From Thermoanaerobaculia bacterium (GTDB lineage Bacteria > Acidobacteriota > Thermoanaerobaculia > Multivoradales > Multivoraceae), in NCBI GenBank assembly GCA_963666565.1, contig OY762911.1:992001-1056000 (forward strand): DNA of 64,000 nucleotides, read 5' to 3'. Numbering within the stretch: position 1 is the stretch's first letter; every line of letters begins with the position of its first letter. The position numbers were made by a program, and so were the translations under genes. Shown here in pieces: positions 1 through 64,000 of the stretch. The notes under the pieces are model-generated. The model saw nothing but the letters and a program-made list of their open reading frames with translations. It made no database searches and was not told the DNA's origin.

Positions 1-1103
1 AGGCCGGCGAAGGGCTCGTAGAGGAACGAGGCCTCCCCTGGCCGGTGCTGCCGGCGGGCGTCGATGGCCACGGCGATGACCGACGAGCGATCGAAGATGC
101 GCCGGGCGTCGTAGACGACCTCGTCCGCCTCGACGCCGAGCGCGCCCTTCTGCCCTTCGACCGACTTGCGGCGGTGGAAGCCGAAGGTGAGCGAGATGCG
201 CAGGTCCGACGACGTGTTGGCGAACGAGGCGTGGAGCATCTGCCGGTTGACGATCGTGACGTCGCCGGCCTCGCAGACGAGCGGCAGGGCGCCGGAAAGT
301 TGCTCGCTTCCTCCGTTGTCCCGGACCCGCGCCTCGATGTCGATCTTCCCGAGCTTGTGCGTTCCCGGCACCACCCAAAGACAGCTCGCCGGAGTCGTGG
401 GATAGAGCTGCACCTGAAAGTTGAAGCCGTGGATGCCTTCGTCCCAGTCCGGAGAACCCCAGTGGGTGACGCCGTCCTGGTGCCACGAGACGGAGCCGCC
501 GAGCCCAGGCTGCTTGACGAAGATCGCGTCGTTGAAGGGGACGAAGTCGTCGCCGTTGATCGCGGCGGCGATGGCGAGCAGGTGCGGGTGGCCGTAGAGA
601 CGCAGCCCGGAGGGCATCGCCTGGCACATGGAACTCATGAGGAAGACGACGTCCGCGGGCGCGTCCTCTTCGGGCTGGGGCTGGGTCATCTGCGTCGGGT
701 GGCGTCCGCTGAGGAGCCCGGTGCCGCCCCAGGGATCGGCCAGAGGCTTGGTGAAGAGGTACGGCCGGCGCGCGTAGTCCAGTCCCAGGGCCGGGCGCCC
801 TTGCGCGTCCACGTCCGCGTCGGGACCCACCGGCGCGCGCTCCAGCATCTCGTTGGCGTCGCGCCGCAGCTCGGCCACTTCGTCGCCGTCGATGAGTCCC
901 TCGAAGATGTAGAAGCCGTGCCGCCAGTACGCGGCCAGGATGTCCGGATGGAGCCTGCCGCCGTCGGTCAGCCGAATCGGTCCCCGGTTGCCGATCTTCG
1001 CGGCGAGGCGAAGCCCCGCTTCCTGGTACGCCGCCATGCCGGCAGCGTGTTCCGCCCGAGTCGGTGGTGACGGCGAGGCGTTTGCGCTCTGGACATCGTT
1101 CAT
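1..1103 (-). CDS. Phytanoyl-CoA dioxygenase (PhyH) family Fe(II)/2-oxoglutarate dioxygenase, 3' end outside window
   Basis: Not in the ORF track because it runs off the window. Manual translation gives MNDVQSANAS...YWRHGFYIFEGLID...IFVKQPGLGGSVSWHQDGVTHW...CLWVVPGTHK, with the HxD iron ligand and the PhyH LWVVPGSH-like motif. Confidence 0.8.
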   Translation of the reverse strand, partial: MNDVQSANASPSPPTRAEHAAGMAAYQEAGLRLAAKIGNRGPIRLTDGGRLHPDILAAYWRHGFYIFEGLIDGDEVAELRRDANEMLERAPVGPDADVDAQGRPALGLDYARRPYLFTKPLADPWGGTGLLSGRHPTQMTQPQPEEDAPADVVFLMSSMCQAMPSGLRLYGHPHLLAIAAAINGDDFVPFNDAIFVKQPGLGGSVSWHQDGVTHWGSPDWDEGIHGFNFQVQLYPTTPASCLWVVPGTHKLGKIDIEARVRDNGGSEQLSGALPLVCEAGDVTIVNRQMLHASFANTSSDLRISLTFGFHRRKSVEGQKGALGVEADEVVYDARRIFDRSSVIAVAIDARRQHRPGEASFLYEPFAG

Positions 1104-1154
1104 GGCGATGGAGGCGATTCTACCGCCTGCCAACCCGGCCGACGACGACCGCCG

Positions 1155-2702
1155 CTACCGGCCGGCCGGCGGCTCGTCAGCCGAACGCTGGAACGCCCAC
1201 AGCGCGCTCCGCGTGCGGAGGTAGATCGTCGCCCCGTCGATCGCCGGCGTTGCCGTGGCCAGGTCGTCGAGGTCCGAGACGGCCAGCGGATCGAGAGAGC
1301 CGTCGTTCGGCAAGACGACGAGCTTGCCCGATCTTGAGAGCAGGTAGAACTTGCCGTCGGCCACGATGGGCGACGCGTAGTAGCTGTCGACCGCTCCCTT
1401 GAGCCGGCCCTGCTCGATGAGCTCTCCCGTCGCCGAGCGGAGGGTCGTCGCGATGCCGCTGTCGTCGACCATGAGGAGAACGCCGTCGTCGACGATCGGC
1501 GACGGAAGCTGCGGGATCTTGCGGTGGTAGGTCCACCGTACGTGGCTGGCGGTCAGGTCGCCCCGCATGCCCGCTGCCGGCAGTTCGACGGCGAGGATGT
1601 TGTTGCGGGTGTCGAGCGCCGACTGGAAGTACGTCCAGTCCCCCTGGTCGAGGAGGCCGTCGCTGGCCAGGTCGAAGTAGGAGAAGACGTTGCGTACCAG
1701 GCCTTCCGGCGCCTCGTCCTCCGAGAGCACTCCGTCGCCGTCGGCGTCGTGCGCGGCGACGACTTCGGGGAAGGGGTCGAGCCGCACGTGACGCCCTTCC
1801 TCGTTCAGCGGCATGGCGTAGCCGTTGATGAAGAGGACGCCGTCTTCGATGGCCGGCGTCGACTTCATCTCGAACGAGAGGCCGCTCACCCACCAGAGAC
1901 GCTCGCCCGTCCGGGCCGAGTAGCTGGTGAGGAAGAACGAGCCCGGCACGACGACTTGCAGTTCGCCGCCTTCGGGATGGTGGAGCACCGGCGTCGAGTG
2001 GCCGCTTCTCGCCGCCGGCCGCTCGGTGCGCCATGCCAGTTCGCCGGTCTCGGCGTCGACGGCCAGGACGTGGGATCCCCGCTGCTGGTCGACCACGAGC
2101 ACCACGTTGCCCCCGGCGAGGATCGGAGAGGCGCCCATGCCGTAGATGTTGTCGAAGGGACCGAGAGGATGGCGCCAGAGCTCCTCGCCGTCGACGTCGT
2201 AGCAGAGCAGGCCGAAGTCGCCGAAGAAGACCCAGACGCGCTCGCCGTCGGTGACCGCGGACGGCGACGCCGGTCCGTTGCGGTTGTCGAGCGTCTCGGT
2301 CCGCGGCCTCGGCGCCTCGCGTCGCCAGATCTCGGAGCCGGTCTCGCGGTCGAGGGCGATCGTGTAGAGCGCTTCGCCTTCCGAGGCCGTCAGGAAGATC
2401 CGGTCCGCGCTCAGGACGGGCGACGAGTCGCCGGCGGGGAGTTCCGTTCGCCAGAGGAGGTTGCGGTCCGGTCCCACTTCGACCGGCAGGGCGCCCGCCT
2501 CGATTGCGCCGCCGCCGTTCGGTCCCCGGAATCGCGACCAATCGGCGGTTTCAGCCCAGGCGAGCGACGAGAGCGCGAGGGCGCTCAGCATGGAGAGCGC
2601 CAAGAGCCCGCACCGCAGGTACTGGGTGCGCCGGTGTCCCCGCCGGCTTTGGGGCCGGCGCGCCGCGAAACGGCGACGATCCTGCGGCGCGAGCCGGCTC
2701 AA
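1155..2702 (-). CDS. Secreted PQQ-like (BamB-like) beta-propeller protein
   Basis: DWSRFRGPNG, WRTELPAGDSSPV, GASP and YYASP repeats, with a signal peptide. Start is either TTG 2702 (overlapping the upstream TGA) or ATG 2591. Confidence 0.8.
   Translation of the reverse strand: MSRLAPQDRRRFAARRPQSRRGHRRTQYLRCGLLALSMLSALALSSLAWAETADWSRFRGPNGGGAIEAGALPVEVGPDRNLLWRTELPAGDSSPVLSADRIFLTASEGEALYTIALDRETGSEIWRREAPRPRTETLDNRNGPASPSAVTDGERVWVFFGDFGLLCYDVDGEELWRHPLGPFDNIYGMGASPILAGGNVVLVVDQQRGSHVLAVDAETGELAWRTERPAARSGHSTPVLHHPEGGELQVVVPGSFFLTSYSARTGERLWWVSGLSFEMKSTPAIEDGVLFINGYAMPLNEEGRHVRLDPFPEVVAAHDADGDGVLSEDEAPEGLVRNVFSYFDLASDGLLDQGDWTYFQSALDTRNNILAVELPAAGMRGDLTASHVRWTYHRKIPQLPSPIVDDGVLLMVDDSGIATTLRSATGELIEQGRLKGAVDSYYASPIVADGKFYLLSRSGKLVVLPNDGSLDPLAVSDLDDLATATPAIDGATIYLRTRSALWAFQRSADEPPAGR
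2622..2680 (+). repeat. REP-B element (CTGGGTGC + GCCGGYG-TCCC-CGCCGGC hairpin) with tail
   Basis: Matches the copies at 23996 and 32662; the tail GGCGCGCCGCGAARCGGCGAC is shared with the 32662 copy. Confidence 0.8.
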
Positions 2703-3925
2703 AGGAGATCGCCGCCGCACGCGGAAGCGCAGGTGCCGTGCGCCTCGAACGCCTGCACGACGTTCTTGCCGCTGCGCCAGCGGTGGACCTCGTCCGGCCC
2801 GTCGACCAGGCGCTGCGCGCGGATGCCGCGGTACCAGCGGGCCAGCGGCGTGTCCATGCTGTAGCCCAGCGCGCCGTGAAGCTGGATCGCGGTGTCGACG
2901 ACCTGGTGCACCATGTTGGCGAGGAAGACCTTGGCGATGCCGTTTTCGACGCGCAGGTCCATGCCGTTCTCCGCCTTGTAGGCGATGTGGAGCAGCATGA
3001 GCCGGGCCTTGTAGAGCTCGGCGGCGCAGTCGGCGAGCATCCAGCGCACCCCTTGGCGGTCGGCGAGGCGCTTGCCGAAGGTCACCCGCTTGACGGTGTG
3101 CCCGACGGCGAGATCGAGGGCGCGCTGCGCCATCGCCACGTTGTGCATGCCGTGACGCAGCCGCCCGTAGGCGAGGCGGTGCTGGCCCATCGCGAAGCCC
3201 TGGCCGCGGCCGCCGAGGAGGTTCTCCTTCGGGACGATCAGGTTCTCGATGCGGATCTCCGAGTGCGAGCCGCCGAGTTTCAGGCCGAGATCGGTGTGCG
3301 GTTGCATCGTCTCGATGTCGCGCACGATCCGGTAGCCCGGGTTCGGCAGCTCGACGAGAAAGGTCGAGAACTGCCGGTGGCGGGCGACTTCGGGATCGGT
3401 CTTCGCCATGACCAGCGCGACGTCGGCGACGCTCGCGGAGGAGCTGAACCACTTCTCGCCGTTCAGGACGTAGTTGTCGCCGTCGAGAACGGCCGAGGTC
3501 TGCATGCCGGTGGCGTCGGCGCCGGCGGCTCTCTCGGTCATCGAGTAGCAGATGCGCTTCTCGCCGGCCAGCAGCGGCTTCAGGAAGCGCTCCTTCTGGT
3601 CCTCGGTGCCGTTCTCCAGCAGCGTCAGCATGGTCGCGTCGTCCGGACCCTGCGTGTTGAGGGAGAGCGCTCCGAGGAAGCTCTCGCCGAGTTCCATCTG
3701 GACCAGCGCGTTGGCCAGCGGCTTCAGGCCCATGCCGCCGTACTTCTCCGGGATGAAGGGGCACCACAGGCCCTGCGACCTCGCCTTCTTGCGGAGCCCG
3801 GCCAGCACCTCGTCGAAGTTCTCCGGCGTGCATCCCTCTTCGGCCGGGATGCACTCGTTCTGGACGAAGTCGCGCACCTTGGCGCGCACCGCCTTGGTCT
3901 CTGCTGGAATCTCGAAATCGATCAT
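2699..3925 (-). CDS. Acyl-CoA dehydrogenase
   Basis: Motifs CYSMTE, YVLNGEKWFSS, RVTFGKRLAD, AIQLHGALG and RLVDGPDEVH. Confidence 0.95.
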   Translation of the reverse strand: MIDFEIPAETKAVRAKVRDFVQNECIPAEEGCTPENFDEVLAGLRKKARSQGLWCPFIPEKYGGMGLKPLANALVQMELGESFLGALSLNTQGPDDATMLTLLENGTEDQKERFLKPLLAGEKRICYSMTERAAGADATGMQTSAVLDGDNYVLNGEKWFSSSASVADVALVMAKTDPEVARHRQFSTFLVELPNPGYRIVRDIETMQPHTDLGLKLGGSHSEIRIENLIVPKENLLGGRGQGFAMGQHRLAYGRLRHGMHNVAMAQRALDLAVGHTVKRVTFGKRLADRQGVRWMLADCAAELYKARLMLLHIAYKAENGMDLRVENGIAKVFLANMVHQVVDTAIQLHGALGYSMDTPLARWYRGIRAQRLVDGPDEVHRWRSGKNVVQAFEAHGTCASACGGDLL

Positions 3926-3941
3926 GTCTCTCCTTCGGTGG

Positions 3942-5021
3942 TCAGAAGATCGCCAGTGCGTTGATCGGCGAGCCGGTTCCGGTGTCGACGGCCAGCGGCC
4001 CCGCCACGAGCAGGAACTCCCAGCGACCCAGCTCGGCCGCCGTTTCGGCGACGGCCTCGAGGTCCTGGTTGTCGAAGATGTCGATGCCCATGGCGACGAT
4101 CGTCAGGATGTGAACCGGAAGATCGACGCCCTCGACCTGCGACGGGACGACGTCGAGCGCCGCGTCCGAGCCGATGAACGAGATGTCGCGGGAGCGCACC
4201 CAGGGCATCGTCGAGGCGTGAAGTCCGGCCGCGTGCTGCGACACCGCCCACGGTCCGACTTCGGCGCGCCGCGCCCAGCGGCCGGTGCGGATGAAGACGG
4301 CGTCGCCCGAACGGACGCGGAGTCCGGCCATCTCCTCGAAGGCTTCGAGATCCTCGGTGTAGATGGGCGTCCCCGGCTCAAGGTACGGCACGCCCTTCAG
4401 GCGGGGGATGTCGAAGACGATGCCCCTGGTGACGATGCCGGCCCGGAGGTTGAAGATCGAAGATCGCGTGCAGCCCTCCTCGGTGACCGTGTCCTGCGAG
4501 TAGCCGTTGTACATCTTCCCCTTGTAGAGGATGTGACACAGGGCGTCGATGTGGCTGTGCGAGTAGCCGTGGTAGCTGATCTCGTAGCGATCGCTCACGC
4601 CGCCGCGAAACGCGGGCGCCTCGTCGGGGTCGGGAAGCGCCAGGATCGCGCGCTCGAACGGGAACGGCACGTCGACGGCCCGCTCCACGATCAGTGGATG
4701 GGCGAGTGAGACGGAGATGCCCTCCGTCGCCAGGGCCAGGGCCTCCAGGCGCTTCTCCGGGGTGATCAGGTTGGCCGTCCCGAGCTGGTCGTCGTCGCCC
4801 CAGCGGCCCCAGTTGGAGAGGTCCTCCATCAGGCGTTCGATGTCCGCCTGGGCGAGATCGCGCGATTCGGGCGAGTAGCTCGGGGCGGGTTCCGGCGGGG
4901 ATGCCGTTGCCTCCGTGCCCGATGCCGGCCCGGCCCCGTCTTCCGAACCTGGCGTGCAGGCGCCGGTCGCGCCGAGCAGCCACGTGCATGCGATGACGAG
5001 CGTCAGATGTGTGGCTTTCAT
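3942..5021 (-). CDS. Cyclase-family (kynurenine formamidase-like) metal hydrolase, probable lipoprotein
   Basis: NWGRWGDDDQLGTANLIT, HGYSHSHIDALCH and GTGSPINALAIF; N-terminal signal with TGAC. Confidence 0.9.
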   Translation of the reverse strand: MKATHLTLVIACTWLLGATGACTPGSEDGAGPASGTEATASPPEPAPSYSPESRDLAQADIERLMEDLSNWGRWGDDDQLGTANLITPEKRLEALALATEGISVSLAHPLIVERAVDVPFPFERAILALPDPDEAPAFRGGVSDRYEISYHGYSHSHIDALCHILYKGKMYNGYSQDTVTEEGCTRSSIFNLRAGIVTRGIVFDIPRLKGVPYLEPGTPIYTEDLEAFEEMAGLRVRSGDAVFIRTGRWARRAEVGPWAVSQHAAGLHASTMPWVRSRDISFIGSDAALDVVPSQVEGVDLPVHILTIVAMGIDIFDNQDLEAVAETAAELGRWEFLLVAGPLAVDTGTGSPINALAIF

Positions 5022-5047
5022 GTGCTCCCCTCCTACGGGCAGACTAG

Positions 5048-5093
5048 CGCCCCGAAACCCCTCGCGGACTCGGTGTTTCGGCCCGTCCCGTCC
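5048..5093 (+). repeat. Palindromic repeat family D, intergenic copy
   Basis: 41/46 identical to 18257-18302; CCGAAAC...GTTTCGG stem. Confidence 0.7.
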
Positions 5094-5257
5094 CCACGGC
5101 GGCGCCTGCGCCCCGAGACTTGCTTCGCGGCGTTCTGCGGTGCCGTCCCAGGTCGACCAGTTGTAGAGTCTCCGTCACGCTACTAGCCAGGAGGTTACGG
5201 AGGCAAGCGATGAGAAGCGCGACTGCCCAACGGAGCGGCGCGAATCATGCGGGCGCC

Positions 5258-6283
5258 ATGACCTGCTGCGCTCCCGCGCGTGATCCCGAAGGGCCGACCC
5301 GCGGCGCGGACCACGGCGTGGCGGCCCCGGGCCGGCAGGACGGCGCCGGCCCGTGCTCCTGGCCGCCTGCGGCGGCAGCGGGTCGGAGGACCCGCGCACC
5401 CGGCGGGCGGCCCCTGGGACCGAGCGGCCGAGACATGGTGCGTCTCGACGGCGGCCGGTTCCTCATGGGCACGGATTCGGCCGATGCCATACCGGGCGAC
5501 GGCGAGACCCCGGTCCGCGAGGTCTTCCTCGACCCGTTTCGCATCGACGCCTGCGCCGTCTCCAACGCCGCCTTCGCCGCCTTCGTCGACGCCACCGGCT
5601 ACCGGACCGACAGCGAGCGGCTGGGCTGGTCCTTCGTCTTCGAGGGGCGGCTGTCGCGCAAGCTCCGGCGCACGGCGATCGAGGACCGTCTGCCGGGCGC
5701 CCGCTGGTGGTGCAGGATCGGCGGCGCCGACTGGCGTCATCCCGAGGGACCGGGATCGTCGATCGCCCGGCGTGAGACGCATCCCGTTGTCCAGGTGTCG
5801 CACAACGACGCCGTGGCCTACTGCGCGTGGGCGGGCTGCCGGCTCCCGACCGAAGCGGAGTGGGAGTTCGCGGCTCGCGGAGGAGTGGAGCAGACGGCGC
5901 AACCCTGGGGCGACGAGCTGGAGCCCGATGGCGAGCATCGCTGCAACGTCTGGCAGGGCAGCTTTCCCGATCGCGATCTCGGGCTCGACGGCTGGCGCGG
6001 CACCTGCCCGGTCGATGCCTTCGAGCCGAACGGCTTCGGCCTCTACAACGTCTGCGGCAACGTCTGGGACTGGTGCGCCGACTGGTGGAGCGCCCGTCCC
6101 GCCGCGCCTGGCGCCCGCAATCCGCGGGGTCCCGCCACCGGCACGGCGCGCGTCACCCGCGGCGGGTCCTACCTCTGCCACGTCTCCTACTGCAATCGCT
6201 ACCGCCTGTCGGCCCGCACCCACAACACGCCGGACAGCGCGGCGGGCCACATGGGTTTCCGCTGCGCCGCCGACGTCGGCTAG
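5258..6283 (+). CDS. Formylglycine-generating enzyme (SUMF1/FGE)
   Basis: RLPTEAEWEFAARGG, NGFGLYNVCGNVW and RGGSYLCHVSYCNRYR with both catalytic Cys. Start taken at MTCCAP. Confidence 0.92.
   Translation: MTCCAPARDPEGPTRGADHGVAAPGRQDGAGPCSWPPAAAAGRRTRAPGGRPLGPSGRDMVRLDGGRFLMGTDSADAIPGDGETPVREVFLDPFRIDACAVSNAAFAAFVDATGYRTDSERLGWSFVFEGRLSRKLRRTAIEDRLPGARWWCRIGGADWRHPEGPGSSIARRETHPVVQVSHNDAVAYCAWAGCRLPTEAEWEFAARGGVEQTAQPWGDELEPDGEHRCNVWQGSFPDRDLGLDGWRGTCPVDAFEPNGFGLYNVCGNVWDWCADWWSARPAAPGARNPRGPATGTARVTRGGSYLCHVSYCNRYRLSARTHNTPDSAAGHMGFRCAADVG
5363..5403 (-). repeat. REP-A half element inside the FGE N-terminal coding region
   Basis: CCGCCTGCGGCGGCA-GCGGGTCGGAGGACCCGCGCACCCGG. Confidence 0.85.
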
Positions 6284-6342
6284 CGAAGGCGCATCGCGCG
6301 TCGGCGTCAGCGTCTCAGAGGGTAGTAGGCTTTGCTGCCTTT

Positions 6343-7092
6343 GTGAAGATTCTCGTCATCGCCGACGTCCACGGGAACGCCGAGGCGCTCTCGGCGGTGC
6401 TGGAGAAGGAGCGGGACATCGACGCGACGGTCTTCCTCGGCGACACCGTGCTCTCCGGCCCGCAGCCGAACGAGACGATGGCGCTGCTCGCGAGCCTCGA
6501 CGGGGTGTTGATCGAGGGCAACCACGACGTGGAGATGTTCGAGCCGGAGCGGTTCGAAGTCTGGCCGGCGCCGTGGCGGGCCTACACGAAGTGGATCCTC
6601 GACACGCTGGCGCCGGCGGGCTGGGAGCTGCTTCGCGGCCTGCAGCCGGAGGGGGCGTACGAGGTCGGCGGCCAGCGGGTCTTCCTGCACCACGGCGTGT
6701 TGCCCGACGAACCGCGGCAGGCGCTGCCGGACACGGCGGACGATCGGCTGGCCGCGCTGGCCGGGGGCACGGACTGCCCGGTGGTGCTCTTCGGCCACTC
6801 GCACATCCAGTTCCGGCGCACGATCGAGGGCCAGGAGTTCATCAACCCCGGCAGCGTCGGCCAGCCGCGCTGCGGCCGGCGGGTGGCCTGCTACGGGCTG
6901 ATCGAGGACGGCGTGTTCCGTCACCGCCAGGTGGAGTACGACCCGGGTCCGTGGCTCGCGGCGCTCGACGGCATCCGGCCGCTCGACGGGTTTCCCGAGT
7001 TTCGGGAGTGGCTGAAGAAGGCGTTGCTCAGCGGCTACGGCATCGGCGAGCGGGAACCGTGGACGCGGTTTGCGCGGGAGGGCTACGTGTAG
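6343..7092 (+). CDS. Calcineurin-like metallophosphoesterase
   Basis: ADVHGN, LGD, GNHD, GHSH and NPGSVGQPR motifs; GTG start. Confidence 0.92.
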   Translation: MKILVIADVHGNAEALSAVLEKERDIDATVFLGDTVLSGPQPNETMALLASLDGVLIEGNHDVEMFEPERFEVWPAPWRAYTKWILDTLAPAGWELLRGLQPEGAYEVGGQRVFLHHGVLPDEPRQALPDTADDRLAALAGGTDCPVVLFGHSHIQFRRTIEGQEFINPGSVGQPRCGRRVACYGLIEDGVFRHRQVEYDPGPWLAALDGIRPLDGFPEFREWLKKALLSGYGIGEREPWTRFAREGYV

Positions 7093-7100
7093 CGGAATTG

Positions 7101-7178
7101 CTGGGTGTGGGGCCGCCTGCGGCGGCAGCGGGTCGGAAGACCCGCGCACCGACCCGCGCACCGACCCGCGCAACCCAG
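7101..7178 (-). repeat. REP-A with three tandem 12-bp GACCCGCGCACC units, between convergent genes
   Basis: Read directly from the sequence; CTGGG...CCCAG ends. Confidence 0.85.
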
Positions 7179-7183
7179 TGCGG

Positions 7184-7954
7184 TCAGAGCTCTTCGACGG
7201 CGATGGCCCGGACCCAGGTCGCTTCCAGCCGCTCGACGTTGAGCGGCATGCCGATGTAGAAGGCGCGGTCCTTCTTCAGCTTCTCGACGTTCACGAGCGG
7301 GTAGCAGACCGGGATGTTGTTGCCCAGCATGTTGCGGTGGGTCGGCGAGTTGTGGGGCTGCGGCGCCTGGAAGTCCGACTCGAAGCGGACGCCCGGGTAG
7401 CCGACGGCCAGCAGCTTGATTCCCGTGTCGGCGAGCCACTTGCTCGTTTCGGCCGGCAGGGTCGGCTGCTCGTTGTCGCGGAACGGGCTGCCGAGGATGA
7501 CGATGTCGCCCTTGCGGACGTTGGAGAGATGCTCGGGCCGGATCGGTTGGCCGACCTTGACCAGTTCGCCTTCCTCGTTCTCCTGCTCGACGGGCTCGAG
7601 TCGGTCGAGGTAGCACACCGCGGCCGGGCCGAAGAACGTGTCGAGGGGCATCTCCCACAGGCCGAGGATGCCGTCCGGCAGACCCTCCCAGTGGTCCATG
7701 TGACCCTTGCCGCCTTCGGTGTGGGATCCACCGCAGTGGCCGCTGACCCGTCCGGGCGGCCAGTAGGAGTCGCCCTCCTTGCCGCCGATCAGCGTGTAGA
7801 GGGTGTCGTCGTAGGGGACGCGCCCTTCTTCGAGGATCCACGGAAGCCCGAAGACGTCCTTGTTCCCCTCCTCGACGGTGCCGTCGAGCCGGGTGATGCG
7901 CCCGACCATCCGCGGGCTGAGGTCCACCACGTTGTGTCCTGCAAAGTCGATCAT
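7184..7954 (-). CDS. Cyclase-family hydrolase (divergent)
   Basis: VVDLS start, HCGGSHTEGGKGH variant of HxGTHxDxPxH, and PLNVERLEATWVRAIA C-terminus. Confidence 0.75.
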   Translation of the reverse strand: MIDFAGHNVVDLSPRMVGRITRLDGTVEEGNKDVFGLPWILEEGRVPYDDTLYTLIGGKEGDSYWPPGRVSGHCGGSHTEGGKGHMDHWEGLPDGILGLWEMPLDTFFGPAAVCYLDRLEPVEQENEEGELVKVGQPIRPEHLSNVRKGDIVILGSPFRDNEQPTLPAETSKWLADTGIKLLAVGYPGVRFESDFQAPQPHNSPTHRNMLGNNIPVCYPLVNVEKLKKDRAFYIGMPLNVERLEATWVRAIAVEEL

Positions 7955-8045
7955 CGTCTCGGTTCTCCTCTTGTGACCGGAACTGCCGCCGGGGCAGGGC
8001 GACGAACGCCTACTGCCGCCCGCCCGCTCGGTCTGACCCCCGGAT

Positions 8046-9110
8046 TCAGTCTTCCGTTCCGCCTTCCATGTCCGCCGACCACTCGCCGAGAGTGGCCAGA
8101 CCGTTCATGCGGGCCCGGTGGCGCAGTGCCTCTTGTCCGCTCGATTCGTCCGTCTTGCCGTCCCAGGCCTCGACCGGGGCGCGGCCGATGGCGCGGCCGA
8201 ACGAGAAGCTGAGCGCCCAGGGCGCGTGACAGCTCCCGGCACGATGCGCGGGCCGGTCCCGGGCCGCCAGCCGGTTCATCGCGTCGAGGTGGGCCGTCCC
8301 GTCCAGGTCCGACTGGCCGCCGGACAGGAAGCCGATCCCGGGCAGGGCCGGCGGTACGACCCGGCGCAGGCAGCGGAGCGTCTCCCGCGCCACGGCGTCC
8401 ACGCCGGCCTGATCGGGACAGTCGCTGCCCGAGACGACCATGTTCGTCTTCAGCACGATCTCCTCGGGCGCGACGCCGTGCTCGTACAGGGCTTCGAACG
8501 TGCGGTGCAGGAAGCGCTCGGTGACCTCGAACTGACGTTCGATCGTGTGCTCGCCCTTCATCTCGACCTCGGGCTCGACGATCGGGACGAGGTCGAACTG
8601 GTGCGCGAGCGCCGCGACCTCGGCGACGCTGCGGGCGTTCGAGACGAGCGCGCGCTCGGTGGGAAGGCCCGGGCGTACCCGCGCCGCCACCCGCCACTTG
8701 ATGAAGGCCGCGCCGCGCTCGCGCCAGTCTTCGAGCCGCTTCGCCAGTCCGTCGAGGCCGCGGGGCACGTATTCGTGCTTGGAGCCTCCGAGCATCTGCC
8801 AGCCGGTTGTCGGCGTGATGCCGAGCAGCACGCCGCGTTCGGCGATGAGCTCGACCAGCGGAGTGCCGTCGCCGGCCCGGCGGTCGAGCACGTCGGGGAA
8901 GACGATGATGCTCGACAGGTGCTCGCCGAGCCCGGGGGTGCGGCAGATCATCTCCTGGAAGTCGGCCGCCGCGTCCTCGTTGCGGGCGTGGGCCGACTCG
9001 CCCCACCAGCCGCGCACCAGGCCCTTGAGCGGCACGTCGGCGGCGAAGATGCCCTTGCCGGGGGCGACCATCCGTCGCGCGGTGGCGGCCAGGGTCGATT
9101 CGCGCGTCAT
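8046..9110 (-). CDS. Class I fructose-bisphosphate aldolase family
   Basis: GKGIFAAD, GLDGLAKR, FIKWR, LVPIVEPEV, Schiff-base LKTNMV, FLSGGQS and SFSFGRA. Confidence 0.9.
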   Translation of the reverse strand: MTRESTLAATARRMVAPGKGIFAADVPLKGLVRGWWGESAHARNEDAAADFQEMICRTPGLGEHLSSIIVFPDVLDRRAGDGTPLVELIAERGVLLGITPTTGWQMLGGSKHEYVPRGLDGLAKRLEDWRERGAAFIKWRVAARVRPGLPTERALVSNARSVAEVAALAHQFDLVPIVEPEVEMKGEHTIERQFEVTERFLHRTFEALYEHGVAPEEIVLKTNMVVSGSDCPDQAGVDAVARETLRCLRRVVPPALPGIGFLSGGQSDLDGTAHLDAMNRLAARDRPAHRAGSCHAPWALSFSFGRAIGRAPVEAWDGKTDESSGQEALRHRARMNGLATLGEWSADMEGGTED

Positions 9111-10096
9111 GCGCCGGCTCCGTTCGCCTTCGGCGACGTCGCGTCTGAACGACCGGAGGCCGTCGCTTCGCTCCGGCTGCCGGCGGGGCCGCCGGCGCAC
9201 CCGGTCTGTGCCGCCGCCAGTCTTGCGCGGTAGAACTCGAGCCCCTCGCGGGCCGCTTGGTCGAGGTCGCGGCCGCCCGTCATGTCGCGCCACACCGCGA
9301 GCAGGTTGCCGACGCCGCCGCCGGTGTGGACGATCGGCTCCATCACGGTGTCGCGGTCGTAGTCGATCTCGTGGAGCGCGGCCGCCACCTCGTCCCAGGG
9401 GATGTGGCCCCGGCCGGGCGGACGGCGGTTGTTCTCGCCGATGTGGAAGGTGCCGAGCCGGTCGCCGGCGCGGACGATCGCGTCTCCCAGCGAGTCCTCC
9501 TCGATGTTCATGTGGTACGTGTCGAGCATCATCTTCAGGTTCGGGCTGCCGACCTCGTCGAGGAAGCGCAGCGCTTCGTCGCAGGTGTTGACCAGGAAGT
9601 GCTCGAAGCGGTTCAGCACCTCGATGTGGAAGGTCACGCCGAGATCCTCGGCGGTCTTCGTCGCCTCCCGCATGGCGCCGACGGCGTGCGCCCAGCAGCG
9701 CTCCTTGTCGCGGCCGTCGAGGCCCTGGCGCATGACGCCGGTGATCGCGCCGCCGACGTCCGCGCCGCCGCCGCCCGCCATCCGCTGCATCTCGCTCGCC
9801 TTTTCGGCGAGCGCGCGCAGGTGCGCGACGCCGCGGCGCCGGTCCTCTTCCGAGTCGGAGTTGATGTCCTGCTTCGGGCCGAGCCCCGCCATGTAGTTGA
9901 TCCCGATCCCGTGCTCGGAGGCGGCGCCGAGGAAGCGCTTCTTCCGCTCCGGCGTGTACAGGAAGAGCACGTCCTGGGAGAAGGACATCAGGTCGAAGCC
10001 GATCGCCGCGGCCCGGGCCATCCGGCGTTCGTACTCCTCGATGTCCTCCATCCACTCGTTGCCCCAGTAGTTGAAGGTGATTCCGATCCTGCCCAT
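9107..10096 (-). CDS. Sugar-phosphate isomerase/epimerase (D-psicose/D-tagatose 3-epimerase-like)
   Basis: IEVLNRFE, LDTYHMNIEE, HIGENNRRPPGRG and VMEP; its stop overlaps the aldolase ATG (ATGA). Confidence 0.9.
   Translation of the reverse strand: MGRIGITFNYWGNEWMEDIEEYERRMARAAAIGFDLMSFSQDVLFLYTPERKKRFLGAASEHGIGINYMAGLGPKQDINSDSEEDRRRGVAHLRALAEKASEMQRMAGGGGADVGGAITGVMRQGLDGRDKERCWAHAVGAMREATKTAEDLGVTFHIEVLNRFEHFLVNTCDEALRFLDEVGSPNLKMMLDTYHMNIEEDSLGDAIVRAGDRLGTFHIGENNRRPPGRGHIPWDEVAAALHEIDYDRDTVMEPIVHTGGGVGNLLAVWRDMTGGRDLDQAAREGLEFYRARLAAAQTGCAGGPAGSRSEATASGRSDATSPKANGAGA
9179..9204 (-). repeat. Degenerate REP-B inside the epimerase C-terminal extension
   Basis: GCCGGCGGGGCCGCCGGCGCACCCGG. 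Confidence 0.65.
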
Positions 10097-10206
10097 GTTC
10101 TCTCCCGGAGTTCGTTCATTCAGGCCGCGGTGGCCGCAGGCCGACGCCGCTGGACGGTCGCCGCTTCGGGGCGCGCTTCTCCCGGAAGCCGGCGAGGGCG
10201 CCGGCT

Positions 10207-10232
10207 GCGGGTCGGAAGACCCGCGCACCCGG
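10207..10232 (-). repeat. Single REP-A
   Basis: GCGGGTCGGAAGACCCGCGCACCCGG. Confidence 0.85.
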
Positions 10233-10270
10233 CGGAGGGCCTGCGCAGCCGGTTACCGAGGCGCACGCTC

Positions 10271-11251
10271 CTAGCCCCCACCGGACGGTTGCGCGGCCAT
10301 CAGTGCCTCGACTTCTTCCATCGACGGGATCCCCTTGCGGTTTCCCAGCACGGTGCAGTGCAGGGCCGCGACCGCCGACGAGAACGAGGCGCAGCGCTCG
10401 AGATCCCAGCCCCTGGCGAGCCCGACGAGGTAGGCGCCGTGGAACGTGTCGCCGGCGCCCGTCGTGTCGACGACGTCGACGTCGAACGCGGGCGTGTGGA
10501 ACTCGACGTCGCGCGCCGCAAGTCCGTGCGCCCCGGTTCTGCGGGCGCCGGTTCCGCGGGCAACCGTGTAGCTGCCGCGCGCGCCCTCCGTCTGCACCAC
10601 CACGCGCGGTCCGAGTTCCAGGGCGGCGCGGCCCGCCCGCCGCACGTCTTCCTCGCCCGTGAGCATCGGCGCGAAGCCGGCGCCGCAGATCAGCACGTCG
10701 GTCTCGGCCACGAGCGCGCGCGCCGGTTCGAGGACCTTGTGGCTGGTGGCGGCGGCGTCCAGCACGACCGTGCCGCCCGCCTCCTTCATCCAGCGCGCCG
10801 CGGCAAGGGCCGCCTCGGCGTGGCTGCCGTCGAGGTGGAGGATCCGCGCCGACTCGACGTACTCCCGGTCGAGATCGCCGGCGGCGAGAGGCCGCGAGAG
10901 GAAGCCCCGCCGGAACGAGAACACCCGCTCGCCCGTCGCGGCGTCGACGTAGACGACGACCACGTGGTCCTCCGGCCCCTCGCGCGGCACGAGCCGGCTG
11001 GTGTCGACGCCGGCCCGCTCCAGCGACCGCCGCCGGTGCTCGCCCAGGTCGTCGTCGCCCACGGTGTCGACGAAGCCGGTGCGGAGCCCGAACGTCGAGG
11101 CGACGAAGCATGCCGTGCCGGCGGGCCCGCCGTCGGCGAGCGCGAAGTCGAGCAGACCGCGCGGATCCTCCCAGACCGGCATGCGCTCGACCCGCAGCAC
11201 GACGTCGACGATGGCAAGGCCAAGGCCCACGACGTCGAGGCGGGCGTCCAA
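10271..11251 (-). CDS. PfkB family carbohydrate kinase
   Basis: GGPAGTA, VGDDDLG and the VVDTTGAGDTFHGAY signature. Confidence 0.93.
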   Translation of the reverse strand: MDARLDVVGLGLAIVDVVLRVERMPVWEDPRGLLDFALADGGPAGTACFVASTFGLRTGFVDTVGDDDLGEHRRRSLERAGVDTSRLVPREGPEDHVVVVYVDAATGERVFSFRRGFLSRPLAAGDLDREYVESARILHLDGSHAEAALAAARWMKEAGGTVVLDAAATSHKVLEPARALVAETDVLICGAGFAPMLTGEEDVRRAGRAALELGPRVVVQTEGARGSYTVARGTGARRTGAHGLAARDVEFHTPAFDVDVVDTTGAGDTFHGAYLVGLARGWDLERCASFSSAVAALHCTVLGNRKGIPSMEEVEALMAAQPSGGG

Positions 11252-11263
11252 GGTCTGGCGGCG

Positions 11264-11995
11264 CTACCCGGCGCGCCGGGAACGCGCCTCAACCGAGGCG
11301 AACTCGCGTTCCAGACGGCGGAGTTCCTTCTCGACGCGCGGTCGAACCTCGGGCGCGGCGAAGGCGAGCAGGGCAACGTAGAAGCCGCAGAGGCTCTTCA
11401 GCCGGTAGACCTCGTCGTCGAGGATGCCGAAGGCCCACTGGTCGAGGGCGAGTTCCCAGCCGACGTAGAGCTGCGTCTCGAGGAATGGCTGGCCGACCGA
11501 AGTCTCCAGTTGTCCGCGGGCGAGAGCGTCGCCGACGGCCGTGTGGATTCTTCCCTTCAGCGACCTGAGGCGTTCGCCTTCGTCCTGTTGGACCAGCCGC
11601 GCCCAGTGGCCGGTGCTGAAGTCGGCCACGATGAGCGGCCGCAGCAGGTCGCCGTTGTCGATCATGTACTTGAGGAGGCCCTCCATGGCTCTGCCCGCCC
11701 GCCGCAGCGGATCGCGGGCGGTGCGGACGTCGGGGGCCGGCTCGTCGAGGCGCTGGACCGAGTCCCGGATCAGCGCCTGCAGGATCTCCTCGCGGGAACC
11801 GAGCAGGTTGTAGAGCGTGGTGACGCTCAGGCCGGCGACGCGGGCCAGCTTGCGCATCGAGAGCCCCTCCGGGCCGGACTCCTTGAGAAGGGTGCGGGCG
11901 GAGTCCAGGATGCGCTGCCGCCGGGCCGCGACGTTCGCTTCGCGCCGGCTCATCTTTCCGCCGGCCTCGGCGCTCTTGGCTTCGACGTTCGACAT
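11264..11995 (-). CDS. TetR/AcrR family transcriptional regulator
   Basis: RQRILDSARTLL...LSMRKLARVAGLSVTTLYNLLGSREEIL HTH. Start may instead be 11953. Confidence 0.92.
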   Translation of the reverse strand: MSNVEAKSAEAGGKMSRREANVAARRQRILDSARTLLKESGPEGLSMRKLARVAGLSVTTLYNLLGSREEILQALIRDSVQRLDEPAPDVRTARDPLRRAGRAMEGLLKYMIDNGDLLRPLIVADFSTGHWARLVQQDEGERLRSLKGRIHTAVGDALARGQLETSVGQPFLETQLYVGWELALDQWAFGILDDEVYRLKSLCGFYVALLAFAAPEVRPRVEKELRRLEREFASVEARSRRAG

Positions 11996-12079
11996 CGGTT
12001 GGGGCGTTGTTCCAGGGATGATACGCGGCGCCACCGAGGCCGGCCGGGTCATCGACGGGCTGCGGGCTGGCGGCCGCCC

Positions 12080-12107
12080 GAAACATGTTACATTGTTCCA
12101 AGTTCGA
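12080..12107. promoter_or_regulatory. Putative operator (imperfect palindrome ACTTG-nAACA-n-TGTnn-CAwGT)
   Basis: AT-rich island between divergent genes; a close copy occurs at 20877-20903. Confidence 0.55.
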
Positions 12108-12152
12108 CGGCGTGGGCCGCCGGGACGGGAAAGGAAGCGAGGGGGAACGAGC

Positions 12153-12788
12153 GTGGCCGATATCGACGTAGCCGAACTGAAGCCGGTCGGGGAGTTCGGC
12201 TCGAAGGCCTGGTGCGAGGCGTGCGCCCGCTACGGCGTTCAACTCCTCGAAGACGGCGACCTTCCGGCGGACACCGCGTGGGGTTTCACCGAGATCTACA
12301 CCCACGCGCCGGCGCGGTTGCTCGAAGGCGGCCGGGAGATGTCGGCGTACTTCCTCATGGTGAAGGACGGCAAGGTCAGCGGCGGCGACGGCGCCCCCGA
12401 GGAATGCAAGGCGCTGCCGGGCTTCCACATCGCGATGCCGTGGGCCTCGATCTGCAACCAGTCGGGCACGAAGTACGGCCGCGAGGGTCAGATGCGGCGG
12501 TCGGCCCAGGAAAAGGTCATGTTCCAGCAGATCGAGGAGTACGTCGGGCGGCCGAACCCGCTCGGCCTGGGCGGCGGTCCGAAGCACGTGTGGCCCCGCG
12601 AGGTCGGCATGGCGCTGGGCAAGGGCATGGAGGAAGGCGGCGGACTGCACAACATCGCGGCGAGCCTGCAGAATCCGTCGCCCGAGTTCGCGGACTTTCC
12701 GACGACCGACATGGCCGTGCCGGACTTCGAGGCGATGACCGAGGCGCAGAAGCGGCGCTTCCTGGAACTCCTCGCCGTCGACGTCTGA
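12153..12788 (+). CDS. Hypothetical protein
   Basis: GTG after a GAGGGGG RBS, typical codon usage, protein-like composition; family not recognised. Confidence 0.75.
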   Translation: MADIDVAELKPVGEFGSKAWCEACARYGVQLLEDGDLPADTAWGFTEIYTHAPARLLEGGREMSAYFLMVKDGKVSGGDGAPEECKALPGFHIAMPWASICNQSGTKYGREGQMRRSAQEKVMFQQIEEYVGRPNPLGLGGGPKHVWPREVGMALGKGMEEGGGLHNIAASLQNPSPEFADFPTTDMAVPDFEAMTEAQKRRFLELLAVDV

Positions 12789-12789
12789 A

Positions 12790-12905
12790 CCGGGTGCGCG
12801 GGTCTTCTGACCCGCTTCCGGAGGAAGGCGGACGCCGGCCGAAGGCCGGCGACGATTCTGGACGCCGCCTGCGGCGGCAGCGGGTCAGAAGACCCGCGCA
12901 CCCAG
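12790..12905. repeat. REPIN-like element (two inverted REP-A with spacer), between convergent genes
   Basis: CCGGGTGCGCGGGTCTTCTGACCCGC...GCGGGTCAGAAGACCCGCGCACCCAG. Confidence 0.92.
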
Positions 12906-12912
12906 CGGGGCG

Positions 12913-15576
12913 CTACCTGTCGTCGAGGGCGAAGCGCACTGCGGTCCTGTAGGTGGACCCAACCGGCTCGCCGTTCTCGATCGCCGGCCGGAAGACTGCT
13001 CGTCTCATTGCCGCGACGGCGTTCTCCGTGAGGCCGTGGGGCAACCGTTCGAGCTCCTCGACATGCACGACGCAACCTTCCTTGTCGATGGTGACGCCGA
13101 GGCCGACAACGCCCTCGACGCCGGCTTGCATCGCTTCTTCGGTGTACTCGTGCGCGACCCGGAAGATCGTCTCGCCGGGTTCGCGGCCAGAGTTCGGGCC
13201 ACCGCCCGTCGCCAAGTCGTCGCCGTCGTCCGGTGCCGAGTCGTCGCCGTCGCCGGTCGCCGGCTCGGCGCCCGCTTGCGGCGCCGCGGCGCCCCGTGCG
13301 TGACACACCAGGATCCGCGCCCGGTCCGGGATCGGACCTTCCGGCGAGATGGCCAGGATGCTCCTGGCCTCGGCCACGCCTTCTTCGGACCGGGCTGAAT
13401 CGACCAGCAGCCTGGCGAGGCTGTAACGCGGCGCCACGGACGCCTCGTCGTCCATCACCGCGATCACGCGGCGGAACGCCTCCTCCGCGTCCAGTACGTC
13501 CTGCTCGGTGCGGTCGGACTTGTCGAAGAGGGCCACGCCGAGCGCGTTGTACGCCCGCGCCCGCAGGCGGATGTCGTCGGTCAGCTCCAGCGCGCGGCGC
13601 GCGGCGCTGGCCATTTGGCCGAGTTCGGAACGCTGGTAGTGGGCCGCCGCCTCGGCGAGCCACCGTTCGGCCGTGTCCGGCAGGGGCGGCGCGTCGCCTG
13701 CCGTGCCGGCGGTCAGCGGCTCGGCAGGCCGCGCCTCGGCAGTGCGCGGCGGCTCGGCCGGTGCGGCCGGGGCGTTTCCGGCGTCCAGGTCGAACGTGGC
13801 GACGGACGTCGCGGCGGAGAGGTCGTCGCGCACGCCGATGGCGACGCGATGCGGCCCCGGCGCGGTCACCACGTCGACCGCGAACGGCCACGAGAGCTCC
13901 CGGGCGTCCTCGATCTCGCCCTCCTTGACCAGGACGGGAACGGGATGTTCCGTCACCTCGGAAACGCGTCCCTCGCCGTCGATCACCTGGACCCACAGCC
14001 GCACCCGGGCCTCGTGGCCGTCGCCGGCCGGGGCGAGAGTCAGCGGCCCGATCGGGATGGCGACCAGCATCCTCGACTGGATGTCGCCGCTGTCGAGGAG
14101 GGCCTCGCCGCCCGGGCCGCGGACCGGCGCGATCCGGACCCCCATCGGGTTGGCGGCCTCTTCCATCGAGAGGGCCGCCAGCGTCAGGTCGGCCATCTCG
14201 GCCGATACGGACTTGTCGACATAGCTGTCGCGGTGGCGAATCGAGAGGCGTCCGCGGTAGCGCCGCCTTGCCTCGTCGGTCAGTTCGATCTCGATCCGGT
14301 GGGTGCTTCCCCGGTCGGCGTGGGTCGGCGAGTAGCCGAGCGAGTAGCGGTTCTGCAGGTCGCTCGCGATGCGGTCGAACCCGCCCGCGAAGTTGCGTGT
14401 GTTGACGATCGCCCGGCCGCCGGTGCGGTCGGCCAGGCGGAGCAGCGGCTCCTCGAGATTGTTGGCGCGCGTGAACTCGATGCTGGTGGAGAAACGGAGG
14501 TCCGCGGTGTTCATGCCGCTGACGCGCGCGCCGGCGGCGGCGACGCTGTGGAAGGTCACGCCGTTGGCGTTGGCGAGCGAGGCGAGCTCGTCGAATCGCC
14601 GGGAGAGGTCGTACTGGTAGGCCTCCAGGGAGGCGTTCGCGGCGTCGATGCTTCTTGGGTCGCTATACAGATCGACGTCCGGCAAGGGCGACTGGTTGGC
14701 GACGCGCCACCGTCCGCGCCGATCGTCGAACCTCTCCTCGAGCGCCCGGAACAGATCCTCCGCCGGCCGCATGGGCAGGCCGTTGCTGATGTACAGGATG
14801 GCCTTGCGCCCCGGCAGGCCCGCCATCGTCCGGATGGCGTTCTCCAGGTTCACGACCGAGGCGTCGACCTCGCTTCTGATCATTGCGGCGAAGTCGCGGA
14901 TCAGTTCCATCGCCGCGCTGTAGCGGGGCGGAAACTGGTCGTCCTGGTTGAGTTCGCGGAGGATGTCCAGGCGCTGCGATTCGATGCGGTCGCGGCTGCC
15001 GACGACCCTCGCGACCTCGTGGGTCGCCTCGGCGACGCGCCAGGCCTCGGTGGTGAAGGGGAGCGCGACCTCGAACCGGCCCGAATCGTGGACGGCGAGC
15101 ATCGCGCGGTCGTACGGGCTGAGCTGGACGCTCAGGAAGTTGCGCAGGAAGGGCAGCAGCCGATTGCGGTCCGTCGGCGTCAGGTTGTTGTTGTCGACGT
15201 AGACCATCAGGCTCAGCCGGTGTTCCGGCGGCGGCGGCTCGGCGGGGACGAAGCGGTCCAGGTCGCTCTGCCGGGGCCGGCGGTCCCGGAAGGCGGTTGT
15301 CGCCTGTTCCCGCGCGGTCGCGTCGAGGCCGTCGGTGAACTCGTAGAAGTTCGAGAGCTCCACCGGGCGGCCGTCTTCCCGCACCTCGAAGTCGCCGGCG
15401 GTCAGGCCGGTGACCGGGTTGCCGTCGCGGTCGGTTACCCAGACGTCGACGTTGACGACGCGGACGTCGATCGTTTCGCCGAAGGTCTCGGGCGCGGGCT
15501 CGGGCTGTGCCTGGGCGGCGCCGTTCGCGGAGCAGAACAGCAGGAAGAGCGCGGCTGGGGCGGCGGGACGGTTCAT
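12913..15576 (-). CDS. Secreted Acidobacterial-type VWA domain protein with TPR-like and TonB C-terminal domains
   Basis: FGETIDVRVVNVDVWVTDRDGNPVTGLTAGDFEVREDG, PGRKAILYISNG, LADRTGGRA, YSLGYSP; C-terminal EYTEEAMQAGVEGVV...FRPAIENGEPV is TonB_C-like. Confidence 0.85.
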   Translation of the reverse strand: MNRPAAPAALFLLFCSANGAAQAQPEPAPETFGETIDVRVVNVDVWVTDRDGNPVTGLTAGDFEVREDGRPVELSNFYEFTDGLDATAREQATTAFRDRRPRQSDLDRFVPAEPPPPEHRLSLMVYVDNNNLTPTDRNRLLPFLRNFLSVQLSPYDRAMLAVHDSGRFEVALPFTTEAWRVAEATHEVARVVGSRDRIESQRLDILRELNQDDQFPPRYSAAMELIRDFAAMIRSEVDASVVNLENAIRTMAGLPGRKAILYISNGLPMRPAEDLFRALEERFDDRRGRWRVANQSPLPDVDLYSDPRSIDAANASLEAYQYDLSRRFDELASLANANGVTFHSVAAAGARVSGMNTADLRFSTSIEFTRANNLEEPLLRLADRTGGRAIVNTRNFAGGFDRIASDLQNRYSLGYSPTHADRGSTHRIEIELTDEARRRYRGRLSIRHRDSYVDKSVSAEMADLTLAALSMEEAANPMGVRIAPVRGPGGEALLDSGDIQSRMLVAIPIGPLTLAPAGDGHEARVRLWVQVIDGEGRVSEVTEHPVPVLVKEGEIEDARELSWPFAVDVVTAPGPHRVAIGVRDDLSAATSVATFDLDAGNAPAAPAEPPRTAEARPAEPLTAGTAGDAPPLPDTAERWLAEAAAHYQRSELGQMASAARRALELTDDIRLRARAYNALGVALFDKSDRTEQDVLDAEEAFRRVIAVMDDEASVAPRYSLARLLVDSARSEEGVAEARSILAISPEGPIPDRARILVCHARGAAAPQAGAEPATGDGDDSAPDDGDDLATGGGPNSGREPGETIFRVAHEYTEEAMQAGVEGVVGLGVTIDKEGCVVHVEELERLPHGLTENAVAAMRRAVFRPAIENGEPVGSTYRTAVRFALDDR

Positions 15577-15593
15577 CCTCGGCAAGCGTATCG

Positions 15594-15761
15594 CTGGGTG
15601 CCGGGACCGGGTGCGCGGGTCTTCCGACCCGCATGCCGCCGAAGGCGGCCGGAAGAATCGTCGCCGGCCTTCGGCCGGCGGCCTTGTTCTCCGGGCTGCG
15701 CCGCTCCGCGGCGCCGCCGGATGCGGGTCGGAAGACCCGCGCACCCAGTCCCCGCACCCGG
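15594..15761. repeat. REPIN (15607-15748) flanked by extra inverted CYGGGTGC-GGGAC arms
   Basis: Inverted REP-A pair plus outer arms 15594-15607 and 15748-15761. Confidence 0.9.
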
Positions 15762-15766
15762 CGGTC

Positions 15767-18652
15767 TCAGTTCTCCTCGTGCAGCGTCACCACGCCCGCG
15801 TCGCCGTCGACGCTGATCTCCTGCCCCGGCGTCACCCGCTGGGTGATGTTGCCCGTCCCGACGACCGCGGGAATGCCGTACTCCCGCGCGACGATCGAGC
15901 CGTGGCCCAGAATGCCGCCGATGTCGGTGACCAACCCCGAGGCATGCGCGAACAGCGGCGTCCAGGCCGGGTTCGTCATCGGGCACACCAGGATGGAGCC
16001 CGACCGCATCCGGTCGAACTCCGGCGGCGACTTGATCAGGCTCGCCGGCGCGGTCACCGTGCCGGGGCTCACCGGCACGCCGCGCAGGGTGGGGCTGTTC
16101 GGGTCGTTGCGGGCCTGCGTCTCCTTGAAGGCGATGGACGGATGCTCGCTCGCCTCCTCGGGCACGGTGCCGGGCGGGTGCAGGCGCTTGCGCGCTTCCC
16201 GCAGTTCGCGCCGCTCGGCGGCGAGCGCGCCGAGATCGGGCCGGGCTTCGCCGCGCGCGCGGGCCTCGATGGCCTCGCGAAGCTCGTCCGTGACGCAGAA
16301 GTAGACGTCGTCCGGTCGTCCGAACGTGCCGGCCTCGACCAGCCGCCGCCCCAGTTCCGCCGCCAGCGGGCGCAGCACGGGCCAGGCGCTGCCGAGGTAG
16401 AACATCGTCTCCTCGCGGATGGGGTAGAAGAGGTACGTGAACCACAGGCGGAAGCGGAACTGCCAGTACTCCAGGCCGTCGAGCAGTTCCTCGATCCGGC
16501 CAAGCGCCTCCTCCTTCTTGCGGCGCGCGTCGATGTCGTGCTGTTCCGGGCTGTAGTCGCGGTTGGCGACCATCGTCTTCAGCGTGGCGAAGAACGCCGT
16601 CGGATCCTCGCTCTGCGGCGGCTCGACGAAGTCGAGCGTGTAGCCCTGGTGGCCGAAGGTCCCGAGATAGCTGTCGATCGCCTCGAGCGCCGGACCGCTC
16701 TCCGGGTGGGCCTCCAGCGCGGCCATGAGCCGTGAGGCCGGGGTCACCATGACCAGTTCCCACAGCGAGTCGTCGGCCCGGATGCGTTTGGCGACCTCGT
16801 AGATCGCGTCGTTCGCTTCCATCGTCTTCGACTTGAAGCCGCTCAGAAACTGGCCGCTCGTGAAGTGGTGGTCGGGCAGCGTCTCGCGCAGGAAGCACTG
16901 AAGCTGGTCGTCGGTCGACTTGGCGACGCCGAACGTGTGCCCGGTGTCGTTCGACCAGTAGTCGCCCTCGGCCACGGCCAGGTCGACGATGCCCTTGAGC
17001 AGCGTCTCGTCGGACGCCGCGGCGGGATCCACTTCGCGCCATTCGCCGGCGATCCGGACCAGGCGCGGCATCGTCTCTTCCCGCCACTTCCTGAGCACGC
17101 CGTCGTTCCACTGGGTGCGATTGAAGGCGATGTAGGTCGGGTTCCTGCTCTCGGGCATGGTCACCCGCTGCGCCAGGGAATCGCCGAGTCCGGCCGAGGC
17201 CGCCCAGGCGTCGAAGGCGCGGCGGTCCTCGTCGCTGAGCGCGTCCCGAAACAGCTTCAGGTCGTGCTCCGCCATCTCCAGGTTCTCCGCGGGGGAGTCC
17301 TTGCGCCGCTCGGCCATGGCGCGTTCGGCGGCCTCCAGTTCGTCCTCGGTCGGCTTCCTGATCTCCTTGTTGTCGCCGTCCGGGAAGAGCATCTGCCAGT
17401 CGCCGCGCTGGTAGGCGAAGCCGTGCATCGTGACGAAGACCGGGCCGCCGCCGATCATCATGCTCTTGCCCTTGCGAGCCTTCTCCAGGCCGACGGTCAG
17501 GTAGAGCTCCTCGAACAGCGGGCAGATCGGGTCGGGCATGTTCTCGACGATCTGGCGGCGCGTCAGGATGCGGGCCGGCGGGGTGGGCGTCCACTCGACG
17601 TCGATCGGCTGCGGCGGCAGGTTCGTGATCGGCCGCGACTGGAGCAGGTGGAGCCTGCCGCCGGAGATCGCCCACTCGATGTCCTGGGGCACGCCGTCGA
17701 ACCGCGCCTCGACGGCGGCGCCGAGTTCGGCGAGTTCCCGCAGCGCCTCCGGCGACAGGGACGATCGGCCGCGGTCGGCTTCGTCGATCTCCTCGATCCG
17801 CGTGCCGTGGTCGCCGTCCTGGACGATCCGGCGCTCCTTGGCGCCGATGATCGTCTCGGTGGCCTCGCCGGTCGCGCGGTCGACGACCCAGGTGTCCGGC
17901 GTGACCTCGCCGCCGACGACCGCCTCGCCGAGGCCGAAGCTGGCGTTGACGATGGCTTCCGAGCGCTCGCCGGTGGCCGGATTGGCGGTGAACAGGATGC
18001 CCGAGACCTCGGACGGCACCATGATCTGCACGACGACGGCCATCGCGACCTTGCCGTGGTCGACGCCCAGTTGGTGGCGGTAGGCGATCGCGCGCGGCGT
18101 CCACAGCGACGCCCAGCAGTCGCGGACGGCCTGGACGACCGCGTCCTCGCCGCGGACGTTCAGGTAGGTGTCCTGCTGGCCGGCGAAGGATGCCTCCGGC
18201 AGGTCCTCGGCGTTGGCGGAGGAGCGCACGGCCACCGACGGGTTGGCGTGCGCCGACGCCCCGAGACCTCTCGCGGGCTCGGCGTTTCGGCCCGTCTCGT
18301 CCTGGCTGGCTTCGCTGCGTCCCGCGGCGCAAGATGCCAGTTCGCGGTAGGCGGCGGCGATCCCGGCGGCCGTCGAGTCGGCCAGGGCAGGTTCGCCGAG
18401 GAGCGCCTGGATCGCGGCCGAAGCCTTGTCGAAGGAGACGGCGCCGTTCACCAGTTCGGGCTTGGCCAGTTCGACGATGCGCTCCTTCAGGCCGTGCTCG
18501 TCGACGAAGGACCGGTAGGCGGCCGTGGTGACGTGGAAGCCGCCCGGGACCGCGAACCCGGAGTTCGACAGACGCGCCAGCGAGCGGCCCTTGCCGCCCA
18601 GGAGGTCCAGGTCGTCGTCGCGGGTGTCGAGCGGACGGACGAAGGCGTGCAT
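15767..18652 (-). CDS. PEP-utilising phosphotransferase (ATP-grasp, substrate domain, C-terminal phospho-His swivel; rifampin phosphotransferase-like architecture)
   Basis: GGKGRSL, VAVRSSANAEDLPEASFAGQQDTYLNV, QDIEWA, LLQSRPIT and C-terminal GGILGHGSIVAREYGIPAV. Confidence 0.88.
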   Translation of the reverse strand: MHAFVRPLDTRDDDLDLLGGKGRSLARLSNSGFAVPGGFHVTTAAYRSFVDEHGLKERIVELAKPELVNGAVSFDKASAAIQALLGEPALADSTAAGIAAAYRELASCAAGRSEASQDETGRNAEPARGLGASAHANPSVAVRSSANAEDLPEASFAGQQDTYLNVRGEDAVVQAVRDCWASLWTPRAIAYRHQLGVDHGKVAMAVVVQIMVPSEVSGILFTANPATGERSEAIVNASFGLGEAVVGGEVTPDTWVVDRATGEATETIIGAKERRIVQDGDHGTRIEEIDEADRGRSSLSPEALRELAELGAAVEARFDGVPQDIEWAISGGRLHLLQSRPITNLPPQPIDVEWTPTPPARILTRRQIVENMPDPICPLFEELYLTVGLEKARKGKSMMIGGGPVFVTMHGFAYQRGDWQMLFPDGDNKEIRKPTEDELEAAERAMAERRKDSPAENLEMAEHDLKLFRDALSDEDRRAFDAWAASAGLGDSLAQRVTMPESRNPTYIAFNRTQWNDGVLRKWREETMPRLVRIAGEWREVDPAAASDETLLKGIVDLAVAEGDYWSNDTGHTFGVAKSTDDQLQCFLRETLPDHHFTSGQFLSGFKSKTMEANDAIYEVAKRIRADDSLWELVMVTPASRLMAALEAHPESGPALEAIDSYLGTFGHQGYTLDFVEPPQSEDPTAFFATLKTMVANRDYSPEQHDIDARRKKEEALGRIEELLDGLEYWQFRFRLWFTYLFYPIREETMFYLGSAWPVLRPLAAELGRRLVEAGTFGRPDDVYFCVTDELREAIEARARGEARPDLGALAAERRELREARKRLHPPGTVPEEASEHPSIAFKETQARNDPNSPTLRGVPVSPGTVTAPASLIKSPPEFDRMRSGSILVCPMTNPAWTPLFAHASGLVTDIGGILGHGSIVAREYGIPAVVGTGNITQRVTPGQEISVDGDAGVVTLHEEN
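18257..18302 (+). repeat. Repeat family D copy, in frame within the phosphotransferase
   Basis: 41/46 identical to 5048-5093. Confidence 0.7.
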
Positions 18653-18653
18653 G

Positions 18654-19430
18654 CTAGTTCCAGAACCGGTCGAGCCGGGTCCAGGACCGGATCGGGATCA
18701 CCTCGCCGGTGAGGAGCGCGGAAGCCGGGGAGGCCAGGAAGAGGCAGAGATCCGCGACGTCCTCCGGGTCGGGCGGCCGCTCCAGGCGGGGCACGGGCGT
18801 ACCGTCCTCCTTCTCGGCCGGCTGGATGACGCCCCACTTCACCATCGCGGGCGTGGCGATCAGCCCGGGCGCCACGCAGTTGACGCGGATGTTGTGCTTC
18901 GCCCACTGGAAGGCGAGGTTGTTGCTCAGGCTGATCACGCCCGCCTTTGCCGCCGAGTAGTGGAGCATCCCGGGATGCCCCTTGGTGCCGGCGACCGACG
19001 AGATGTTGACGATGTTGCCGCTCTGCTGCTCGATCATCCGCTTGCCCGCGGCGATGCAGCACAGCCACGTGCCGGTCAGGTTGAGATCGACGATGCGCTG
19101 CCACTCGTCGTAGGGCGTGTCCTCGGGCATGCGCGGCGTCGCGCCGCCGCCGGCGTTGTTGACCATGACGTCGAGCCGGCCGAAGGCGCCGACGGTCTCC
19201 GCGATCAGCCCGTTCACCTGGTCGGGGACGGTGATGTCGCAACCGACGGCCAGCGCCGTCCCGCCCGACGCCTCGATCTCGCCGACGACGCCGTCCAGGT
19301 TCTCCTTCTTGCGCGACGCGACGACGACGCTGGCGCCCGCCTCGGCGTAGGCCTTCGCGATGCAGGTGCCGATGCCGCCGGCGCCGCCGGTGACGATGGC
19401 GACGCGATCCGTCAGGTCGAGTTTGGACAT
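18654..19430 (-). CDS. Short-chain dehydrogenase/reductase
   Basis: TGGAGGIG, NNAG, YSAAK and IRVNCVAPG. Confidence 0.95.
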   Translation of the reverse strand: MSKLDLTDRVAIVTGGAGGIGTCIAKAYAEAGASVVVASRKKENLDGVVGEIEASGGTALAVGCDITVPDQVNGLIAETVGAFGRLDVMVNNAGGGATPRMPEDTPYDEWQRIVDLNLTGTWLCCIAAGKRMIEQQSGNIVNISSVAGTKGHPGMLHYSAAKAGVISLSNNLAFQWAKHNIRVNCVAPGLIATPAMVKWGVIQPAEKEDGTPVPRLERPPDPEDVADLCLFLASPASALLTGEVIPIRSWTRLDRFWN

Positions 19431-19502
19431 GCTGGTGATCCTCTTGAGGCGGAGCTTCGCTTCGTCACCCGGCAGATCGCGCGATTCACGAGTCTCGCCA
19501 CG

Positions 19503-20552
19503 TCAGTTCGGAGTCTTGCTCACTCTTCCGGTCGGCACGCGGCCGCCCTCGCCGGCGCCGGCGACGACGCCGCCCGGGCAGCCGCCGCCGGGCGGAACGA
19601 CCCATTCGCAGCCCGGCGTGTTCTCCGGGCCGTCGTCGTGGCAGGCGAGGAGTGCCGCGTAGTCGGCCTTCAGGCTGCCGGGCCTGCGCGGCGGCATGAA
19701 CTCGTTCACGTGTACCTGGCCGGCTTCGAGCAGCCGGGCGGTGCGCGTCGGCGCCCGGTGGCAGTCGAGGCAGGCGTTGCCCTCGATGTGCGGCGTCCTC
19801 ATGTCCCAGTGCGTTCCGCCGACCACCCAGTAGGGCGCTTCGGGATCCACCCAGCCCGGCAGGACGGGTTCGCTCGGGTCGGACGGCAGCTTGGCGCCGT
19901 CGATCCAGGGGTCGTGCAGAAAGGCGTTGTTCTGGTGGCACTGGACGCACTGGACGCCCGGAGGCGGCGGGATGAAGGCGTCGTCGAAGGCGTCGTCGTC
20001 CGGGCCGGGGAGCTTCCCGGCGAGGACACCGTCGTCGTCGAGGTGGAGGTACTTCGCCTGTCTGAGATCGCCGATCCCGTCCGGCGACTCGAAGAAGCAG
20101 GTGGCGCCCGTGGTCTTGTTGTGTCCGATCATCTGGACGGAGGAGATGCCCTTCGCGAAGAGTTCCCGGCCGGCCGAGCGGCAGAGGTACGCCCAGACGA
20201 CGTCGTCCAGCGGGCTGCCGTCGGCGGCCTTGCCCTGCACCCTGCCGATCCGCGAGCCGACGTTGCAGTTGCCCTTGAAGTCGGGCGTGTCGCACTGGCG
20301 GTAGCCGGGGCTCTCGAAGACCTCGACGCCGTCGACGTGGATGGGGATGCGCACGCCGGCGCCGCAGTCGATCGTCGGCGGCACGCCGACGTGCGGGAGG
20401 CACATCGCGGCGTACTCGGATGCCGTCTCCGGCATCGTCTGCGCCTTGCCGCCGGGTATGCAGGCGTCCTCGGCCGTCGCCGCGCCGGCCGGCGCCACGG
20501 CCGCGAGAAGCGCAGCCGCGACGGCCAACCCTGAGATCGCTCGAAGTTCCAT
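19503..20552 (-). CDS. Secreted Cys-rich protein with two CxxCH motifs (possible di-heme cytochrome c)
   Basis: Signal peptide, CVQCH and CLDCH, GGAGG RBS. Confidence 0.7.
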   Translation of the reverse strand: MELRAISGLAVAAALLAAVAPAGAATAEDACIPGGKAQTMPETASEYAAMCLPHVGVPPTIDCGAGVRIPIHVDGVEVFESPGYRQCDTPDFKGNCNVGSRIGRVQGKAADGSPLDDVVWAYLCRSAGRELFAKGISSVQMIGHNKTTGATCFFESPDGIGDLRQAKYLHLDDDGVLAGKLPGPDDDAFDDAFIPPPPGVQCVQCHQNNAFLHDPWIDGAKLPSDPSEPVLPGWVDPEAPYWVVGGTHWDMRTPHIEGNACLDCHRAPTRTARLLEAGQVHVNEFMPPRRPGSLKADYAALLACHDDGPENTPGCEWVVPPGGGCPGGVVAGAGEGGRVPTGRVSKTPN

Positions 20553-20584
20553 CCGGTCCTCCCTCGTTGCGACCGCCAGTGTAC

Positions 20585-20610
20585 CGAACTTGTAACAGTG
20601 TCTCAACTTG
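20585..20610. promoter_or_regulatory. Putative operator copy
   Basis: ACTTG TAACA G TGTCT CAACT. Confidence 0.45.
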
Positions 20611-20646
20611 GAGTTGGCGGCATGTCGGTGTTTCTGTCGGGCGCCG

Positions 20647-20837
20647 CTGGGTGCGCGGGTCTTCCGACCCGCTGCCGGCGGAGCCGGCCAGGCAACCGCG
20701 CCGGCCGGAGGCCGGCACTATCTGTGGCTGGCGCCACGTTTGGCGCGGTCGCCGGCCTCCGGCCGGCGGTCCCTTTGTCCGGGCTGCGCCGCTCCGCGGC
20801 TTCGCCCGTGAGCGGGTCGGAAGACCCGCGCACCCAG
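20647..20837. repeat. Long REPIN between divergent genes
   Basis: Perfect 26-bp inverted REP-A ends. Confidence 0.92.
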
Positions 20838-20876
20838 CGCCGCGCACCCGGAACGCCGACGCCGCAGGGGTTGCCC

Positions 20877-20903
20877 TCGACTTGAAACGCTGTAACATGT
20901 TTC
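20877..20903. promoter_or_regulatory. Putative operator copy upstream of the TonB receptor
   Basis: TCGACTTGAAACGCTGTAACATGTTTC, close to the reverse complement of 12080-12107. Confidence 0.55.
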
Positions 20904-20936
20904 CCTTCCCTTCAAGAAACGTCCCAGGAGGCAGGC

Positions 20937-23888
20937 ATGAACCCGAAGCATCGCGACGGCCGAAGGACTCGGAAGCTCATCCTGTTGGCGTTTCTCGCCA
21001 TGGCGGTACTCGCCCTGCCGGCCGCGGCCCAGGACGGCAGCGTCTCGGGCACGGTCTACGACCGCGACGGCGGCGCCCTGCCGGGCGTCACCGTCAGCCT
21101 CCAGGACGCCGACGGCGGCGACACCGGCAAGAACGCGCAGACCGACGCCGCCGGCGCCTTCCGCATCGACGGCGTCGCCGACGGCAGCTATACGGCGACG
21201 GCCTCGCTCCAGGGCTTCCGGTCCGCCAGCGAAACGGTCGAGGTGTCGGGCGGCGCCGGTTCCGTCGAGTTCGCGCTCGGCCTCTCCGTCGTGGAGCAGA
21301 TCGTCGTCCAAGGCGAGATCGGCGAAGAGAACGTCCTCAGGCGGCCGATGACCGTTACCGGCTTCAACGAGGGCATGGTCGTCGAGCTCGGCATGAACAA
21401 CAACAACGACCTCGAAGCGCTCACGCCGGGCCTGCAGATCGGCCACCAGTCGCCCGACTCCGGCCACGGCAACCACCTCTACCTCCGCGGCATCGGCTCG
21501 CAGCGCAACCAGGAGTTCTTCCAGGCCACCGCGGTCGCCACCTACGTCGACGGCATCTACACGGACGAGCTCTACGCGCTCGAGCCCGGCAACCTGTTCG
21601 ACGTCGAGAGCATGAACGTGGCGCGCGGCCCGCAGGGAACCACCGGCGGCCGCGCCGCGATCGCCGGCGCGATCAGCTTCAACACGATCAAGCCGACCGC
21701 CCAGTTCGACGTCAACGCCCTGGCCGAGTACACCGATCAGACCTCGCAGCGCGGCGACCTCGCCATCGGCGGACCGCTCGGCGACAGCCGGGTGAGTTGG
21801 CGCTTGACGGCGGGAAGCTGGCAGGGCGAGGGCGCGCAGCCCAACATCGGCCCCGGCGGCGACTACGACGAACCGGACAACGTCCACTGGGCGCCGCAGC
21901 TTCGCTATCTCGGCGAGACGGTCGACTTCAACCTCCGCTACGCCGGCCGCGAGGACAGCGGCGCGCCCCGCACCTCGGTCGAACTGACCGGCCGCGACGT
22001 GACGACCGAATGCCTGCTGACTGGCACCGACCCGGAGGGCAACCCGACCTGCCTGTTCCCGAATCCCTTCCTCGGCGCGGCGAACCAGGCGCCGTCGGTC
22101 AGGGACTGCGATCTCAGCGATCCGAACCGGCTCATCTGCCCCGGCGACGACCTGCGCAACGTGGTCGACTACAACACGCCGGGCAACGAGGACTCCGAAC
22201 TCCAGATGGCCGTGGCCGACCTGAACGTCCGGCCCAGCCGCGGGCTCAGCCTGACCTACAAGGGCGGCTACCGGGAAACGACGGAGAACGCGCAGACCGA
22301 CACCGACGGCACCTCGCGCGTCGGCGGCCCGAACGATCCGTTCCGCGACGCGAACGGTTACCCGTTCTCCGACACGATGACGAACTACTTCCGCTACTCG
22401 GAGCAGCTTTCGCACGAGTTGCGGCTGGCCTCGAGCTTCGCCGGCGACTTCCAGTTCGTTCTCGGCGCTTTCCAGCGCGACGGGGACGAGCCCTACGACG
22501 CGCGCTTCTTCGACTTCGCCAACCCCGCGTTCAACACGAACACGCTGGCGACCTGCCAGGCGCTGCTCCCGTTCTTCGGATTGCCTCTCCTGTCGGAGCA
22601 CGGCACCACGTCGGCAGTTTCCGGTCAGGGCGTCTGGGCCTGCCCGGGCGAACTGCTCGACTGGTCGAACGCGGGCGCCATCGGCGCCTTCTCCGACGGC
22701 AACATGAACGGCCACTGGCTCGACTTCTACGGCCACTCGCAGTTCGAGACCCTGGCGTACTACGGCAACGTCGAGTACCAGGTCGGCGACAGGTGGACGC
22801 TGTTCGGCGGCATCCGCCACGACCAGGACATCAAGACCCACGTCCAGAACGACATCCGCATCGGCATCAACTTCGGCTTCGGGGTCGACCTGTGGATCTT
22901 CCGCAACGCCGCGGTGGAGGGCTTCGAGGGCAAGAACGACGCGGAGTGGAACCAGACCACCTGGAACGCGGGCGTCCAGTACTCGGCCAGTCCCGCCAGC
23001 ATGTGGTACGGCCGAATCTCCAAGGGCGGCCGCCCCGGCGGCTTCGTCGGCTTCGGCAACCTGACCGAGGTGACCTTCGATTCGGAGGAACTCATCAACT
23101 ACGAAACCGGCTGGAAGGGCCTGCTGGCCGACAACCGGCTGCAACTGGAAGCCTCCGTCTTCTACAACGACTACCAGGGCTACTGGATCAACTCCAGCCG
23201 CCTGCTGCCGGTTGAGCAGCGGATCCCCGGCGAGAGCATCTTCGAAGGCGAGATGAACACGATCGACGGAAGCTGGATCTCGGGGCTCGAGCTCAACGCG
23301 GCCTTCCGGGCCACCGACAACTTCACGATCCGCGGCTGGTACAACTACCTCGACTCGGCGATCGGAGACTTCGACACCACCTATTGTTGCGACCCCGCCG
23401 CGCCGACCGAGACGGTCGAGTTCCAGGACCGCGAGGGCAACACCTTCACGCAGGAGATCGCCAGCCTGACGAATTTCGGCGGCAACCGCATGCCGCTGCA
23501 GCCCAGGCACAAGTTCTCGCTGACCGCGATCTACGACCTCGGCAACCTCCGCCTGCTGGCCACCGCCGGCCACACGACGAAGAAGAACACGGACATCAGC
23601 AACCTGCCGAAGTACAAGATCCCCGAGTACACCCGCATCGACCTGCGGGCGATCTGGTTCACCGGGATCGAGGGCCTGCAGGTCCACGCCTTCGCCAAGA
23701 ACGTCCTCGACGAGATCGCCGTGCAGCAATGGCGGCCGAACGAAGGCTACGGTTACGACACCGGCGTGATCCGTGGTTCGCTCACCGACCAGCGCGAGGT
23801 CGGCGTGATGGCGAGCTTCCGCCTCGGCGGCCGCAAGACCCTCTACGGCCTCGGCGGAGGAATGGGCCCGTCAGCCGGCGGGAAGTAG
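20937..23888 (+). CDS. TonB-dependent receptor with carboxypeptidase-regulatory-like N-terminal domain
   Basis: AGGAGG RBS, signal peptide, EQIVVQG box, YLRGIG, VATYVDGIY, RGPQGT, NYETGWK. Confidence 0.93.
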   Translation: MNPKHRDGRRTRKLILLAFLAMAVLALPAAAQDGSVSGTVYDRDGGALPGVTVSLQDADGGDTGKNAQTDAAGAFRIDGVADGSYTATASLQGFRSASETVEVSGGAGSVEFALGLSVVEQIVVQGEIGEENVLRRPMTVTGFNEGMVVELGMNNNNDLEALTPGLQIGHQSPDSGHGNHLYLRGIGSQRNQEFFQATAVATYVDGIYTDELYALEPGNLFDVESMNVARGPQGTTGGRAAIAGAISFNTIKPTAQFDVNALAEYTDQTSQRGDLAIGGPLGDSRVSWRLTAGSWQGEGAQPNIGPGGDYDEPDNVHWAPQLRYLGETVDFNLRYAGREDSGAPRTSVELTGRDVTTECLLTGTDPEGNPTCLFPNPFLGAANQAPSVRDCDLSDPNRLICPGDDLRNVVDYNTPGNEDSELQMAVADLNVRPSRGLSLTYKGGYRETTENAQTDTDGTSRVGGPNDPFRDANGYPFSDTMTNYFRYSEQLSHELRLASSFAGDFQFVLGAFQRDGDEPYDARFFDFANPAFNTNTLATCQALLPFFGLPLLSEHGTTSAVSGQGVWACPGELLDWSNAGAIGAFSDGNMNGHWLDFYGHSQFETLAYYGNVEYQVGDRWTLFGGIRHDQDIKTHVQNDIRIGINFGFGVDLWIFRNAAVEGFEGKNDAEWNQTTWNAGVQYSASPASMWYGRISKGGRPGGFVGFGNLTEVTFDSEELINYETGWKGLLADNRLQLEASVFYNDYQGYWINSSRLLPVEQRIPGESIFEGEMNTIDGSWISGLELNAAFRATDNFTIRGWYNYLDSAIGDFDTTYCCDPAAPTETVEFQDREGNTFTQEIASLTNFGGNRMPLQPRHKFSLTAIYDLGNLRLLATAGHTTKKNTDISNLPKYKIPEYTRIDLRAIWFTGIEGLQVHAFAKNVLDEIAVQQWRPNEGYGYDTGVIRGSLTDQREVGVMASFRLGGRKTLYGLGGGMGPSAGGK

Positions 23889-23900
23889 CCACCACACACC

Positions 23901-24047
23901 CTGGGTGCGCGGGTCTTCTGACCCGCTGCCGCCGAAGGCGGCGGACAGTATCGTCGCCGGCCTCCGGCGCGAACCAGCGATCTGAACGCCACATACTGGG
24001 TGCGCCGGCGTCCCCGCCGGCATCCGGCGCGAAGCGCCGGCTTCCGG
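23901..24047 (+). repeat. Half REPIN-A (23901-~23968) followed by REP-B (23996-24047)
   Basis: Two CTGGGTGC leaders carrying different hairpins. Confidence 0.88.
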
Positions 24048-24083
24048 ACCTCTGCGGCGCTCGGTTTCGCTAACCTGCCCCGC

Positions 24084-25322
24084 GTGAAAGGCGCTCTATC
24101 CGGTTGGGCCGCCGTCCTCCTGCTCGCCAGCCTTCTCGCCGCGCCGCTCCAGGCGCAGCCGATCGAGGCCTCGAAGGGCGACGCGGCGGAGCTGATCGCG
24201 AGGATCGAGGCACCACGGGACGCGGGGTCGAGCGACGACTCCGGCAAGAGCCTCGCGGAGCTGATGGAGACGCACGGCATCCCGGCGCTGAGCGTCGCCG
24301 TCGTCGAGGACTACCGGCTGCACTGGGCCAGGGCCTGGGGCGTGGCGCACGAATCTACGGGTGCGCCCGCCGACACGGACACCCTCTTCCAGGCCGCCTC
24401 GATCAGCAAGCCGGTGTCGGCGATGGCGGTGCTCCGGGCGGTCCAGGACGGACTCTTCGACCTCGACGACGACATCAACTCGATTCTCCAATCCTGGCAC
24501 CTCCGGGACGACGCGGAACTGCTCGCGGAGACACCGGTGACGGTGCGGATGCTGCTCAGCATGACGGCCGGCACCACCGTCTCGGGGTTTCCCGGCTACA
24601 AGCCCGACGCCGAGCTGCCGACCGTCGCCGAGGTCCTCGGCCGCAAGGACGAGGAAACGCCAGCGAACACCGACCCGGTCGTCGTCGGCTGGCAGCCCGG
24701 CAGCCGCTACGAGTACTCGGGAGGCGGCTCGACCATCCTGCAGCTTGCCCTGAGCGACGCCAAGGCTGAGCCGTTCGACCAGATCCTCCAGGAGACCGTC
24801 CTCGACCCGCTCGGCATGACCCGCAGTTGCTTCTGCCAGCCGCTACCGGAGGCACTCCACGGCAACGCGGCCCGGGCCGGCGGATCGGCGGCCAGGCCCG
24901 ACGGGGACGGTGGGGCGCCCCGCGCACCCTGGCACGTCTACCCGGAACTCTACGCCGCGGGCCTGTGGACGACGCCGTCGGATCTGGCGAAGTTCCTGAT
25001 CGAGGTCCAGCTTTCACTGGAAGGCCGCTCGAACCGCATCCTCACGACCGAGTCCACCCGCAAGATGGTGACGCCCGGAGGCGTGGGCCACTACGCTCTC
25101 GGCTTCACTACCGGTGCCGACACTCCGCATCGCCCGGCGCCGCCCGGAGAAGCGGACCGCCGTTTCGGACACACGGGCGGCAACTGGGGCTTCCGCGGGA
25201 ACTTCGTCGGATCGCTCGAAGGAGGTAACGGCTATGTCATCCTGGCCAACAGCAGCGAAGCCAACCCGGTCGTCTTCGTCGAGTTGCCGACCAGAATCCG
25301 GGCCGCTTACGGCTGGGAGTAG
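24084..25322 (+). CDS. Serine hydrolase, beta-lactamase class C/AmpC-like family
   Basis: FQAASISK (SxxK), YEYSGGG, LWTTPSDLAKF, GHTGGN; signal peptide. Confidence 0.9.
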   Translation: MKGALSGWAAVLLLASLLAAPLQAQPIEASKGDAAELIARIEAPRDAGSSDDSGKSLAELMETHGIPALSVAVVEDYRLHWARAWGVAHESTGAPADTDTLFQAASISKPVSAMAVLRAVQDGLFDLDDDINSILQSWHLRDDAELLAETPVTVRMLLSMTAGTTVSGFPGYKPDAELPTVAEVLGRKDEETPANTDPVVVGWQPGSRYEYSGGGSTILQLALSDAKAEPFDQILQETVLDPLGMTRSCFCQPLPEALHGNAARAGGSAARPDGDGGAPRAPWHVYPELYAAGLWTTPSDLAKFLIEVQLSLEGRSNRILTTESTRKMVTPGGVGHYALGFTTGADTPHRPAPPGEADRRFGHTGGNWGFRGNFVGSLEGGNGYVILANSSEANPVVFVELPTRIRAAYGWE

Positions 25323-25328
25323 CCGCCA

Positions 25329-25468
25329 CTGGGTGCGCGGGTCTGCCATCCGCGCGCCCGATGACGGGCGCACGGACTGGGACGCCGGTGGTGCGGGGGC
25401 GCGCCACCAGGGTGCTGACCCGCTGCCGCCAAAGGCGGGCATCAGACCGCGCCGGCCGTCAGGCCGGC
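25329..25468 (+). repeat. REP-A whose 4-nt loop is replaced by a 73-nt double-hairpin module (C)
   Basis: GCGGGTC (25337-25343), module, GACCCGC (25417-25423). Confidence 0.85.
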
Positions 25469-26613
25469 TCCTCTTTGCGGCCGCGGCGCTCTTGACCTTC
25501 GCCTGCGCCGCGCCCCCCTCCCCCGACACCACGTTGACCGAAACCCAGCAGCTCTTCCAGGCGCGCCTCGACGAACTCCGCGCCGACCTCGGCTTCATCG
25601 GCGCCACCGCCGCCTTCGTCCTCCCGGACGGCAGCGAAGGCGTCGCCGCGACCGGCTACGCCGACCCGGACAACGACCTGCCGATGGATCCTGCGCACCG
25701 CATGCCGGCCGGCAGCATCGGCAAGACGATCGCCGCCGCCACCGCGCTCAGCATGGTCAACGAGGGCCTGCTCGGCCTCGACGACTTGGCCTCCCGCTGG
25801 CTCGGCGACGAACCGTGGTGGACCCGCCTCCCCAACCACGAGACGATGACCCTCCGCCACCTGCTCAGCCACTCGAGCGGACTGACCGATCACGTCTACG
25901 ACGAAGCCTGGCGCCGCGAGGCCCGGTCCCGCCGCGGCCCTGCCGGCGACCCCGACGCCTGGTTCGAGCCGCGGGATCTCGTCCAGTACGTCCTCGACAG
26001 GGCGCCCCTGTTCCCGGCCGGCGAAGGCTACGCCTACACCGACACCGGCTACCTCGTCGCGGGGCTCATCATGGAGGCGGCGTCCGGCGGCGCGTACTAC
26101 GACGAGGCCAGGCACCGCGTCCTCGACCGCCACGACCTCCCCCGCACGGTGGAGCAGATCGGCCGCACATTTCCCGATCTCGCCCCCGGCCACGTCGGCG
26201 AGGACAACCCGTTCTCGCTTCCCGCCAAGACCGCCGAGGGCGACGTGATGGCCTTCAGTCCGCAGACCGAGTGGACCGGCGGCGGCTACGTCTCCAACTC
26301 ACGCGACCTGGCCCGCTGGGCGAAGATTCTCTACGAGGAGCGTGCCCTCGACGGACCGTACCTGGAGGAGATGCTGAACTCCGGCTACCGCGGCGAAGAC
26401 GCCGGCGCCACTTATGGCCTCGGCGTCTACCGTGCCGGGTCGCCCCACGGCGAACTCATCGGCCACGGCGGCTGGTTCCCCGGCTGGCGCTCGACGATGT
26501 ACTACCACCGGGACTCCGGCATCGCCGTCGCTGTCCAGTTCAACCAGAACGACCTCGACTTCCGCAACCAGGTCCGCGACGTACTGTTCGCCGTCCTCCT
26601 CGGACGGCACTAA
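25333..26613 (+). CDS. Serine hydrolase/D-Ala carboxypeptidase-like lipoprotein
   Basis: GSIGK, LRHLLSHSSG, YAYTDTGY, GHGG; lipobox LTFAC. Start uncertain; the nearest upstream in-frame GTG lies in the REP leader. Confidence 0.88.
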   Translation: MRGSAIRAPDDGRTDWDAGGAGARHQGADPLPPKAGIRPRRPSGRLLFAAAALLTFACAAPPSPDTTLTETQQLFQARLDELRADLGFIGATAAFVLPDGSEGVAATGYADPDNDLPMDPAHRMPAGSIGKTIAAATALSMVNEGLLGLDDLASRWLGDEPWWTRLPNHETMTLRHLLSHSSGLTDHVYDEAWRREARSRRGPAGDPDAWFEPRDLVQYVLDRAPLFPAGEGYAYTDTGYLVAGLIMEAASGGAYYDEARHRVLDRHDLPRTVEQIGRTFPDLAPGHVGEDNPFSLPAKTAEGDVMAFSPQTEWTGGGYVSNSRDLARWAKILYEERALDGPYLEEMLNSGYRGEDAGATYGLGVYRAGSPHGELIGHGGWFPGWRSTMYYHRDSGIAVAVQFNQNDLDFRNQVRDVLFAVLLGRH

Positions 26614-26778
26614 CTGGGTGCGGGGGTCGATGCGCGGGTCGGTGCGCGGGTCTTCCGACCCGCTGCGGGCGGAGCCGCGGAGCGGCGCAGCCCGAACGAA
26701 GTAGCCGCCGGCCGGCGGCCGGCGACGATACTGTCCGCCGCCTACGGCGGCAGCGGGTCAGAAGACCCGCGCACCCAG
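26614..26778. repeat. REPIN with 12-bp tandem leader units; its right arm encodes the aminotransferase C-terminus
   Basis: Begins immediately after TAA 26611-26613. Confidence 0.92.
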
Positions 26779-28136
26779 TGGGCGGCGTCGTCGGCGGCTT
26801 CGAGAAAGCGGTCGATCTCCGCGTCGCCCATCGGGGTCGAGAGCGCGCCGAAGAGGCCCCGGGCGCCCATCAGCATGCCCCGGTTCAGCATCTCCAGGGC
26901 GATCTTCTGGATCCGCGGCGCGGCGGAACGGGCGGCGAATACGGCGCGGAAGTCCTTCGGCGGCTCGTTCCCCGGCACGACGGCGAAGAGCGAGCCGCGG
27001 CCGGTCGCGACCGCCTCGATGCCGTGCCGCCGGAGCACCTGCTGGAGTCCGTCGCGCACCCGGTCGCCGAGCCGGTCGAGCTCGTCGAAGACGTCCGGCG
27101 TCAGCCGCTTCATCGTCTCGTAGCCGGCGACCATCGTCACCGGATTGCCGTTGTAGGTGCCGCCGTGGTGGACGAGTTCGCCGTCGCGGTGGTCGAAGAC
27201 CTTCATCACGTCCGCCTTGCCGGCCACCGCGCCGACGGGGAAGCCGCCGCCGATGATCTTGCCGAGCGAGACGAGGTCCGGTTCGATTCCGAAGCGGTGG
27301 CAGGCGCCGCGATAGTCGATACGGAACGAGAGCACCTCGTCCGCGATCAGGAGAGCGCCGCATTCGCGCGTCTTCGCCCGGATCGCCGCCACGAAGTCGG
27401 CCCTCGGCGGGATCAGTCCGAGCGCCGCGGGCAGCGGATCCAGCAGCACGGCGGCCAGGTCGTCGCCGTGCTCGTCGATCAGGGCGCCGCAGACCTCGAT
27501 GTCGTTGAGCGGCAGCGTGACGACTTCCGTCTCCAGGCTCTTCGCCATGCTCGGTTCGAGCGTCGTCGCCGGCCGTTCCGACTCGCCCCAGTTCTTCGGC
27601 CGCGAACTGTCGGAAGCCTGCGCGTAGTCGTAGATGCCGTGGTAGCAGCCCTCGAACTTCGCGATCTTGCCGCGGCCCGTGGCGGCGCGCGCGGCCCGGA
27701 TCGCCAGCAGCACGCCTTCGCTGCCGGAGTTCGCGAACCGCACCTGGTCGATGTACGGGATGCGCTCCACCAGCAGCTCGGCGAGGCGGATGTCGGTCTC
27801 GGTCGGCAGCGAGAACGCCGTGCCGCTCCCGATCGTCCGGGCGACCGCCTCCGTCACCCCGGGGTGCGAGTGCCCGAGGATCAGCGAGGTGTAGTTGTTG
27901 ACGAAGTCGATCCGCTCCTGGCCTTCGACGTCCGTGACGATGCAGCCTCGCCCCGAGGCCGCGTAGATCGGGTACGGGTCCATCACCAGCGTGTGGCGGC
28001 TGTTGCCGCCGGGCATGACGTCGAGGGCGCGCTCGTAGAGCGAACGCGAGGCCGACTGCTCGCCGAGGTAGCGATCCGTGGAGCGGGGTTCGGCCGCGGC
28101 GGCGGGCCGGGTTTGCCGGTCCGTGATGTCGTTCAC
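26742..28136 (-). CDS. Class III PLP aminotransferase (glutamate-1-semialdehyde aminomutase-like)
   Basis: MPGGNSR, RFANSGSE, KFEGCYHG, LLIADEV, LGKIIGGGFPVGA and HGGTYNGNP. Confidence 0.92.
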   Translation of the reverse strand: MNDITDRQTRPAAAAEPRSTDRYLGEQSASRSLYERALDVMPGGNSRHTLVMDPYPIYAASGRGCIVTDVEGQERIDFVNNYTSLILGHSHPGVTEAVARTIGSGTAFSLPTETDIRLAELLVERIPYIDQVRFANSGSEGVLLAIRAARAATGRGKIAKFEGCYHGIYDYAQASDSSRPKNWGESERPATTLEPSMAKSLETEVVTLPLNDIEVCGALIDEHGDDLAAVLLDPLPAALGLIPPRADFVAAIRAKTRECGALLIADEVLSFRIDYRGACHRFGIEPDLVSLGKIIGGGFPVGAVAGKADVMKVFDHRDGELVHHGGTYNGNPVTMVAGYETMKRLTPDVFDELDRLGDRVRDGLQQVLRRHGIEAVATGRGSLFAVVPGNEPPKDFRAVFAARSAAPRIQKIALEMLNRGMLMGARGLFGALSTPMGDAEIDRFLEAADDAAHWVRGSSDPLPP

Positions 28137-28231
28137 CCTACTCCCTCTCCCGTTGCGGTCGGCACCGAGTCGAATGCGGGGAGCGTACAGCAGGCGCCGG
28201 CGGGCGGGCCGCTTCGCTATTGTGCTGAGCC

Positions 28232-30154
28232 GTGCATGGAGCCTGTTCCGCCTCGACCGGCTCACGGACCCGCGCGGCCGCCGCGGGTCCGGTCGCGACG
28301 GCGCTGGCGATCCTCGGGGTACTGGGCTGCCTGAGCACGGCCGCCGTGCTCCCGGCCCAGGAAGGTCCGACGCACGCCATCGCCTACTTCGGCGAGCCGC
28401 GGTACGCGGCGGACATCCCGCACTTCCCCTACGTCAACCCGGACGCGCCGAAGGGCGGTGAGATGCGTACCTGGCTGCCGGGCACCTTCAACAACGTCCA
28501 TCCCTACGCGGACATGGGGCGTACGCCGAGCTGGGCCAACTGGCGGGTCACGGTGATCACCTCCGATCGCCTGATGATGGGGTCGGAGGACGAGCTCTCG
28601 ACGCTCTACTGCCTGCTCTGCGAGACGGTCGAGGTCGCCGCGGACTACAGTTGGGTGGCTTACGCGCTGCGATCCGAGGCGCGGTGGCACGACGGCGTGC
28701 CGGTCACCGTCGATGACGTCGTCTGGACGTTCGAGACCCTGAAGACAGACGGCCCGGTCAGCTTCAAGGCGGCCTGGCGGCACGTCGAGGGCATCGAGCG
28801 TCTCGGGGAGCGCTCCTTCCGCTTCCTGCTCGGCGCCGAGGGAAGAAGCCGCAGGGCGGTGATGGAGGCGTCCGCCTTCCTGCCGATGGCGAAGCACTAC
28901 TGGCGGGACCGCGACTTCACGGCGACCAGCCTGGAGGGGCCGCTCGGCAACGGCGCCTACCGCGTCAAGGAAGTCGACCCCGGCCGGCGCCTGGTCTTCG
29001 AGCGCGTTCCGGACTACTGGGCGAAGGACCTCAACTTCAGGCGCGGCTACCACAACTTCGACCGCATCTCCGTCCTCTACTTCCGGGACATGAAGGCCGG
29101 CATCCAGGCCCTCAAGGCCCGCGTCGTCGACTACTTTCGCGACCAGGACGAGCGTGAGGTCGCCACCGCCTACGACTTCCCCGAGGTGGGCATGGGGCTC
29201 TTCAACAAGGAGACCTACCGGATGCGGATGACCTACGGGATGCACTGGTCGGTCGTCTTCAACACCCGCCGCCCGCCCTTCGAGGACATCCGCGTCCGCG
29301 AGGCGCTGACTCTGGCCTACAACTTCGACTGGGGCAACCGCGCCCTCCAGTACGGCGCGCTGCGGCGGAACACGACGTTCTTCCTGGGCTCGGAGATGGC
29401 GGCGCGCGGCCTGCCGTCGGCCGCGGAACTGGCGCTGCTCGAGCCGTTGCGGGAGCACGTCCCCGACCGCGTCTTCACGCACGAGTTCGCCCTTCCCGAA
29501 ACCGACGGCTACGGCCGCAACCGGGAGGCGCTGCTGCGGGCGGGAGAGCTGCTCGACGAGGCCGGCTGGGTCCTCCGCGACATGAGGCGCGTCGACGAGG
29601 CGACCGGCGAACCGCTGCGGTTCGAGATCATGGTCATGCTCAGGGAACACGAACGGATGATGGTCCCCTTCGTCGAGAACCTGACGCGCCTCGGCATCGA
29701 AGCGACCGTCCGCCGGATGGAGTCGAACATCTTCACGAACCGGGCGCGCCAGTACGACTTCGACATGACGATGCAGAAGATTTACACCCACCCCATCCCG
29801 GCGCCGGGCGGCATGCGCAGCTACCTGCACTCCCGGAGCGTCGCCCCACCGAACCTGTTGAACTACGCGGGCATCGGGAACCCGGCGGTCGACGTCCTGG
29901 TGGAGAAGGTGATCGCGGCCGAGACGGAAGAGGAGATGAACGTCGCCGGCCGGGCGCTCGACCGGGTGCTTCTGTGGAGCTTCCACGTCATTCCCGAGGG
30001 CGCCCCCAAGGGCCGCCATCTCCTGTATTGGGATCGCTTCGGCCATCCGCCCCTGGGGCACGAGCACCTGAACTGGACCGGCTTCCCGCAGCTCTGGTGG
30101 TTCGACGCGGAGAAGAGCGCCCGGGTCGACGCCGCTTTGGGCGAGAGCAGGTAG
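28232..30154 (+). CDS. yejA: ABC transporter substrate-binding protein (YejA-like)
   Basis: HFPYVNPDAPKGG, ARWHDGVPVTVDDV, ERVPDYWAKDL, RALDRVLLW, WWFD. Confidence 0.88.
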   Translation: MHGACSASTGSRTRAAAAGPVATALAILGVLGCLSTAAVLPAQEGPTHAIAYFGEPRYAADIPHFPYVNPDAPKGGEMRTWLPGTFNNVHPYADMGRTPSWANWRVTVITSDRLMMGSEDELSTLYCLLCETVEVAADYSWVAYALRSEARWHDGVPVTVDDVVWTFETLKTDGPVSFKAAWRHVEGIERLGERSFRFLLGAEGRSRRAVMEASAFLPMAKHYWRDRDFTATSLEGPLGNGAYRVKEVDPGRRLVFERVPDYWAKDLNFRRGYHNFDRISVLYFRDMKAGIQALKARVVDYFRDQDEREVATAYDFPEVGMGLFNKETYRMRMTYGMHWSVVFNTRRPPFEDIRVREALTLAYNFDWGNRALQYGALRRNTTFFLGSEMAARGLPSAAELALLEPLREHVPDRVFTHEFALPETDGYGRNREALLRAGELLDEAGWVLRDMRRVDEATGEPLRFEIMVMLREHERMMVPFVENLTRLGIEATVRRMESNIFTNRARQYDFDMTMQKIYTHPIPAPGGMRSYLHSRSVAPPNLLNYAGIGNPAVDVLVEKVIAAETEEEMNVAGRALDRVLLWSFHVIPEGAPKGRHLLYWDRFGHPPLGHEHLNWTGFPQLWWFDAEKSARVDAALGESR

Positions 30155-30327
30155 TGGCTGTCCTGCGAACCCGGCGCCTGTCGGTGCGCGGGTCTGCCAT
30201 CCGCGCGCCCGATGACGGGCGCGCGAACTGGGACGCTGGCGGCGCTGGGACGCGCCGCCAGGGTGCTGACCCGCTGCCGCCGAAGGCGGCTGGAAAGACG
30301 CGCCGGCCGGAGGCCGGCGACCTTTAG
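30154..30327 (+). other. Repeat-encoded bridge ORF (57 aa) between yejA and yejB
   Basis: GTG overlaps the yejA TAG; its TAG ends 1 nt before the yejB GTG. Confidence 0.45.
30183..30320 (+). repeat. REP-A with 73-nt module C in its loop
   Basis: Colinear with 25329-25468. Confidence 0.85.
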
Positions 30328-30328
30328 A

Positions 30329-31405
30329 GTGCTCCTCTACGTCCTGCGCCGGATCCTCCTCATGGTGCCGACCCTGGTCGGCGTGCTGCTGATCAACTTC
30401 GTCATCATCCAGGCGGCGCCCGGCGGCCCGGTCGACCAGGCGATCGCCCGGCTTCAGGGGACCGGCCTCGACGCGGGAGTCGGGCTGCTCGGCGGCGGTG
30501 CGGCCGACGCGACATTCGAGGCCGAACTCTCCGCCACCGGCGGCATCGACCCGGCGCTCATCGAGGAGCTCGAGCGGCAGTTCGGCTTCGACAAGCCGGC
30601 GCACGTCCGGTTCGGTCTCATGCTGCGCGACTACCTGCGCTTCGACCTGGGCGAGAGCTTCTACCAGGACGTGCCGGTCATCGACCTCGTCCTCGACCGG
30701 CTGCCGGTGTCGATGTCGCTGGGGCTGTGGACGCTGCTCATCGTCTACTCGGTTTCGATCCCGCTCGGCATCCGCAAGGCGACGGCCGACGGTTCTCCCT
30801 TCGACGTGTGGACCAGCGTCGTGATCCTCGTCGGCTACGCGATCCCCGGCTTCATCCTCGCCGTGCTGTTGATCGTGCTGTTCGCGCGCGGCGGGATGAT
30901 CGAGTACTTCCCGCTGCGCGGCCTGGTGTCCGACGACTTTGCCGACCTCGGGACGTGGGCCCAGGTCAAGGACTACTTCTGGCACCTGGTGCTGCCGATC
31001 ACGGCCCTGGTCGCCGGCAGCTTCGCGACGCTGACGACGCTGACGAAGAACTCGTTCCTCGACGAGATCAACAAGCAGTACGTGCTGACGGCCAAGGCCA
31101 AGGGTCTGAAGACGCGGCGCGTGCTCTACGGCCACGTGTTCCGCAACGCGATGCTGATCGTGATCGCCGGGTTCCCGCGGGCTCTCGTCGGCGCGCTGTT
31201 CACGGGCGTGCTGCTGGCGGAGATCATCTTCTCGCTGGACGGGCTGGGGCTGCTCGGCTTCGAGGCGATCGTCACCCGGGACTACCCGATCATCTTCGGA
31301 ACGCTGTACATCTCGACGCTGCTGGCGCTGGTGCTGCAGCTTCTGACCGACATCACCTACACGCTGACCGATCCGCGGATCGACTTCGAGACTCGCGACG
31401 TATGA
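30329..31405 (+). CDS. yejB: ABC transporter permease (YejB-like)
   Basis: YVLRRILLMVPTL, QAAPGGPVDQ, TKNSFLDEINKQYVLTAKAKGL, DPRIDFE. Confidence 0.93.
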   Translation: MLLYVLRRILLMVPTLVGVLLINFVIIQAAPGGPVDQAIARLQGTGLDAGVGLLGGGAADATFEAELSATGGIDPALIEELERQFGFDKPAHVRFGLMLRDYLRFDLGESFYQDVPVIDLVLDRLPVSMSLGLWTLLIVYSVSIPLGIRKATADGSPFDVWTSVVILVGYAIPGFILAVLLIVLFARGGMIEYFPLRGLVSDDFADLGTWAQVKDYFWHLVLPITALVAGSFATLTTLTKNSFLDEINKQYVLTAKAKGLKTRRVLYGHVFRNAMLIVIAGFPRALVGALFTGVLLAEIIFSLDGLGLLGFEAIVTRDYPIIFGTLYISTLLALVLQLLTDITYTLTDPRIDFETRDV

Positions 31406-31548
31406 GCAGTTCGGAACCCCGTGGCGCGGAAGCCGGCGCTTTGCGCCGGATGCCGGCGGGAACCCGGGTGGCGCGATCCGCGCCACCCGCGAACCAGTCC
31501 GTGCGCCCGCCATCGGGCGCACGGATGGCACCCCGGCGCACCCAGTGA
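31402..31548 (+). other. Repeat-encoded bridge ORF (48 aa) between yejB and yejE
   Basis: ATGA overlap with the yejB stop and GTGA overlap with the yejE start. Confidence 0.5.
31428..31545 (-). repeat. REP-B with 72-nt module C in its loop
   Basis: Reverse complement equals the 23996 REP-B plus tail, interrupted by module C. Confidence 0.82.
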
Positions 31549-32573
31549 GCAGCCTCGGGCGCAGGAGATGGGCCGCCTTCAAGGCGAACCGCCGCGGCTG
31601 GTGGTCCTTGCGGATCTTCCTCGTCGTCTTCGGCGCCAGCCTCTTCGCCGAGGTGCTCGCCAACGACAAGCCGCTCGTCGTCCGCCACGAGGGCCGGTTC
31701 TACCTGCCGATCGTCGCGGCGTACGCGGAGACCGAGTTCGGCGGCGTGTTCGAGACGGAGGCGGACTACCGCGAGGAGTACGTCAAGGAGCTCGTACGGG
31801 ACGGCGGCGGCTGGATGATCTGGCCGCCGATCCCCTACGCGCACGACACGATCGACTACGAACTGCCTGGTCCGGCCCCCTACCCGCCGTCGCGCCGGCA
31901 CTGGCTGGGCACCGACGACGTCGGCAAGGACGTCCTCGCGGGCCTCATCTACGGCATCCGGCTGTCCTTCCTGTTCGGACTCGTGCTCACGGCCCTGAGC
32001 TCGATCGTCGGCGTGCTGGTGGGCGCGGTCCAGGGCTACCTGGGAGGCAAGGTGGACCTCTTCGGCCAGCGCCTGATCGAGATCTGGGCCGGGCTGCCGA
32101 TCCTCTTCGTGCTGATCATCCTCTCCAGCATCGTCGAGTCGAACGTCTTCTGGCTGCTCGGCATCCTGGTCGCGTTCAGTTGGATGGCGCTCGTGGGCGT
32201 GGTGCGGGCCGAGGTGCTGCGCGCGCGCAACTTCCAGTATGTGACGGCCGCGCGGGCCCTGGGAGCGGGGGACCGGCGGATCGTCCGACGGCATGTCCTG
32301 CCCAACGCGATGGTCGCGACCTTCACCTTCCTGCCCTTCATCCTCACCGGCTCGATCACCCTGCTCACGTCGCTCGACTTCCTCGGCTTCGGCCTGCCCG
32401 CCGACGCGCCCTCGCTCGGCCGGCTGCTCGCCCAGGGCCGCGCCAACCTGCACGCCCCTTGGCTGGGTGTCATGTCCTTCTTTACGCTGGCGACGCTCTT
32501 GACGCTCGTCATCTTCATCGGCGAAGCGCTGCGCGACGCCTTCGATCCACGCCGCACTGGGATGCAGTCGTGA
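31545..32573 (+). CDS. yejE: ABC transporter permease (YejE-like)
   Basis: RRWAAFKANRRGWWSL, ANDKPL, HWLGTDD, TSLDFLGFGLP, GEALRDAFDPR. Confidence 0.93.
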   Translation: MSSLGRRRWAAFKANRRGWWSLRIFLVVFGASLFAEVLANDKPLVVRHEGRFYLPIVAAYAETEFGGVFETEADYREEYVKELVRDGGGWMIWPPIPYAHDTIDYELPGPAPYPPSRRHWLGTDDVGKDVLAGLIYGIRLSFLFGLVLTALSSIVGVLVGAVQGYLGGKVDLFGQRLIEIWAGLPILFVLIILSSIVESNVFWLLGILVAFSWMALVGVVRAEVLRARNFQYVTAARALGAGDRRIVRRHVLPNAMVATFTFLPFILTGSITLLTSLDFLGFGLPADAPSLGRLLAQGRANLHAPWLGVMSFFTLATLLTLVIFIGEALRDAFDPRRTGMQS

Positions 32574-32731
32574 AGGAGCTCGGCTTCGCCTCGCGCGTGT
32601 TCCTCAGAAAGCCGGCGGGGACGCCGGCGCACCCAGTCTGCAACTCCGTCGACGACACACACTGGGTGCGCCGGCGTCCCCGCCGGCTTCTGAAAGGCGC
32701 GCCGCGAAGCGGCGACCATTTGGCTCCGTGA
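32570..32731 (+). other. Repeat-encoded bridge ORF (53 aa) between yejE and yejF
   Basis: GTGA overlaps at both ends. Confidence 0.5.
32611..32720. repeat. Back-to-back inverted REP-B pair
   Basis: 32611-32636 and 32662-32687 are exact reverse complements. Confidence 0.9.
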
Positions 32732-34312
32732 CGCCCTTCCTCGAGATCGCCGACCTCGCCGTCGCCTTCGACGGCGTCCAGGTCGTCCACGGGCTCGACC
32801 TGCGCCTCCACCGGGGCGAGTCGGTCGCCCTGGTCGGCGAGTCCGGCTCGGGCAAGTCGGTCACAGCGCTGTCGGTCCTTCAACTGCTTTCGTATCCCCG
32901 CGCCTCGCATCCGACCGGTTCGATCCTCGTGGACGGCGAAGAAGTCATGGGCGCCGGCGAGCAGGAGATGCGCGCCATCCGCGGCAGCCGGATCTCGATG
33001 GTCTTCCAGGAGCCGATGACCTCGCTCAATCCGCTCCACACGATCCAGAAGCAGGTCGAGGAGGTGCTCGCCCTGCACGCGAATCGCCCTGCACGCCGGA
33101 CTGCGCGGCGCCGCCGCCCGCGAGCGGACAGTCGAGCTGCTCGAACTCGTCGGCCTGCAAGAGGCGCGCGAACGGCTGAAGTCCTATCCGCATCAGCTCT
33201 CCGGCGGCCAGCGCCAGCGCGTGATGATCGCGATGGCGATCGCCAACGAGCCCGACCTGCTGATCGCCGACGAGCCGACGACCGCGCTCGACGTCACCGT
33301 CCAGGCCCAGATCCTCGCGCTGATCAAGGAGCTGCAGGAGCGGCTCGGGATGGCGCTGCTGCTGATCACCCACGATCTCGGGATCGTCCGCGCGATGGCC
33401 GACCGCGTCTACGTGATGGAGCAGGGGCACGTCGTCGAGGAGGGCGAGACGTCCGAGGTCTTCGTGCGGCCGGCGCATCCCTATACGCGCAAGCTGATCG
33501 ACGCCGAGCCGCGGGGTGCCTGCCCGATCCCGGAAGACGAAGCGCCGCCGCTGGTCGAGACGAAGGACGTGACCGTGGAGTTCCCGCTGCGAGGCTGGCC
33601 GCGGAAGCGCTCGCTCGTCGCCGTCGACGACGTCTCGCTCCGGGTCCGCCAGGGACACAGCCTCGGCGTCGTCGGCGAGTCGGGCAGCGGCAAGACGACC
33701 CTCGCCATGGCGATCGTACGCCTGCTCCAGAGCCGCGGCGAGATCGTCTTCGATGGCCGGTCGATCGACGGTCTGGGCTTCAGGCAGCTCAAGCCGCTGC
33801 GCAGGTCGATGCAGATCGTCTTCCAGGACCCGTACGGCAGCCTGTCGCCGCGCCTGACCGTCGAGGAGATCGTCTCCGAGGGGCTGGTCATCCACGAGCC
33901 GGCCATGAGCGCGGGCGAACGCCGCGACCGGGTCGCCGAAGTCCTGACCGAAGTCGGCCTCGAACCGGAGATCGCGCGCCGCTACCCGCACGAGTTCTCC
34001 GGCGGCCAGCGCCAGCGCATCGCGGTCGCCCGCGCGATGATCCTCCGGCCCCGCTTCGTCGTCCTCGACGAACCGACGTCCTCGCTCGACATGACGGTCC
34101 AGGCGCAGATCGTGGAGCTGTTGCTCGATCTCCAGCAGCGCCACGGCCTGACCTACCTCTTCATCAGCCACGACCTGAAGGTCGTGCGCGCCCTCTGCGA
34201 CGAGATCGCGGTGATGAAGGACGGCCGTATCGTCGAGCAGGGTCCGGCCGGCCAACTCTTCGATGCGCCGCGCGAGTCCTACACGCGTGCCCTCATGAAC
34301 GCAGCGCTTTGA
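32728..34312 (+). pseudogene. yejF: Dual-domain ABC ATPase (YejF-like), frameshifted by a 16-bp insertion near 33068-33096
   Basis: Two GESGSGK Walker A motifs in different frames; removing 16 bp gives 523 codons. Confidence 0.85.
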
Positions 34313-35676
34313 TGGAGCCACCCAGGATGAAAGCCGCACCCTCGATCCTGATCGCCGCCGTCACCGTCGTCGGCGCAGGCGCCACCACGTTCGGGCAATC
34401 CGCCGCGCCGCCCTCGCCCGACCCCGCGCGCCAGTGGAACCAGTTCCGGGGTCCCACCGGCGACGGCCGCACCCCCGCGATCGACGTGCCGATCGTCTTC
34501 GGTGAAGGCCAACTCGTGCGCTGGAAGACGCCCATCCACGACGAGGGCTGGTCCTCTCCCGTGGTTTGGGGCGAGCAGGTCTGGGTGACGACCGCTCGCG
34601 AGGACGGCACCGAGTTGTTCGCGGTCGCGGTCGACCTGGAGAGCGGAGAGATCGTGCACGACATCAAGGTCTTCGACGTCGCCAACCCCCAGGTCGCCTG
34701 GGACGGCCACAACACCCACGCGACGCCGACGCCGGTGATCGAGGAAGGCCGCATCTACGTCCACTTCGGCAGCTACGGCACGGCCGTGCTCGACACGCGG
34801 ACCGGCGAGAAGTTGTGGGAGAGGCGGGATTTGAACACCGACCACCGGGTGCGGCCGGCCTCGTCGCCCGTGCTCTCGGGCGACTCGCTGTTCCTCGCCT
34901 ACGACGGTGTGGACCGGCAGTTCGCCGCGGCACTCGACACGCGCACCGGCGAGACCCTCTGGCTCCGGAACCGCGAGGTCGCGACCGATTTCGGGGAGAA
35001 GCTCCGCGCGAAGGGGATCACGGATATCGAGAGCGTGCTGGCCGCGAAGCCGAACGACAACCGCAAGGCGTACGCCACCTCGACGCTGATCGAACACGAA
35101 GGCCAGCGGCAGCTCATCAGCCCGGCCTCGGAGGTCACGTTCGCCTACGACCCCGAAACCGGCGACGAACTGTGGCGCGTGGTCCACGAGGGCTGGGGTT
35201 GGAACCTGGCCTGTCGGCCGGTGTACGCGCATGGCCTCGTCTACTTCACCCAGGGGGTCTCCCGTTTGCTCGTGGCGGTGGACCCCGGCGGTTCCGGCGA
35301 TGTCACCGACACGCACGTCGCCTGGAGCGAGTCGCGCGGCACTCCGGAGATCCCCTCGCCGATCATTGTGGACGACCTGCTCTACATGGTCTCCGACACG
35401 GGCGGCGTGGTGGCGGCTCTTGACGCGACGACGGGGGAGCGTGTGTGGCGGGCACGCCTCCCCTCCGGAGGCGACCACTGGGCCTCGCCCGTGGCCGCCG
35501 AGGGCCGGATCTACCTCACGAGCCGCGACGGCACGGTGTCGGTGATCTCGGCGTCGCGGGAGTTCGGGGTTCTGGCGGAGAACGAGTTCGACGAGAGTCT
35601 CACCGCGTCGCCCGCCGTTGTCGATGGCGCGATCATCCTGCGCTCCGAAGGACATCTGTACCGGATCTCCGGCTAG
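34312..35676 (+). CDS. Secreted PQQ-like beta-propeller protein
   Basis: WNQFRGPTGDG, GWSSPVV, PSPII, WASPV; TGATG coupling. Confidence 0.88.
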   Translation: MEPPRMKAAPSILIAAVTVVGAGATTFGQSAAPPSPDPARQWNQFRGPTGDGRTPAIDVPIVFGEGQLVRWKTPIHDEGWSSPVVWGEQVWVTTAREDGTELFAVAVDLESGEIVHDIKVFDVANPQVAWDGHNTHATPTPVIEEGRIYVHFGSYGTAVLDTRTGEKLWERRDLNTDHRVRPASSPVLSGDSLFLAYDGVDRQFAAALDTRTGETLWLRNREVATDFGEKLRAKGITDIESVLAAKPNDNRKAYATSTLIEHEGQRQLISPASEVTFAYDPETGDELWRVVHEGWGWNLACRPVYAHGLVYFTQGVSRLLVAVDPGGSGDVTDTHVAWSESRGTPEIPSPIIVDDLLYMVSDTGGVVAALDATTGERVWRARLPSGGDHWASPVAAEGRIYLTSRDGTVSVISASREFGVLAENEFDESLTASPAVVDGAIILRSEGHLYRISG

Positions 35677-35804
35677 CGGGAAGGTGCGAGCCCGGCGAAC
35701 CGTGTCGGGTGGCCACGGCTCCCTGTAATCGGCCTGTATTCATGACCTGGACGACGATCTCCTCGGCGCACGGGCCGGCCGAGAGGATCCGGCAGCGTCA
35801 GGGC

Positions 35805-37127
35805 TTAGGCGCCGCGGTCGCGATCCCAGGCGAGGCGGCCGGCGACGAAGGCGGCGCGCACCGCCCGGTCGTCGCCGAGGAGGGCGAGCGCGTAGAGCGT
35901 GTCCTCGACGTTCCCGGACAGGGCGAGGCGATCCCGCATCACCGGCGTCGCGGCGGGATCGAGCACCACGATGTCCGCCCAGCGGCCGGGTTCGAGGCAG
36001 CCGATCTCCTCGTCGAGGCCGAGCAGCCTGGCGTTGCCCCGGGTGACGGAGTGGAAGAGGTCGTGGGCGCCGAGATGGACGCCCCGGAGCAGCGCGGCCT
36101 GGTAGGCGCCGGCGAGCGTGTGGAGCATCGAGTAGCCGGTGCCGGCGCCGACGTCGCTTCCCACCGCGATGCCGACCGGACGCTCCGGCCGCTCGAGCAT
36201 GCTCCGGTCAAAGACGCCCGAGCCCAGGAAGGAGTTCGCGGTCGGGCAGTGAACCACCGTCGATCCGGTGTCGTGGAGCCGCTGGCATTCCCGTTCGGAC
36301 AGATGGACCCCGTGCGCGAGGACGGTGCGGGGCCCCAGCAGCCCCGCCCGGTCGTACACGTCCGTGTAGTCGAGCGCCCGCGGGAAGAGCTCGCGCACGC
36401 GGGCGATCTCGGCCCGGCTCTCGCCGAGATGCGTCTGCACCAGGAGGTCGGGGCGAGCGGCCGCGAGTTCGCCCGCGAGGCGGAGCTGCCGGTCGCTGGA
36501 GGTGATGGCGAAGCGAACCGTGATCGCGTAGCGCAACCGGCCCCGAAGATGCCAGCGGGCGGCGAGCGCCTCGCTGGCGGCGACGCCGGTTTCGGGGTCG
36601 TCGCGGAGGCCTGCGGGCGCGTTGCGGTCCATCATCGTCTTGCCGGTCGCGATGGCCATGCCCCGCGCTTCGGCGGCGGCGAACAGGGCCTCGGCGGCCT
36701 GCTCGTGGACCGAGGAGAAGACGACCGCGGCGGTGGTTCCGTGCTGGACGAGCCGCTCAAGGAATACGTCGGCCGCGGCCTCGGCGCGGGCCGGGTCGCC
36801 GTAACGGAGTTCCTCGGGCCAGGTGAAGCGGTCGAGCCAGTCCAGCAGGTCCCGGCCGGGCGCGGCCAGCATCCGGTACTGGGGGAAGTGGATGTGGGCG
36901 TCGATGAAGCCCGGGAGAACGAGCGCGTCGCCGTAGTCGGTCCGGGGGAGCCGCCGGTAGCGCGCTGGCAACTCCGCAGCGTCGCCGCAAAACGCGATGC
37001 GGCCCTCCCCGTCGACCGCGACGGCGCCCCGCGGGTGGAAGCGGACCGCCTCCTCCAGGCTCGCGGCCGCCGGGTCGGCGCGGTAGGTGAGGACCGTGCC
37101 GCGGATCGTCCGCCCGCTGCGCGTCAC
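35805..37127 (-). CDS. guaD: Guanine deaminase
   Basis: PGFIDAHIHFPQ, LLDWLDRFTWPEE, GKTMMDRNAP, QTHLGE, HCPTANSFLGSG, GSDVGAGT, LGDDRAV. Confidence 0.92.
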   Translation of the reverse strand: MTRSGRTIRGTVLTYRADPAAASLEEAVRFHPRGAVAVDGEGRIAFCGDAAELPARYRRLPRTDYGDALVLPGFIDAHIHFPQYRMLAAPGRDLLDWLDRFTWPEELRYGDPARAEAAADVFLERLVQHGTTAAVVFSSVHEQAAEALFAAAEARGMAIATGKTMMDRNAPAGLRDDPETGVAASEALAARWHLRGRLRYAITVRFAITSSDRQLRLAGELAAARPDLLVQTHLGESRAEIARVRELFPRALDYTDVYDRAGLLGPRTVLAHGVHLSERECQRLHDTGSTVVHCPTANSFLGSGVFDRSMLERPERPVGIAVGSDVGAGTGYSMLHTLAGAYQAALLRGVHLGAHDLFHSVTRGNARLLGLDEEIGCLEPGRWADIVVLDPAATPVMRDRLALSGNVEDTLYALALLGDDRAVRAAFVAGRLAWDRDRGA

Positions 37128-37270
37128 CCCGGGATCAGGCGACGAGTCACGTCGAGGAACGCGTCCGTGTCCATCTCGGCCTCCAGGGCGGAGAGCTTCC
37201 GTCCCCGCTGGCGCATCGCCTCGCGCAGCAGCGATTCGGTATCGGCGTCAAGGGTGACAGTCGTTCGCAT
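37124..37270 (-). pseudogene. Internally deleted VapB-like antitoxin (48 aa)
   Basis: Same ends as 53327-53599 but lacking 42 aa in frame; GTGA overlap with guaD. Confidence 0.8.
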
Positions 37271-37306
37271 GGAAGGCACCATGATGCTTCCAGTTGGTGC
37301 TGTCAA
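37271..37306 (-). promoter_or_regulatory. Sigma70-type promoter, probably leaderless
   Basis: TTGACA-17 nt-CATGGT-7 nt-ATG; GCATCATGGTGC near-palindrome. Confidence 0.55.
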
Positions 37307-37331
37307 GCGTTCAACGCCGGCCGCCGCGCCG

Positions 37332-37501
37332 CTGGGTGCGCGGGTCTTCCGACCCGCTTGCCGCCGAAGGCGGCCTGAGAATCGTCGCCGGCCTTCGGCC
37401 GGCGGCCTTGTTCCCCGGGTTTCGCCGCTTCGCGGCTTCGCCCGGATGCGGGTCAGAAGACCCGCGCACCCAGTGGCGGGTCGGAAGACCCGCGCACCCG
37501 G
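37332..37501. repeat. REPIN (37332-37473) plus an extra tandem REP-A
   Basis: Inverted REP-A pair; spacer similar to the 15607 copy. Confidence 0.92.
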
Positions 37502-37578
37502 CGCCGCGGCGACATCGGCCTGTATCCATCCCGTTGGATCCCGGCGCTTCTTCCGTGGCTCGGTAAGGGGCTGTGCTA

Positions 37579-37602
37579 GCTTGCCAACAGCGTCTCAAGT
37601 CG
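37579..37602. promoter_or_regulatory. Putative operator copy upstream of the second TonB receptor
   Basis: Reverse complement CGACTTGAGACGCTGT matches 20878-20893 at 15/16. Confidence 0.45.
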
Positions 37603-37704
37603 GCTGTCCGCGAGACAGTTCCCCCACGAGCCGATCAGCACTCCGGTTCTCGTCGAGTGCCGGGTGCTTGAACCCATAACTTCTTCCCAGGGGGAGATCG
37701 CGCC

Positions 37705-40470
37705 ATGAGAAAGCGACTCGCGAACAGTTTGACGGCAGCCGGAATCGCGGCCTTGGCTGTCCTCGTCTGCGCCGGGGCCGCCTGGGCGCAGAACGGACCG
37801 TCCGTCCAGGGGACGATCACCGAGAAGGAATCCGGAGCCCTGCTCCCGGGCGCGGAAGTGTCCCTCAGAGACACTCCCTATCGCGCCCTGTCGGGCAGCG
37901 ACGGCCGCTACCGGCTCGACGGCGTGCCCGCGGGCGACTACACGCTCAACGTGAACTACGTCGGCTTCGAGGACTTCGAGGCCAGCGTCACGGTCGCGGC
38001 CGGGGAGACCGTCTCCCTAGTGATCGAGCTCGACGCCCGCTACGAGTTCGCCGACGAGATCGTCGTCCAGGCGGTCCGGTTCGGGCAGAGCAAGGCGCTG
38101 AACGAGCAGAAGCAGGCCATCAACATCAAGACCGTTCTCTCCGAAGAGCAGATCCAGAGCTTCCCGGACCTGAACACGGCGGAAGTCCTGCAGCGCGTCA
38201 GCGGCGTCGCCATTCAGCGCGACAACGGCGAAGGCCGCTTCGTCTCCATGCGCGGCACACCGTCGGCGATGACGAACATCACGATCAACGGTCAGCAGGT
38301 GGCGTACTCGAACAGTGCGAATCGCATGGTCGAGCTCGACGTCATCTCGGCCGCCCAGTTGACCGGCATCGAGGTGACCAAGGTTCTGACGCCGGACATG
38401 GACGCCGACTCGGTCGGCGGGGCGGTCAACCTGAAGACGCGGAGCGCGTTCGACCAGCCGGACGGCGTGACCAACTTCACGCTGGGCTTCGGCGACAACT
38501 CGATCGCCGACGGCACGCACTCGCGCTCGGCGTTCAACTACTCGACCGTGGGGGGCGCGAACGACAACCTCGGGTTCTCGATCGGCGTCAACTTCGCGCG
38601 CACGGCGGCCGAACGCCACAACAACGAGCACAAATGGGGGAGCGAGGACACCGTCGGCGGCGTCGAGATCCCCTACGCCCTGACCAACACGGAGGCGCAG
38701 TTCTCGGCCAACGACCGCGACCGCTTCGGCGCCAACGCGCGCCTCGAGGTGCGGATCAACGACAACCACAAGCTCGACTTCGCCGTGGTGCAGAACTACC
38801 GCGAAGACGACCAGGACCGCCAGATCACGCGGATTCGCTGGGACAAGGGCGACTACATCAGCCCGACGGAGGTCGAGGGCTTGCGGCTGGTGAAGTCGCT
38901 GCACGACCGGCTCGAGGAGCAGGAGATCACGGCCTACAGCGTGAGCGGGGAGCACCGTTTGGGGCTGTCCGTGCTCGACTTCAGCCTGTCGACGAGTTCC
39001 GCCTTCACCAAGAAGCCGGAAGGGCAGCTCAAGCCGGAGTTCCAGGCCCGCGGGTTCGACCTGAACGTGACCGACATCGGCAGCAAGGCGCCGGGTTGGG
39101 ATTCGACCAGGCAGGACATTCACGACAGCGGCGTCTTCGAGATCGACGCCGTGGACGAGAAGTTCGAGAACACGACCAGCACGATCGACACCGCCAAGGT
39201 GGACCTCACCCGGCCGATGCAGTGGGGCAGCGATACCGGCGAGTTCAAGCTGGGCGTGAAGGTCCGCGCGCTGCAGAAGGATCGCGCCGACCTCCGCTCG
39301 AAGTGGAAGTGGAAGGGCGACGACCTGTTCCTCGACCAGTTCGAGGCCGGGGGTACGAACATGACCGAGGGCGGCTACAACCTCGGCCAGCAGTACAACC
39401 GCTCGGGTTTCCGCTCCTTCTTCTATGGCAACCAGGGCCCGAACGGGTTCGTCGAGGAAGTGCGCAACGACGTCAATCTGGGCGAGCCGTACAACGCCGA
39501 GGAGGACATCAACAGCGTCTACGCGATGACCACCCAGGAGTACGGAAAGCTGACTATGCTGCTGGGCGTGCGGGCCGAGTTCAACGACCTCGACTACACG
39601 GCGGCCAACCTCGTGGTCAACGACGACGACGTGCTCAGGAACACGCAGGAAAGCGTGTCGCGGTCGTACGACTTCGTCTATCCCAACCTGCAGTTCCGCT
39701 ACGCCGTGTCGGACGAGACCCTCGTGCGAGCCGCGTTCACGCGCAGCATGGCACGGCCGAACTTCTGGGATTCGATGCCGTTCTCGTACACCCACACGGA
39801 CGACGAGGAGATCATCCGCGGCAATCCGTATCTCGATCCGGCGCTGGCCAACAACGTCGACTTCCTGGTCGAGCGGTTCTTCGACAACGTCGGCATCGTC
39901 TCCGGCGGCGTGTTCTTCAAGAGCGTCGACGACTTCAACTTCGTCACCGCGACGACGCAGCGCGGCGGCGAGTTCGACGGCTTCGACGTGGAGGAACCGG
40001 TCAATGGCGGCAGCGCGGACCTGATGGGCATCGAGGTCGCCTGGCAGCAGCACTGGGATTCGGGTTTCGGCATCTACGCGAACTACACGTACACCGACGT
40101 GATGAGCATCGACCTGGGCGAACAGACCGACCGGGACGACATCGACGTGCTGCCGGAACAAAGGGAGAACGTGGGCAACCTGGCGCTCATCTACGAGAAG
40201 AACCGGATCCTGACCCGGCTCGCCCTCAACATGAGCGACCGGTGGCTGAGCGAAGTGGGCGACGAGGCCGGCACGGACGAGTGGGCGGATTCGGCGATGT
40301 ACCTCGACTACTCGTTCACCTATCTCTTCGACAACGGTCTCGAGCTGTTCCTGCAGGCCAACAACCTGACGGAAGAGATCGTCTACCTCTACCGGGGCAT
40401 CGCGAGCCGGGCTTCCCAGCAGGACATCACGGGCCGGACCTTCAACGCAGGCATGCGCTGGTCGTTCTAG
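37705..40470 (+). CDS. TonB-dependent receptor
   Basis: Signal peptide, DEIVVQA, PDLNTAEVLQRVSGV, GEGRFVSMRG, GNPYLDP, terminal RWSF. Confidence 0.95.
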   Translation: MRKRLANSLTAAGIAALAVLVCAGAAWAQNGPSVQGTITEKESGALLPGAEVSLRDTPYRALSGSDGRYRLDGVPAGDYTLNVNYVGFEDFEASVTVAAGETVSLVIELDARYEFADEIVVQAVRFGQSKALNEQKQAINIKTVLSEEQIQSFPDLNTAEVLQRVSGVAIQRDNGEGRFVSMRGTPSAMTNITINGQQVAYSNSANRMVELDVISAAQLTGIEVTKVLTPDMDADSVGGAVNLKTRSAFDQPDGVTNFTLGFGDNSIADGTHSRSAFNYSTVGGANDNLGFSIGVNFARTAAERHNNEHKWGSEDTVGGVEIPYALTNTEAQFSANDRDRFGANARLEVRINDNHKLDFAVVQNYREDDQDRQITRIRWDKGDYISPTEVEGLRLVKSLHDRLEEQEITAYSVSGEHRLGLSVLDFSLSTSSAFTKKPEGQLKPEFQARGFDLNVTDIGSKAPGWDSTRQDIHDSGVFEIDAVDEKFENTTSTIDTAKVDLTRPMQWGSDTGEFKLGVKVRALQKDRADLRSKWKWKGDDLFLDQFEAGGTNMTEGGYNLGQQYNRSGFRSFFYGNQGPNGFVEEVRNDVNLGEPYNAEEDINSVYAMTTQEYGKLTMLLGVRAEFNDLDYTAANLVVNDDDVLRNTQESVSRSYDFVYPNLQFRYAVSDETLVRAAFTRSMARPNFWDSMPFSYTHTDDEEIIRGNPYLDPALANNVDFLVERFFDNVGIVSGGVFFKSVDDFNFVTATTQRGGEFDGFDVEEPVNGGSADLMGIEVAWQQHWDSGFGIYANYTYTDVMSIDLGEQTDRDDIDVLPEQRENVGNLALIYEKNRILTRLALNMSDRWLSEVGDEAGTDEWADSAMYLDYSFTYLFDNGLELFLQANNLTEEIVYLYRGIASRASQQDITGRTFNAGMRWSF

Positions 40471-40483
40471 GAGGGGCCAGGGA

Positions 40484-42043
40484 GTGGACACCCCCTCCCT
40501 CCACATCGTCGACTACCTGATCGTCGGGGCGAGCCTCGTCCTGTCGGTCGGGGTCGGCGTCCGCTTTGCGAAGGCCCAATCGACAACCTCGAAGTACTTC
40601 GCCGCCGGCCGCAACGTGCCGGTGTGGGCCATCGGCCTGTCGATCTTCGCGACGCTGATCAGCAGCCTCACCTTCCTGGCCTACCCGGGCGACGGCTTCG
40701 CCGGCGACTGGGTGCGCCTGGTGCAGGGCCTGATGGTGCCGATCGTCGTGCTGCTCGGCATCGGCTTCATCGTGCCGATGTACCGCAAGGTCATCGGCCT
40801 CAGCGCCTACGAGTACTTCGAGCGCCGCTTCGGCTACCTGGCCCGGCTCTACGCCTCGCTGGCCTTTGTGCTGGCGCAGTTCGCCGGCATGGGCTCGGTC
40901 TTCTTCCTGCTGGCGCTGGCGGTCTCCAGCATGACCGGCATCGGCGTCGTGACGGTGGTCGTCGTGCTCGGCCTGGTTGTCACCGTCCTGACGCTCCTCG
41001 GCGGGATGGAGGCCGTCATCTGGCTCGACGTGATCCAGGGGGTGCTGCTCATCCTGGGCGGCCTCGTCACCCTGCTCGTCATCGCGGTCAAGCTCGACGG
41101 CGGCCTGGGCCAGGTGTTCACCGTCGCGGCCGCCGAGAACAAGGTGAGCCTCGGCTCGTTCGACTGGAACCTGGCCGAGCTGACCTTCTGGGTGATGGCG
41201 ATCAACGGCATCTTCTACGCCGTCCAGAAGTACGGCACGGACCAGACGATGGTGCAGCGCTACCTGACCGCCCGGTCGGACCGGGAGGCGATCCGGGCGT
41301 CGATCGGCGGCGTGCTGATGGTGGTGCCGGTGTGGGTGCTGTTCATGTTCATCGGCACCGCGCTCTACGCCTTCTACCAGGGCCAGGCGTCGCTGCCGGA
41401 CGGCCTGCGGGCCGACGCCGTGTTCCCGCACTTCATCCTGAACGAGATGCCGGTCGGCGTCGTCGGGCTGATCATCGCGGCGCTGCTGGCGGCCGCGATC
41501 TCGTCGCTCGACTCGGACCTCAACTGCCTGGCGGCCGTCGCCGTCGACGACTACTACAAGAAGCTGCGGCCGCGGAGCACCGAGCTGCAGCGGGTGCGCG
41601 TGGGGAAGATCGTCGTCACGCTGTCGGGCATCGGCTCGATCGTCGTCGCGCTGATCTACGTCGCCGTCGGCGACGCGGGCGTGCTGGCGACCGTGTTCGC
41701 CCTCTACGCGATCTTCTCGGGCGGCATCGCCGGGATGTTCCTGCTCGGCATCTTCGTGCCGCGCGTCAACAAGGAGGGCCTCTACGTCGGCATCGGCGTC
41801 TGCGTGCTGTTCACCGCCGCCGCCCTGCTCACCTCGACCGAGTTCAGCCTCGGCGGCGAGCCGCGCATCTGGCTGGATTTGGGCCCGCTCAACTACACGC
41901 AGCACAACTACATGCTCGGCGTGTACAGCCACATCGTGCTGTTCGGTGTCGCCTGGGCGGCGAGTTGCTTCTTCCCCGCGCGGGACGTGGATCGGAACCT
42001 GACCTATGCTGGCTGGAAAGATCGGAAGCGAAGCGAGGCTTGA
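40484..42043 (+). CDS. Sodium:solute symporter (SSS family)
   Basis: YFAAGRNVP, SAYEYFERRFG, GGMEAVIWLDVIQ, DQTMVQRYL, AAAISSLDSDLN. Confidence 0.95.
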   Translation: MDTPSLHIVDYLIVGASLVLSVGVGVRFAKAQSTTSKYFAAGRNVPVWAIGLSIFATLISSLTFLAYPGDGFAGDWVRLVQGLMVPIVVLLGIGFIVPMYRKVIGLSAYEYFERRFGYLARLYASLAFVLAQFAGMGSVFFLLALAVSSMTGIGVVTVVVVLGLVVTVLTLLGGMEAVIWLDVIQGVLLILGGLVTLLVIAVKLDGGLGQVFTVAAAENKVSLGSFDWNLAELTFWVMAINGIFYAVQKYGTDQTMVQRYLTARSDREAIRASIGGVLMVVPVWVLFMFIGTALYAFYQGQASLPDGLRADAVFPHFILNEMPVGVVGLIIAALLAAAISSLDSDLNCLAAVAVDDYYKKLRPRSTELQRVRVGKIVVTLSGIGSIVVALIYVAVGDAGVLATVFALYAIFSGGIAGMFLLGIFVPRVNKEGLYVGIGVCVLFTAAALLTSTEFSLGGEPRIWLDLGPLNYTQHNYMLGVYSHIVLFGVAWAASCFFPARDVDRNLTYAGWKDRKRSEA

Positions 42044-42055
42044 GGAGGTGACGAG

Positions 42056-43636
42056 GTGAAGCAGCAGTGGTGCTCTGGGTGCGCGGGTCTTCTGACCCGC
42101 TTGCCGCCGAAGGCGGCAGCAAAATCGCCGCCGGCGAAGCCGGCGACCGCATTCCCTGGGCTGCGCCGCTTCGCGGCTTCGCCCAGAGGCGGGTCAGAAG
42201 ACCCGCGCACCCAGAGATACGGCATCGGCTTGGCGGCACTCCTCCTCCTCGCCGCCTGCGCCGCTCCTGACGCCACACCGCCCACCACCGACACCAACAC
42301 CCCCTGGAACGTAGTCCTCTTCCTCGCCGACGACCTCGCCTGGAACCAGGTCGGCTACCACGGCACGACCTTCTACGAAACGCCGACCATCGACGCCGTC
42401 GCCGCCGCCGGCATGACCTTCTCGAACGCCTACTCGGCCAACCCCGTCTGCTCGCCGACCCGCGCCAGCCTGATGACCGGCAAGAACCCGGCGCGTCTCC
42501 AGATCACCGACTACATCCCCGGCAGCCCGTACCCGTACGCGCGCCTCCTGCGCCCGGCGGAGGTCCCCGGCCTGCCGCTCGAAGAGGTAACGCTCGCCGA
42601 GCTCTTCAAGTCCCGGGGCTACGCCACCGGCCACTTCGGCAAGTGGCACCTCAACGTCGACAAGGAGTACGTGCCCGGCCGGCCGATGGACCCGGCTTCC
42701 CAGGGCTTCGACGACATCCTGACCACCGTCAAGCCGGAGTACGAGGACGACCCGCTCGCCGACGCCCACCACGCCCGCGAGATCACGGACCGGTCGCTCG
42801 CCTTCCTCGACGCGAACCGGGACAACCCGTTCTTCCTCTACGTCACCCACCACGTCGTCCACCGACCGCTGCTGGAGGACCCGAAGCTGATCGCCAAGTA
42901 CGAGGCGAAGCCCGGCGCCGACGACCCGGTCAACAACTCGATCATGGGCGCGATGATCGAGACGATGGACACCGGCTTCGGGCAGATCCTCGACCGCATC
43001 GAGGAGCACGGCCTGACCGAGCGGACGATCGTCATCTTCTACTCCGACAACGGCGGCTTCGAGCAGCTCCAGGCGCAGGACCCCTTCCGCGGCGGCAAGG
43101 CGATGATCTGGGAAGGCGGCATCCGCGTGCCGCTGGCCGTCAAGTGGCCGGGCGTGGTCGAGCCCGGCAGCGCCAGCGACGAACTGATCACCTCGGACGA
43201 CTTCTTCGCGACGATCGCCGGCATCCTCGGCGTCGACGAACTCCCCGCCGACATCGACGGCGTGAGCCTCCTGCCGGTGCTCGACGGGACCGGCTCGCTC
43301 GACCGCGACACCCTCTACTTCCACTACCCGCACTACCACCACCTCGGCTACATGCCCGCCGGCGCGATCCGGCAAGGCGACTACAAGCTGATCGAGTGGT
43401 TCGAAGGCACGATCGCCGGGGTGGGCCCCGCCGTCAGCCTCTTCAACCTGGCAAAGGACCCCGGCGAGACGACCAACCTGGCCGCCGAGAAACCCGAGCT
43501 GGCTGACAGCCTGCTCCAGCAACTCGCCGCCTGGCGCCAGGAGATCGGCGCCGACGAGATGACCGTCAACCCCGGCTACGAGGAAGCCCGCCACGACTGG
43601 CGCTTCGTCGACGAACACGGAGGCGACGCCAGATGA
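42056..43636 (+). CDS. Cys-type sulfatase, lipoprotein; a REPIN lies within the n-region
   Basis: ADDL, CSPTR, GKWHL, SDNG, EGGIRVP; AGGAGG-7 nt-GTG; lipobox LAAC. Confidence 0.93.
   Translation: MKQQWCSGCAGLLTRLPPKAAAKSPPAKPATAFPGLRRFAASPRGGSEDPRTQRYGIGLAALLLLAACAAPDATPPTTDTNTPWNVVLFLADDLAWNQVGYHGTTFYETPTIDAVAAAGMTFSNAYSANPVCSPTRASLMTGKNPARLQITDYIPGSPYPYARLLRPAEVPGLPLEEVTLAELFKSRGYATGHFGKWHLNVDKEYVPGRPMDPASQGFDDILTTVKPEYEDDPLADAHHAREITDRSLAFLDANRDNPFFLYVTHHVVHRPLLEDPKLIAKYEAKPGADDPVNNSIMGAMIETMDTGFGQILDRIEEHGLTERTIVIFYSDNGGFEQLQAQDPFRGGKAMIWEGGIRVPLAVKWPGVVEPGSASDELITSDDFFATIAGILGVDELPADIDGVSLLPVLDGTGSLDRDTLYFHYPHYHHLGYMPAGAIRQGDYKLIEWFEGTIAGVGPAVSLFNLAKDPGETTNLAAEKPELADSLLQQLAAWRQEIGADEMTVNPGYEEARHDWRFVDEHGGDAR
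42075..42214. repeat. REPIN inside the sulfatase 5' coding region
   Basis: Perfect inverted REP-A ends. Confidence 0.93.
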
Positions 43637-43642
43637 AGAACG

Positions 43643-43839
43643 CTGGGTGCGCGGGTCTTCCGACCCGCACTGGGTGCGCGGGTCTTCCGACCCGCACTGG
43701 GTGCGCGGGTCTTCTGACCCGCATGCCGCCGGAGGCGGCAAGGAACATTGTCGCCGGCCCTTGGCCGGCGGCCGCTCTTCCCGGGCTACGCCGCTCCGCG
43801 GCTTCGCCCCCATGCGGGTCGGAAGACCCGCGCACCCAG
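43643..43839. repeat. Three tandem REP-A (27-bp period), spacer, inverted REP-A
   Basis: Copies at 43643, 43670 and 43697; inverted copy at 43814-43839. Confidence 0.93.
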
Positions 43840-43895
43840 GGAACAGCCGTCGGCATGGGCAGGTTCGCTGCCTGAGTTGAGGAACCGGGAGCCGC

Positions 43896-45224
43896 ATGAC
43901 CACTCTCAACCGCCGCGATGCTCTTCTCGCCGCCCTCGGCCTCGGCGCCGCCGGTGCCGCCCGTCCCCTGCGCGCCCTGCGGCGACAACCCCAACAACAC
44001 GGCCCCCTAGAACGCACCTTCGAAGACGCCAAGCCCCTCAACCTCCGCATCACCGACCTCCGCACCTTCCTCGTCGACGCCGGCAACGACGAGAACTTCG
44101 TCTTCGTCAAGCTCTACACCAACCAGGGCATCACCGGCCTCGGCGAAGGCACCCTCGCCAACAAGGGCGAGGTCGTCGCCGCCGCCATCGAGAACCACAA
44201 GCGCTACCTCGTCGGCAAGGATCCGACCGAGATCGAGCGCCACTGGCGCGGCATGTTCATCGGCCCGCGCTACCGCGGCGGCCCGGTCCTCATGTCGGCG
44301 CTCTCCGCGGTCGAGATAGCCATGTGGGACATCCTCGGGCAGGCCCTCGGCCAGCCGATCTGGCAGCTCCTCGGCGGCAAGGCCCGCGACAGGGTGCGGC
44401 TCTACTGCCACGAGGGCTACCTCGAACGGATCGGCCACCGCCAGAAGCGCCGCGCCGCCGACTACGAGGAGGAGCTCGACCTCTGGCGCCAGAAGAAGGA
44501 GGACGGCTGGACCTGCGTCAAGGGCGGCTTCTACCCGGGCGGCCGGCCCATCGACCACCGCGTGTCGATCCGCCGCGGCGTCGAGCACCTCGCCCGGGTG
44601 CGCGAGATCGTCGGGCCGGACTTCGACATCATCGTCGAGGCGCACGGCAAGCCGACGCCGCTCTCCGCCGTCGAGTTCTGCAACCGGGTGGAGGAGTACC
44701 GGCCGTTCTGGGTCGAGGAGGTCACCCAGCTCGAGAACGAGGCGATCGAGGAGGTCCGCCAGATCCGCGCCCAGACCCGCGTGCCGCTGGCGACCGGCGA
44801 GCGCCTCACCTCCCGCTACCACTTCGCGCCGCTGTGCTCGGAGCGGCTCGTCGACGTGATCATGCCGGACGTCGTCCACGTCGGCGGCATCTCCGAGCTG
44901 CGCAAGATCGCGATCATGGCCGAGGGCTTCCGTGTCGACGTGTCGCCGCACAACCCGCAGAGCGAGGTCGGCACCCTTGCCTCCATGCACGTCTGCGCCT
45001 GCACCCCGAACTGCACCATCCTCGAAATCGGCAGCGGCCAGGACCCGTTCTGGCAGGACCTCTTCCACGGCGGCCACTTCTGCTACGAACGCGGCTTCGC
45101 CAAGCTCCCCAGCCGCCCCGGCCTCGGCATCGACCTCGACGAGGAAGTCGCCGCGAAGTTCCCGTACGAGCCGAAGAACTGGAGCACGTTGACCACCGAA
45201 GATGGCGCGTTCGTGGATCGATAA
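43896..45224 (+). CDS. Mandelate racemase/enolase-superfamily acid-sugar dehydratase (DgoD-like) with Tat-like signal
   Basis: LNRRDALLAALG, ITGLGEG, SAVEIAMWDILG, LLGGKARDRV, PLATGERL, PHNP. Confidence 0.9.
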   Translation: MTTLNRRDALLAALGLGAAGAARPLRALRRQPQQHGPLERTFEDAKPLNLRITDLRTFLVDAGNDENFVFVKLYTNQGITGLGEGTLANKGEVVAAAIENHKRYLVGKDPTEIERHWRGMFIGPRYRGGPVLMSALSAVEIAMWDILGQALGQPIWQLLGGKARDRVRLYCHEGYLERIGHRQKRRAADYEEELDLWRQKKEDGWTCVKGGFYPGGRPIDHRVSIRRGVEHLARVREIVGPDFDIIVEAHGKPTPLSAVEFCNRVEEYRPFWVEEVTQLENEAIEEVRQIRAQTRVPLATGERLTSRYHFAPLCSERLVDVIMPDVVHVGGISELRKIAIMAEGFRVDVSPHNPQSEVGTLASMHVCACTPNCTILEIGSGQDPFWQDLFHGGHFCYERGFAKLPSRPGLGIDLDEEVAAKFPYEPKNWSTLTTEDGAFVDR

Positions 45225-47082
45225 CGCTGGGTGCGCACCCAGAGCAACGGCGTCGTCGTGGTGTACCGCTCTGCTGTGGGCCGCCACCCTCGGCTGCACC
45301 GCGCCGGCCGCCGACCGCACCGCCGAACTCGCCGCTCGCGAAGCCGGCAACCCCGGCGGCGAGAACTTCGGCGAGTTCGGCCCGCCGGACGCCTACGAAG
45401 GCGACTCCCCGCACCCCTTCTACGGCGCCGAGAACGAGTGGAGCCGCCGCATGTTCGACGAGCGCTCCGCCGACCTCTACTACAAGCGCCGCGGCCAGCG
45501 GCAACTGCTCGAGATCCTCGACGGCAACCCAACCCGCGCGATCGAGTTGGCCGACGCCCGGCTCGCCGCGCACATGTTTGACGCCGAGTCGCTGTTCATC
45601 AAGGCAGTCGCGCGGGCTCAACTCGGCCGGATCGAGCAGGCCGAGGACGCGATGCTCAGCGCGATCGCTTTCGGCATGCCCGCCGGCCGTTTTCTCGCCG
45701 GACCGCGCGAGTTGCTCGAACCGCTCGCCGCGACCGAGACCTTCACGGCGCACGCGGCCCGCCCGAGGAACGCGATCGTCCACGGCCCCATGCTGGGCGC
45801 CGTCACCGACACCAGCGCCAGCGTCTGGATCCGCACCGCCGTGGCGAGCGGCTTCGAAGTCGTCGCGACCGCCGGGAACGAACGGCACGTCGCCTCCGGC
45901 GCCACCGCCGCCGACCGCGACTACACCGGCACGGCGACGCTCCGCGGCCTCTCGCCGGACACGACCTACAGCTACCAGGTCCTCGTCGCCGCGACCCCGG
46001 AACCGCCTCCGCCGTCGCAGCCGCCCGACAGCAACGCACGCACACCTTCGCCGCGGCCGGCAACGGACGGCGCCTCCCGGCCGCCGTCCCAACCGCCGAG
46101 CTACACCCTCCGCACCTCCCCGCCCCCCGGCGCCCCCGGCACCGTGACCATCGCCTTCGGCGGTTGCGCCGGCTACACGCCGCAGAACGAACGGATGTGG
46201 GACACGATCGCCGCCCACGGCCCGCGGGCGCTGCTCCTGCTCGGCGACAACGTCTACATCGACCTGCCGGAGCAGCCCGGCCCGTTCCACGACTACGCCT
46301 ACTACCAGCGCCAGTCGCGCCCCGAGTTCCGGCGCCTGGTGAGCGCGACTCCGGTCTACGCCGTCTGGGACGACCACGACGCGGCCTTCGACGACATCTG
46401 GCTCGGTCCCTACGTCGACCGCCCGGCCTGGAAGCTGCCGATGGTCGAGCACTTCCGCCGCAACTGGAACAACCCGGCTTCCGGGTCGGCGTCGCACCCC
46501 GGCGTCTGGTTCCGGTTCTCGCTCGGCGACGTCGACTTCTTCCTGCTCGACGGCCGCACCTACCGGACGAACCCCTTCGTCGAAGAGCGTACCATGCTCG
46601 GCCCGGTGCAGAAGGCCTGGCTGCTCGACGGGCTGCGCGCCTCCGAGGCCACGTTCAAGGTGATCGCCAGCCCGGTCGCCTGGGCCGACGGCGCCAAGCC
46701 CGGCAGCCGCGACACCTGGTCGGGGTTCCCGGAGGAGCGGGAGGAGATCTTCCGTTTCGTCGAGGAGAACGACGTGACCGGCGTGGTGCTGCTCTCGTCC
46801 GACCGGCACCGGTCCGAGGCATGGGTGATCGAGCGCGAGAGCGGCTATGCGTTCCACGACCTCCTGAGCGGGCAGTTGACGAATATCCACACGCATCCGA
46901 TCGAGCCGGGCGCGCTGTTCAGTTACAACCTGAAGGACTCGTTCGGCTTGCTGACGTTCGAGACGGTGGGTGAGGATCCGCGGGTGACTTACCGGATCTA
47001 CTCGATCGACGATGAGTTGGTGGAGACTCTGGTGATTCCGCACGCCGACCTCGCCGTCACCGGTGAAGAAGGGAAGCAGTAA
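45202..47082 (+). CDS. PhoD-family alkaline phosphatase/phosphodiesterase with a TPR-like N-terminal region
   Basis: HGPMLGAVT, LGDNVYID, WDDHD, LDGRTYR, SDRH; start uncertain. Confidence 0.88.
   Translation: MARSWIDNAGCAPRATASSWCTALLWAATLGCTAPAADRTAELAAREAGNPGGENFGEFGPPDAYEGDSPHPFYGAENEWSRRMFDERSADLYYKRRGQRQLLEILDGNPTRAIELADARLAAHMFDAESLFIKAVARAQLGRIEQAEDAMLSAIAFGMPAGRFLAGPRELLEPLAATETFTAHAARPRNAIVHGPMLGAVTDTSASVWIRTAVASGFEVVATAGNERHVASGATAADRDYTGTATLRGLSPDTTYSYQVLVAATPEPPPPSQPPDSNARTPSPRPATDGASRPPSQPPSYTLRTSPPPGAPGTVTIAFGGCAGYTPQNERMWDTIAAHGPRALLLLGDNVYIDLPEQPGPFHDYAYYQRQSRPEFRRLVSATPVYAVWDDHDAAFDDIWLGPYVDRPAWKLPMVEHFRRNWNNPASGSASHPGVWFRFSLGDVDFFLLDGRTYRTNPFVEERTMLGPVQKAWLLDGLRASEATFKVIASPVAWADGAKPGSRDTWSGFPEEREEIFRFVEENDVTGVVLLSSDRHRSEAWVIERESGYAFHDLLSGQLTNIHTHPIEPGALFSYNLKDSFGLLTFETVGEDPRVTYRIYSIDDELVETLVIPHADLAVTGEEGKQ
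45227..45242. repeat. Minimal perfect palindrome CTGGGTGCGCACCCAG (fused REP termini)
   Basis: Two REP leaders joined with no hairpins or spacer. Confidence 0.75.
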
Positions 47083-49970
47083 TGAGCCGCGCCGCGGGTA
47101 CCGTCGTACCTCTGGGTGCGCGGGTCTTCCGACCCGCCTGCCGGACGGAGCCGCGGAGCGGCGTAGGCCGGCGAAGAAATGGTCGCCGGCTTCGCCGGCG
47201 GCGATTCAAAGCCGCCTTCGGCGGCAGCGGGTCAGAAGACCCGCGCACCCAGAGCACCGTCGTTGCAGTCGCCCTACTTCTTCTCCTTGTCGTCACGGCC
47301 TGCGCCCCACCTCCCGACGACGCCAGGACCAGCGCAGTCGAAGCCACCGCCCTCTGGCTGTTCGACGAACCCGCCGGCCTCTACCCGAGCCACACGCTCG
47401 ACGACATGTCGGACAACGACATGGTCCTCACTCTCGGCCTCGGCGCCCAGGTCGCTCCGGGCCGCTACGGCAACGCCCTGCTGCTCGCCCCGCTCGACCC
47501 GCCGCTCGAAGTGCCCCCGGCTGAAGAGAAGCCGGTCGAGTTCGGGATGGCTCGCCTGCCGACGCCCGAAGGACGCACCGTCGAGCCGCTGAGCTGGTTC
47601 ACCGCCCACTTCGCGGCGCTGATGACGTCCGGCGAGAACCATCTCCGTAAACAGGTCGGCCACAAGAACCCGACGACCCGCGCGCTCAACATCGGCGACT
47701 TCGACTGGACGGTCGAGTTCTGGCACTCGCCGGGCGATGCCGCCGCGCCCGCCGACGCCCCGACCACAGGAGACGCACCGGCCGCGACCGAAGGCGTCGT
47801 CTTCGAGATAGGCACCGGCCCCCGAGGCGAGAACGACGTGGTCACCCGACTCGCCTGGTCCGCCGACCGCTCCCGTTTCGTCCTCGCTAATCAGCCTGCC
47901 GGGGTCTCCGTCGACATCCCGACCGCCGCCGCCCCGACCGCCACCGCCCCGACCGCCACCGTCCCGACCGCCACCGACGTCGCCACACCCGTCGGCGACG
48001 CGACCGCCACCGGCGCGCCGGCCGCCGCCGCCGACCCAGCCGCTCCCGCATGGCGCCACTACGCCTTCACCTACGACGCCACCGCCGACCAGCTCCGCCA
48101 CTACGTCGACGGCGCTATCCAGCCCCTGCCGCCGCCCACCGCCCTCGCAGCCCTCCCCGAAGGCGACGAGGCCTACTTCGCCCTGGGCACCGACGCCCTC
48201 TGGAACCGCCGCCTCACCGGCCTCCTCGACGAGTTCCGCGTTAGCCGCGGCCTCGTCTACACGACCGACTTCGACCCGCCCGGGACCTTCGCCACCCAAC
48301 CCGCCCCCGTCGAACTCACCCAGGGCCCGCCGCTCCTCTTCGCCGCCGACTCCACCGGCGCCCCCGCCGCCAACGACTTCGCCGGCGCCTCCGCCGCCGC
48401 CTCGACCGGCGCCTCCACCGGCGCCTCCGCCAACGCCTCCGCCACCGACTCCGTCAACGCCGTCGCCGTCGCCGGCGCCACCCCCGCCCCCCTGCGCCTC
48501 GGCGCCCGCAAGCACCTGTTCATCGACGACGCCCTCCTCGCCACCACCGGCGACGCCACCTTCACCGTCAACCCGCCGCGCCGCGCCGAGCGCGTCATCG
48601 ACAACATCAAGGGCACGTTCCGCAAGCACCTCACCGTCGCCTCCGGGGACGACGGCGTGATCCGCATCTACAACTCGAGGGAAGAGGACCACCTTGCCGT
48701 CTACACCTCGACCGACGGCGTCCACTTCGACCGGCCTGACCAGGGGCGCGGCGAGATCAACGGCCACCGCAACATCGTCATCCCCGACATGGTGGGCGGC
48801 CTCGGCAATCCGTTTCGGGACCCGAACGGGCCTCCCGAGGAACGCTGGAAGTACCTCACGGACTACCAGCGGCGCGGCCTCTACCTCTACACGTCGGCCG
48901 ACGGCTACGAGTGGACGCGGCGGCGCAACATCGTCCTGCCGTTCCGGTCGGGCACCCAGAGCAGCACCTACTACGACGACCAGCGGCAGGTCTACATGTC
49001 CTACCACCGCTCCGGCATCTTCCACACGCCCGGCGGCGTGACGCAGCGCAGTTCGGTGGTCACGGAGCACGAGGACCTGCGCGCGACCCAGCCGTTCCGG
49101 CCGCTGACGCAGCAGGAGTACCTAGACCTGCGCGCCGAGTACCCGCTCCGCGACCCGCTGCCGTGGTGGGTGGACAACGGCCCGCTGACGCCGGGCGGGT
49201 TCGGCATGGAGTACCCGCACCTCTTCGACCCGACCCCCGAGGACCCGGTGGGCACCGACTTCTACCTCACCAAGGCGATGAAGTACCCCTACGCCCCGGA
49301 CACCTACCTCGCCTTCCCGGTGGGTTACTTCCACTACTACGGCGACGGCCCGGAGGCGCGCAGGGTGCTGGGCCTGGAAGAGCGCGGCCTCGGCTCCGGC
49401 CCGCTCGAATCCCAGATCGCCACGAGCCGCAACGGACTCGACTGGAAGCGCCACCCCGAGCCGGCCTACGTGGGCATCGGCCGCCACCAGGGCCGCGACG
49501 TGGTCACCGCCTACATCGGCCACGGCATGATCCGCCGCGGCGAGGAACTCTGGCAGTACTACTTCGGCGAGACGCACTACCACTCGCCCCACACGCAGGA
49601 CCCGGACGGCCGCGGCGTCTACCGGCTCGTCCAGCGCCTCGACGGCTTCATCTCGCTGGACAGTCCGTACGGGCACGAGACGACGGTCGTCACGCGGCCG
49701 CTCACGTTCGAGGGCGACCGCCTGGAACTCAACGTCGACACCGACGCCGTCGGCTACCTGCAGGTCGGCTTCCTGGACGAGCGGGGGCGGCCCATCGAGG
49801 GCTACGCGGTGGACGACTGCGTGTACGTCAACGGCGACTTCATCGCGAAGGAAGTCGACTGGCTGGAGACAGGGACCGACGTGTCGCCGCTGGCCGGCCG
49901 CACCGTGCAGGTCGTGTTCCGCATGAGAGGCGCCAAGCTCTACGCGATGGAGTTCGTGGAAGGAGGATAG
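47082..49970 (+). CDS. Lipoprotein with a LamG/ConA-like domain and a probable glycoside-hydrolase-like beta-propeller; REPIN in the n-region
   Basis: ALWLFDE, DWTVEFW, WRHYAFTYD...YVDG, GLLDEFRVS; Asp-box-like YTSTDGVHF, SADGYEW, SRNGLDW; TAATG coupling. Confidence 0.75.
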   Translation: MSRAAGTVVPLGARVFRPACRTEPRSGVGRRRNGRRLRRRRFKAAFGGSGSEDPRTQSTVVAVALLLLLVVTACAPPPDDARTSAVEATALWLFDEPAGLYPSHTLDDMSDNDMVLTLGLGAQVAPGRYGNALLLAPLDPPLEVPPAEEKPVEFGMARLPTPEGRTVEPLSWFTAHFAALMTSGENHLRKQVGHKNPTTRALNIGDFDWTVEFWHSPGDAAAPADAPTTGDAPAATEGVVFEIGTGPRGENDVVTRLAWSADRSRFVLANQPAGVSVDIPTAAAPTATAPTATVPTATDVATPVGDATATGAPAAAADPAAPAWRHYAFTYDATADQLRHYVDGAIQPLPPPTALAALPEGDEAYFALGTDALWNRRLTGLLDEFRVSRGLVYTTDFDPPGTFATQPAPVELTQGPPLLFAADSTGAPAANDFAGASAAASTGASTGASANASATDSVNAVAVAGATPAPLRLGARKHLFIDDALLATTGDATFTVNPPRRAERVIDNIKGTFRKHLTVASGDDGVIRIYNSREEDHLAVYTSTDGVHFDRPDQGRGEINGHRNIVIPDMVGGLGNPFRDPNGPPEERWKYLTDYQRRGLYLYTSADGYEWTRRRNIVLPFRSGTQSSTYYDDQRQVYMSYHRSGIFHTPGGVTQRSSVVTEHEDLRATQPFRPLTQQEYLDLRAEYPLRDPLPWWVDNGPLTPGGFGMEYPHLFDPTPEDPVGTDFYLTKAMKYPYAPDTYLAFPVGYFHYYGDGPEARRVLGLEERGLGSGPLESQIATSRNGLDWKRHPEPAYVGIGRHQGRDVVTAYIGHGMIRRGEELWQYYFGETHYHSPHTQDPDGRGVYRLVQRLDGFISLDSPYGHETTVVTRPLTFEGDRLELNVDTDAVGYLQVGFLDERGRPIEGYAVDDCVYVNGDFIAKEVDWLETGTDVSPLAGRTVQVVFRMRGAKLYAMEFVEGG
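47112..47252. repeat. REPIN (141 bp) in frame in a signal peptide
   Basis: Inverted REP-A ends. Confidence 0.93.
47919..47978 (+). repeat. Coding 15-bp tandem repeat x4 (PTAAA/PTATA/PTATV/PTATD)
   Basis: CCGACCGCCRCCGNC units. Confidence 0.8.
48384..48443 (+). repeat. Coding 12-bp tandem repeat x5 (GASA/AAST/GAST/GASA/NASA)
   Basis: nnCGCCTCsRCC units. Confidence 0.75.
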
Positions 49971-49972
49971 GA

Positions 49973-52747
49973 ATGTTCGGCAAGAGACCACACCCTGGGT
50001 GCACGTGTCGATGCACGGGTCGGTGCGCGGGTCTTCTGACCCGCATGGCCGCCGAAGGCGGCGAAGGACATCGTCGCCGGCCCTTGGCCGGCGGCCGTGT
50101 TGTCTCGGGCTGCGCCGCTTCGCGGCTGCGCCCGAAAGCGGGTCGGAAGACCCGCGCACCCAGCGCACCCATAGTCGCCCTGGCCGCTCTGCTGCCCCTG
50201 GCCGCCACCCCCACCACCGCCGCAACAGGCCCCCAAACCACCCCCATCGACCTCGACGCCTACGCCAGCGTCCTCCACGTCTCCACCACCACCGGCAACG
50301 ACACCACAGGCAACGGCGTCGCAGCCACCCCGTACGCCACCCTCACCGCCGCCCTCGCCGCCGCCGCCGCATCCGCCAACGTAACCGACACCAACCGCAC
50401 AGCCATCCTCATGGCCGCCGGCACCTACCCAACCCACAACCTCACCCTGCCCCCGAACACCGACCTCTACGGCGGCTTCAACCCCACCTCCACCGACTGG
50501 ACCCGCGACCGCGACATCCAGGTCCACCCAACCATCCTCGACGCTCAGGGCGAAGACCGCGTCCTCACCATCGCCGCCGCCTCCGGTACCGCCGCCGACG
50601 CGACCGCCCCCGTCTCCGCCGGCGCCGGCACTCCCGCCACCCCCACCAACCGCCTAGACGGCCTCCGCATCCAGGGCGGCCGGGTTCGCGCCCCCGGCGG
50701 CGGCATCCTCATCGACGGCGCCTCACCCGTCCTCACCAACAACGTCTTCACCGGCCACAGCACTCTCACCCCCGAAGGCTGGGCCCCCAAGTACCTCCAC
50801 GAAACCGCCCACGACGGCGGCGCCATCTACTGCCGCAACGGCGGCGCCCCGGAAATCCGCAACAACCTGATCGCCGAGAACGGCACCCAAACCGGCCGCG
50901 GCGGCGGCATCGCCTTCGACGGTCACTGCGACGGCCTGATCGCCGACAACGTCCTAATCGGCAACGTCGCCGGCACCGCCGACACGATGCGCAGCAGCGA
51001 CGGCGGCGGCATCTCCATCTTCAACTGGTCGTCGCCCGAGATCAGCGGCAACGTCGTCCTCGAGAACTGGGCCTTCAACAACAACGACGGCGGCGGCATC
51101 TTCGTCGCTTACTGGTCCTCGGCCAGGGTCCGCGACAACGTCATCGTCGCCAACATGGGCGGAGACGACGGGGGCGGCCTGTTCGTGGGCGGCCAGGAGC
51201 ACCGCTACGACCGGCCGTTCGACCCGATGCCGAGCGCCGGGGACTTCTTCGTCGAAGTGACCGGCAACCGCTTCTTCGGCAACTCCAACCCCTCCGGCAA
51301 CTCCGGCGCCCTGCGCATCACGATGGAGAGCCGCGGCCGGGTCGAGGGCAACGTCGCCGCGCTCAACGGCGGCTTCTACCTGCAGCGGAGCGAGCTGGAG
51401 GTCGTGGACAACACGATCCTCGAAGACACCCTGCTCATCGAGACCAAGGAGGGGCTCGAGCCCACGCGCTTCAGCAACAACATCGTTGCCGGGTCGCTGG
51501 AGAGCGACCGCACCGCGATCGTCACCGCGTCCCTGATCCGCGACGGTTCCGTGGGCGAAGGCAACGAGGCTGGACTACCCGAGTTCCTCGACGACGGCCG
51601 GGAACTCCAGGTGGTCGGCGCCTCCTGGTCCGCAGTTGGCCACCAGACCCACGTCACCGTCGCGGCGCCGCTTCCCGCCGCGGATCTCACCAACCGCGTC
51701 GTCGCCAGCAGCGGCGGCTGGGGGGTCGTCCACTCCGCCTCCGGCCGCCACCTGACCCTCTGGGGCGACCTCCGTTCCGCCACCGAGCTCCGCCTCCTGC
51801 CGACCTACCGCCAGATCGCCGATTCACCCGGCTTCGGCAAGGGCTTCGACGCCGCCCGCGCGGTCTCCGACCACGAGCCGCGGCGCGTCAACAAGTCCAT
51901 CGAACTCCTCGAGCGCGGTCAGCCCATCTACTACGACGCCTCCACCGGCGGCTACGAGGAAGGCGTGCAGATGGCCGGCACCTGGGGCGACTACATCATC
52001 TACAACGTCGAGCACGTGGCGCTCGACTTCGCGGCGCTCCGCGAGTTCATGCGCGGCCTGGTCGACGCCGGCCCCACCCCGAGCGGCCACCGGACGCCGA
52101 CCGTCATCGTCTCCCTGCCCCTGCTCGGCCTCGACGAACCGACCGTCACCGCCGGCGGCTGGATGGTCCAGCAGGCCCTAGCCCAGGGCGTCCACGGCGT
52201 CCACCTCGCCCGCGCCCGCGACCCCGAGGGCGTCAAGCGCTTCGTCCAGGCCGCCCGCTACCCGATCCACAAGCAGGCCGTCGACATCGTGGGCGAAGGC
52301 CTCCGCGGCTGGGGCAGCCACACCTTCGCCGCCTGGGTCTGGGGCCTCAGCGTCCCGGAGTACCTCCAGAAAGCCGACGTCTGGCCTCTCAACCCCGAAG
52401 GCGAGATCATGCTCGGCGTCAAGCTGGAAGACCAGCAGGCACTGGACCGGGCCGCCGAGACGCTCTCCGTCCCCGGCCTGGCCTTCGCCGAGCATGGCCC
52501 GCGGGACCTGGGCCTGTCGTATGGCTACCTGGAAGGCCGCGCCGACCCGCCGCTGCCGCCCGAGGTCGTCGCCGCCGGGGACATGGTGCTGGGGCTGACC
52601 AAGGAGCGGGGGATGTTCTTTCTGGACAATGTGCTGCCCGAGAACGTGGCGGGCCAGATCGACCGCGGCGTGATGATCGGCGCGGGCCGGCGGGAGGATT
52701 CGGCGGAGGTGGGGAGGGAGTACAGCGGGCGGAGGATGCCTTGGTAG
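49973..52747 (+). CDS. Secreted right-handed beta-helix protein fused to a C-terminal HpcH/HpaI aldolase-like domain; REPIN in the n-region
   Basis: AGGAGG-6 nt-ATG; GND...PYATL, repeated GGGI/NN motifs; VEHVALDF, WPLNPEGEIMLGVKLED, GPRDLGLSYG. Confidence 0.8.
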   Translation: MFGKRPHPGCTCRCTGRCAGLLTRMAAEGGEGHRRRPLAGGRVVSGCAASRLRPKAGRKTRAPSAPIVALAALLPLAATPTTAATGPQTTPIDLDAYASVLHVSTTTGNDTTGNGVAATPYATLTAALAAAAASANVTDTNRTAILMAAGTYPTHNLTLPPNTDLYGGFNPTSTDWTRDRDIQVHPTILDAQGEDRVLTIAAASGTAADATAPVSAGAGTPATPTNRLDGLRIQGGRVRAPGGGILIDGASPVLTNNVFTGHSTLTPEGWAPKYLHETAHDGGAIYCRNGGAPEIRNNLIAENGTQTGRGGGIAFDGHCDGLIADNVLIGNVAGTADTMRSSDGGGISIFNWSSPEISGNVVLENWAFNNNDGGGIFVAYWSSARVRDNVIVANMGGDDGGGLFVGGQEHRYDRPFDPMPSAGDFFVEVTGNRFFGNSNPSGNSGALRITMESRGRVEGNVAALNGGFYLQRSELEVVDNTILEDTLLIETKEGLEPTRFSNNIVAGSLESDRTAIVTASLIRDGSVGEGNEAGLPEFLDDGRELQVVGASWSAVGHQTHVTVAAPLPAADLTNRVVASSGGWGVVHSASGRHLTLWGDLRSATELRLLPTYRQIADSPGFGKGFDAARAVSDHEPRRVNKSIELLERGQPIYYDASTGGYEEGVQMAGTWGDYIIYNVEHVALDFAALREFMRGLVDAGPTPSGHRTPTVIVSLPLLGLDEPTVTAGGWMVQQALAQGVHGVHLARARDPEGVKRFVQAARYPIHKQAVDIVGEGLRGWGSHTFAAWVWGLSVPEYLQKADVWPLNPEGEIMLGVKLEDQQALDRAAETLSVPGLAFAEHGPRDLGLSYGYLEGRADPPLPPEVVAAGDMVLGLTKERGMFFLDNVLPENVAGQIDRGVMIGAGRREDSAEVGREYSGRRMPW
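49995..50163. repeat. REPIN with 12-bp tandem leader units, inside the 5' coding region
   Basis: Inverted REP-A ends. Confidence 0.92.
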
Positions 52748-52821
52748 CGAGTCAGAACCCTGCCCCGGTTCGCGGTCCGCTCGCCGCAGTGCGCCGTCAG
52801 GGGGCCAGCGGATAGCGGCGG

Positions 52822-52849
52822 GTCACGTCGAGAAACGCCTCCGTGTCCA
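52822..52849 (-). repeat. 28-bp direct-repeat copy of the antitoxin 3' end
   Basis: 27/28 identical to 53349-53376. Confidence 0.8.
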
Positions 52850-52883
52850 CGGGCCGCTCGAGCGGATCCGGCTGCGTCAGGGC

Positions 52884-53330
52884 TCAGGTGCCCTGGTCGC
52901 GATCCCAAGCGAGGCGGACGGCGACGAACGCGGCGGTGGTTCCGTGCTGGACGAGCCGCTCCAGGAACGCGCCGGCCGCGGCCGCGGCGTGGGCCGGGTC
53001 GCCGTAGCGGAGTTCCTCGGGCCAGGTGAAACGGTCGAGCCAGTCCAGCAGGTCCCGGCCGGGCGCGGCCAGCATCCGGTACTGGGGGAAGTGGATGTGG
53101 GCGTCGATGAAGCCCGGGAGAACCAGGGCGTCGCCGTAGTCGGTCCGGGGGAGCCGCCGGTAGCGCGCCGGCAACTCCGCGGCGTCCCCGCGGAACGCGA
53201 TGCGGCCCTCCCCGTCGACCGCGACGGCGCCCCGCGGGTGGAAGCGGACGGCGTCCGCCGGGCTCGCGGCCGCCGGATCGGCGCGGTAGGTCAGGACGGC
53301 GCCGCGGATCGTCCGCCCGCTCTGCGTCAC
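52884..53330 (-). pseudogene. guaD: Internally deleted guanine deaminase copy (148 aa)
   Basis: N-terminus matches the 35805-37127 protein up to GTTAA, then joins FVAVRLAWDRD. Confidence 0.9.
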
Positions 53331-53599
53331 CCCGGGATCAGGCGACGAGTCACGTCGAGAAACGCGTCCGTGTCCATCTCGGCCTCCAGGGCGGAGAGCT
53401 TCCCGAAGTCGTACCCGACCCTTGCGCCCATGGGACAGGTCCGTTGGACGAACGGCGGATGTTCCAGATCGCTGGCGACTCCGGCGAGGCCGCGGCGCAC
53501 GGCGTCGTTCAGGGTCTGCTTGAAGGTCTGCCCCCGCTGGCGCGTCGCCTCGCGCAGCAGCGATTCGGTATCGGCGTCGAGCGTGACGGTCGTTCGCAT
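53327..53599 (-). CDS. VapB-like (ribbon-helix-helix type) antitoxin without a toxin
   Basis: MRTTVTLDAD...FKQTLNDAVRRGL...PFVQRTCPMG, similar to the antitoxin at 61648-61893. Confidence 0.8.
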   Translation of the reverse strand: MRTTVTLDADTESLLREATRQRGQTFKQTLNDAVRRGLAGVASDLEHPPFVQRTCPMGARVGYDFGKLSALEAEMDTDAFLDVTRRLIPG

Positions 53600-53636
53600 G
53601 AAGGGGCATCGTGATGCTCGCCATGCATAATGTCAA
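53600..53636 (-). promoter_or_regulatory. Sigma70-type promoter with GCATC-AC-GATGC palindrome, probably leaderless
   Basis: TTGACA-17 nt-CACGAT-8 nt-ATG. Confidence 0.6.
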
Positions 53637-53645
53637 GGCGTCGTC

Positions 53646-54213
53646 GCCGAGGGCGTCCACGGCGTCCACCTCGCCCGCGCCCGCGACTCCGAGGGCGTCA
53701 AGCGCTTCGTCCAGGCCGCTCGCTACCCGATCCACAAGCAGGCCATCGAGATGGTCGGCGAAGGCCTCCGCGGCTGGGGCAGCCACACCTTCGCCCCCTG
53801 GGTCTGGGGCCTCAGCACCCAGGAGTACCTCCAGAAGGCCGAGGTCTGGCCGCTGAACCCCGAAGGCGAGATCATGCTCGGCGTCAAGCTGGAGGACCAG
53901 CAGGCTCTGGACCGGGCCGCCGAGACCCTCTCCGTCCCCGGCCTGGCCTTCGCCGAGCATGGCCCTCGGGACCTGGGCCTGTCGTACGGCTACCTGGAAG
54001 ACCGGGCCGACCCGCCCCTGCCGCCCGAGGTCGTCGCGGGCGGCGGCATGGTGCTGGAGTTGACGAAGGAGCGGGGGATGCTCTTCCTGAACAACGTGCT
54101 GCCGGAGAATGTGGCGGAGCAGATCGACTGCGGCGTGATGACTGGGGCAGAGCGACGGGACGATTCGGCGGAGGTGGGCAGGGGTCTACAGTGGGCGATT
54201 GACGCTTTGGTGG
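53646..54213 (+). pseudogene. Duplicated, 5'-truncated 3' end of the beta-helix/aldolase gene
   Basis: Colinear with 52181-52747; frameshift near the 3' end. Confidence 0.9.
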
Positions 54214-54233
54214 TATCTGCCGAATGTTCGGGG

Positions 54234-55534
54234 GGCTCTTCAGGGTTTCGAGTGGAACGTGAGGGAATCGGGGTAGAGGTTCAGGCCGCCGAGATGCAAG
54301 TAGATGGCGGTGCGGAACCGGTCCCTATTCCGGTAGCCGCGGGCGGTCTTCTTGAGCGACTGGATGACCGAGTTGATGCCTTCGAGGCGGGCGTTGGTGA
54401 CGCCCCGCTCGATCGCGTTCAGCACGCCGTCGAGATGAGCCTTGATCATGCGGGCGACTTCCTTCATGGGCTCGAGACGGCAGCGGATCGCCCACGAGTA
54501 CCAGCCGTCGAAGATCTCTCGCGCCTCGGGGCGGTCCCGCGTCTCCCACATCATCATCGCCAGCTCCTTCAGGTGCCAGCAACGCGCCGTCTTCAGAGTC
54601 GCGTTCACCAGGGTCTTGAAGGAGGCCGCATGCCTCTCCGGCAACCGGTCGGGGTGATACAGCCACATGTGCCGGGTGCCGGCCAGCCGGTCGTCCCCTC
54701 GCTTCCGCAACTCCCGGTGCTCCGCCACCCGCACCCGGTTGACGGCGTCGCCCAGATGAGCCGCGACATGGAACTTGTCGTACGCGAGCTTGTCGCCGCC
54801 GGCAGGCAGGCAGGACACCGTCGCCGAGATGTACGCCGGCCACATGTCCATCGCCACCGTCTCGATCCGCGAGCGCGCCGCCTCCGACAGCGACTCGTAG
54901 TACGAGGACAGAGCGTCCTTGCCCCGACCGTCCGCCACGTGGTGCACCCGCGGCTCGCCCTCGATGTCAGCCACCACCGTCACGTACTCGTGGCGCTTCT
55001 GAAACGACGTCTCGTCCACGCCCAGAACCCTCGACGCCGGCGCCGGACCGCGCCGCTCGAGCCCGCGCTTCACCGCACGCTCCATCACGCCGGATACCTG
55101 GTCCCAACTCAGGTCCAGAAGCCGAGCCACCGCCGAGACGCTCGCCGCACCCAGCCAGTCGATCGCCAGCGCCTCGAACAACGCCGTGAAACGAGAACCC
55201 GGGTCCGACCAGGGCACGCCGATCGTCAGCACTCCGTGCTCCGCGCACCGCACCCGAGGCACCTCCGCGGTCAGGATCGTCCGGTACTGGCACGTCGGCA
55301 GATGCCGCCAGCGCCGACGACGCGAATCGTGCCGGCTCGCAGCGCCGCCGCACTTCGGACAACGATAGGACTCGCCGTCGCCACGAGCCACCAGAACCTC
55401 CACCTCGCCGGACTCAAGCCGCAACTCGACGTCCGTCACCTTCCAGGGACTCTCGATGCCGAGAATCCGACCGTACAAGTCTGTGTCGCGCATCGCGCCA
55501 CACTACGCGATTCCACCATCAACCCTGAAGAGCC
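54234..55534 (-). mobile_element. ISL3-family insertion sequence (1301 bp)
   Basis: Terminal IRs GGCTCTTCAGGGTT....GTGGAA; exact 8-bp target duplication GTTCGGGG at 54226-54233 and 55535-55542. Confidence 0.95.
54240..55493 (-). CDS. ISL3-family transposase
   Basis: Zn finger CPKCG...C, SRFTALFE, GVDETSF, AMDMW, YDKFHV, TNARLEGINS, ARGYRN. Confidence 0.96.
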   Translation of the reverse strand: MRDTDLYGRILGIESPWKVTDVELRLESGEVEVLVARGDGESYRCPKCGGAASRHDSRRRRWRHLPTCQYRTILTAEVPRVRCAEHGVLTIGVPWSDPGSRFTALFEALAIDWLGAASVSAVARLLDLSWDQVSGVMERAVKRGLERRGPAPASRVLGVDETSFQKRHEYVTVVADIEGEPRVHHVADGRGKDALSSYYESLSEAARSRIETVAMDMWPAYISATVSCLPAGGDKLAYDKFHVAAHLGDAVNRVRVAEHRELRKRGDDRLAGTRHMWLYHPDRLPERHAASFKTLVNATLKTARCWHLKELAMMMWETRDRPEAREIFDGWYSWAIRCRLEPMKEVARMIKAHLDGVLNAIERGVTNARLEGINSVIQSLKKTARGYRNRDRFRTAIYLHLGGLNLYPDSLTFHSKP

Positions 55535-55738
55535 GTTCGGGGATGGCAGGTCGGAGCGCGTTGACTTGGTGCCTCGCGCCAGCGTCCAATCGGACGGCTT
55601 CTCGGTCCGACCGACCGAAGCCCAATGCGGCAAAGGCCAATCGACGCCACTTTAGCGGCCTTCCGCTCTGTCATCCGTTCAACCAAAGCCGCAGTTGCCG
55701 AACCTTGCCCATGGCCGCTCCGTGCCGTCCCTTGCAGT

Positions 55739-57463
55739 TCAAGAACTACTTGTAAACAACTCAGCGTTGACAGGGCTGCGCCGGTACTCTGTTCTCGCGA
55801 CGTCTCCCGGCCTCAGGGTGCCAGACCACTCAAAGCACTTGCTGTTCTCTCGGATCTCGGGGTCAGACCAGCTCCACTGCTTTCCACTCCTGCTCTGTGT
55901 GATCATCTCGGCTACTCGCGCAGTGACCTCGGCCCGCTTCGCCTCCGAGACCCACCAAGGGTAGGGCATCCGTTCGAAATCCTTGCTCTGAATGTTCATC
56001 GTGTGGTTGATCGCGGTCTTCAGGACCTTTGCGGCTAAGTCGGACAGCAGCCAGCCCAACACGAAGAACAGCTCGGATCGCTCCACGCCGTCCCTGGGAA
56101 AGGCGCACGGAGCACCGCTGTCCAGAATGTAACCCGCTGGCAAGTACCTCGCGACGAATCTCGATCCCACTAGTTGCCAAGTGATCCCCTCTCTCTTGAA
56201 GTAGGGCAGACCCCCAACGCCCCGTAGGTACCAGTTTCCCGTTCGCTTGAACGTGAGAACTGCATCGCCTTCATCTGCCCAATAGATGCAATGTGTGGGT
56301 TCTGAGAACACCAACCGCCCATTCGCCTTGTTGTAGGGCAAGTAACGATCATCCGGCAAGTTAACGATCAGGGGCTCACGCCGCTCCACGACATGAAGCC
56401 GGCGCTGTCTAGCGCCGCAGGCTTCGGCACGACGCAGCTCCGCCTCCCGTCGAGGTGCGAGCCTTCCGAGCCGTGCCCGATCTCGCTCATACTGAACTGT
56501 GATCGGCTCATCAACGAACTCGAATCGATAGGGCTCCCTGATCCGGCGGTGCTCATCGATCTCGCGGACAAAGAAGACGTTCTTCCCGGTCGTCATGCCG
56601 CTTGATGCAACGAAGCGGTCGCCTAGGCAGGCTCCTCGAAAGAGCTTTTCCAAGTCGGGCGTAACCCCCCAGGAGAGGTTCCTGGTAGACCGAACGGCTC
56701 GGCCTGGAACTACAGTCGAGTTCCGACGAACACGGCCCCGGTGCTCTCCCTTCGTGAAATGAAGAACCAGCATGGGGTAAGCGGTTTCTGAAGAGAACGC
56801 GTCAAGGTCCGTGAGCAAAACGTCGCCCTCGCTCATCAACAGGTTACGGAGTCCGGTCATTGTCGGGATGGTGAGAAGAGTATTGCTACATACAAAGGCT
56901 AACTGGCCGCCCGGGCGCAGAAGGTCGACGCAGGCGACGATGAAGAAAGCGTACGTCTCCTTTTTGATCTTTCTGCCGAACCGCCTGCCAAGAGTGCGGT
57001 CAAGGGTATCTTCGAGGGAGGCGTCGAAGGTGCCCCCAAAAGGCGGGTTTCCCAGAACGAGGTCGAATGTTCCTGGAGAGAGCGAGAGAGGTTGGTAGGA
57101 GCCAGTGCTGATCGAGCCGCGAAGGTAGGAGCGGAAGAAGTCACCCTCATAGACGTTGACGTTCAACTCGGTTCGGTGGCTGGCGCGCCAGTCCGCAAGG
57201 CGGCCTCGGGCGGAGGATGCGAGCGAGGGGTCGAGCTCTAGACCGGAGAGCTGCAGGTCTGAAGGACTTGGCTCCGTTGGCGTAGTCGGAACAAGCCGGT
57301 CTGCGAGGGCGATGAGAAAGGAGCCGTCGCCACAGGACGGCTCAAGTACACTCCCACGAGCCGGCAGGTCCAACTGCTCAACAATCCGGCGCGCTAGTGG
57401 GAGCGGAGTCATGTACTGACCCCGCTGGCGCTTCCGGTTGCGCTCGTGCTTCCTCTGTCTCAT
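55739..57463 (-). CDS. Gamma-class amino (probably N6-adenine) DNA methyltransferase
   Basis: GQYMTP, VLEPSCGDGSFL (motif I), VLGNPPF (motif IV), LLRPGGQLAFV, C-terminal TRD. Confidence 0.9.
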   Translation of the reverse strand: MRQRKHERNRKRQRGQYMTPLPLARRIVEQLDLPARGSVLEPSCGDGSFLIALADRLVPTTPTEPSPSDLQLSGLELDPSLASSARGRLADWRASHRTELNVNVYEGDFFRSYLRGSISTGSYQPLSLSPGTFDLVLGNPPFGGTFDASLEDTLDRTLGRRFGRKIKKETYAFFIVACVDLLRPGGQLAFVCSNTLLTIPTMTGLRNLLMSEGDVLLTDLDAFSSETAYPMLVLHFTKGEHRGRVRRNSTVVPGRAVRSTRNLSWGVTPDLEKLFRGACLGDRFVASSGMTTGKNVFFVREIDEHRRIREPYRFEFVDEPITVQYERDRARLGRLAPRREAELRRAEACGARQRRLHVVERREPLIVNLPDDRYLPYNKANGRLVFSEPTHCIYWADEGDAVLTFKRTGNWYLRGVGGLPYFKREGITWQLVGSRFVARYLPAGYILDSGAPCAFPRDGVERSELFFVLGWLLSDLAAKVLKTAINHTMNIQSKDFERMPYPWWVSEAKRAEVTARVAEMITQSRSGKQWSWSDPEIRENSKCFEWSGTLRPGDVARTEYRRSPVNAELFTSSS

Positions 57464-58161
57464 GTCACGAAGGACATCGCCGACTGGTCTACGGTGAAGT
57501 CTGTGTTTCGGAACGATTGAAGTAGAGTCTTCTGACGGTGGAGACGAGTTCGGCGATTCGCGAATAGGTCTTCGAGCTTGCGCTCAAAGAGGTCGAAGAG
57601 GATCTCTGCCTTGGCCGGAAGCGAACGATCGGGCACGTCGTAGCCGGCTTCGTGCGCTTCGTAGAAGTCTCTTTCGCGGAGCATTATCTGGCCAGGGCCT
57701 GCGTCGTAGGTGATGAAGTCGATCCAGTCGAGGACGTCTATGAGGAACGTCTTGTGACTCAGAGGCGGAGTTAGACTGAACTTGATGATGAGGAGATAGT
57801 AAGAGTCGATCCTTCGGTTGAGGATGTAGTCGAGGAGCTTCTGCATAGATACAAGATTGGGTTGGCCGTTCATGTCCTGGAGGCCGGACTTTATGTTGAT
57901 CGGATTGAACATGCGTTCGGAGTGCACCCATACGTCTCCCATTGACCGCAGCTTTGGCGTCCCGTTGCGGTTGCCCTCAAAGCGGGTGTCAAGGTGGATC
58001 TTCAAGAGGGACGTTGTCCGATCATCGACGTAGTCAGCCATGCGGTGGCCAGGTTCCTTCCCGCTGGTCAGGTCGGTGAAGGCGCGGTCGTGGACGTGTG
58101 CAGACCAATGTTCGTTGGTCAGGTTTACGATACGGGTTTGGAGAGCAGTGGCGAGGGGCAT
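57460..58161 (-). CDS. Candidate PD-(D/E)xK type II restriction endonuclease
   Basis: RSMGDVWV...NPINIKSG...QPNLVS; ATGA coupling to the MTase; lower GC. Confidence 0.55.
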   Translation of the reverse strand: MPLATALQTRIVNLTNEHWSAHVHDRAFTDLTSGKEPGHRMADYVDDRTTSLLKIHLDTRFEGNRNGTPKLRSMGDVWVHSERMFNPINIKSGLQDMNGQPNLVSMQKLLDYILNRRIDSYYLLIIKFSLTPPLSHKTFLIDVLDWIDFITYDAGPGQIMLRERDFYEAHEAGYDVPDRSLPAKAEILFDLFERKLEDLFANRRTRLHRQKTLLQSFRNTDFTVDQSAMSFVT

Positions 58162-58325
58162 CAAACTGGTCCTAGAGCCGCCCCGGGGGGTTGGCGGGTT
58201 CGGTTGACGTGTCCGGTAGAGGCTAGGTGATTGGAGGGGGAGATGCGAGCGGGTCAGGCTCAGAAGCGGGTGGCGGAGAAGAAGTGGAGTTCCGAGACCC
58301 ATTTGGCACTTAGTAGCACCGGCCG

Positions 58326-60287
58326 TTAGGTCGGGAGTCGATTCGCTACTCCGTCAAGGATCTCGGCTAGCACATAGGCTTGGAAGGCAGACGCACTCGT
58401 GAAGCACCTGTATCCCGATGCGCTTGCGACCGCGAGGACTTCGGGAGGCTCTTCCAGCAGCAGCGCCACCGGCTGCGTCAGGCCCGCCTGGATGCCATCG
58501 GGCCACGCTAAGTCCAGAACGGCCCTCTGCTCGCCGGTGACGTCGTCCGACAACGACAAGTTCGTGTGGCCGCGGGGCAGACGTTGAGTCTCCATCCAGG
58601 AGTTGACCTCGTCGATCTCTTCTCTCTCGCTATCGGTCGCGATGCCACCGACTGCGGTTCTGGCCGAAGGGGCGGCCGGTATAGCGGACTCGACTGCGCC
58701 GCGCAGGAGCTCGTCGAAGCAGCGCTGAGCCTCCGCCGCTAGGAGTTGACGGCGTGCCTCCAGAAAGTCCATGTAGTTTTTCCTCTTCCACAATTCTGGA
58801 TCAGGGGGAACCCACTGCGAGGCGAGGGCACCGGGATGCTGTTCTTCGACGGCTGCGAAATACTCTTTCGGGAGACGGTTGGAGATCCAGAGGTTGGTGG
58901 CCTGAGTCTGAAAGCAGAAGTTCGCCAAGGCGTTCACCTGGGACCTCGTGTAGTCACGTTCGTAAAGGCGCGACTTGGGGAAGATGTGGTGCAACTCGAG
59001 CCGACTGCCAGCCGCCAGCAGGCCCTTGCGGATCGGTAGGCCGGTGCCCCAGTCTTTGGCTTGCCCCATTCTGGTGAGGATGTAGAGCACCGGATAGAAA
59101 CGAGCGCCGACGCTCCAGGCATCGAAGTGAGCCGGCACGAAGTTCAACTCGCCCTTCCACAAACGCAGTTCATCCAGCAATGCGTCGAGACTTCCACCTG
59201 ATGTCTCGAGAATCTCAAGGTCCCGGTCGATCACGGTCTCGGTGGAGCCTGAGAAGCGCCCCCACATTGCTGCGTGAGCGTACCAGTAGAGCAGCTTCCC
59301 TTGCTCGTCAGCAGTCAAACGGTTGGGCTTGCCGTCCAAGTACCGAACCATGACCGGCAGGGCGTATCGACCAAACAGAACCCGATCGTGGTCCAATCCC
59401 AAACGGGCCGCGATGAGGTCGAGTGCGACGTTGAGGCACCTTGTCGCGCGCTCCAGACCCTGTTCGACCTCCACCCGGGTTCGGTCGTGCAGGTATGTGA
59501 ACTTTGCCTCTCCGGTCACGAGTGTGTTGACAGAGCGGAGCAGCCAGTCGAGCTTGAAGTTGTAGCCGACATCCTCCCACGCCTTGAGGCGAGCGTTCAT
59601 GGTCTCGCGCGCGTGTGGCCAATCGGCGCTGATCTTGGCGAGTGCCAGGTCGCCCTTGGAGAGCTTCGTGCCCCCGCTGTTGACACGGTTGAAGATGTCC
59701 ACCACGACACCGATCGGGTCGTCTGTTCCGGTGACCTCCTGAGTGATCTCGTGGACGTGGAGGTCTACTTCACGGATTCCGAGAAGCCGAAGCAGCTTTC
59801 CCACAACGTCAACCGGTCCGGCTAGATCGGGATTCGCCGTCACTCTGCGGTAGATTTCGTCCACCCCGGCGGCACCCGACTTCATCAAGGTCGACACGTT
59901 CACCCACAGAGGGTCGTCCGCCATTTTTACCTTCTGGTAGAACTCGAACACCTCCTCGTCGAGGTTGAACCAGAGACCAGAGAAGCTCCACGAGTCTCCG
60001 TCGAAGAAGTCAGGGGCGCGCCCGCGCATGACGCCGTAGAGGGAAGTCATGCGTTGCTGACCGTCCATCAAGAGCTTCACCTGTCCGGGCGGAAGTTCTC
60101 CATCGCCACGGCTCTCGGCACCTTGGGAATCGGTAACCCAGACCAACAGCGAGCCAATCGGGAAGCGACGGTAGAGGGAGTGGAAGAGGCGCCGCACTTG
60201 TTCGCGGTTCCAGACATAGCCGCGCTGGAATCGCGGCAAGGCCATCTGGCCGGAGTCGATGTGATCGAGGATGGTCGCGATCTGCAT
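58326..60287 (-). CDS. GmrSD-like modification-dependent nuclease (DUF262 + HNH/DUF1524)
   Basis: LPRFQRGYVW, DGQQR, FNRVNSGGTKLS; ELHHIFP...LANF...N HNH motif. Confidence 0.88.
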   Translation of the reverse strand: MQIATILDHIDSGQMALPRFQRGYVWNREQVRRLFHSLYRRFPIGSLLVWVTDSQGAESRGDGELPPGQVKLLMDGQQRMTSLYGVMRGRAPDFFDGDSWSFSGLWFNLDEEVFEFYQKVKMADDPLWVNVSTLMKSGAAGVDEIYRRVTANPDLAGPVDVVGKLLRLLGIREVDLHVHEITQEVTGTDDPIGVVVDIFNRVNSGGTKLSKGDLALAKISADWPHARETMNARLKAWEDVGYNFKLDWLLRSVNTLVTGEAKFTYLHDRTRVEVEQGLERATRCLNVALDLIAARLGLDHDRVLFGRYALPVMVRYLDGKPNRLTADEQGKLLYWYAHAAMWGRFSGSTETVIDRDLEILETSGGSLDALLDELRLWKGELNFVPAHFDAWSVGARFYPVLYILTRMGQAKDWGTGLPIRKGLLAAGSRLELHHIFPKSRLYERDYTRSQVNALANFCFQTQATNLWISNRLPKEYFAAVEEQHPGALASQWVPPDPELWKRKNYMDFLEARRQLLAAEAQRCFDELLRGAVESAIPAAPSARTAVGGIATDSEREEIDEVNSWMETQRLPRGHTNLSLSDDVTGEQRAVLDLAWPDGIQAGLTQPVALLLEEPPEVLAVASASGYRCFTSASAFQAYVLAEILDGVANRLPT

Positions 60288-60699
60288 TTCGGTACGCTAG
60301 GCGAGATTGAGGGTCGGGTCAACTAGACCTGCAGGACCCCGTCGGCACCTCGGGTAGGGTCCCCACCAGCGGCCTGAGAGGCCAGGGGCGGGAGTGGTCG
60401 CCGGGCACACAGTCAGCGCTCCACGAGCGCATCCCAGATGAAGAACTAAGGCTGTCCTGAGCTTGACCTGCGTTCCGGTGGCGGAGGGTGGTTCTGGGGC
60501 TGGGCGCGGCCCGGACTACTGGCCCGCGAGTTTGAGCCGCGAGCCCAGTCGGTCCGTAGGTGCGTGGTCCAGGCGGACCGCGACGATGGCCGCCGCGATG
60601 ACGGGATGACTACCGCCTAGCGTGAAACCCGGAGTCTGCGCCGTGAGAATCGGCGACCGTGCGGGGCCGCCGAGGATGTGACGGTCCCGAATGCTCCGC

Positions 60700-60866
60700 G
60701 CTCAGAGTTGGCCTGTATCCGCAGCCAGTGTTCCGCGTCGGACCAGCCGAGCGCCTCGAGCCGCAGCATGATGGCTGCGGTGGCGCCGGCGCGTCCGTGG
60801 AGGATGCGCGACAGGAATGCGCGGGTGAGGCCGAGCCGCTCGGCGGCGTACGTGATGGTCCAGCCC
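60700..60866 (-). pseudogene. 5'-truncated HigA-like XRE-HTH antitoxin remnant
   Basis: GWTITYAAERLGLTRAFLSRILHGRAG...LRLEALGWSDAEHWLRIQAN; no start codon of its own. Confidence 0.7.
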
Positions 60867-61071
60867 CGGTCAGCGCCCTCGAAACTTCGCCTTGCGACCC
60901 TCCACGAACGAAGCGATCCCCTTCCCCGAGATCCGCCGAGTTCGCCGTCCTTACGCGCATGGCAGGGATCTCCCGGTGCGCGGCCTGCTCGCGCTCTTCG
61001 AGATAGACCTGCGCCGCGCGCTTGATCTCCCGAACCGCGAGCGGGGCGCACTCGCAGACTTCCTCCGCGAG
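60864..61071 (-). pseudogene. Degenerate duplicate of the enoyl-CoA hydratase 3' end
   Basis: Colinear with 62064-62270 (CECAPLAVREIKRAAQVYL...), with indels. Confidence 0.88.
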
Positions 61072-61204
61072 ACTGAGGCGCAGGCGCTGGCGGACGGACT
61101 GAGCGGGGAGCAGCTTGCCGCCACCCGGTCCGAACCGGCGCCGGAACTCGAAGCCGCGCGCGCCGAGTGCGCGGCGGCACGGCCCGACGCGGGCTCGAAC
61201 TGGT

Positions 61205-61651
61205 TCACGCCTGGTGCGAGGTCGCTTCGGTCGGGTCCATGAGGTCGATACCCGGAAACCGCGTGAAGTCCCGGTCGGTGGTGGCGATCGAGACGCCGTG
61301 CTCGAGCGCCAGTGCCGCGAGGTGCGCGTCCATCACCATCGGGCCCCTGGCCTGACCGCTGCCGCAGACTTCGCTCAGGATCTTCCAGGTCCGCGGCCCC
61401 GGTTGCAGCAGCCTGGCGTTCGGCAGGGCCAGCCACTCTTCAATCAGGGAGCAGGCTTCGGCCGGTGTCAGAGGACGGGAGAAGACGCGGCGATCCGAGG
61501 CGATGCGGACGAAGGCGAGCAAGGTGACGAGCGCGAAGCTGACGGACCGGCCGGACGAAAGTTCGGCCTGAAGCCATCGGGCCGACGCCTCCTGGAACGG
61601 ACTCTCGGAGTCGTAGGCGTAGAGCAGCACATTGGCGTCGATGAGTGTCAC
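61205..61651 (-). CDS. vapC: PIN-domain toxin (VapC family)
   Basis: LIDANVLLYA, FVRIAS, DAHLAALALEHG, TTDRDFTRFPG. Confidence 0.93.
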   Translation of the reverse strand: MTLIDANVLLYAYDSESPFQEASARWLQAELSSGRSVSFALVTLLAFVRIASDRRVFSRPLTPAEACSLIEEWLALPNARLLQPGPRTWKILSEVCGSGQARGPMVMDAHLAALALEHGVSIATTDRDFTRFPGIDLMDPTEATSHQA

Positions 61652-61893
61652 CGGCGGGTCGGACCGTCCAGAACGTCGAGCAGACCGCCGATGTCGTCCA
61701 GGTCGAAGCCCGGCCGGAGCCCCATGCGACGTGCCTCTACCGTGAAGGGGGTAGCGAGCTCTTCCTCGCCGGGCGACTCGAAACCCCTCCGGAGGGTGAC
61801 GTTGACGATCTGCTTCATCGGGGCGCCGGTGCGCTGCATCTCGTCGCGCACCTTGGTTGCGACATCGTCTTCGAGCGTCAGAGTCGTTCTCAT
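61648..61893 (-). CDS. vapB: Antitoxin (VapB-like)
   Basis: MRTTLTLEDDV...KQIVNVTLRRG; GTGA overlap with vapC. Confidence 0.88.
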   Translation of the reverse strand: MRTTLTLEDDVATKVRDEMQRTGAPMKQIVNVTLRRGFESPGEEELATPFTVEARRMGLRPGFDLDDIGGLLDVLDGPTRR

Positions 61894-61950
61894 GGTCGTG
61901 ATGCTAGGAAGGGGGACTCAAGATGTCAATACGATGCCATCTTGATGCCA
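61894..61950 (-). promoter_or_regulatory. vapBC promoter/operator, probably leaderless
   Basis: TTGACA (61929-61924)-17 nt-TAGCAT-7 nt-ATG; several CATC/GATG half sites. Confidence 0.7.
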
Positions 61951-62069
61951 GTTCGGTCCCGGCGTGGTGCTGGGACTCCCTCGGCCTCGATGGCGCTCGC
62001 GACGGTCGAACGGAGCGGGGTCGTACCGCATCTGGAGGATCTGCCGGGCGTGCTTCGTCGTTTCCCCGG

Positions 62070-62870
62070 TCAGCGGCCCTGGAACGTCGCCTTGCGACGC
62101 TCGACGAACGAAGCGATCCCCTCCGCGAAGTCCGCCGAGTTCGCCGTCCTTGCGCGCATGGCCGGGATCTCCCGGTACGCGGCCTGCTCGCCCTCGTCGA
62201 GATAGACCTGCGCTGCCCGCTTGATCTCCCGAACGGCGAGCGGGGCGCACTCGCAGATCTCGTCCGCAAGCTCCAGGGCACGGTCGATCTGGTCGCCGGC
62301 GGGCACGACCTCCTGCACGAAGCCGAGAGCGAGGGCGCGCTGGGCGTCGAACTCGTCGGCTCGCAGCAGGTGGTACATGGCGTTTCCCCAGCCGGCTCGC
62401 TGCACGTAGCGGACGTGGGCGCCGCCGAACACCGCGAGGCCGCGCCGGGGTTCCAGTTGCGCGAAACGCGCGTCGTCGGCCGCTACCACGATGTCGGCGG
62501 CCAGCGCCATCTCGATGCCGATCGTGTAGCAGATTCCCTGGACGGCCATCACCAGCGGCTTGCGGCATCGCCGGCGGAGCGCGAAGGGGTCGGGGCGTTC
62601 GTCCGGCGGTTCGTCGGCGTCGGCGTCGCGGCCGCGGGCCATCGAACCGGCGAACTTCGGCAGGTCGAGGCCGGCCGTCGTGTTCTTCCCCTGGAAGGTG
62701 AGGACGCCGACCCAGGCGTCTTCCGTCTCCTCGAGTTCGGCCAGCGCGTCGGCCAGTTGCGTGAACATCTCCGGCGTGAAGCTGTTGAGCTTCTTCTCGC
62801 GGTCCACGTGGATTCGCAGGATGTGGCCGGCGAGGGTCGTCGTGATGGGCGCGGCCTTGGTCTCAGTCAT
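62070..62870 (-). CDS. Enoyl-CoA hydratase/crotonase family
   Basis: KKLNSF, TTAGLDL, KPLVMAVQG, GIEMALAADIVVA, EGIASFVERR. Confidence 0.93.
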   Translation of the reverse strand: MTETKAAPITTTLAGHILRIHVDREKKLNSFTPEMFTQLADALAELEETEDAWVGVLTFQGKNTTAGLDLPKFAGSMARGRDADADEPPDERPDPFALRRRCRKPLVMAVQGICYTIGIEMALAADIVVAADDARFAQLEPRRGLAVFGGAHVRYVQRAGWGNAMYHLLRADEFDAQRALALGFVQEVVPAGDQIDRALELADEICECAPLAVREIKRAAQVYLDEGEQAAYREIPAMRARTANSADFAEGIASFVERRKATFQGR

Positions 62871-62968
62871 GGTTTTTCTCCAGCGTTTCGGTCTCCGCGT
62901 GCGGCGGTGGCCTCGCCGGTACGCTCGGCTCGTCGCCCCTCTCCCCGACGCCTCGCCAGGCCGCCAGG

Positions 62969-64000
62969 TCAAGCTTCCGCGACATCGAACGCCGTGACAT
63001 TCCGCTCCTCCCTGCTGAACTCGACGCCGATCAGGTGGACCGGCATGCCGGCGGCGCGGTACTTCGCGGCGTAGTCGCGGTCCCGCAACTGCGCCAGGGC
63101 GGAACCCGGCGGCGCCAGTTCCACGACCTTGAACTCGAACAGGTACGCCTGCCCGCCGAACCGCACCGCCATGTCCACGCGGCCGCGGCTGCTGCTGTCC
63201 TCGGTCGTCACGTCCAGGCCCGCCGCCGCGAAGTGCGAATAGAAGACGCTCGCGTAGTAGCCCTCGTACCGCGCGATGTCGTTGCGGGTGTGCCACTCGT
63301 AGGGAATCCCCGCGAAGAACGCCCGGAACAGCGCTTCGATGCCGGCGAAGTCGTTCGCCGCCAGCAGTTTCCGCAGCCGCACGCCGGTCCCGAGGTGGCT
63401 CGTTCCGTTCGGGGCCAGCGCGTCGAGGAGACCGCGATTGAGACTCTGCCGGACCGCCCGGTTCGGGTAGCCGAGCCGGTAGTGCGGTTCGTCGCCCACC
63501 TTTTCTTGCGTCGCGATGGTCAGGTAGCCGGTCTGAAACAGGAGGGCCTCCACGGCCATGCTCTCCACGTCGAACTTCGAGAGCAGTTCGCTGGTGCCGA
63601 ACAGGCCGTCGAGCGACGGAACGACGACCCGGCGCCGCTTCAGCGTCTGGACCACGAAGTCGGGCGATCCGGTCTCGAACCAGTGCGCCCTGAACTCCCG
63701 CGTACGGAAGAACAGGAGGATGTCGAACGGGTTGTAGACCCGTTCCTCGCCGAGCCAGTTGTAGCCGTTGTACCAGTCGCGGATGCGATCCCGGTCGAGT
63801 CCGGGAAGTTCGGGGGCGAACACCTCGTCGAGATCCGCTTCGGTGTAGCCGCAAACGTTGGCGAAGCTCGGGTCGAGCGTGATGTCGGTCAGGTTGTTGA
63901 GATCCGAGAACAGGCTGACGCGGGTGAACTTGCTGACCCCGGTGAAGAAGCTGAACCGGACGTGCGCGTCGGCCGCCTTCAGCGTGCCGTAGAACCCGCG
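62969..64000 (-). CDS. AAA-ATPase-like protein with C-terminal PD-(D/E)XK nuclease domain, 5' end outside window
   Basis: FTGVSKF...LFSDLNNLTDIT, WYNGY, VYNPFDIL, LLFQTGYLTI, EGYYAS, GRVDM, LFEFK. Confidence 0.9.
   Translation of the reverse strand, partial: RGFYGTLKAADAHVRFSFFTGVSKFTRVSLFSDLNNLTDITLDPSFANVCGYTEADLDEVFAPELPGLDRDRIRDWYNGYNWLGEERVYNPFDILLFFRTREFRAHWFETGSPDFVVQTLKRRRVVVPSLDGLFGTSELLSKFDVESMAVEALLFQTGYLTIATQEKVGDEPHYRLGYPNRAVRQSLNRGLLDALAPNGTSHLGTGVRLRKLLAANDFAGIEALFRAFFAGIPYEWHTRNDIARYEGYYASVFYSHFAAAGLDVTTEDSSSRGRVDMAVRFGGQAYLFEFKVVELAPPGSALAQLRDRDYAAKYRAAGMPVHLIGVEFSREERNVTAFDVAEA

Follow-up and report, generated by a model that had tools for sequence, protein, structure and literature searches.

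Three genes of a single operon in the Thermoanaerobaculia assembly GCA_963666565.1 each have a start codon, then a complete palindromic repeat doublet that keeps the reading frame, and then the hydrophobic h-region of a predicted signal peptide. These inserts are members of a REP family that are probably translated within tolerated n-regions of signal peptides, starting at a conserved start codon coupled to the preceding gene. In-frame repeats of this sort within signal peptides belong to an already known type of tolerated oddity, which the present case displays unusually clearly, and imply no new mechanism.

Organization of the Operon and of Its Inserts

Coordinates refer to the forward strand of the window, that is, the whole 64,000-nt stretch of contig OY762911.1 (GCA_963666565.1) that was analyzed. 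The h-regions and lipoboxes, as well as the genome-wide class of hydrophobic N-termini discussed later, were assigned with a Kyte-Doolittle window and reading by eye, and the genome-wide gene calls were made within this analysis. The features are the following.

42043..42058, + strand: Shine-Dalgarno sequence and start of gene 1 (AGGAGG 42043-42048, 7-nt spacer, GTG 42056), from the sequence
42056..43636, + strand: gene 1, sulfatase, 526 aa (Pfam Sulfatase, 4.7e-51, and SGSH_C; orthologues 81-93% identical)
42075..42214, + strand: REP doublet 1, REPIN-like, 140 bp, encoding residues 7/8-53 of the sulfatase precursor
42224..42259, + strand: h-region and lipobox cysteine (residue 68) of gene 1, from the translation, counted by hand
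43637..43839, + strand: intergenic array of tandem REP arms and a REP doublet, from the sulfatase stop to the enolase-like gene, used as nontranslated control
43896..45224, + strand: gene of the enolase superfamily, N-terminus twin-arginine-like, start codon downstream of the repeats (profile search)
47082..47084, + strand: ATG of gene 2, sharing one base with the upstream TAA (TAATG), from the sequence; the coupled start is kept in orthologues
47082..49970, + strand: gene 2, LamG-type lipoprotein, 962 aa (Pfam Laminin_G_3, concanavalin-like)
47112..47252, + strand: REP doublet 2, 141 bp, encoding residues 11-57 of gene 2
47259..47303, + strand: h-region and lipobox cysteine (residue 74) of gene 2, from the translation, counted by hand
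49961..49975, + strand: Shine-Dalgarno sequence and start of gene 3 (AGGAGG 49961-49966, 6-nt spacer, ATG 49973), from the sequence
49973..52747, + strand: gene 3, right-handed beta-helix protein, 924 aa (Pfam Beta_helix, 1.8e-15, and NosD)
49995..50163, + strand: REP doublet 3, with a core of 145 bp (50019-50163) and 169 bp including a degenerate extra arm from 49995, encoding residues 8-64
50171..50206, + strand: h-region of gene 3, without lipobox and of signal-peptidase-I type by eye, counted by hand

The same order recurs in the three genes: a start, 6-10 codons, a whole doublet, 1-5 codons and then the h-region. This is the anatomy that the original prediction had described, with a complete REPIN of 140-169 bp in each gene, and the coordinates bear it out, including the lack of any in-frame stop through the repeat. 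The start region of gene 1 lies 12 nt past the stop of an upstream symporter gene, the ATG of gene 3 starts at a distance of 5 nt from the T of the upstream TAG, and the three doublets are located 29-48 nt past the respective upstream stop. The resulting n-regions measure 56, 59, and 66 residues in genes 1, 2, and 3, with net charges of +8, +13, and +13 by hand count, and are followed by h-regions of 11-14 residues, with lipobox-like cysteines, recognized by eye, at residues 68 and 74. Doublet 1 is formed by two inverted 26-nt arms that enclose three internal hairpins, and the interior of doublet 2 has the opposite orientation. Different repeat frames are used, as had been claimed: the 5'-arm frame of gene 2 differs from that of genes 1 and 3, which have their 5'-arm frame in common and differ in the 3'-arm frame. 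The label of aldolase originally attached to gene 3 has to be abandoned, since no aldolase Pfam family matched and a beta-helix was found instead. A Tat motif was also considered for the repeat-encoded peptides and discarded, for Arg pairs are present in these peptides but their spacing, judged by eye, departs from the consensus.

How could whole repeats come to lie within signal peptides? The most probable explanation starts from a high-copy REP family, to which the inserts belong, with a 26-nt hairpin arm as its unit, often paired as an inverted doublet of ~135 bp that carries three internal hairpins, and with one RAYT-like tyrosine transposase in the genome as its probable partner. Such repeats would insert, or be retained, some tens of nucleotides 3' of stop codons. 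In an operon so tightly packed that the next gene starts at, or no more than 15 nt from, the upstream stop, the insertion spot would consequently fall among the opening codons of the gene that follows. The insert would survive because the codons hit here would belong to the n-region of a signal peptide, of the Sec or the lipoprotein type. Almost every frame of the GC-rich palindrome that lacks stops would produce an Arg-rich, positively charged peptide, and the mature enzyme would be left unchanged because the signal peptide would be cut off after export. Translation would begin at the conserved coupled start 5' of the repeat and then read through it. The anatomy, the conserved frame, the enrichment, and the positive charge are observations, whereas translation of the inserts, export and cleavage of the precursors, and the neutrality of the inserts, as opposed to usefulness, are inferred.

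Conservation of the Reading Frame among Orthologues

The comparison of inserts with orthologues, for which the original prediction had suggested insert-free ones, placed the coupled start in frame and open in 26/27, 27/27, and 27/27 orthologues for genes 1, 2, and 3, counts that overstate independence because the orthologues are kin. For gene 2, all 27 orthologues of the genus have their first ATG or GTG past the upstream stop in the frame of the mature part and without a stop before it, although 18 different lengths, between 96 and 435 nt, are represented, and the same holds for the 27 orthologues of gene 3, with 24 distinct lengths from 165 to 867 nt. The remaining two frames, pooled for these two genes, are open in 23/54 and 18/54 cases. 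This rule is unsuited to gene 1, where it gave 10/27 in frame, because the Shine-Dalgarno sequence GGAGGTG itself holds a GTG. By the rule of a start preceded by a Shine-Dalgarno sequence, 22/27 orthologues have an in-frame, open start, and four more have an overlapping start, which makes 26/27 with an in-frame start past the upstream stop.

The junction between the sulfatase and the enolase-like gene served as control. Here the start stands directly before the twin-arginine motif, 3' of the repeats, in 26/26 orthologues (in the window, an in-frame stop at 43878-43880 lies upstream of the ATG at 43896), and the first start past the stop is in frame in only 1/16 repeat-bearing spacers. A Fisher test of 54/54 versus 1/16 gives p = 2e-14, uncorrected for kinship. 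Since the tandem REP arms have a period of 27 nt, a multiple of three, some length changes preserve the frame without selection; REPINs are not intrinsically a multiple of three in length, the remainders 0, 1, and 2 being represented by 34, 47, and 41 of 122 doublets.

Across most of the genus these n-region sites contain repeats, and short n-regions are present in only 2-4 of the 27 orthologues per gene. At these sites the type, orientation, copy number, and length of the repeats show a high turnover between orthologues, which speaks for tolerance rather than for a selected peptide. The short n-regions of gene 1 in genome G013 and of gene 2 in genome G018 have the same first residues as the long forms and thus retain their start. 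In the short orthologues the initial 9 nt of the REP head persist, so that these may represent remnants and not sites that have always been empty. In another genome, G050, an IS110-family element separates gene 3 from its start.

The REP Family and Its Genome-Wide Distribution

Copies of the arm number 491 in forward and 429 in reverse orientation at up to 4 mismatches, distributed over 561 loci, and 200 shuffles of a 3.2-kb locus gave no match. Among them are 122 forward-reverse pairs forming inverted doublets, 86 of which measure 125-145 bp. The large majority of the loci (483/561) fall outside coding-signal bodies, and the REP loci lie at a median of 30 nt past a stop codon (566 flanks). 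In the arm consensus, GGGTGC precedes the stem GCGGGTC, and the GTAG or CGTC tetranucleotide tag that defines the classes of Di Nocera is absent beside the stem. The only Y1_Tnp Pfam match of the genome scores 36.3 bits (cutoff 23), and the RAYT-like gene reaches 76.3 against the NCBIfam model REP_Tyr_transpos, just under its cutoff of 80. In the locus of this gene, no REP arm is found in the 1056 nt upstream, and four tandem arms plus one doublet lie at the 3' end of the gene. A search of positions 41900-50400 with Rfam covariance models gave no match at E values up to 0.1, and doublet 1 had no match in a plasmid collection.

Stop-free frames are to be expected in this family, as they represent 562/732 of all REPIN frames in the genome, and consequently an open frame alone constitutes no evidence. 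The position of the repeats between a coupled start and an h-region, combined with the conservation of the frame in orthologues, is far beyond chance. Of the 562 stop-free frames, 96% encode net-positive peptides, with a mean charge of +7.9. Among 389 gene-proximal loci, 26 have the frame of the gene open through the repeat, a start upstream and none downstream, and 16 of these 26 show a hydrophobic N-terminus after the insert, versus 943/3597 genes (26%) overall (p = 1.6e-4); for inserts of at least 80 nt without a downstream start, the proportion rises to 9/9 (p = 6e-6). In-frame inserts are thus enriched genome-wide before hydrophobic N-termini, and the notion of the n-region as a safe haven for repeats is supported by the 9/9 long inserts, together with the orthologue frames, the control junction, and the prevalence of net-positive frames.

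In a comparison with contigs of two sponge metatranscriptome runs and of two other runs, the RNA-library contigs cover parts of the operon genes with about 90-97% likeness, as from relatives; among the read contigs listed none spans a repeat, and those of the best run break at the repeats.

Alternative Explanations

The repeats might instead be intercistronic or 5'-untranslated, with translation starting inside or just 3' of them at an internal or noncanonical codon, and with an upstream start that is fortuitous. Suitable codons are available: gene 1 has an in-frame TTG at 42101, within the repeat, and another at 42230, among the first codons of the h-region, the repeat of gene 3 contains an in-frame ATG at 50046, and nine orthologues of gene 2 have an in-frame GTG 3' of the repeat. 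Because of these internal starts, dual or downstream initiation may occur in genes 1 and 3 and in those nine orthologues. A further difficulty for reading through from the coupled start is the stem of ~26 GC-rich bp located 15-29 nt past it, which might hamper elongation. Moreover, open frames through REPINs are common, and Di Nocera et al. (2013) deem most NH2-terminal REPs annotation artifacts, according to the available part of their survey (PMC3733652). However, gene 2 has no in-frame ATG, GTG, or TTG besides 47082 upstream of the h-region, and in all three genes, as originally remarked, neither ATG nor GTG occurs in frame from the end of the repeat to the h-region. The internal candidates sit within the long terminal stem, and a start at the TTG at 42230 would put 9 residues ahead of the lipobox cysteine, with the charged n-region missing. 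If the repeats were left untranslated, the frame should also shift freely, which is what happens at the control junction, and not be maintained across the genus. We therefore regard this explanation as quite improbable.

A different possibility is that the repeats are translated but retained for a function, in a doubly coded arrangement of RNA structure and peptide: an intercistronic hairpin that shields the upstream message or sets the pace of early elongation, or an extended and strongly basic n-region that alters targeting. The original prediction had likewise proposed that the mRNA hairpin may tune translation or export. This would fit with the genus-wide occupation of the n-region sites and the scarcity of short forms. 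It would also fit with the general location of REPs just past stop codons (median 30 nt; available part of PMC3733652) and with the folding of the messages, which is very stable: -133.1 kcal/mol (z -9.4) for 42040-42240 with doublet 1, -136 kcal/mol (z -8.3) for 47066-47275 with doublet 2, and -139.3 kcal/mol (z -6.9) for 49957-50185 with doublet 3. The stems start 15, 29, and 24 nt past the start codon in genes 1, 2, and 3. Such distances correspond approximately to the edge of the footprint of an initiating ribosome. Nevertheless, the repeats vary freely between orthologues in type, orientation, copy number, and length, short and repeat-poor forms coexist with an intact gene, and the persistence of the sites is also expected from vertical inheritance and reinsertion beside existing REP heads. 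Retention for function thus appears rather unlikely. Considerable doubt also surrounds a bolder proposal, in which n-regions would be the main intragenic niche of REP palindromes across bacteria, the repeats of roomless operons would be doubly coded as an RNA hairpin after the upstream cistron, involved in message protection or in pacing early elongation, and a disposable basic n-region, and the long-lived, genus-wide occupancy of the three sites by a succession of different repeat types would reflect selection and not only tolerance.

That genes 1-3 are decaying pseudogenes, or have lost export, is extremely unlikely. Signal-peptide inserts of 47-57 residues are unusual, and gene 3 of G050 is cut from its start by the IS110-family element, but the mature parts are free of stops and 81-93%, 67-86%, and 64-80% identical across the genus for genes 1, 2, and 3, and their Pfam domains are complete.

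Relationship to Known Palindromic Elements

Translation of the inserts from the coupled start, the reading that we favor, can be compared with several known systems. As far as the accessible descriptions of the REP/REPIN-RAYT systems of Pseudomonas and Enterobacteria extend, the present family resembles them in having a palindromic arm in hundreds of copies, inverted doublets and tandem arrays, a mostly extragenic location near the 3' end of genes, and, probably, one Y1-type transposase gene abutted by repeats; it differs in lacking the GTAG/CGTC tag and in the long, conserved interior of the doublet with three hairpins. The statement in the original prediction that classical REPs are extragenic was too strong, because the survey of Di Nocera, De Gregorio and Rocco (2013; PMC3733652), in its available part, lists intragenic REPs, with an excess at the NH2 termini of ORFs. 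The survey takes most of these NH2-terminal REPs as misannotation, and the term signal peptide is absent from the portion of its text that was accessible. In our case, unlike those, the landmark of the h-region and the frames of the orthologues place the repeat inside the ORF.

Palindromic elements of Rickettsia (RPEs) occur in many kinds of proteins, in surface loops or at termini, and not specifically in cleaved signal peptides. The original comparison with these elements is apt as an analogy, given that both are palindromic repeats lying in frame in protein genes and tolerated there, and does not extend beyond it: our organism is unrelated to Rickettsia and the likeness rests on the insertion pattern. 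Proteins carrying an NH2-terminal RPE-1 are expressed (cited in the available part of PMC3733652). The only report of such repeats in signal peptides that we found is that of Delihas (2007; PMC2759123), although the list of intragenic REPs in supplementary file 3 of PMC3733652 may contain others. As described in the accessible part of that report, it concerns the MITE-like Enterobacterial RU-2 element in Yersinia pestis YPO1552, a single in silico case in a small hypothetical protein. There the start and a portion of the signal come from the element itself, whereas here the repeat follows a conserved start and is followed by an h-region that existed already; the frames of orthologues, which are compared here, do not form part of the YPO1552 case.

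The operon provides evidence of unusual clarity that REP doublets located at 5' gene ends can be truly coding, a point that the published survey, in the part available, leaves open by treating most cases as annotation errors (PMC3733652). It also suggests a simple rule for where selfish palindromes may lie within genes, namely the cleaved, charge-tolerant n-region of exported proteins. The finding bears on the calling of start codons and the prediction of signal peptides in repeat-rich genomes of high GC content, since gene callers may trim such starts and predictors may reject n-regions of ~60 residues. It moreover supplies natural constructs for studying the limits of length and basicity of the n-region, and for the effect on translation of a very stable hairpin just past the start codon. 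With regard to a possible target-site duplication, nothing comparable is seen at doublets 1 and 3 to the 8-nt direct repeat that lies near both ends of doublet 2.

Structure of the Operon and Its Repeat Inserts

The genome under study (G000), a single contig of 4.79 Mb with 70% G+C, carries six co-directional genes in one string in region 40484-52747 of the window, an operon whose relatives are also contained in sponge metagenome runs:

40484-42043, + strand: sodium:solute symporter
42056-43636, + strand: sulfatase (gene 1)
43896-45224, + strand: enolase-superfamily protein, product with twin-arginine-like N-terminus
45202-47082, + strand: PhoD-like protein, product with lipobox-like N-terminus
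47082-49970, + strand: Laminin_G_3 protein (gene 2)
49973-52747, + strand: right-handed beta-helix protein (gene 3)

No aldolase family was found in the product of gene 3, and the aldolase label that the original prediction had given it is dropped. Since signal-like N-termini are present also on the enolase-superfamily protein (twin-arginine-like, 43896-43960) and the PhoD-like protein (lipobox-like, 45202-45300), each of the five enzymes encoded after the symporter looks exported.

Genes 1, 2, and 3 had been predicted to contain one complete REP doublet each, in frame and ahead of the hydrophobic h-region of a signal peptide; re-reading of the sequence bore out every coordinate and description, and the presence of in-frame doublets in these three n-regions (at 42075-42214, 47112-47252, and 49995-50163) is thus confirmed. 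The start codon lies 12 nt past the upstream stop in gene 1 and 2 nt past it in gene 3, in both cases with AGGAGG, while that of gene 2 overlaps the upstream stop (TAATG). It is followed by 6-10 codons, the complete doublet and, after 1-5 further codons, the h-region, giving n-regions of 56, 59, and 66 residues with a net charge, by hand count, of +8, +13, and +13, respectively. A lipobox-like cysteine, read by eye, is found at residue 68 in gene 1 and at residue 74 in gene 2. Some potential alternative starts had been missed previously, namely an in-frame ATG at 50046 within doublet 3 and two in-frame TTGs in gene 1, one within the repeat (42101) and one at the h-region (42230); in gene 2, no other in-frame ATG, GTG, or TTG occurs ahead of the h-region. 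Doublet 2 lies between the copies of an 8-nt direct repeat, at a distance of 4 nt on its 5' side and 3 nt on its 3' side (47094-47111 and 47253-47270), and consequently is flanked by two similar short peptides; no comparable direct repeat flanks doublets 1 and 3.

The REP Family and Its Transposase

The REP arm is a 26-nt unit forming a hairpin in its own right, and the doublet consists of two inverted arms around three conserved small hairpins, spanning approximately 135-140 bp. With up to 4 mismatches, G000 has 491 forward and 429 reverse arms. Of the 561 loci into which these group, 343 are single arms and 122 are forward-reverse pairs, 86 of which measure 125-145 bp; tandem arrays with a period of 27 nt also occur. 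The RNA of doublets 1, 2, and 3 with their flanks folds at -133, -136, and -139 kcal/mol (z of -9.4, -8.3, and -6.9). The GTAG and CGTC tags of published REP classes are absent from the arm, and Rfam gave no match to the repeat. Genome-wide, REP loci follow the preceding stop codon at a median distance of 30 nt; doublets 1-3 lie 29-48 nt downstream of theirs.

Arm copies with up to 2 mismatches number 856 in G000 versus 0-191 across the other 41 genomes of the genus (0-99 in the other single-contig genomes among those listed), an excess which suggests that the family expanded recently in G000. The density of loci is highest at 700-800 kb of the G000 contig (45 per 100 kb), around a RAYT-like gene at 749 kb; the 600-1200 kb segment, within which the window lies at 992-1056 kb, holds 136 of the 561 loci versus 70 expected by length. 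This RAYT-like gene is the sole Y1-transposase gene of G000 (G000:C1:748983-749858, 291 aa), scoring 36.3 bits with Pfam Y1_Tnp (cut-off 23) and 76.3 with the NCBIfam model for REP-associated tyrosine transposases, under its cut-off of 80. Four tandem arms and a doublet abut its 3' end, and the reading frame (1057-1932 of the extracted locus L045) is open through the four arms, so that the annotated C-terminus would be repeat-encoded.

Conservation of the Reading Frame

Does an open frame through a doublet mean anything by itself? The 122 doublets are free of stops in 562 of their 732 frames, and such openness is not beyond chance: it is what is expected of stop-poor GC-rich repeats, the outcome that the original prediction had named as refuting it. 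What decides the matter is the comparative evidence from orthologues. Roughly 30 of the 42 genomes in the genus share the operon in synteny, and orthologous regions were taken from 30. Among these orthologues, which are kin, the ATG or GTG met first when reading on from the upstream stop (overlaps included) leads in an open frame into the mature protein in 27/27 cases for gene 2 (18 distinct lengths) and 27/27 for gene 3 (24 distinct lengths), while the remaining two frames are open in 23/54 and 18/54 cases; the locus of one relative, G050, was left out of both counts as a misplaced match or 2-kb insertion. This rule is unusable for gene 1 because its ribosome-binding site includes GTG; with the rule of a start preceded by SD, 22 of 27 orthologues pass, four further ones have an overlapping start, and in the last, G002, the 5' end has diverged. 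Doublets are not inherently multiples of three in length (34, 47, and 41 leave remainders of 0, 1, and 2); tandem arms do recur at such a multiple (27 nt), and therefore some length changes leave the frame intact at no cost.

The operon also provides an internal control. At the junction between the sulfatase and enolase-like genes, repeats (43637-43839) lie between the stop codon and a start codon adjoining the twin-arginine motif; a start directly before this motif is present in 26/26 orthologues, and in G000 an in-frame stop separates it from the repeat. Here only 1 of 16 orthologues with repeat-bearing spacers has its first post-stop start in frame, in contrast with the kept frames of genes 2 and 3; hence, the same repeats, within the same genomes, drift in frame where they need no translation, and never do so where no downstream start exists. 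It is strongly implied that translation would begin at the upstream start. Judged from the footprint of the initiating ribosome, the start codon should stay accessible, for the stems of doublets 1, 2, and 3 begin 15, 29, and 24 nt downstream of it.

Genome-Wide Distribution

An enrichment of in-frame repeats before hydrophobic N-termini was found in genome-wide counts that use a crude home-made gene caller. Repeat loci located no more than 200 nt upstream of a gene number 389, and in 26 of them the gene frame is open through the repeat, with a start upstream and no in-frame start after it. A hydrophobic N-terminal segment follows 16 of these 26, versus 943 of 3597 genes scored alike (p = 1.6e-4), and all nine inserts of at least 80 nt (9/9, p = 6e-6); gene 1 falls outside the 26 because of its TTG. 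Twenty long inserts lie upstream of hydrophobic N-termini, approximately 13-14 without a start between repeat and h-region, and single arms occur at the N-terminus of a few cytoplasmic proteins. The peptides encoded by the 562 stop-free doublet frames carry a net positive charge in 96% of cases (mean +7.9). By the same crude gene calls, 50 repeat loci lie inside coding-signal bodies, about nine near N-termini, about 12 near C-termini and the rest internal; some may represent two ORFs joined via an open repeat.

Proposed Origin and Observed Turnover of the Inserts

The simplest account would have three steps. REP repeats would usually settle directly behind stop codons; in a packed operon, this place would be the beginning of the next gene; and an insert would be kept only in genes with dispensable first residues, as in the n-region of a signal peptide, which would be dispensable, suited to positive charge, and removed. 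The proposal that the n-region is a safe haven for repeats is supported by the frames of the orthologues, the control junction, the enrichment, and the positive charge of the encoded peptides.

Intragenic REPs, with an excess at NH2 termini, have been documented by Di Nocera et al. (2013; PMC3733652), where most NH2-terminal cases were judged non-coding, the term "signal peptide" is absent from the main text, and the palindromic elements of Rickettsia are cited, the classic in-frame repeats. Our full-text literature search turned up no publication describing REP doublets within the n-region of a signal peptide. A known kind of phenomenon is documented here by a clean comparative test with an internal control.

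At the n-region sites of genes 1-3 (loci L013-L044), the repeat type differs between genomes at the same orthologous position, ranging from arms with a variant stem to members of at least two other palindromic families and to tandem arrays, the latter stretching the distance from start to anchor to up to 867 nt; the interior of the gene 2 doublet is inverted between G000 and its relative G001, with unchanged arms. That type, orientation, number, and length of the repeats change freely argues that they would be merely tolerated at these sites; since most of the genus has repeats there, however, the hairpins may also have a function, with possible effects on message stability, elongation, or targeting. 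Short, repeat-poor n-regions (L016 and L035 for gene 1, L018 for gene 2) still contain the initial 9 nt of a REP head, which may be either a deletion remnant or a preferred target. In gene 3 of G050, an IS110-family element (L033 8780-10665; 474-aa DEDD transposase, minus strand) is inserted within the REP head, just past the first few codons, parting the start from the remainder of the gene; IS110 relatives are known to target REPs.
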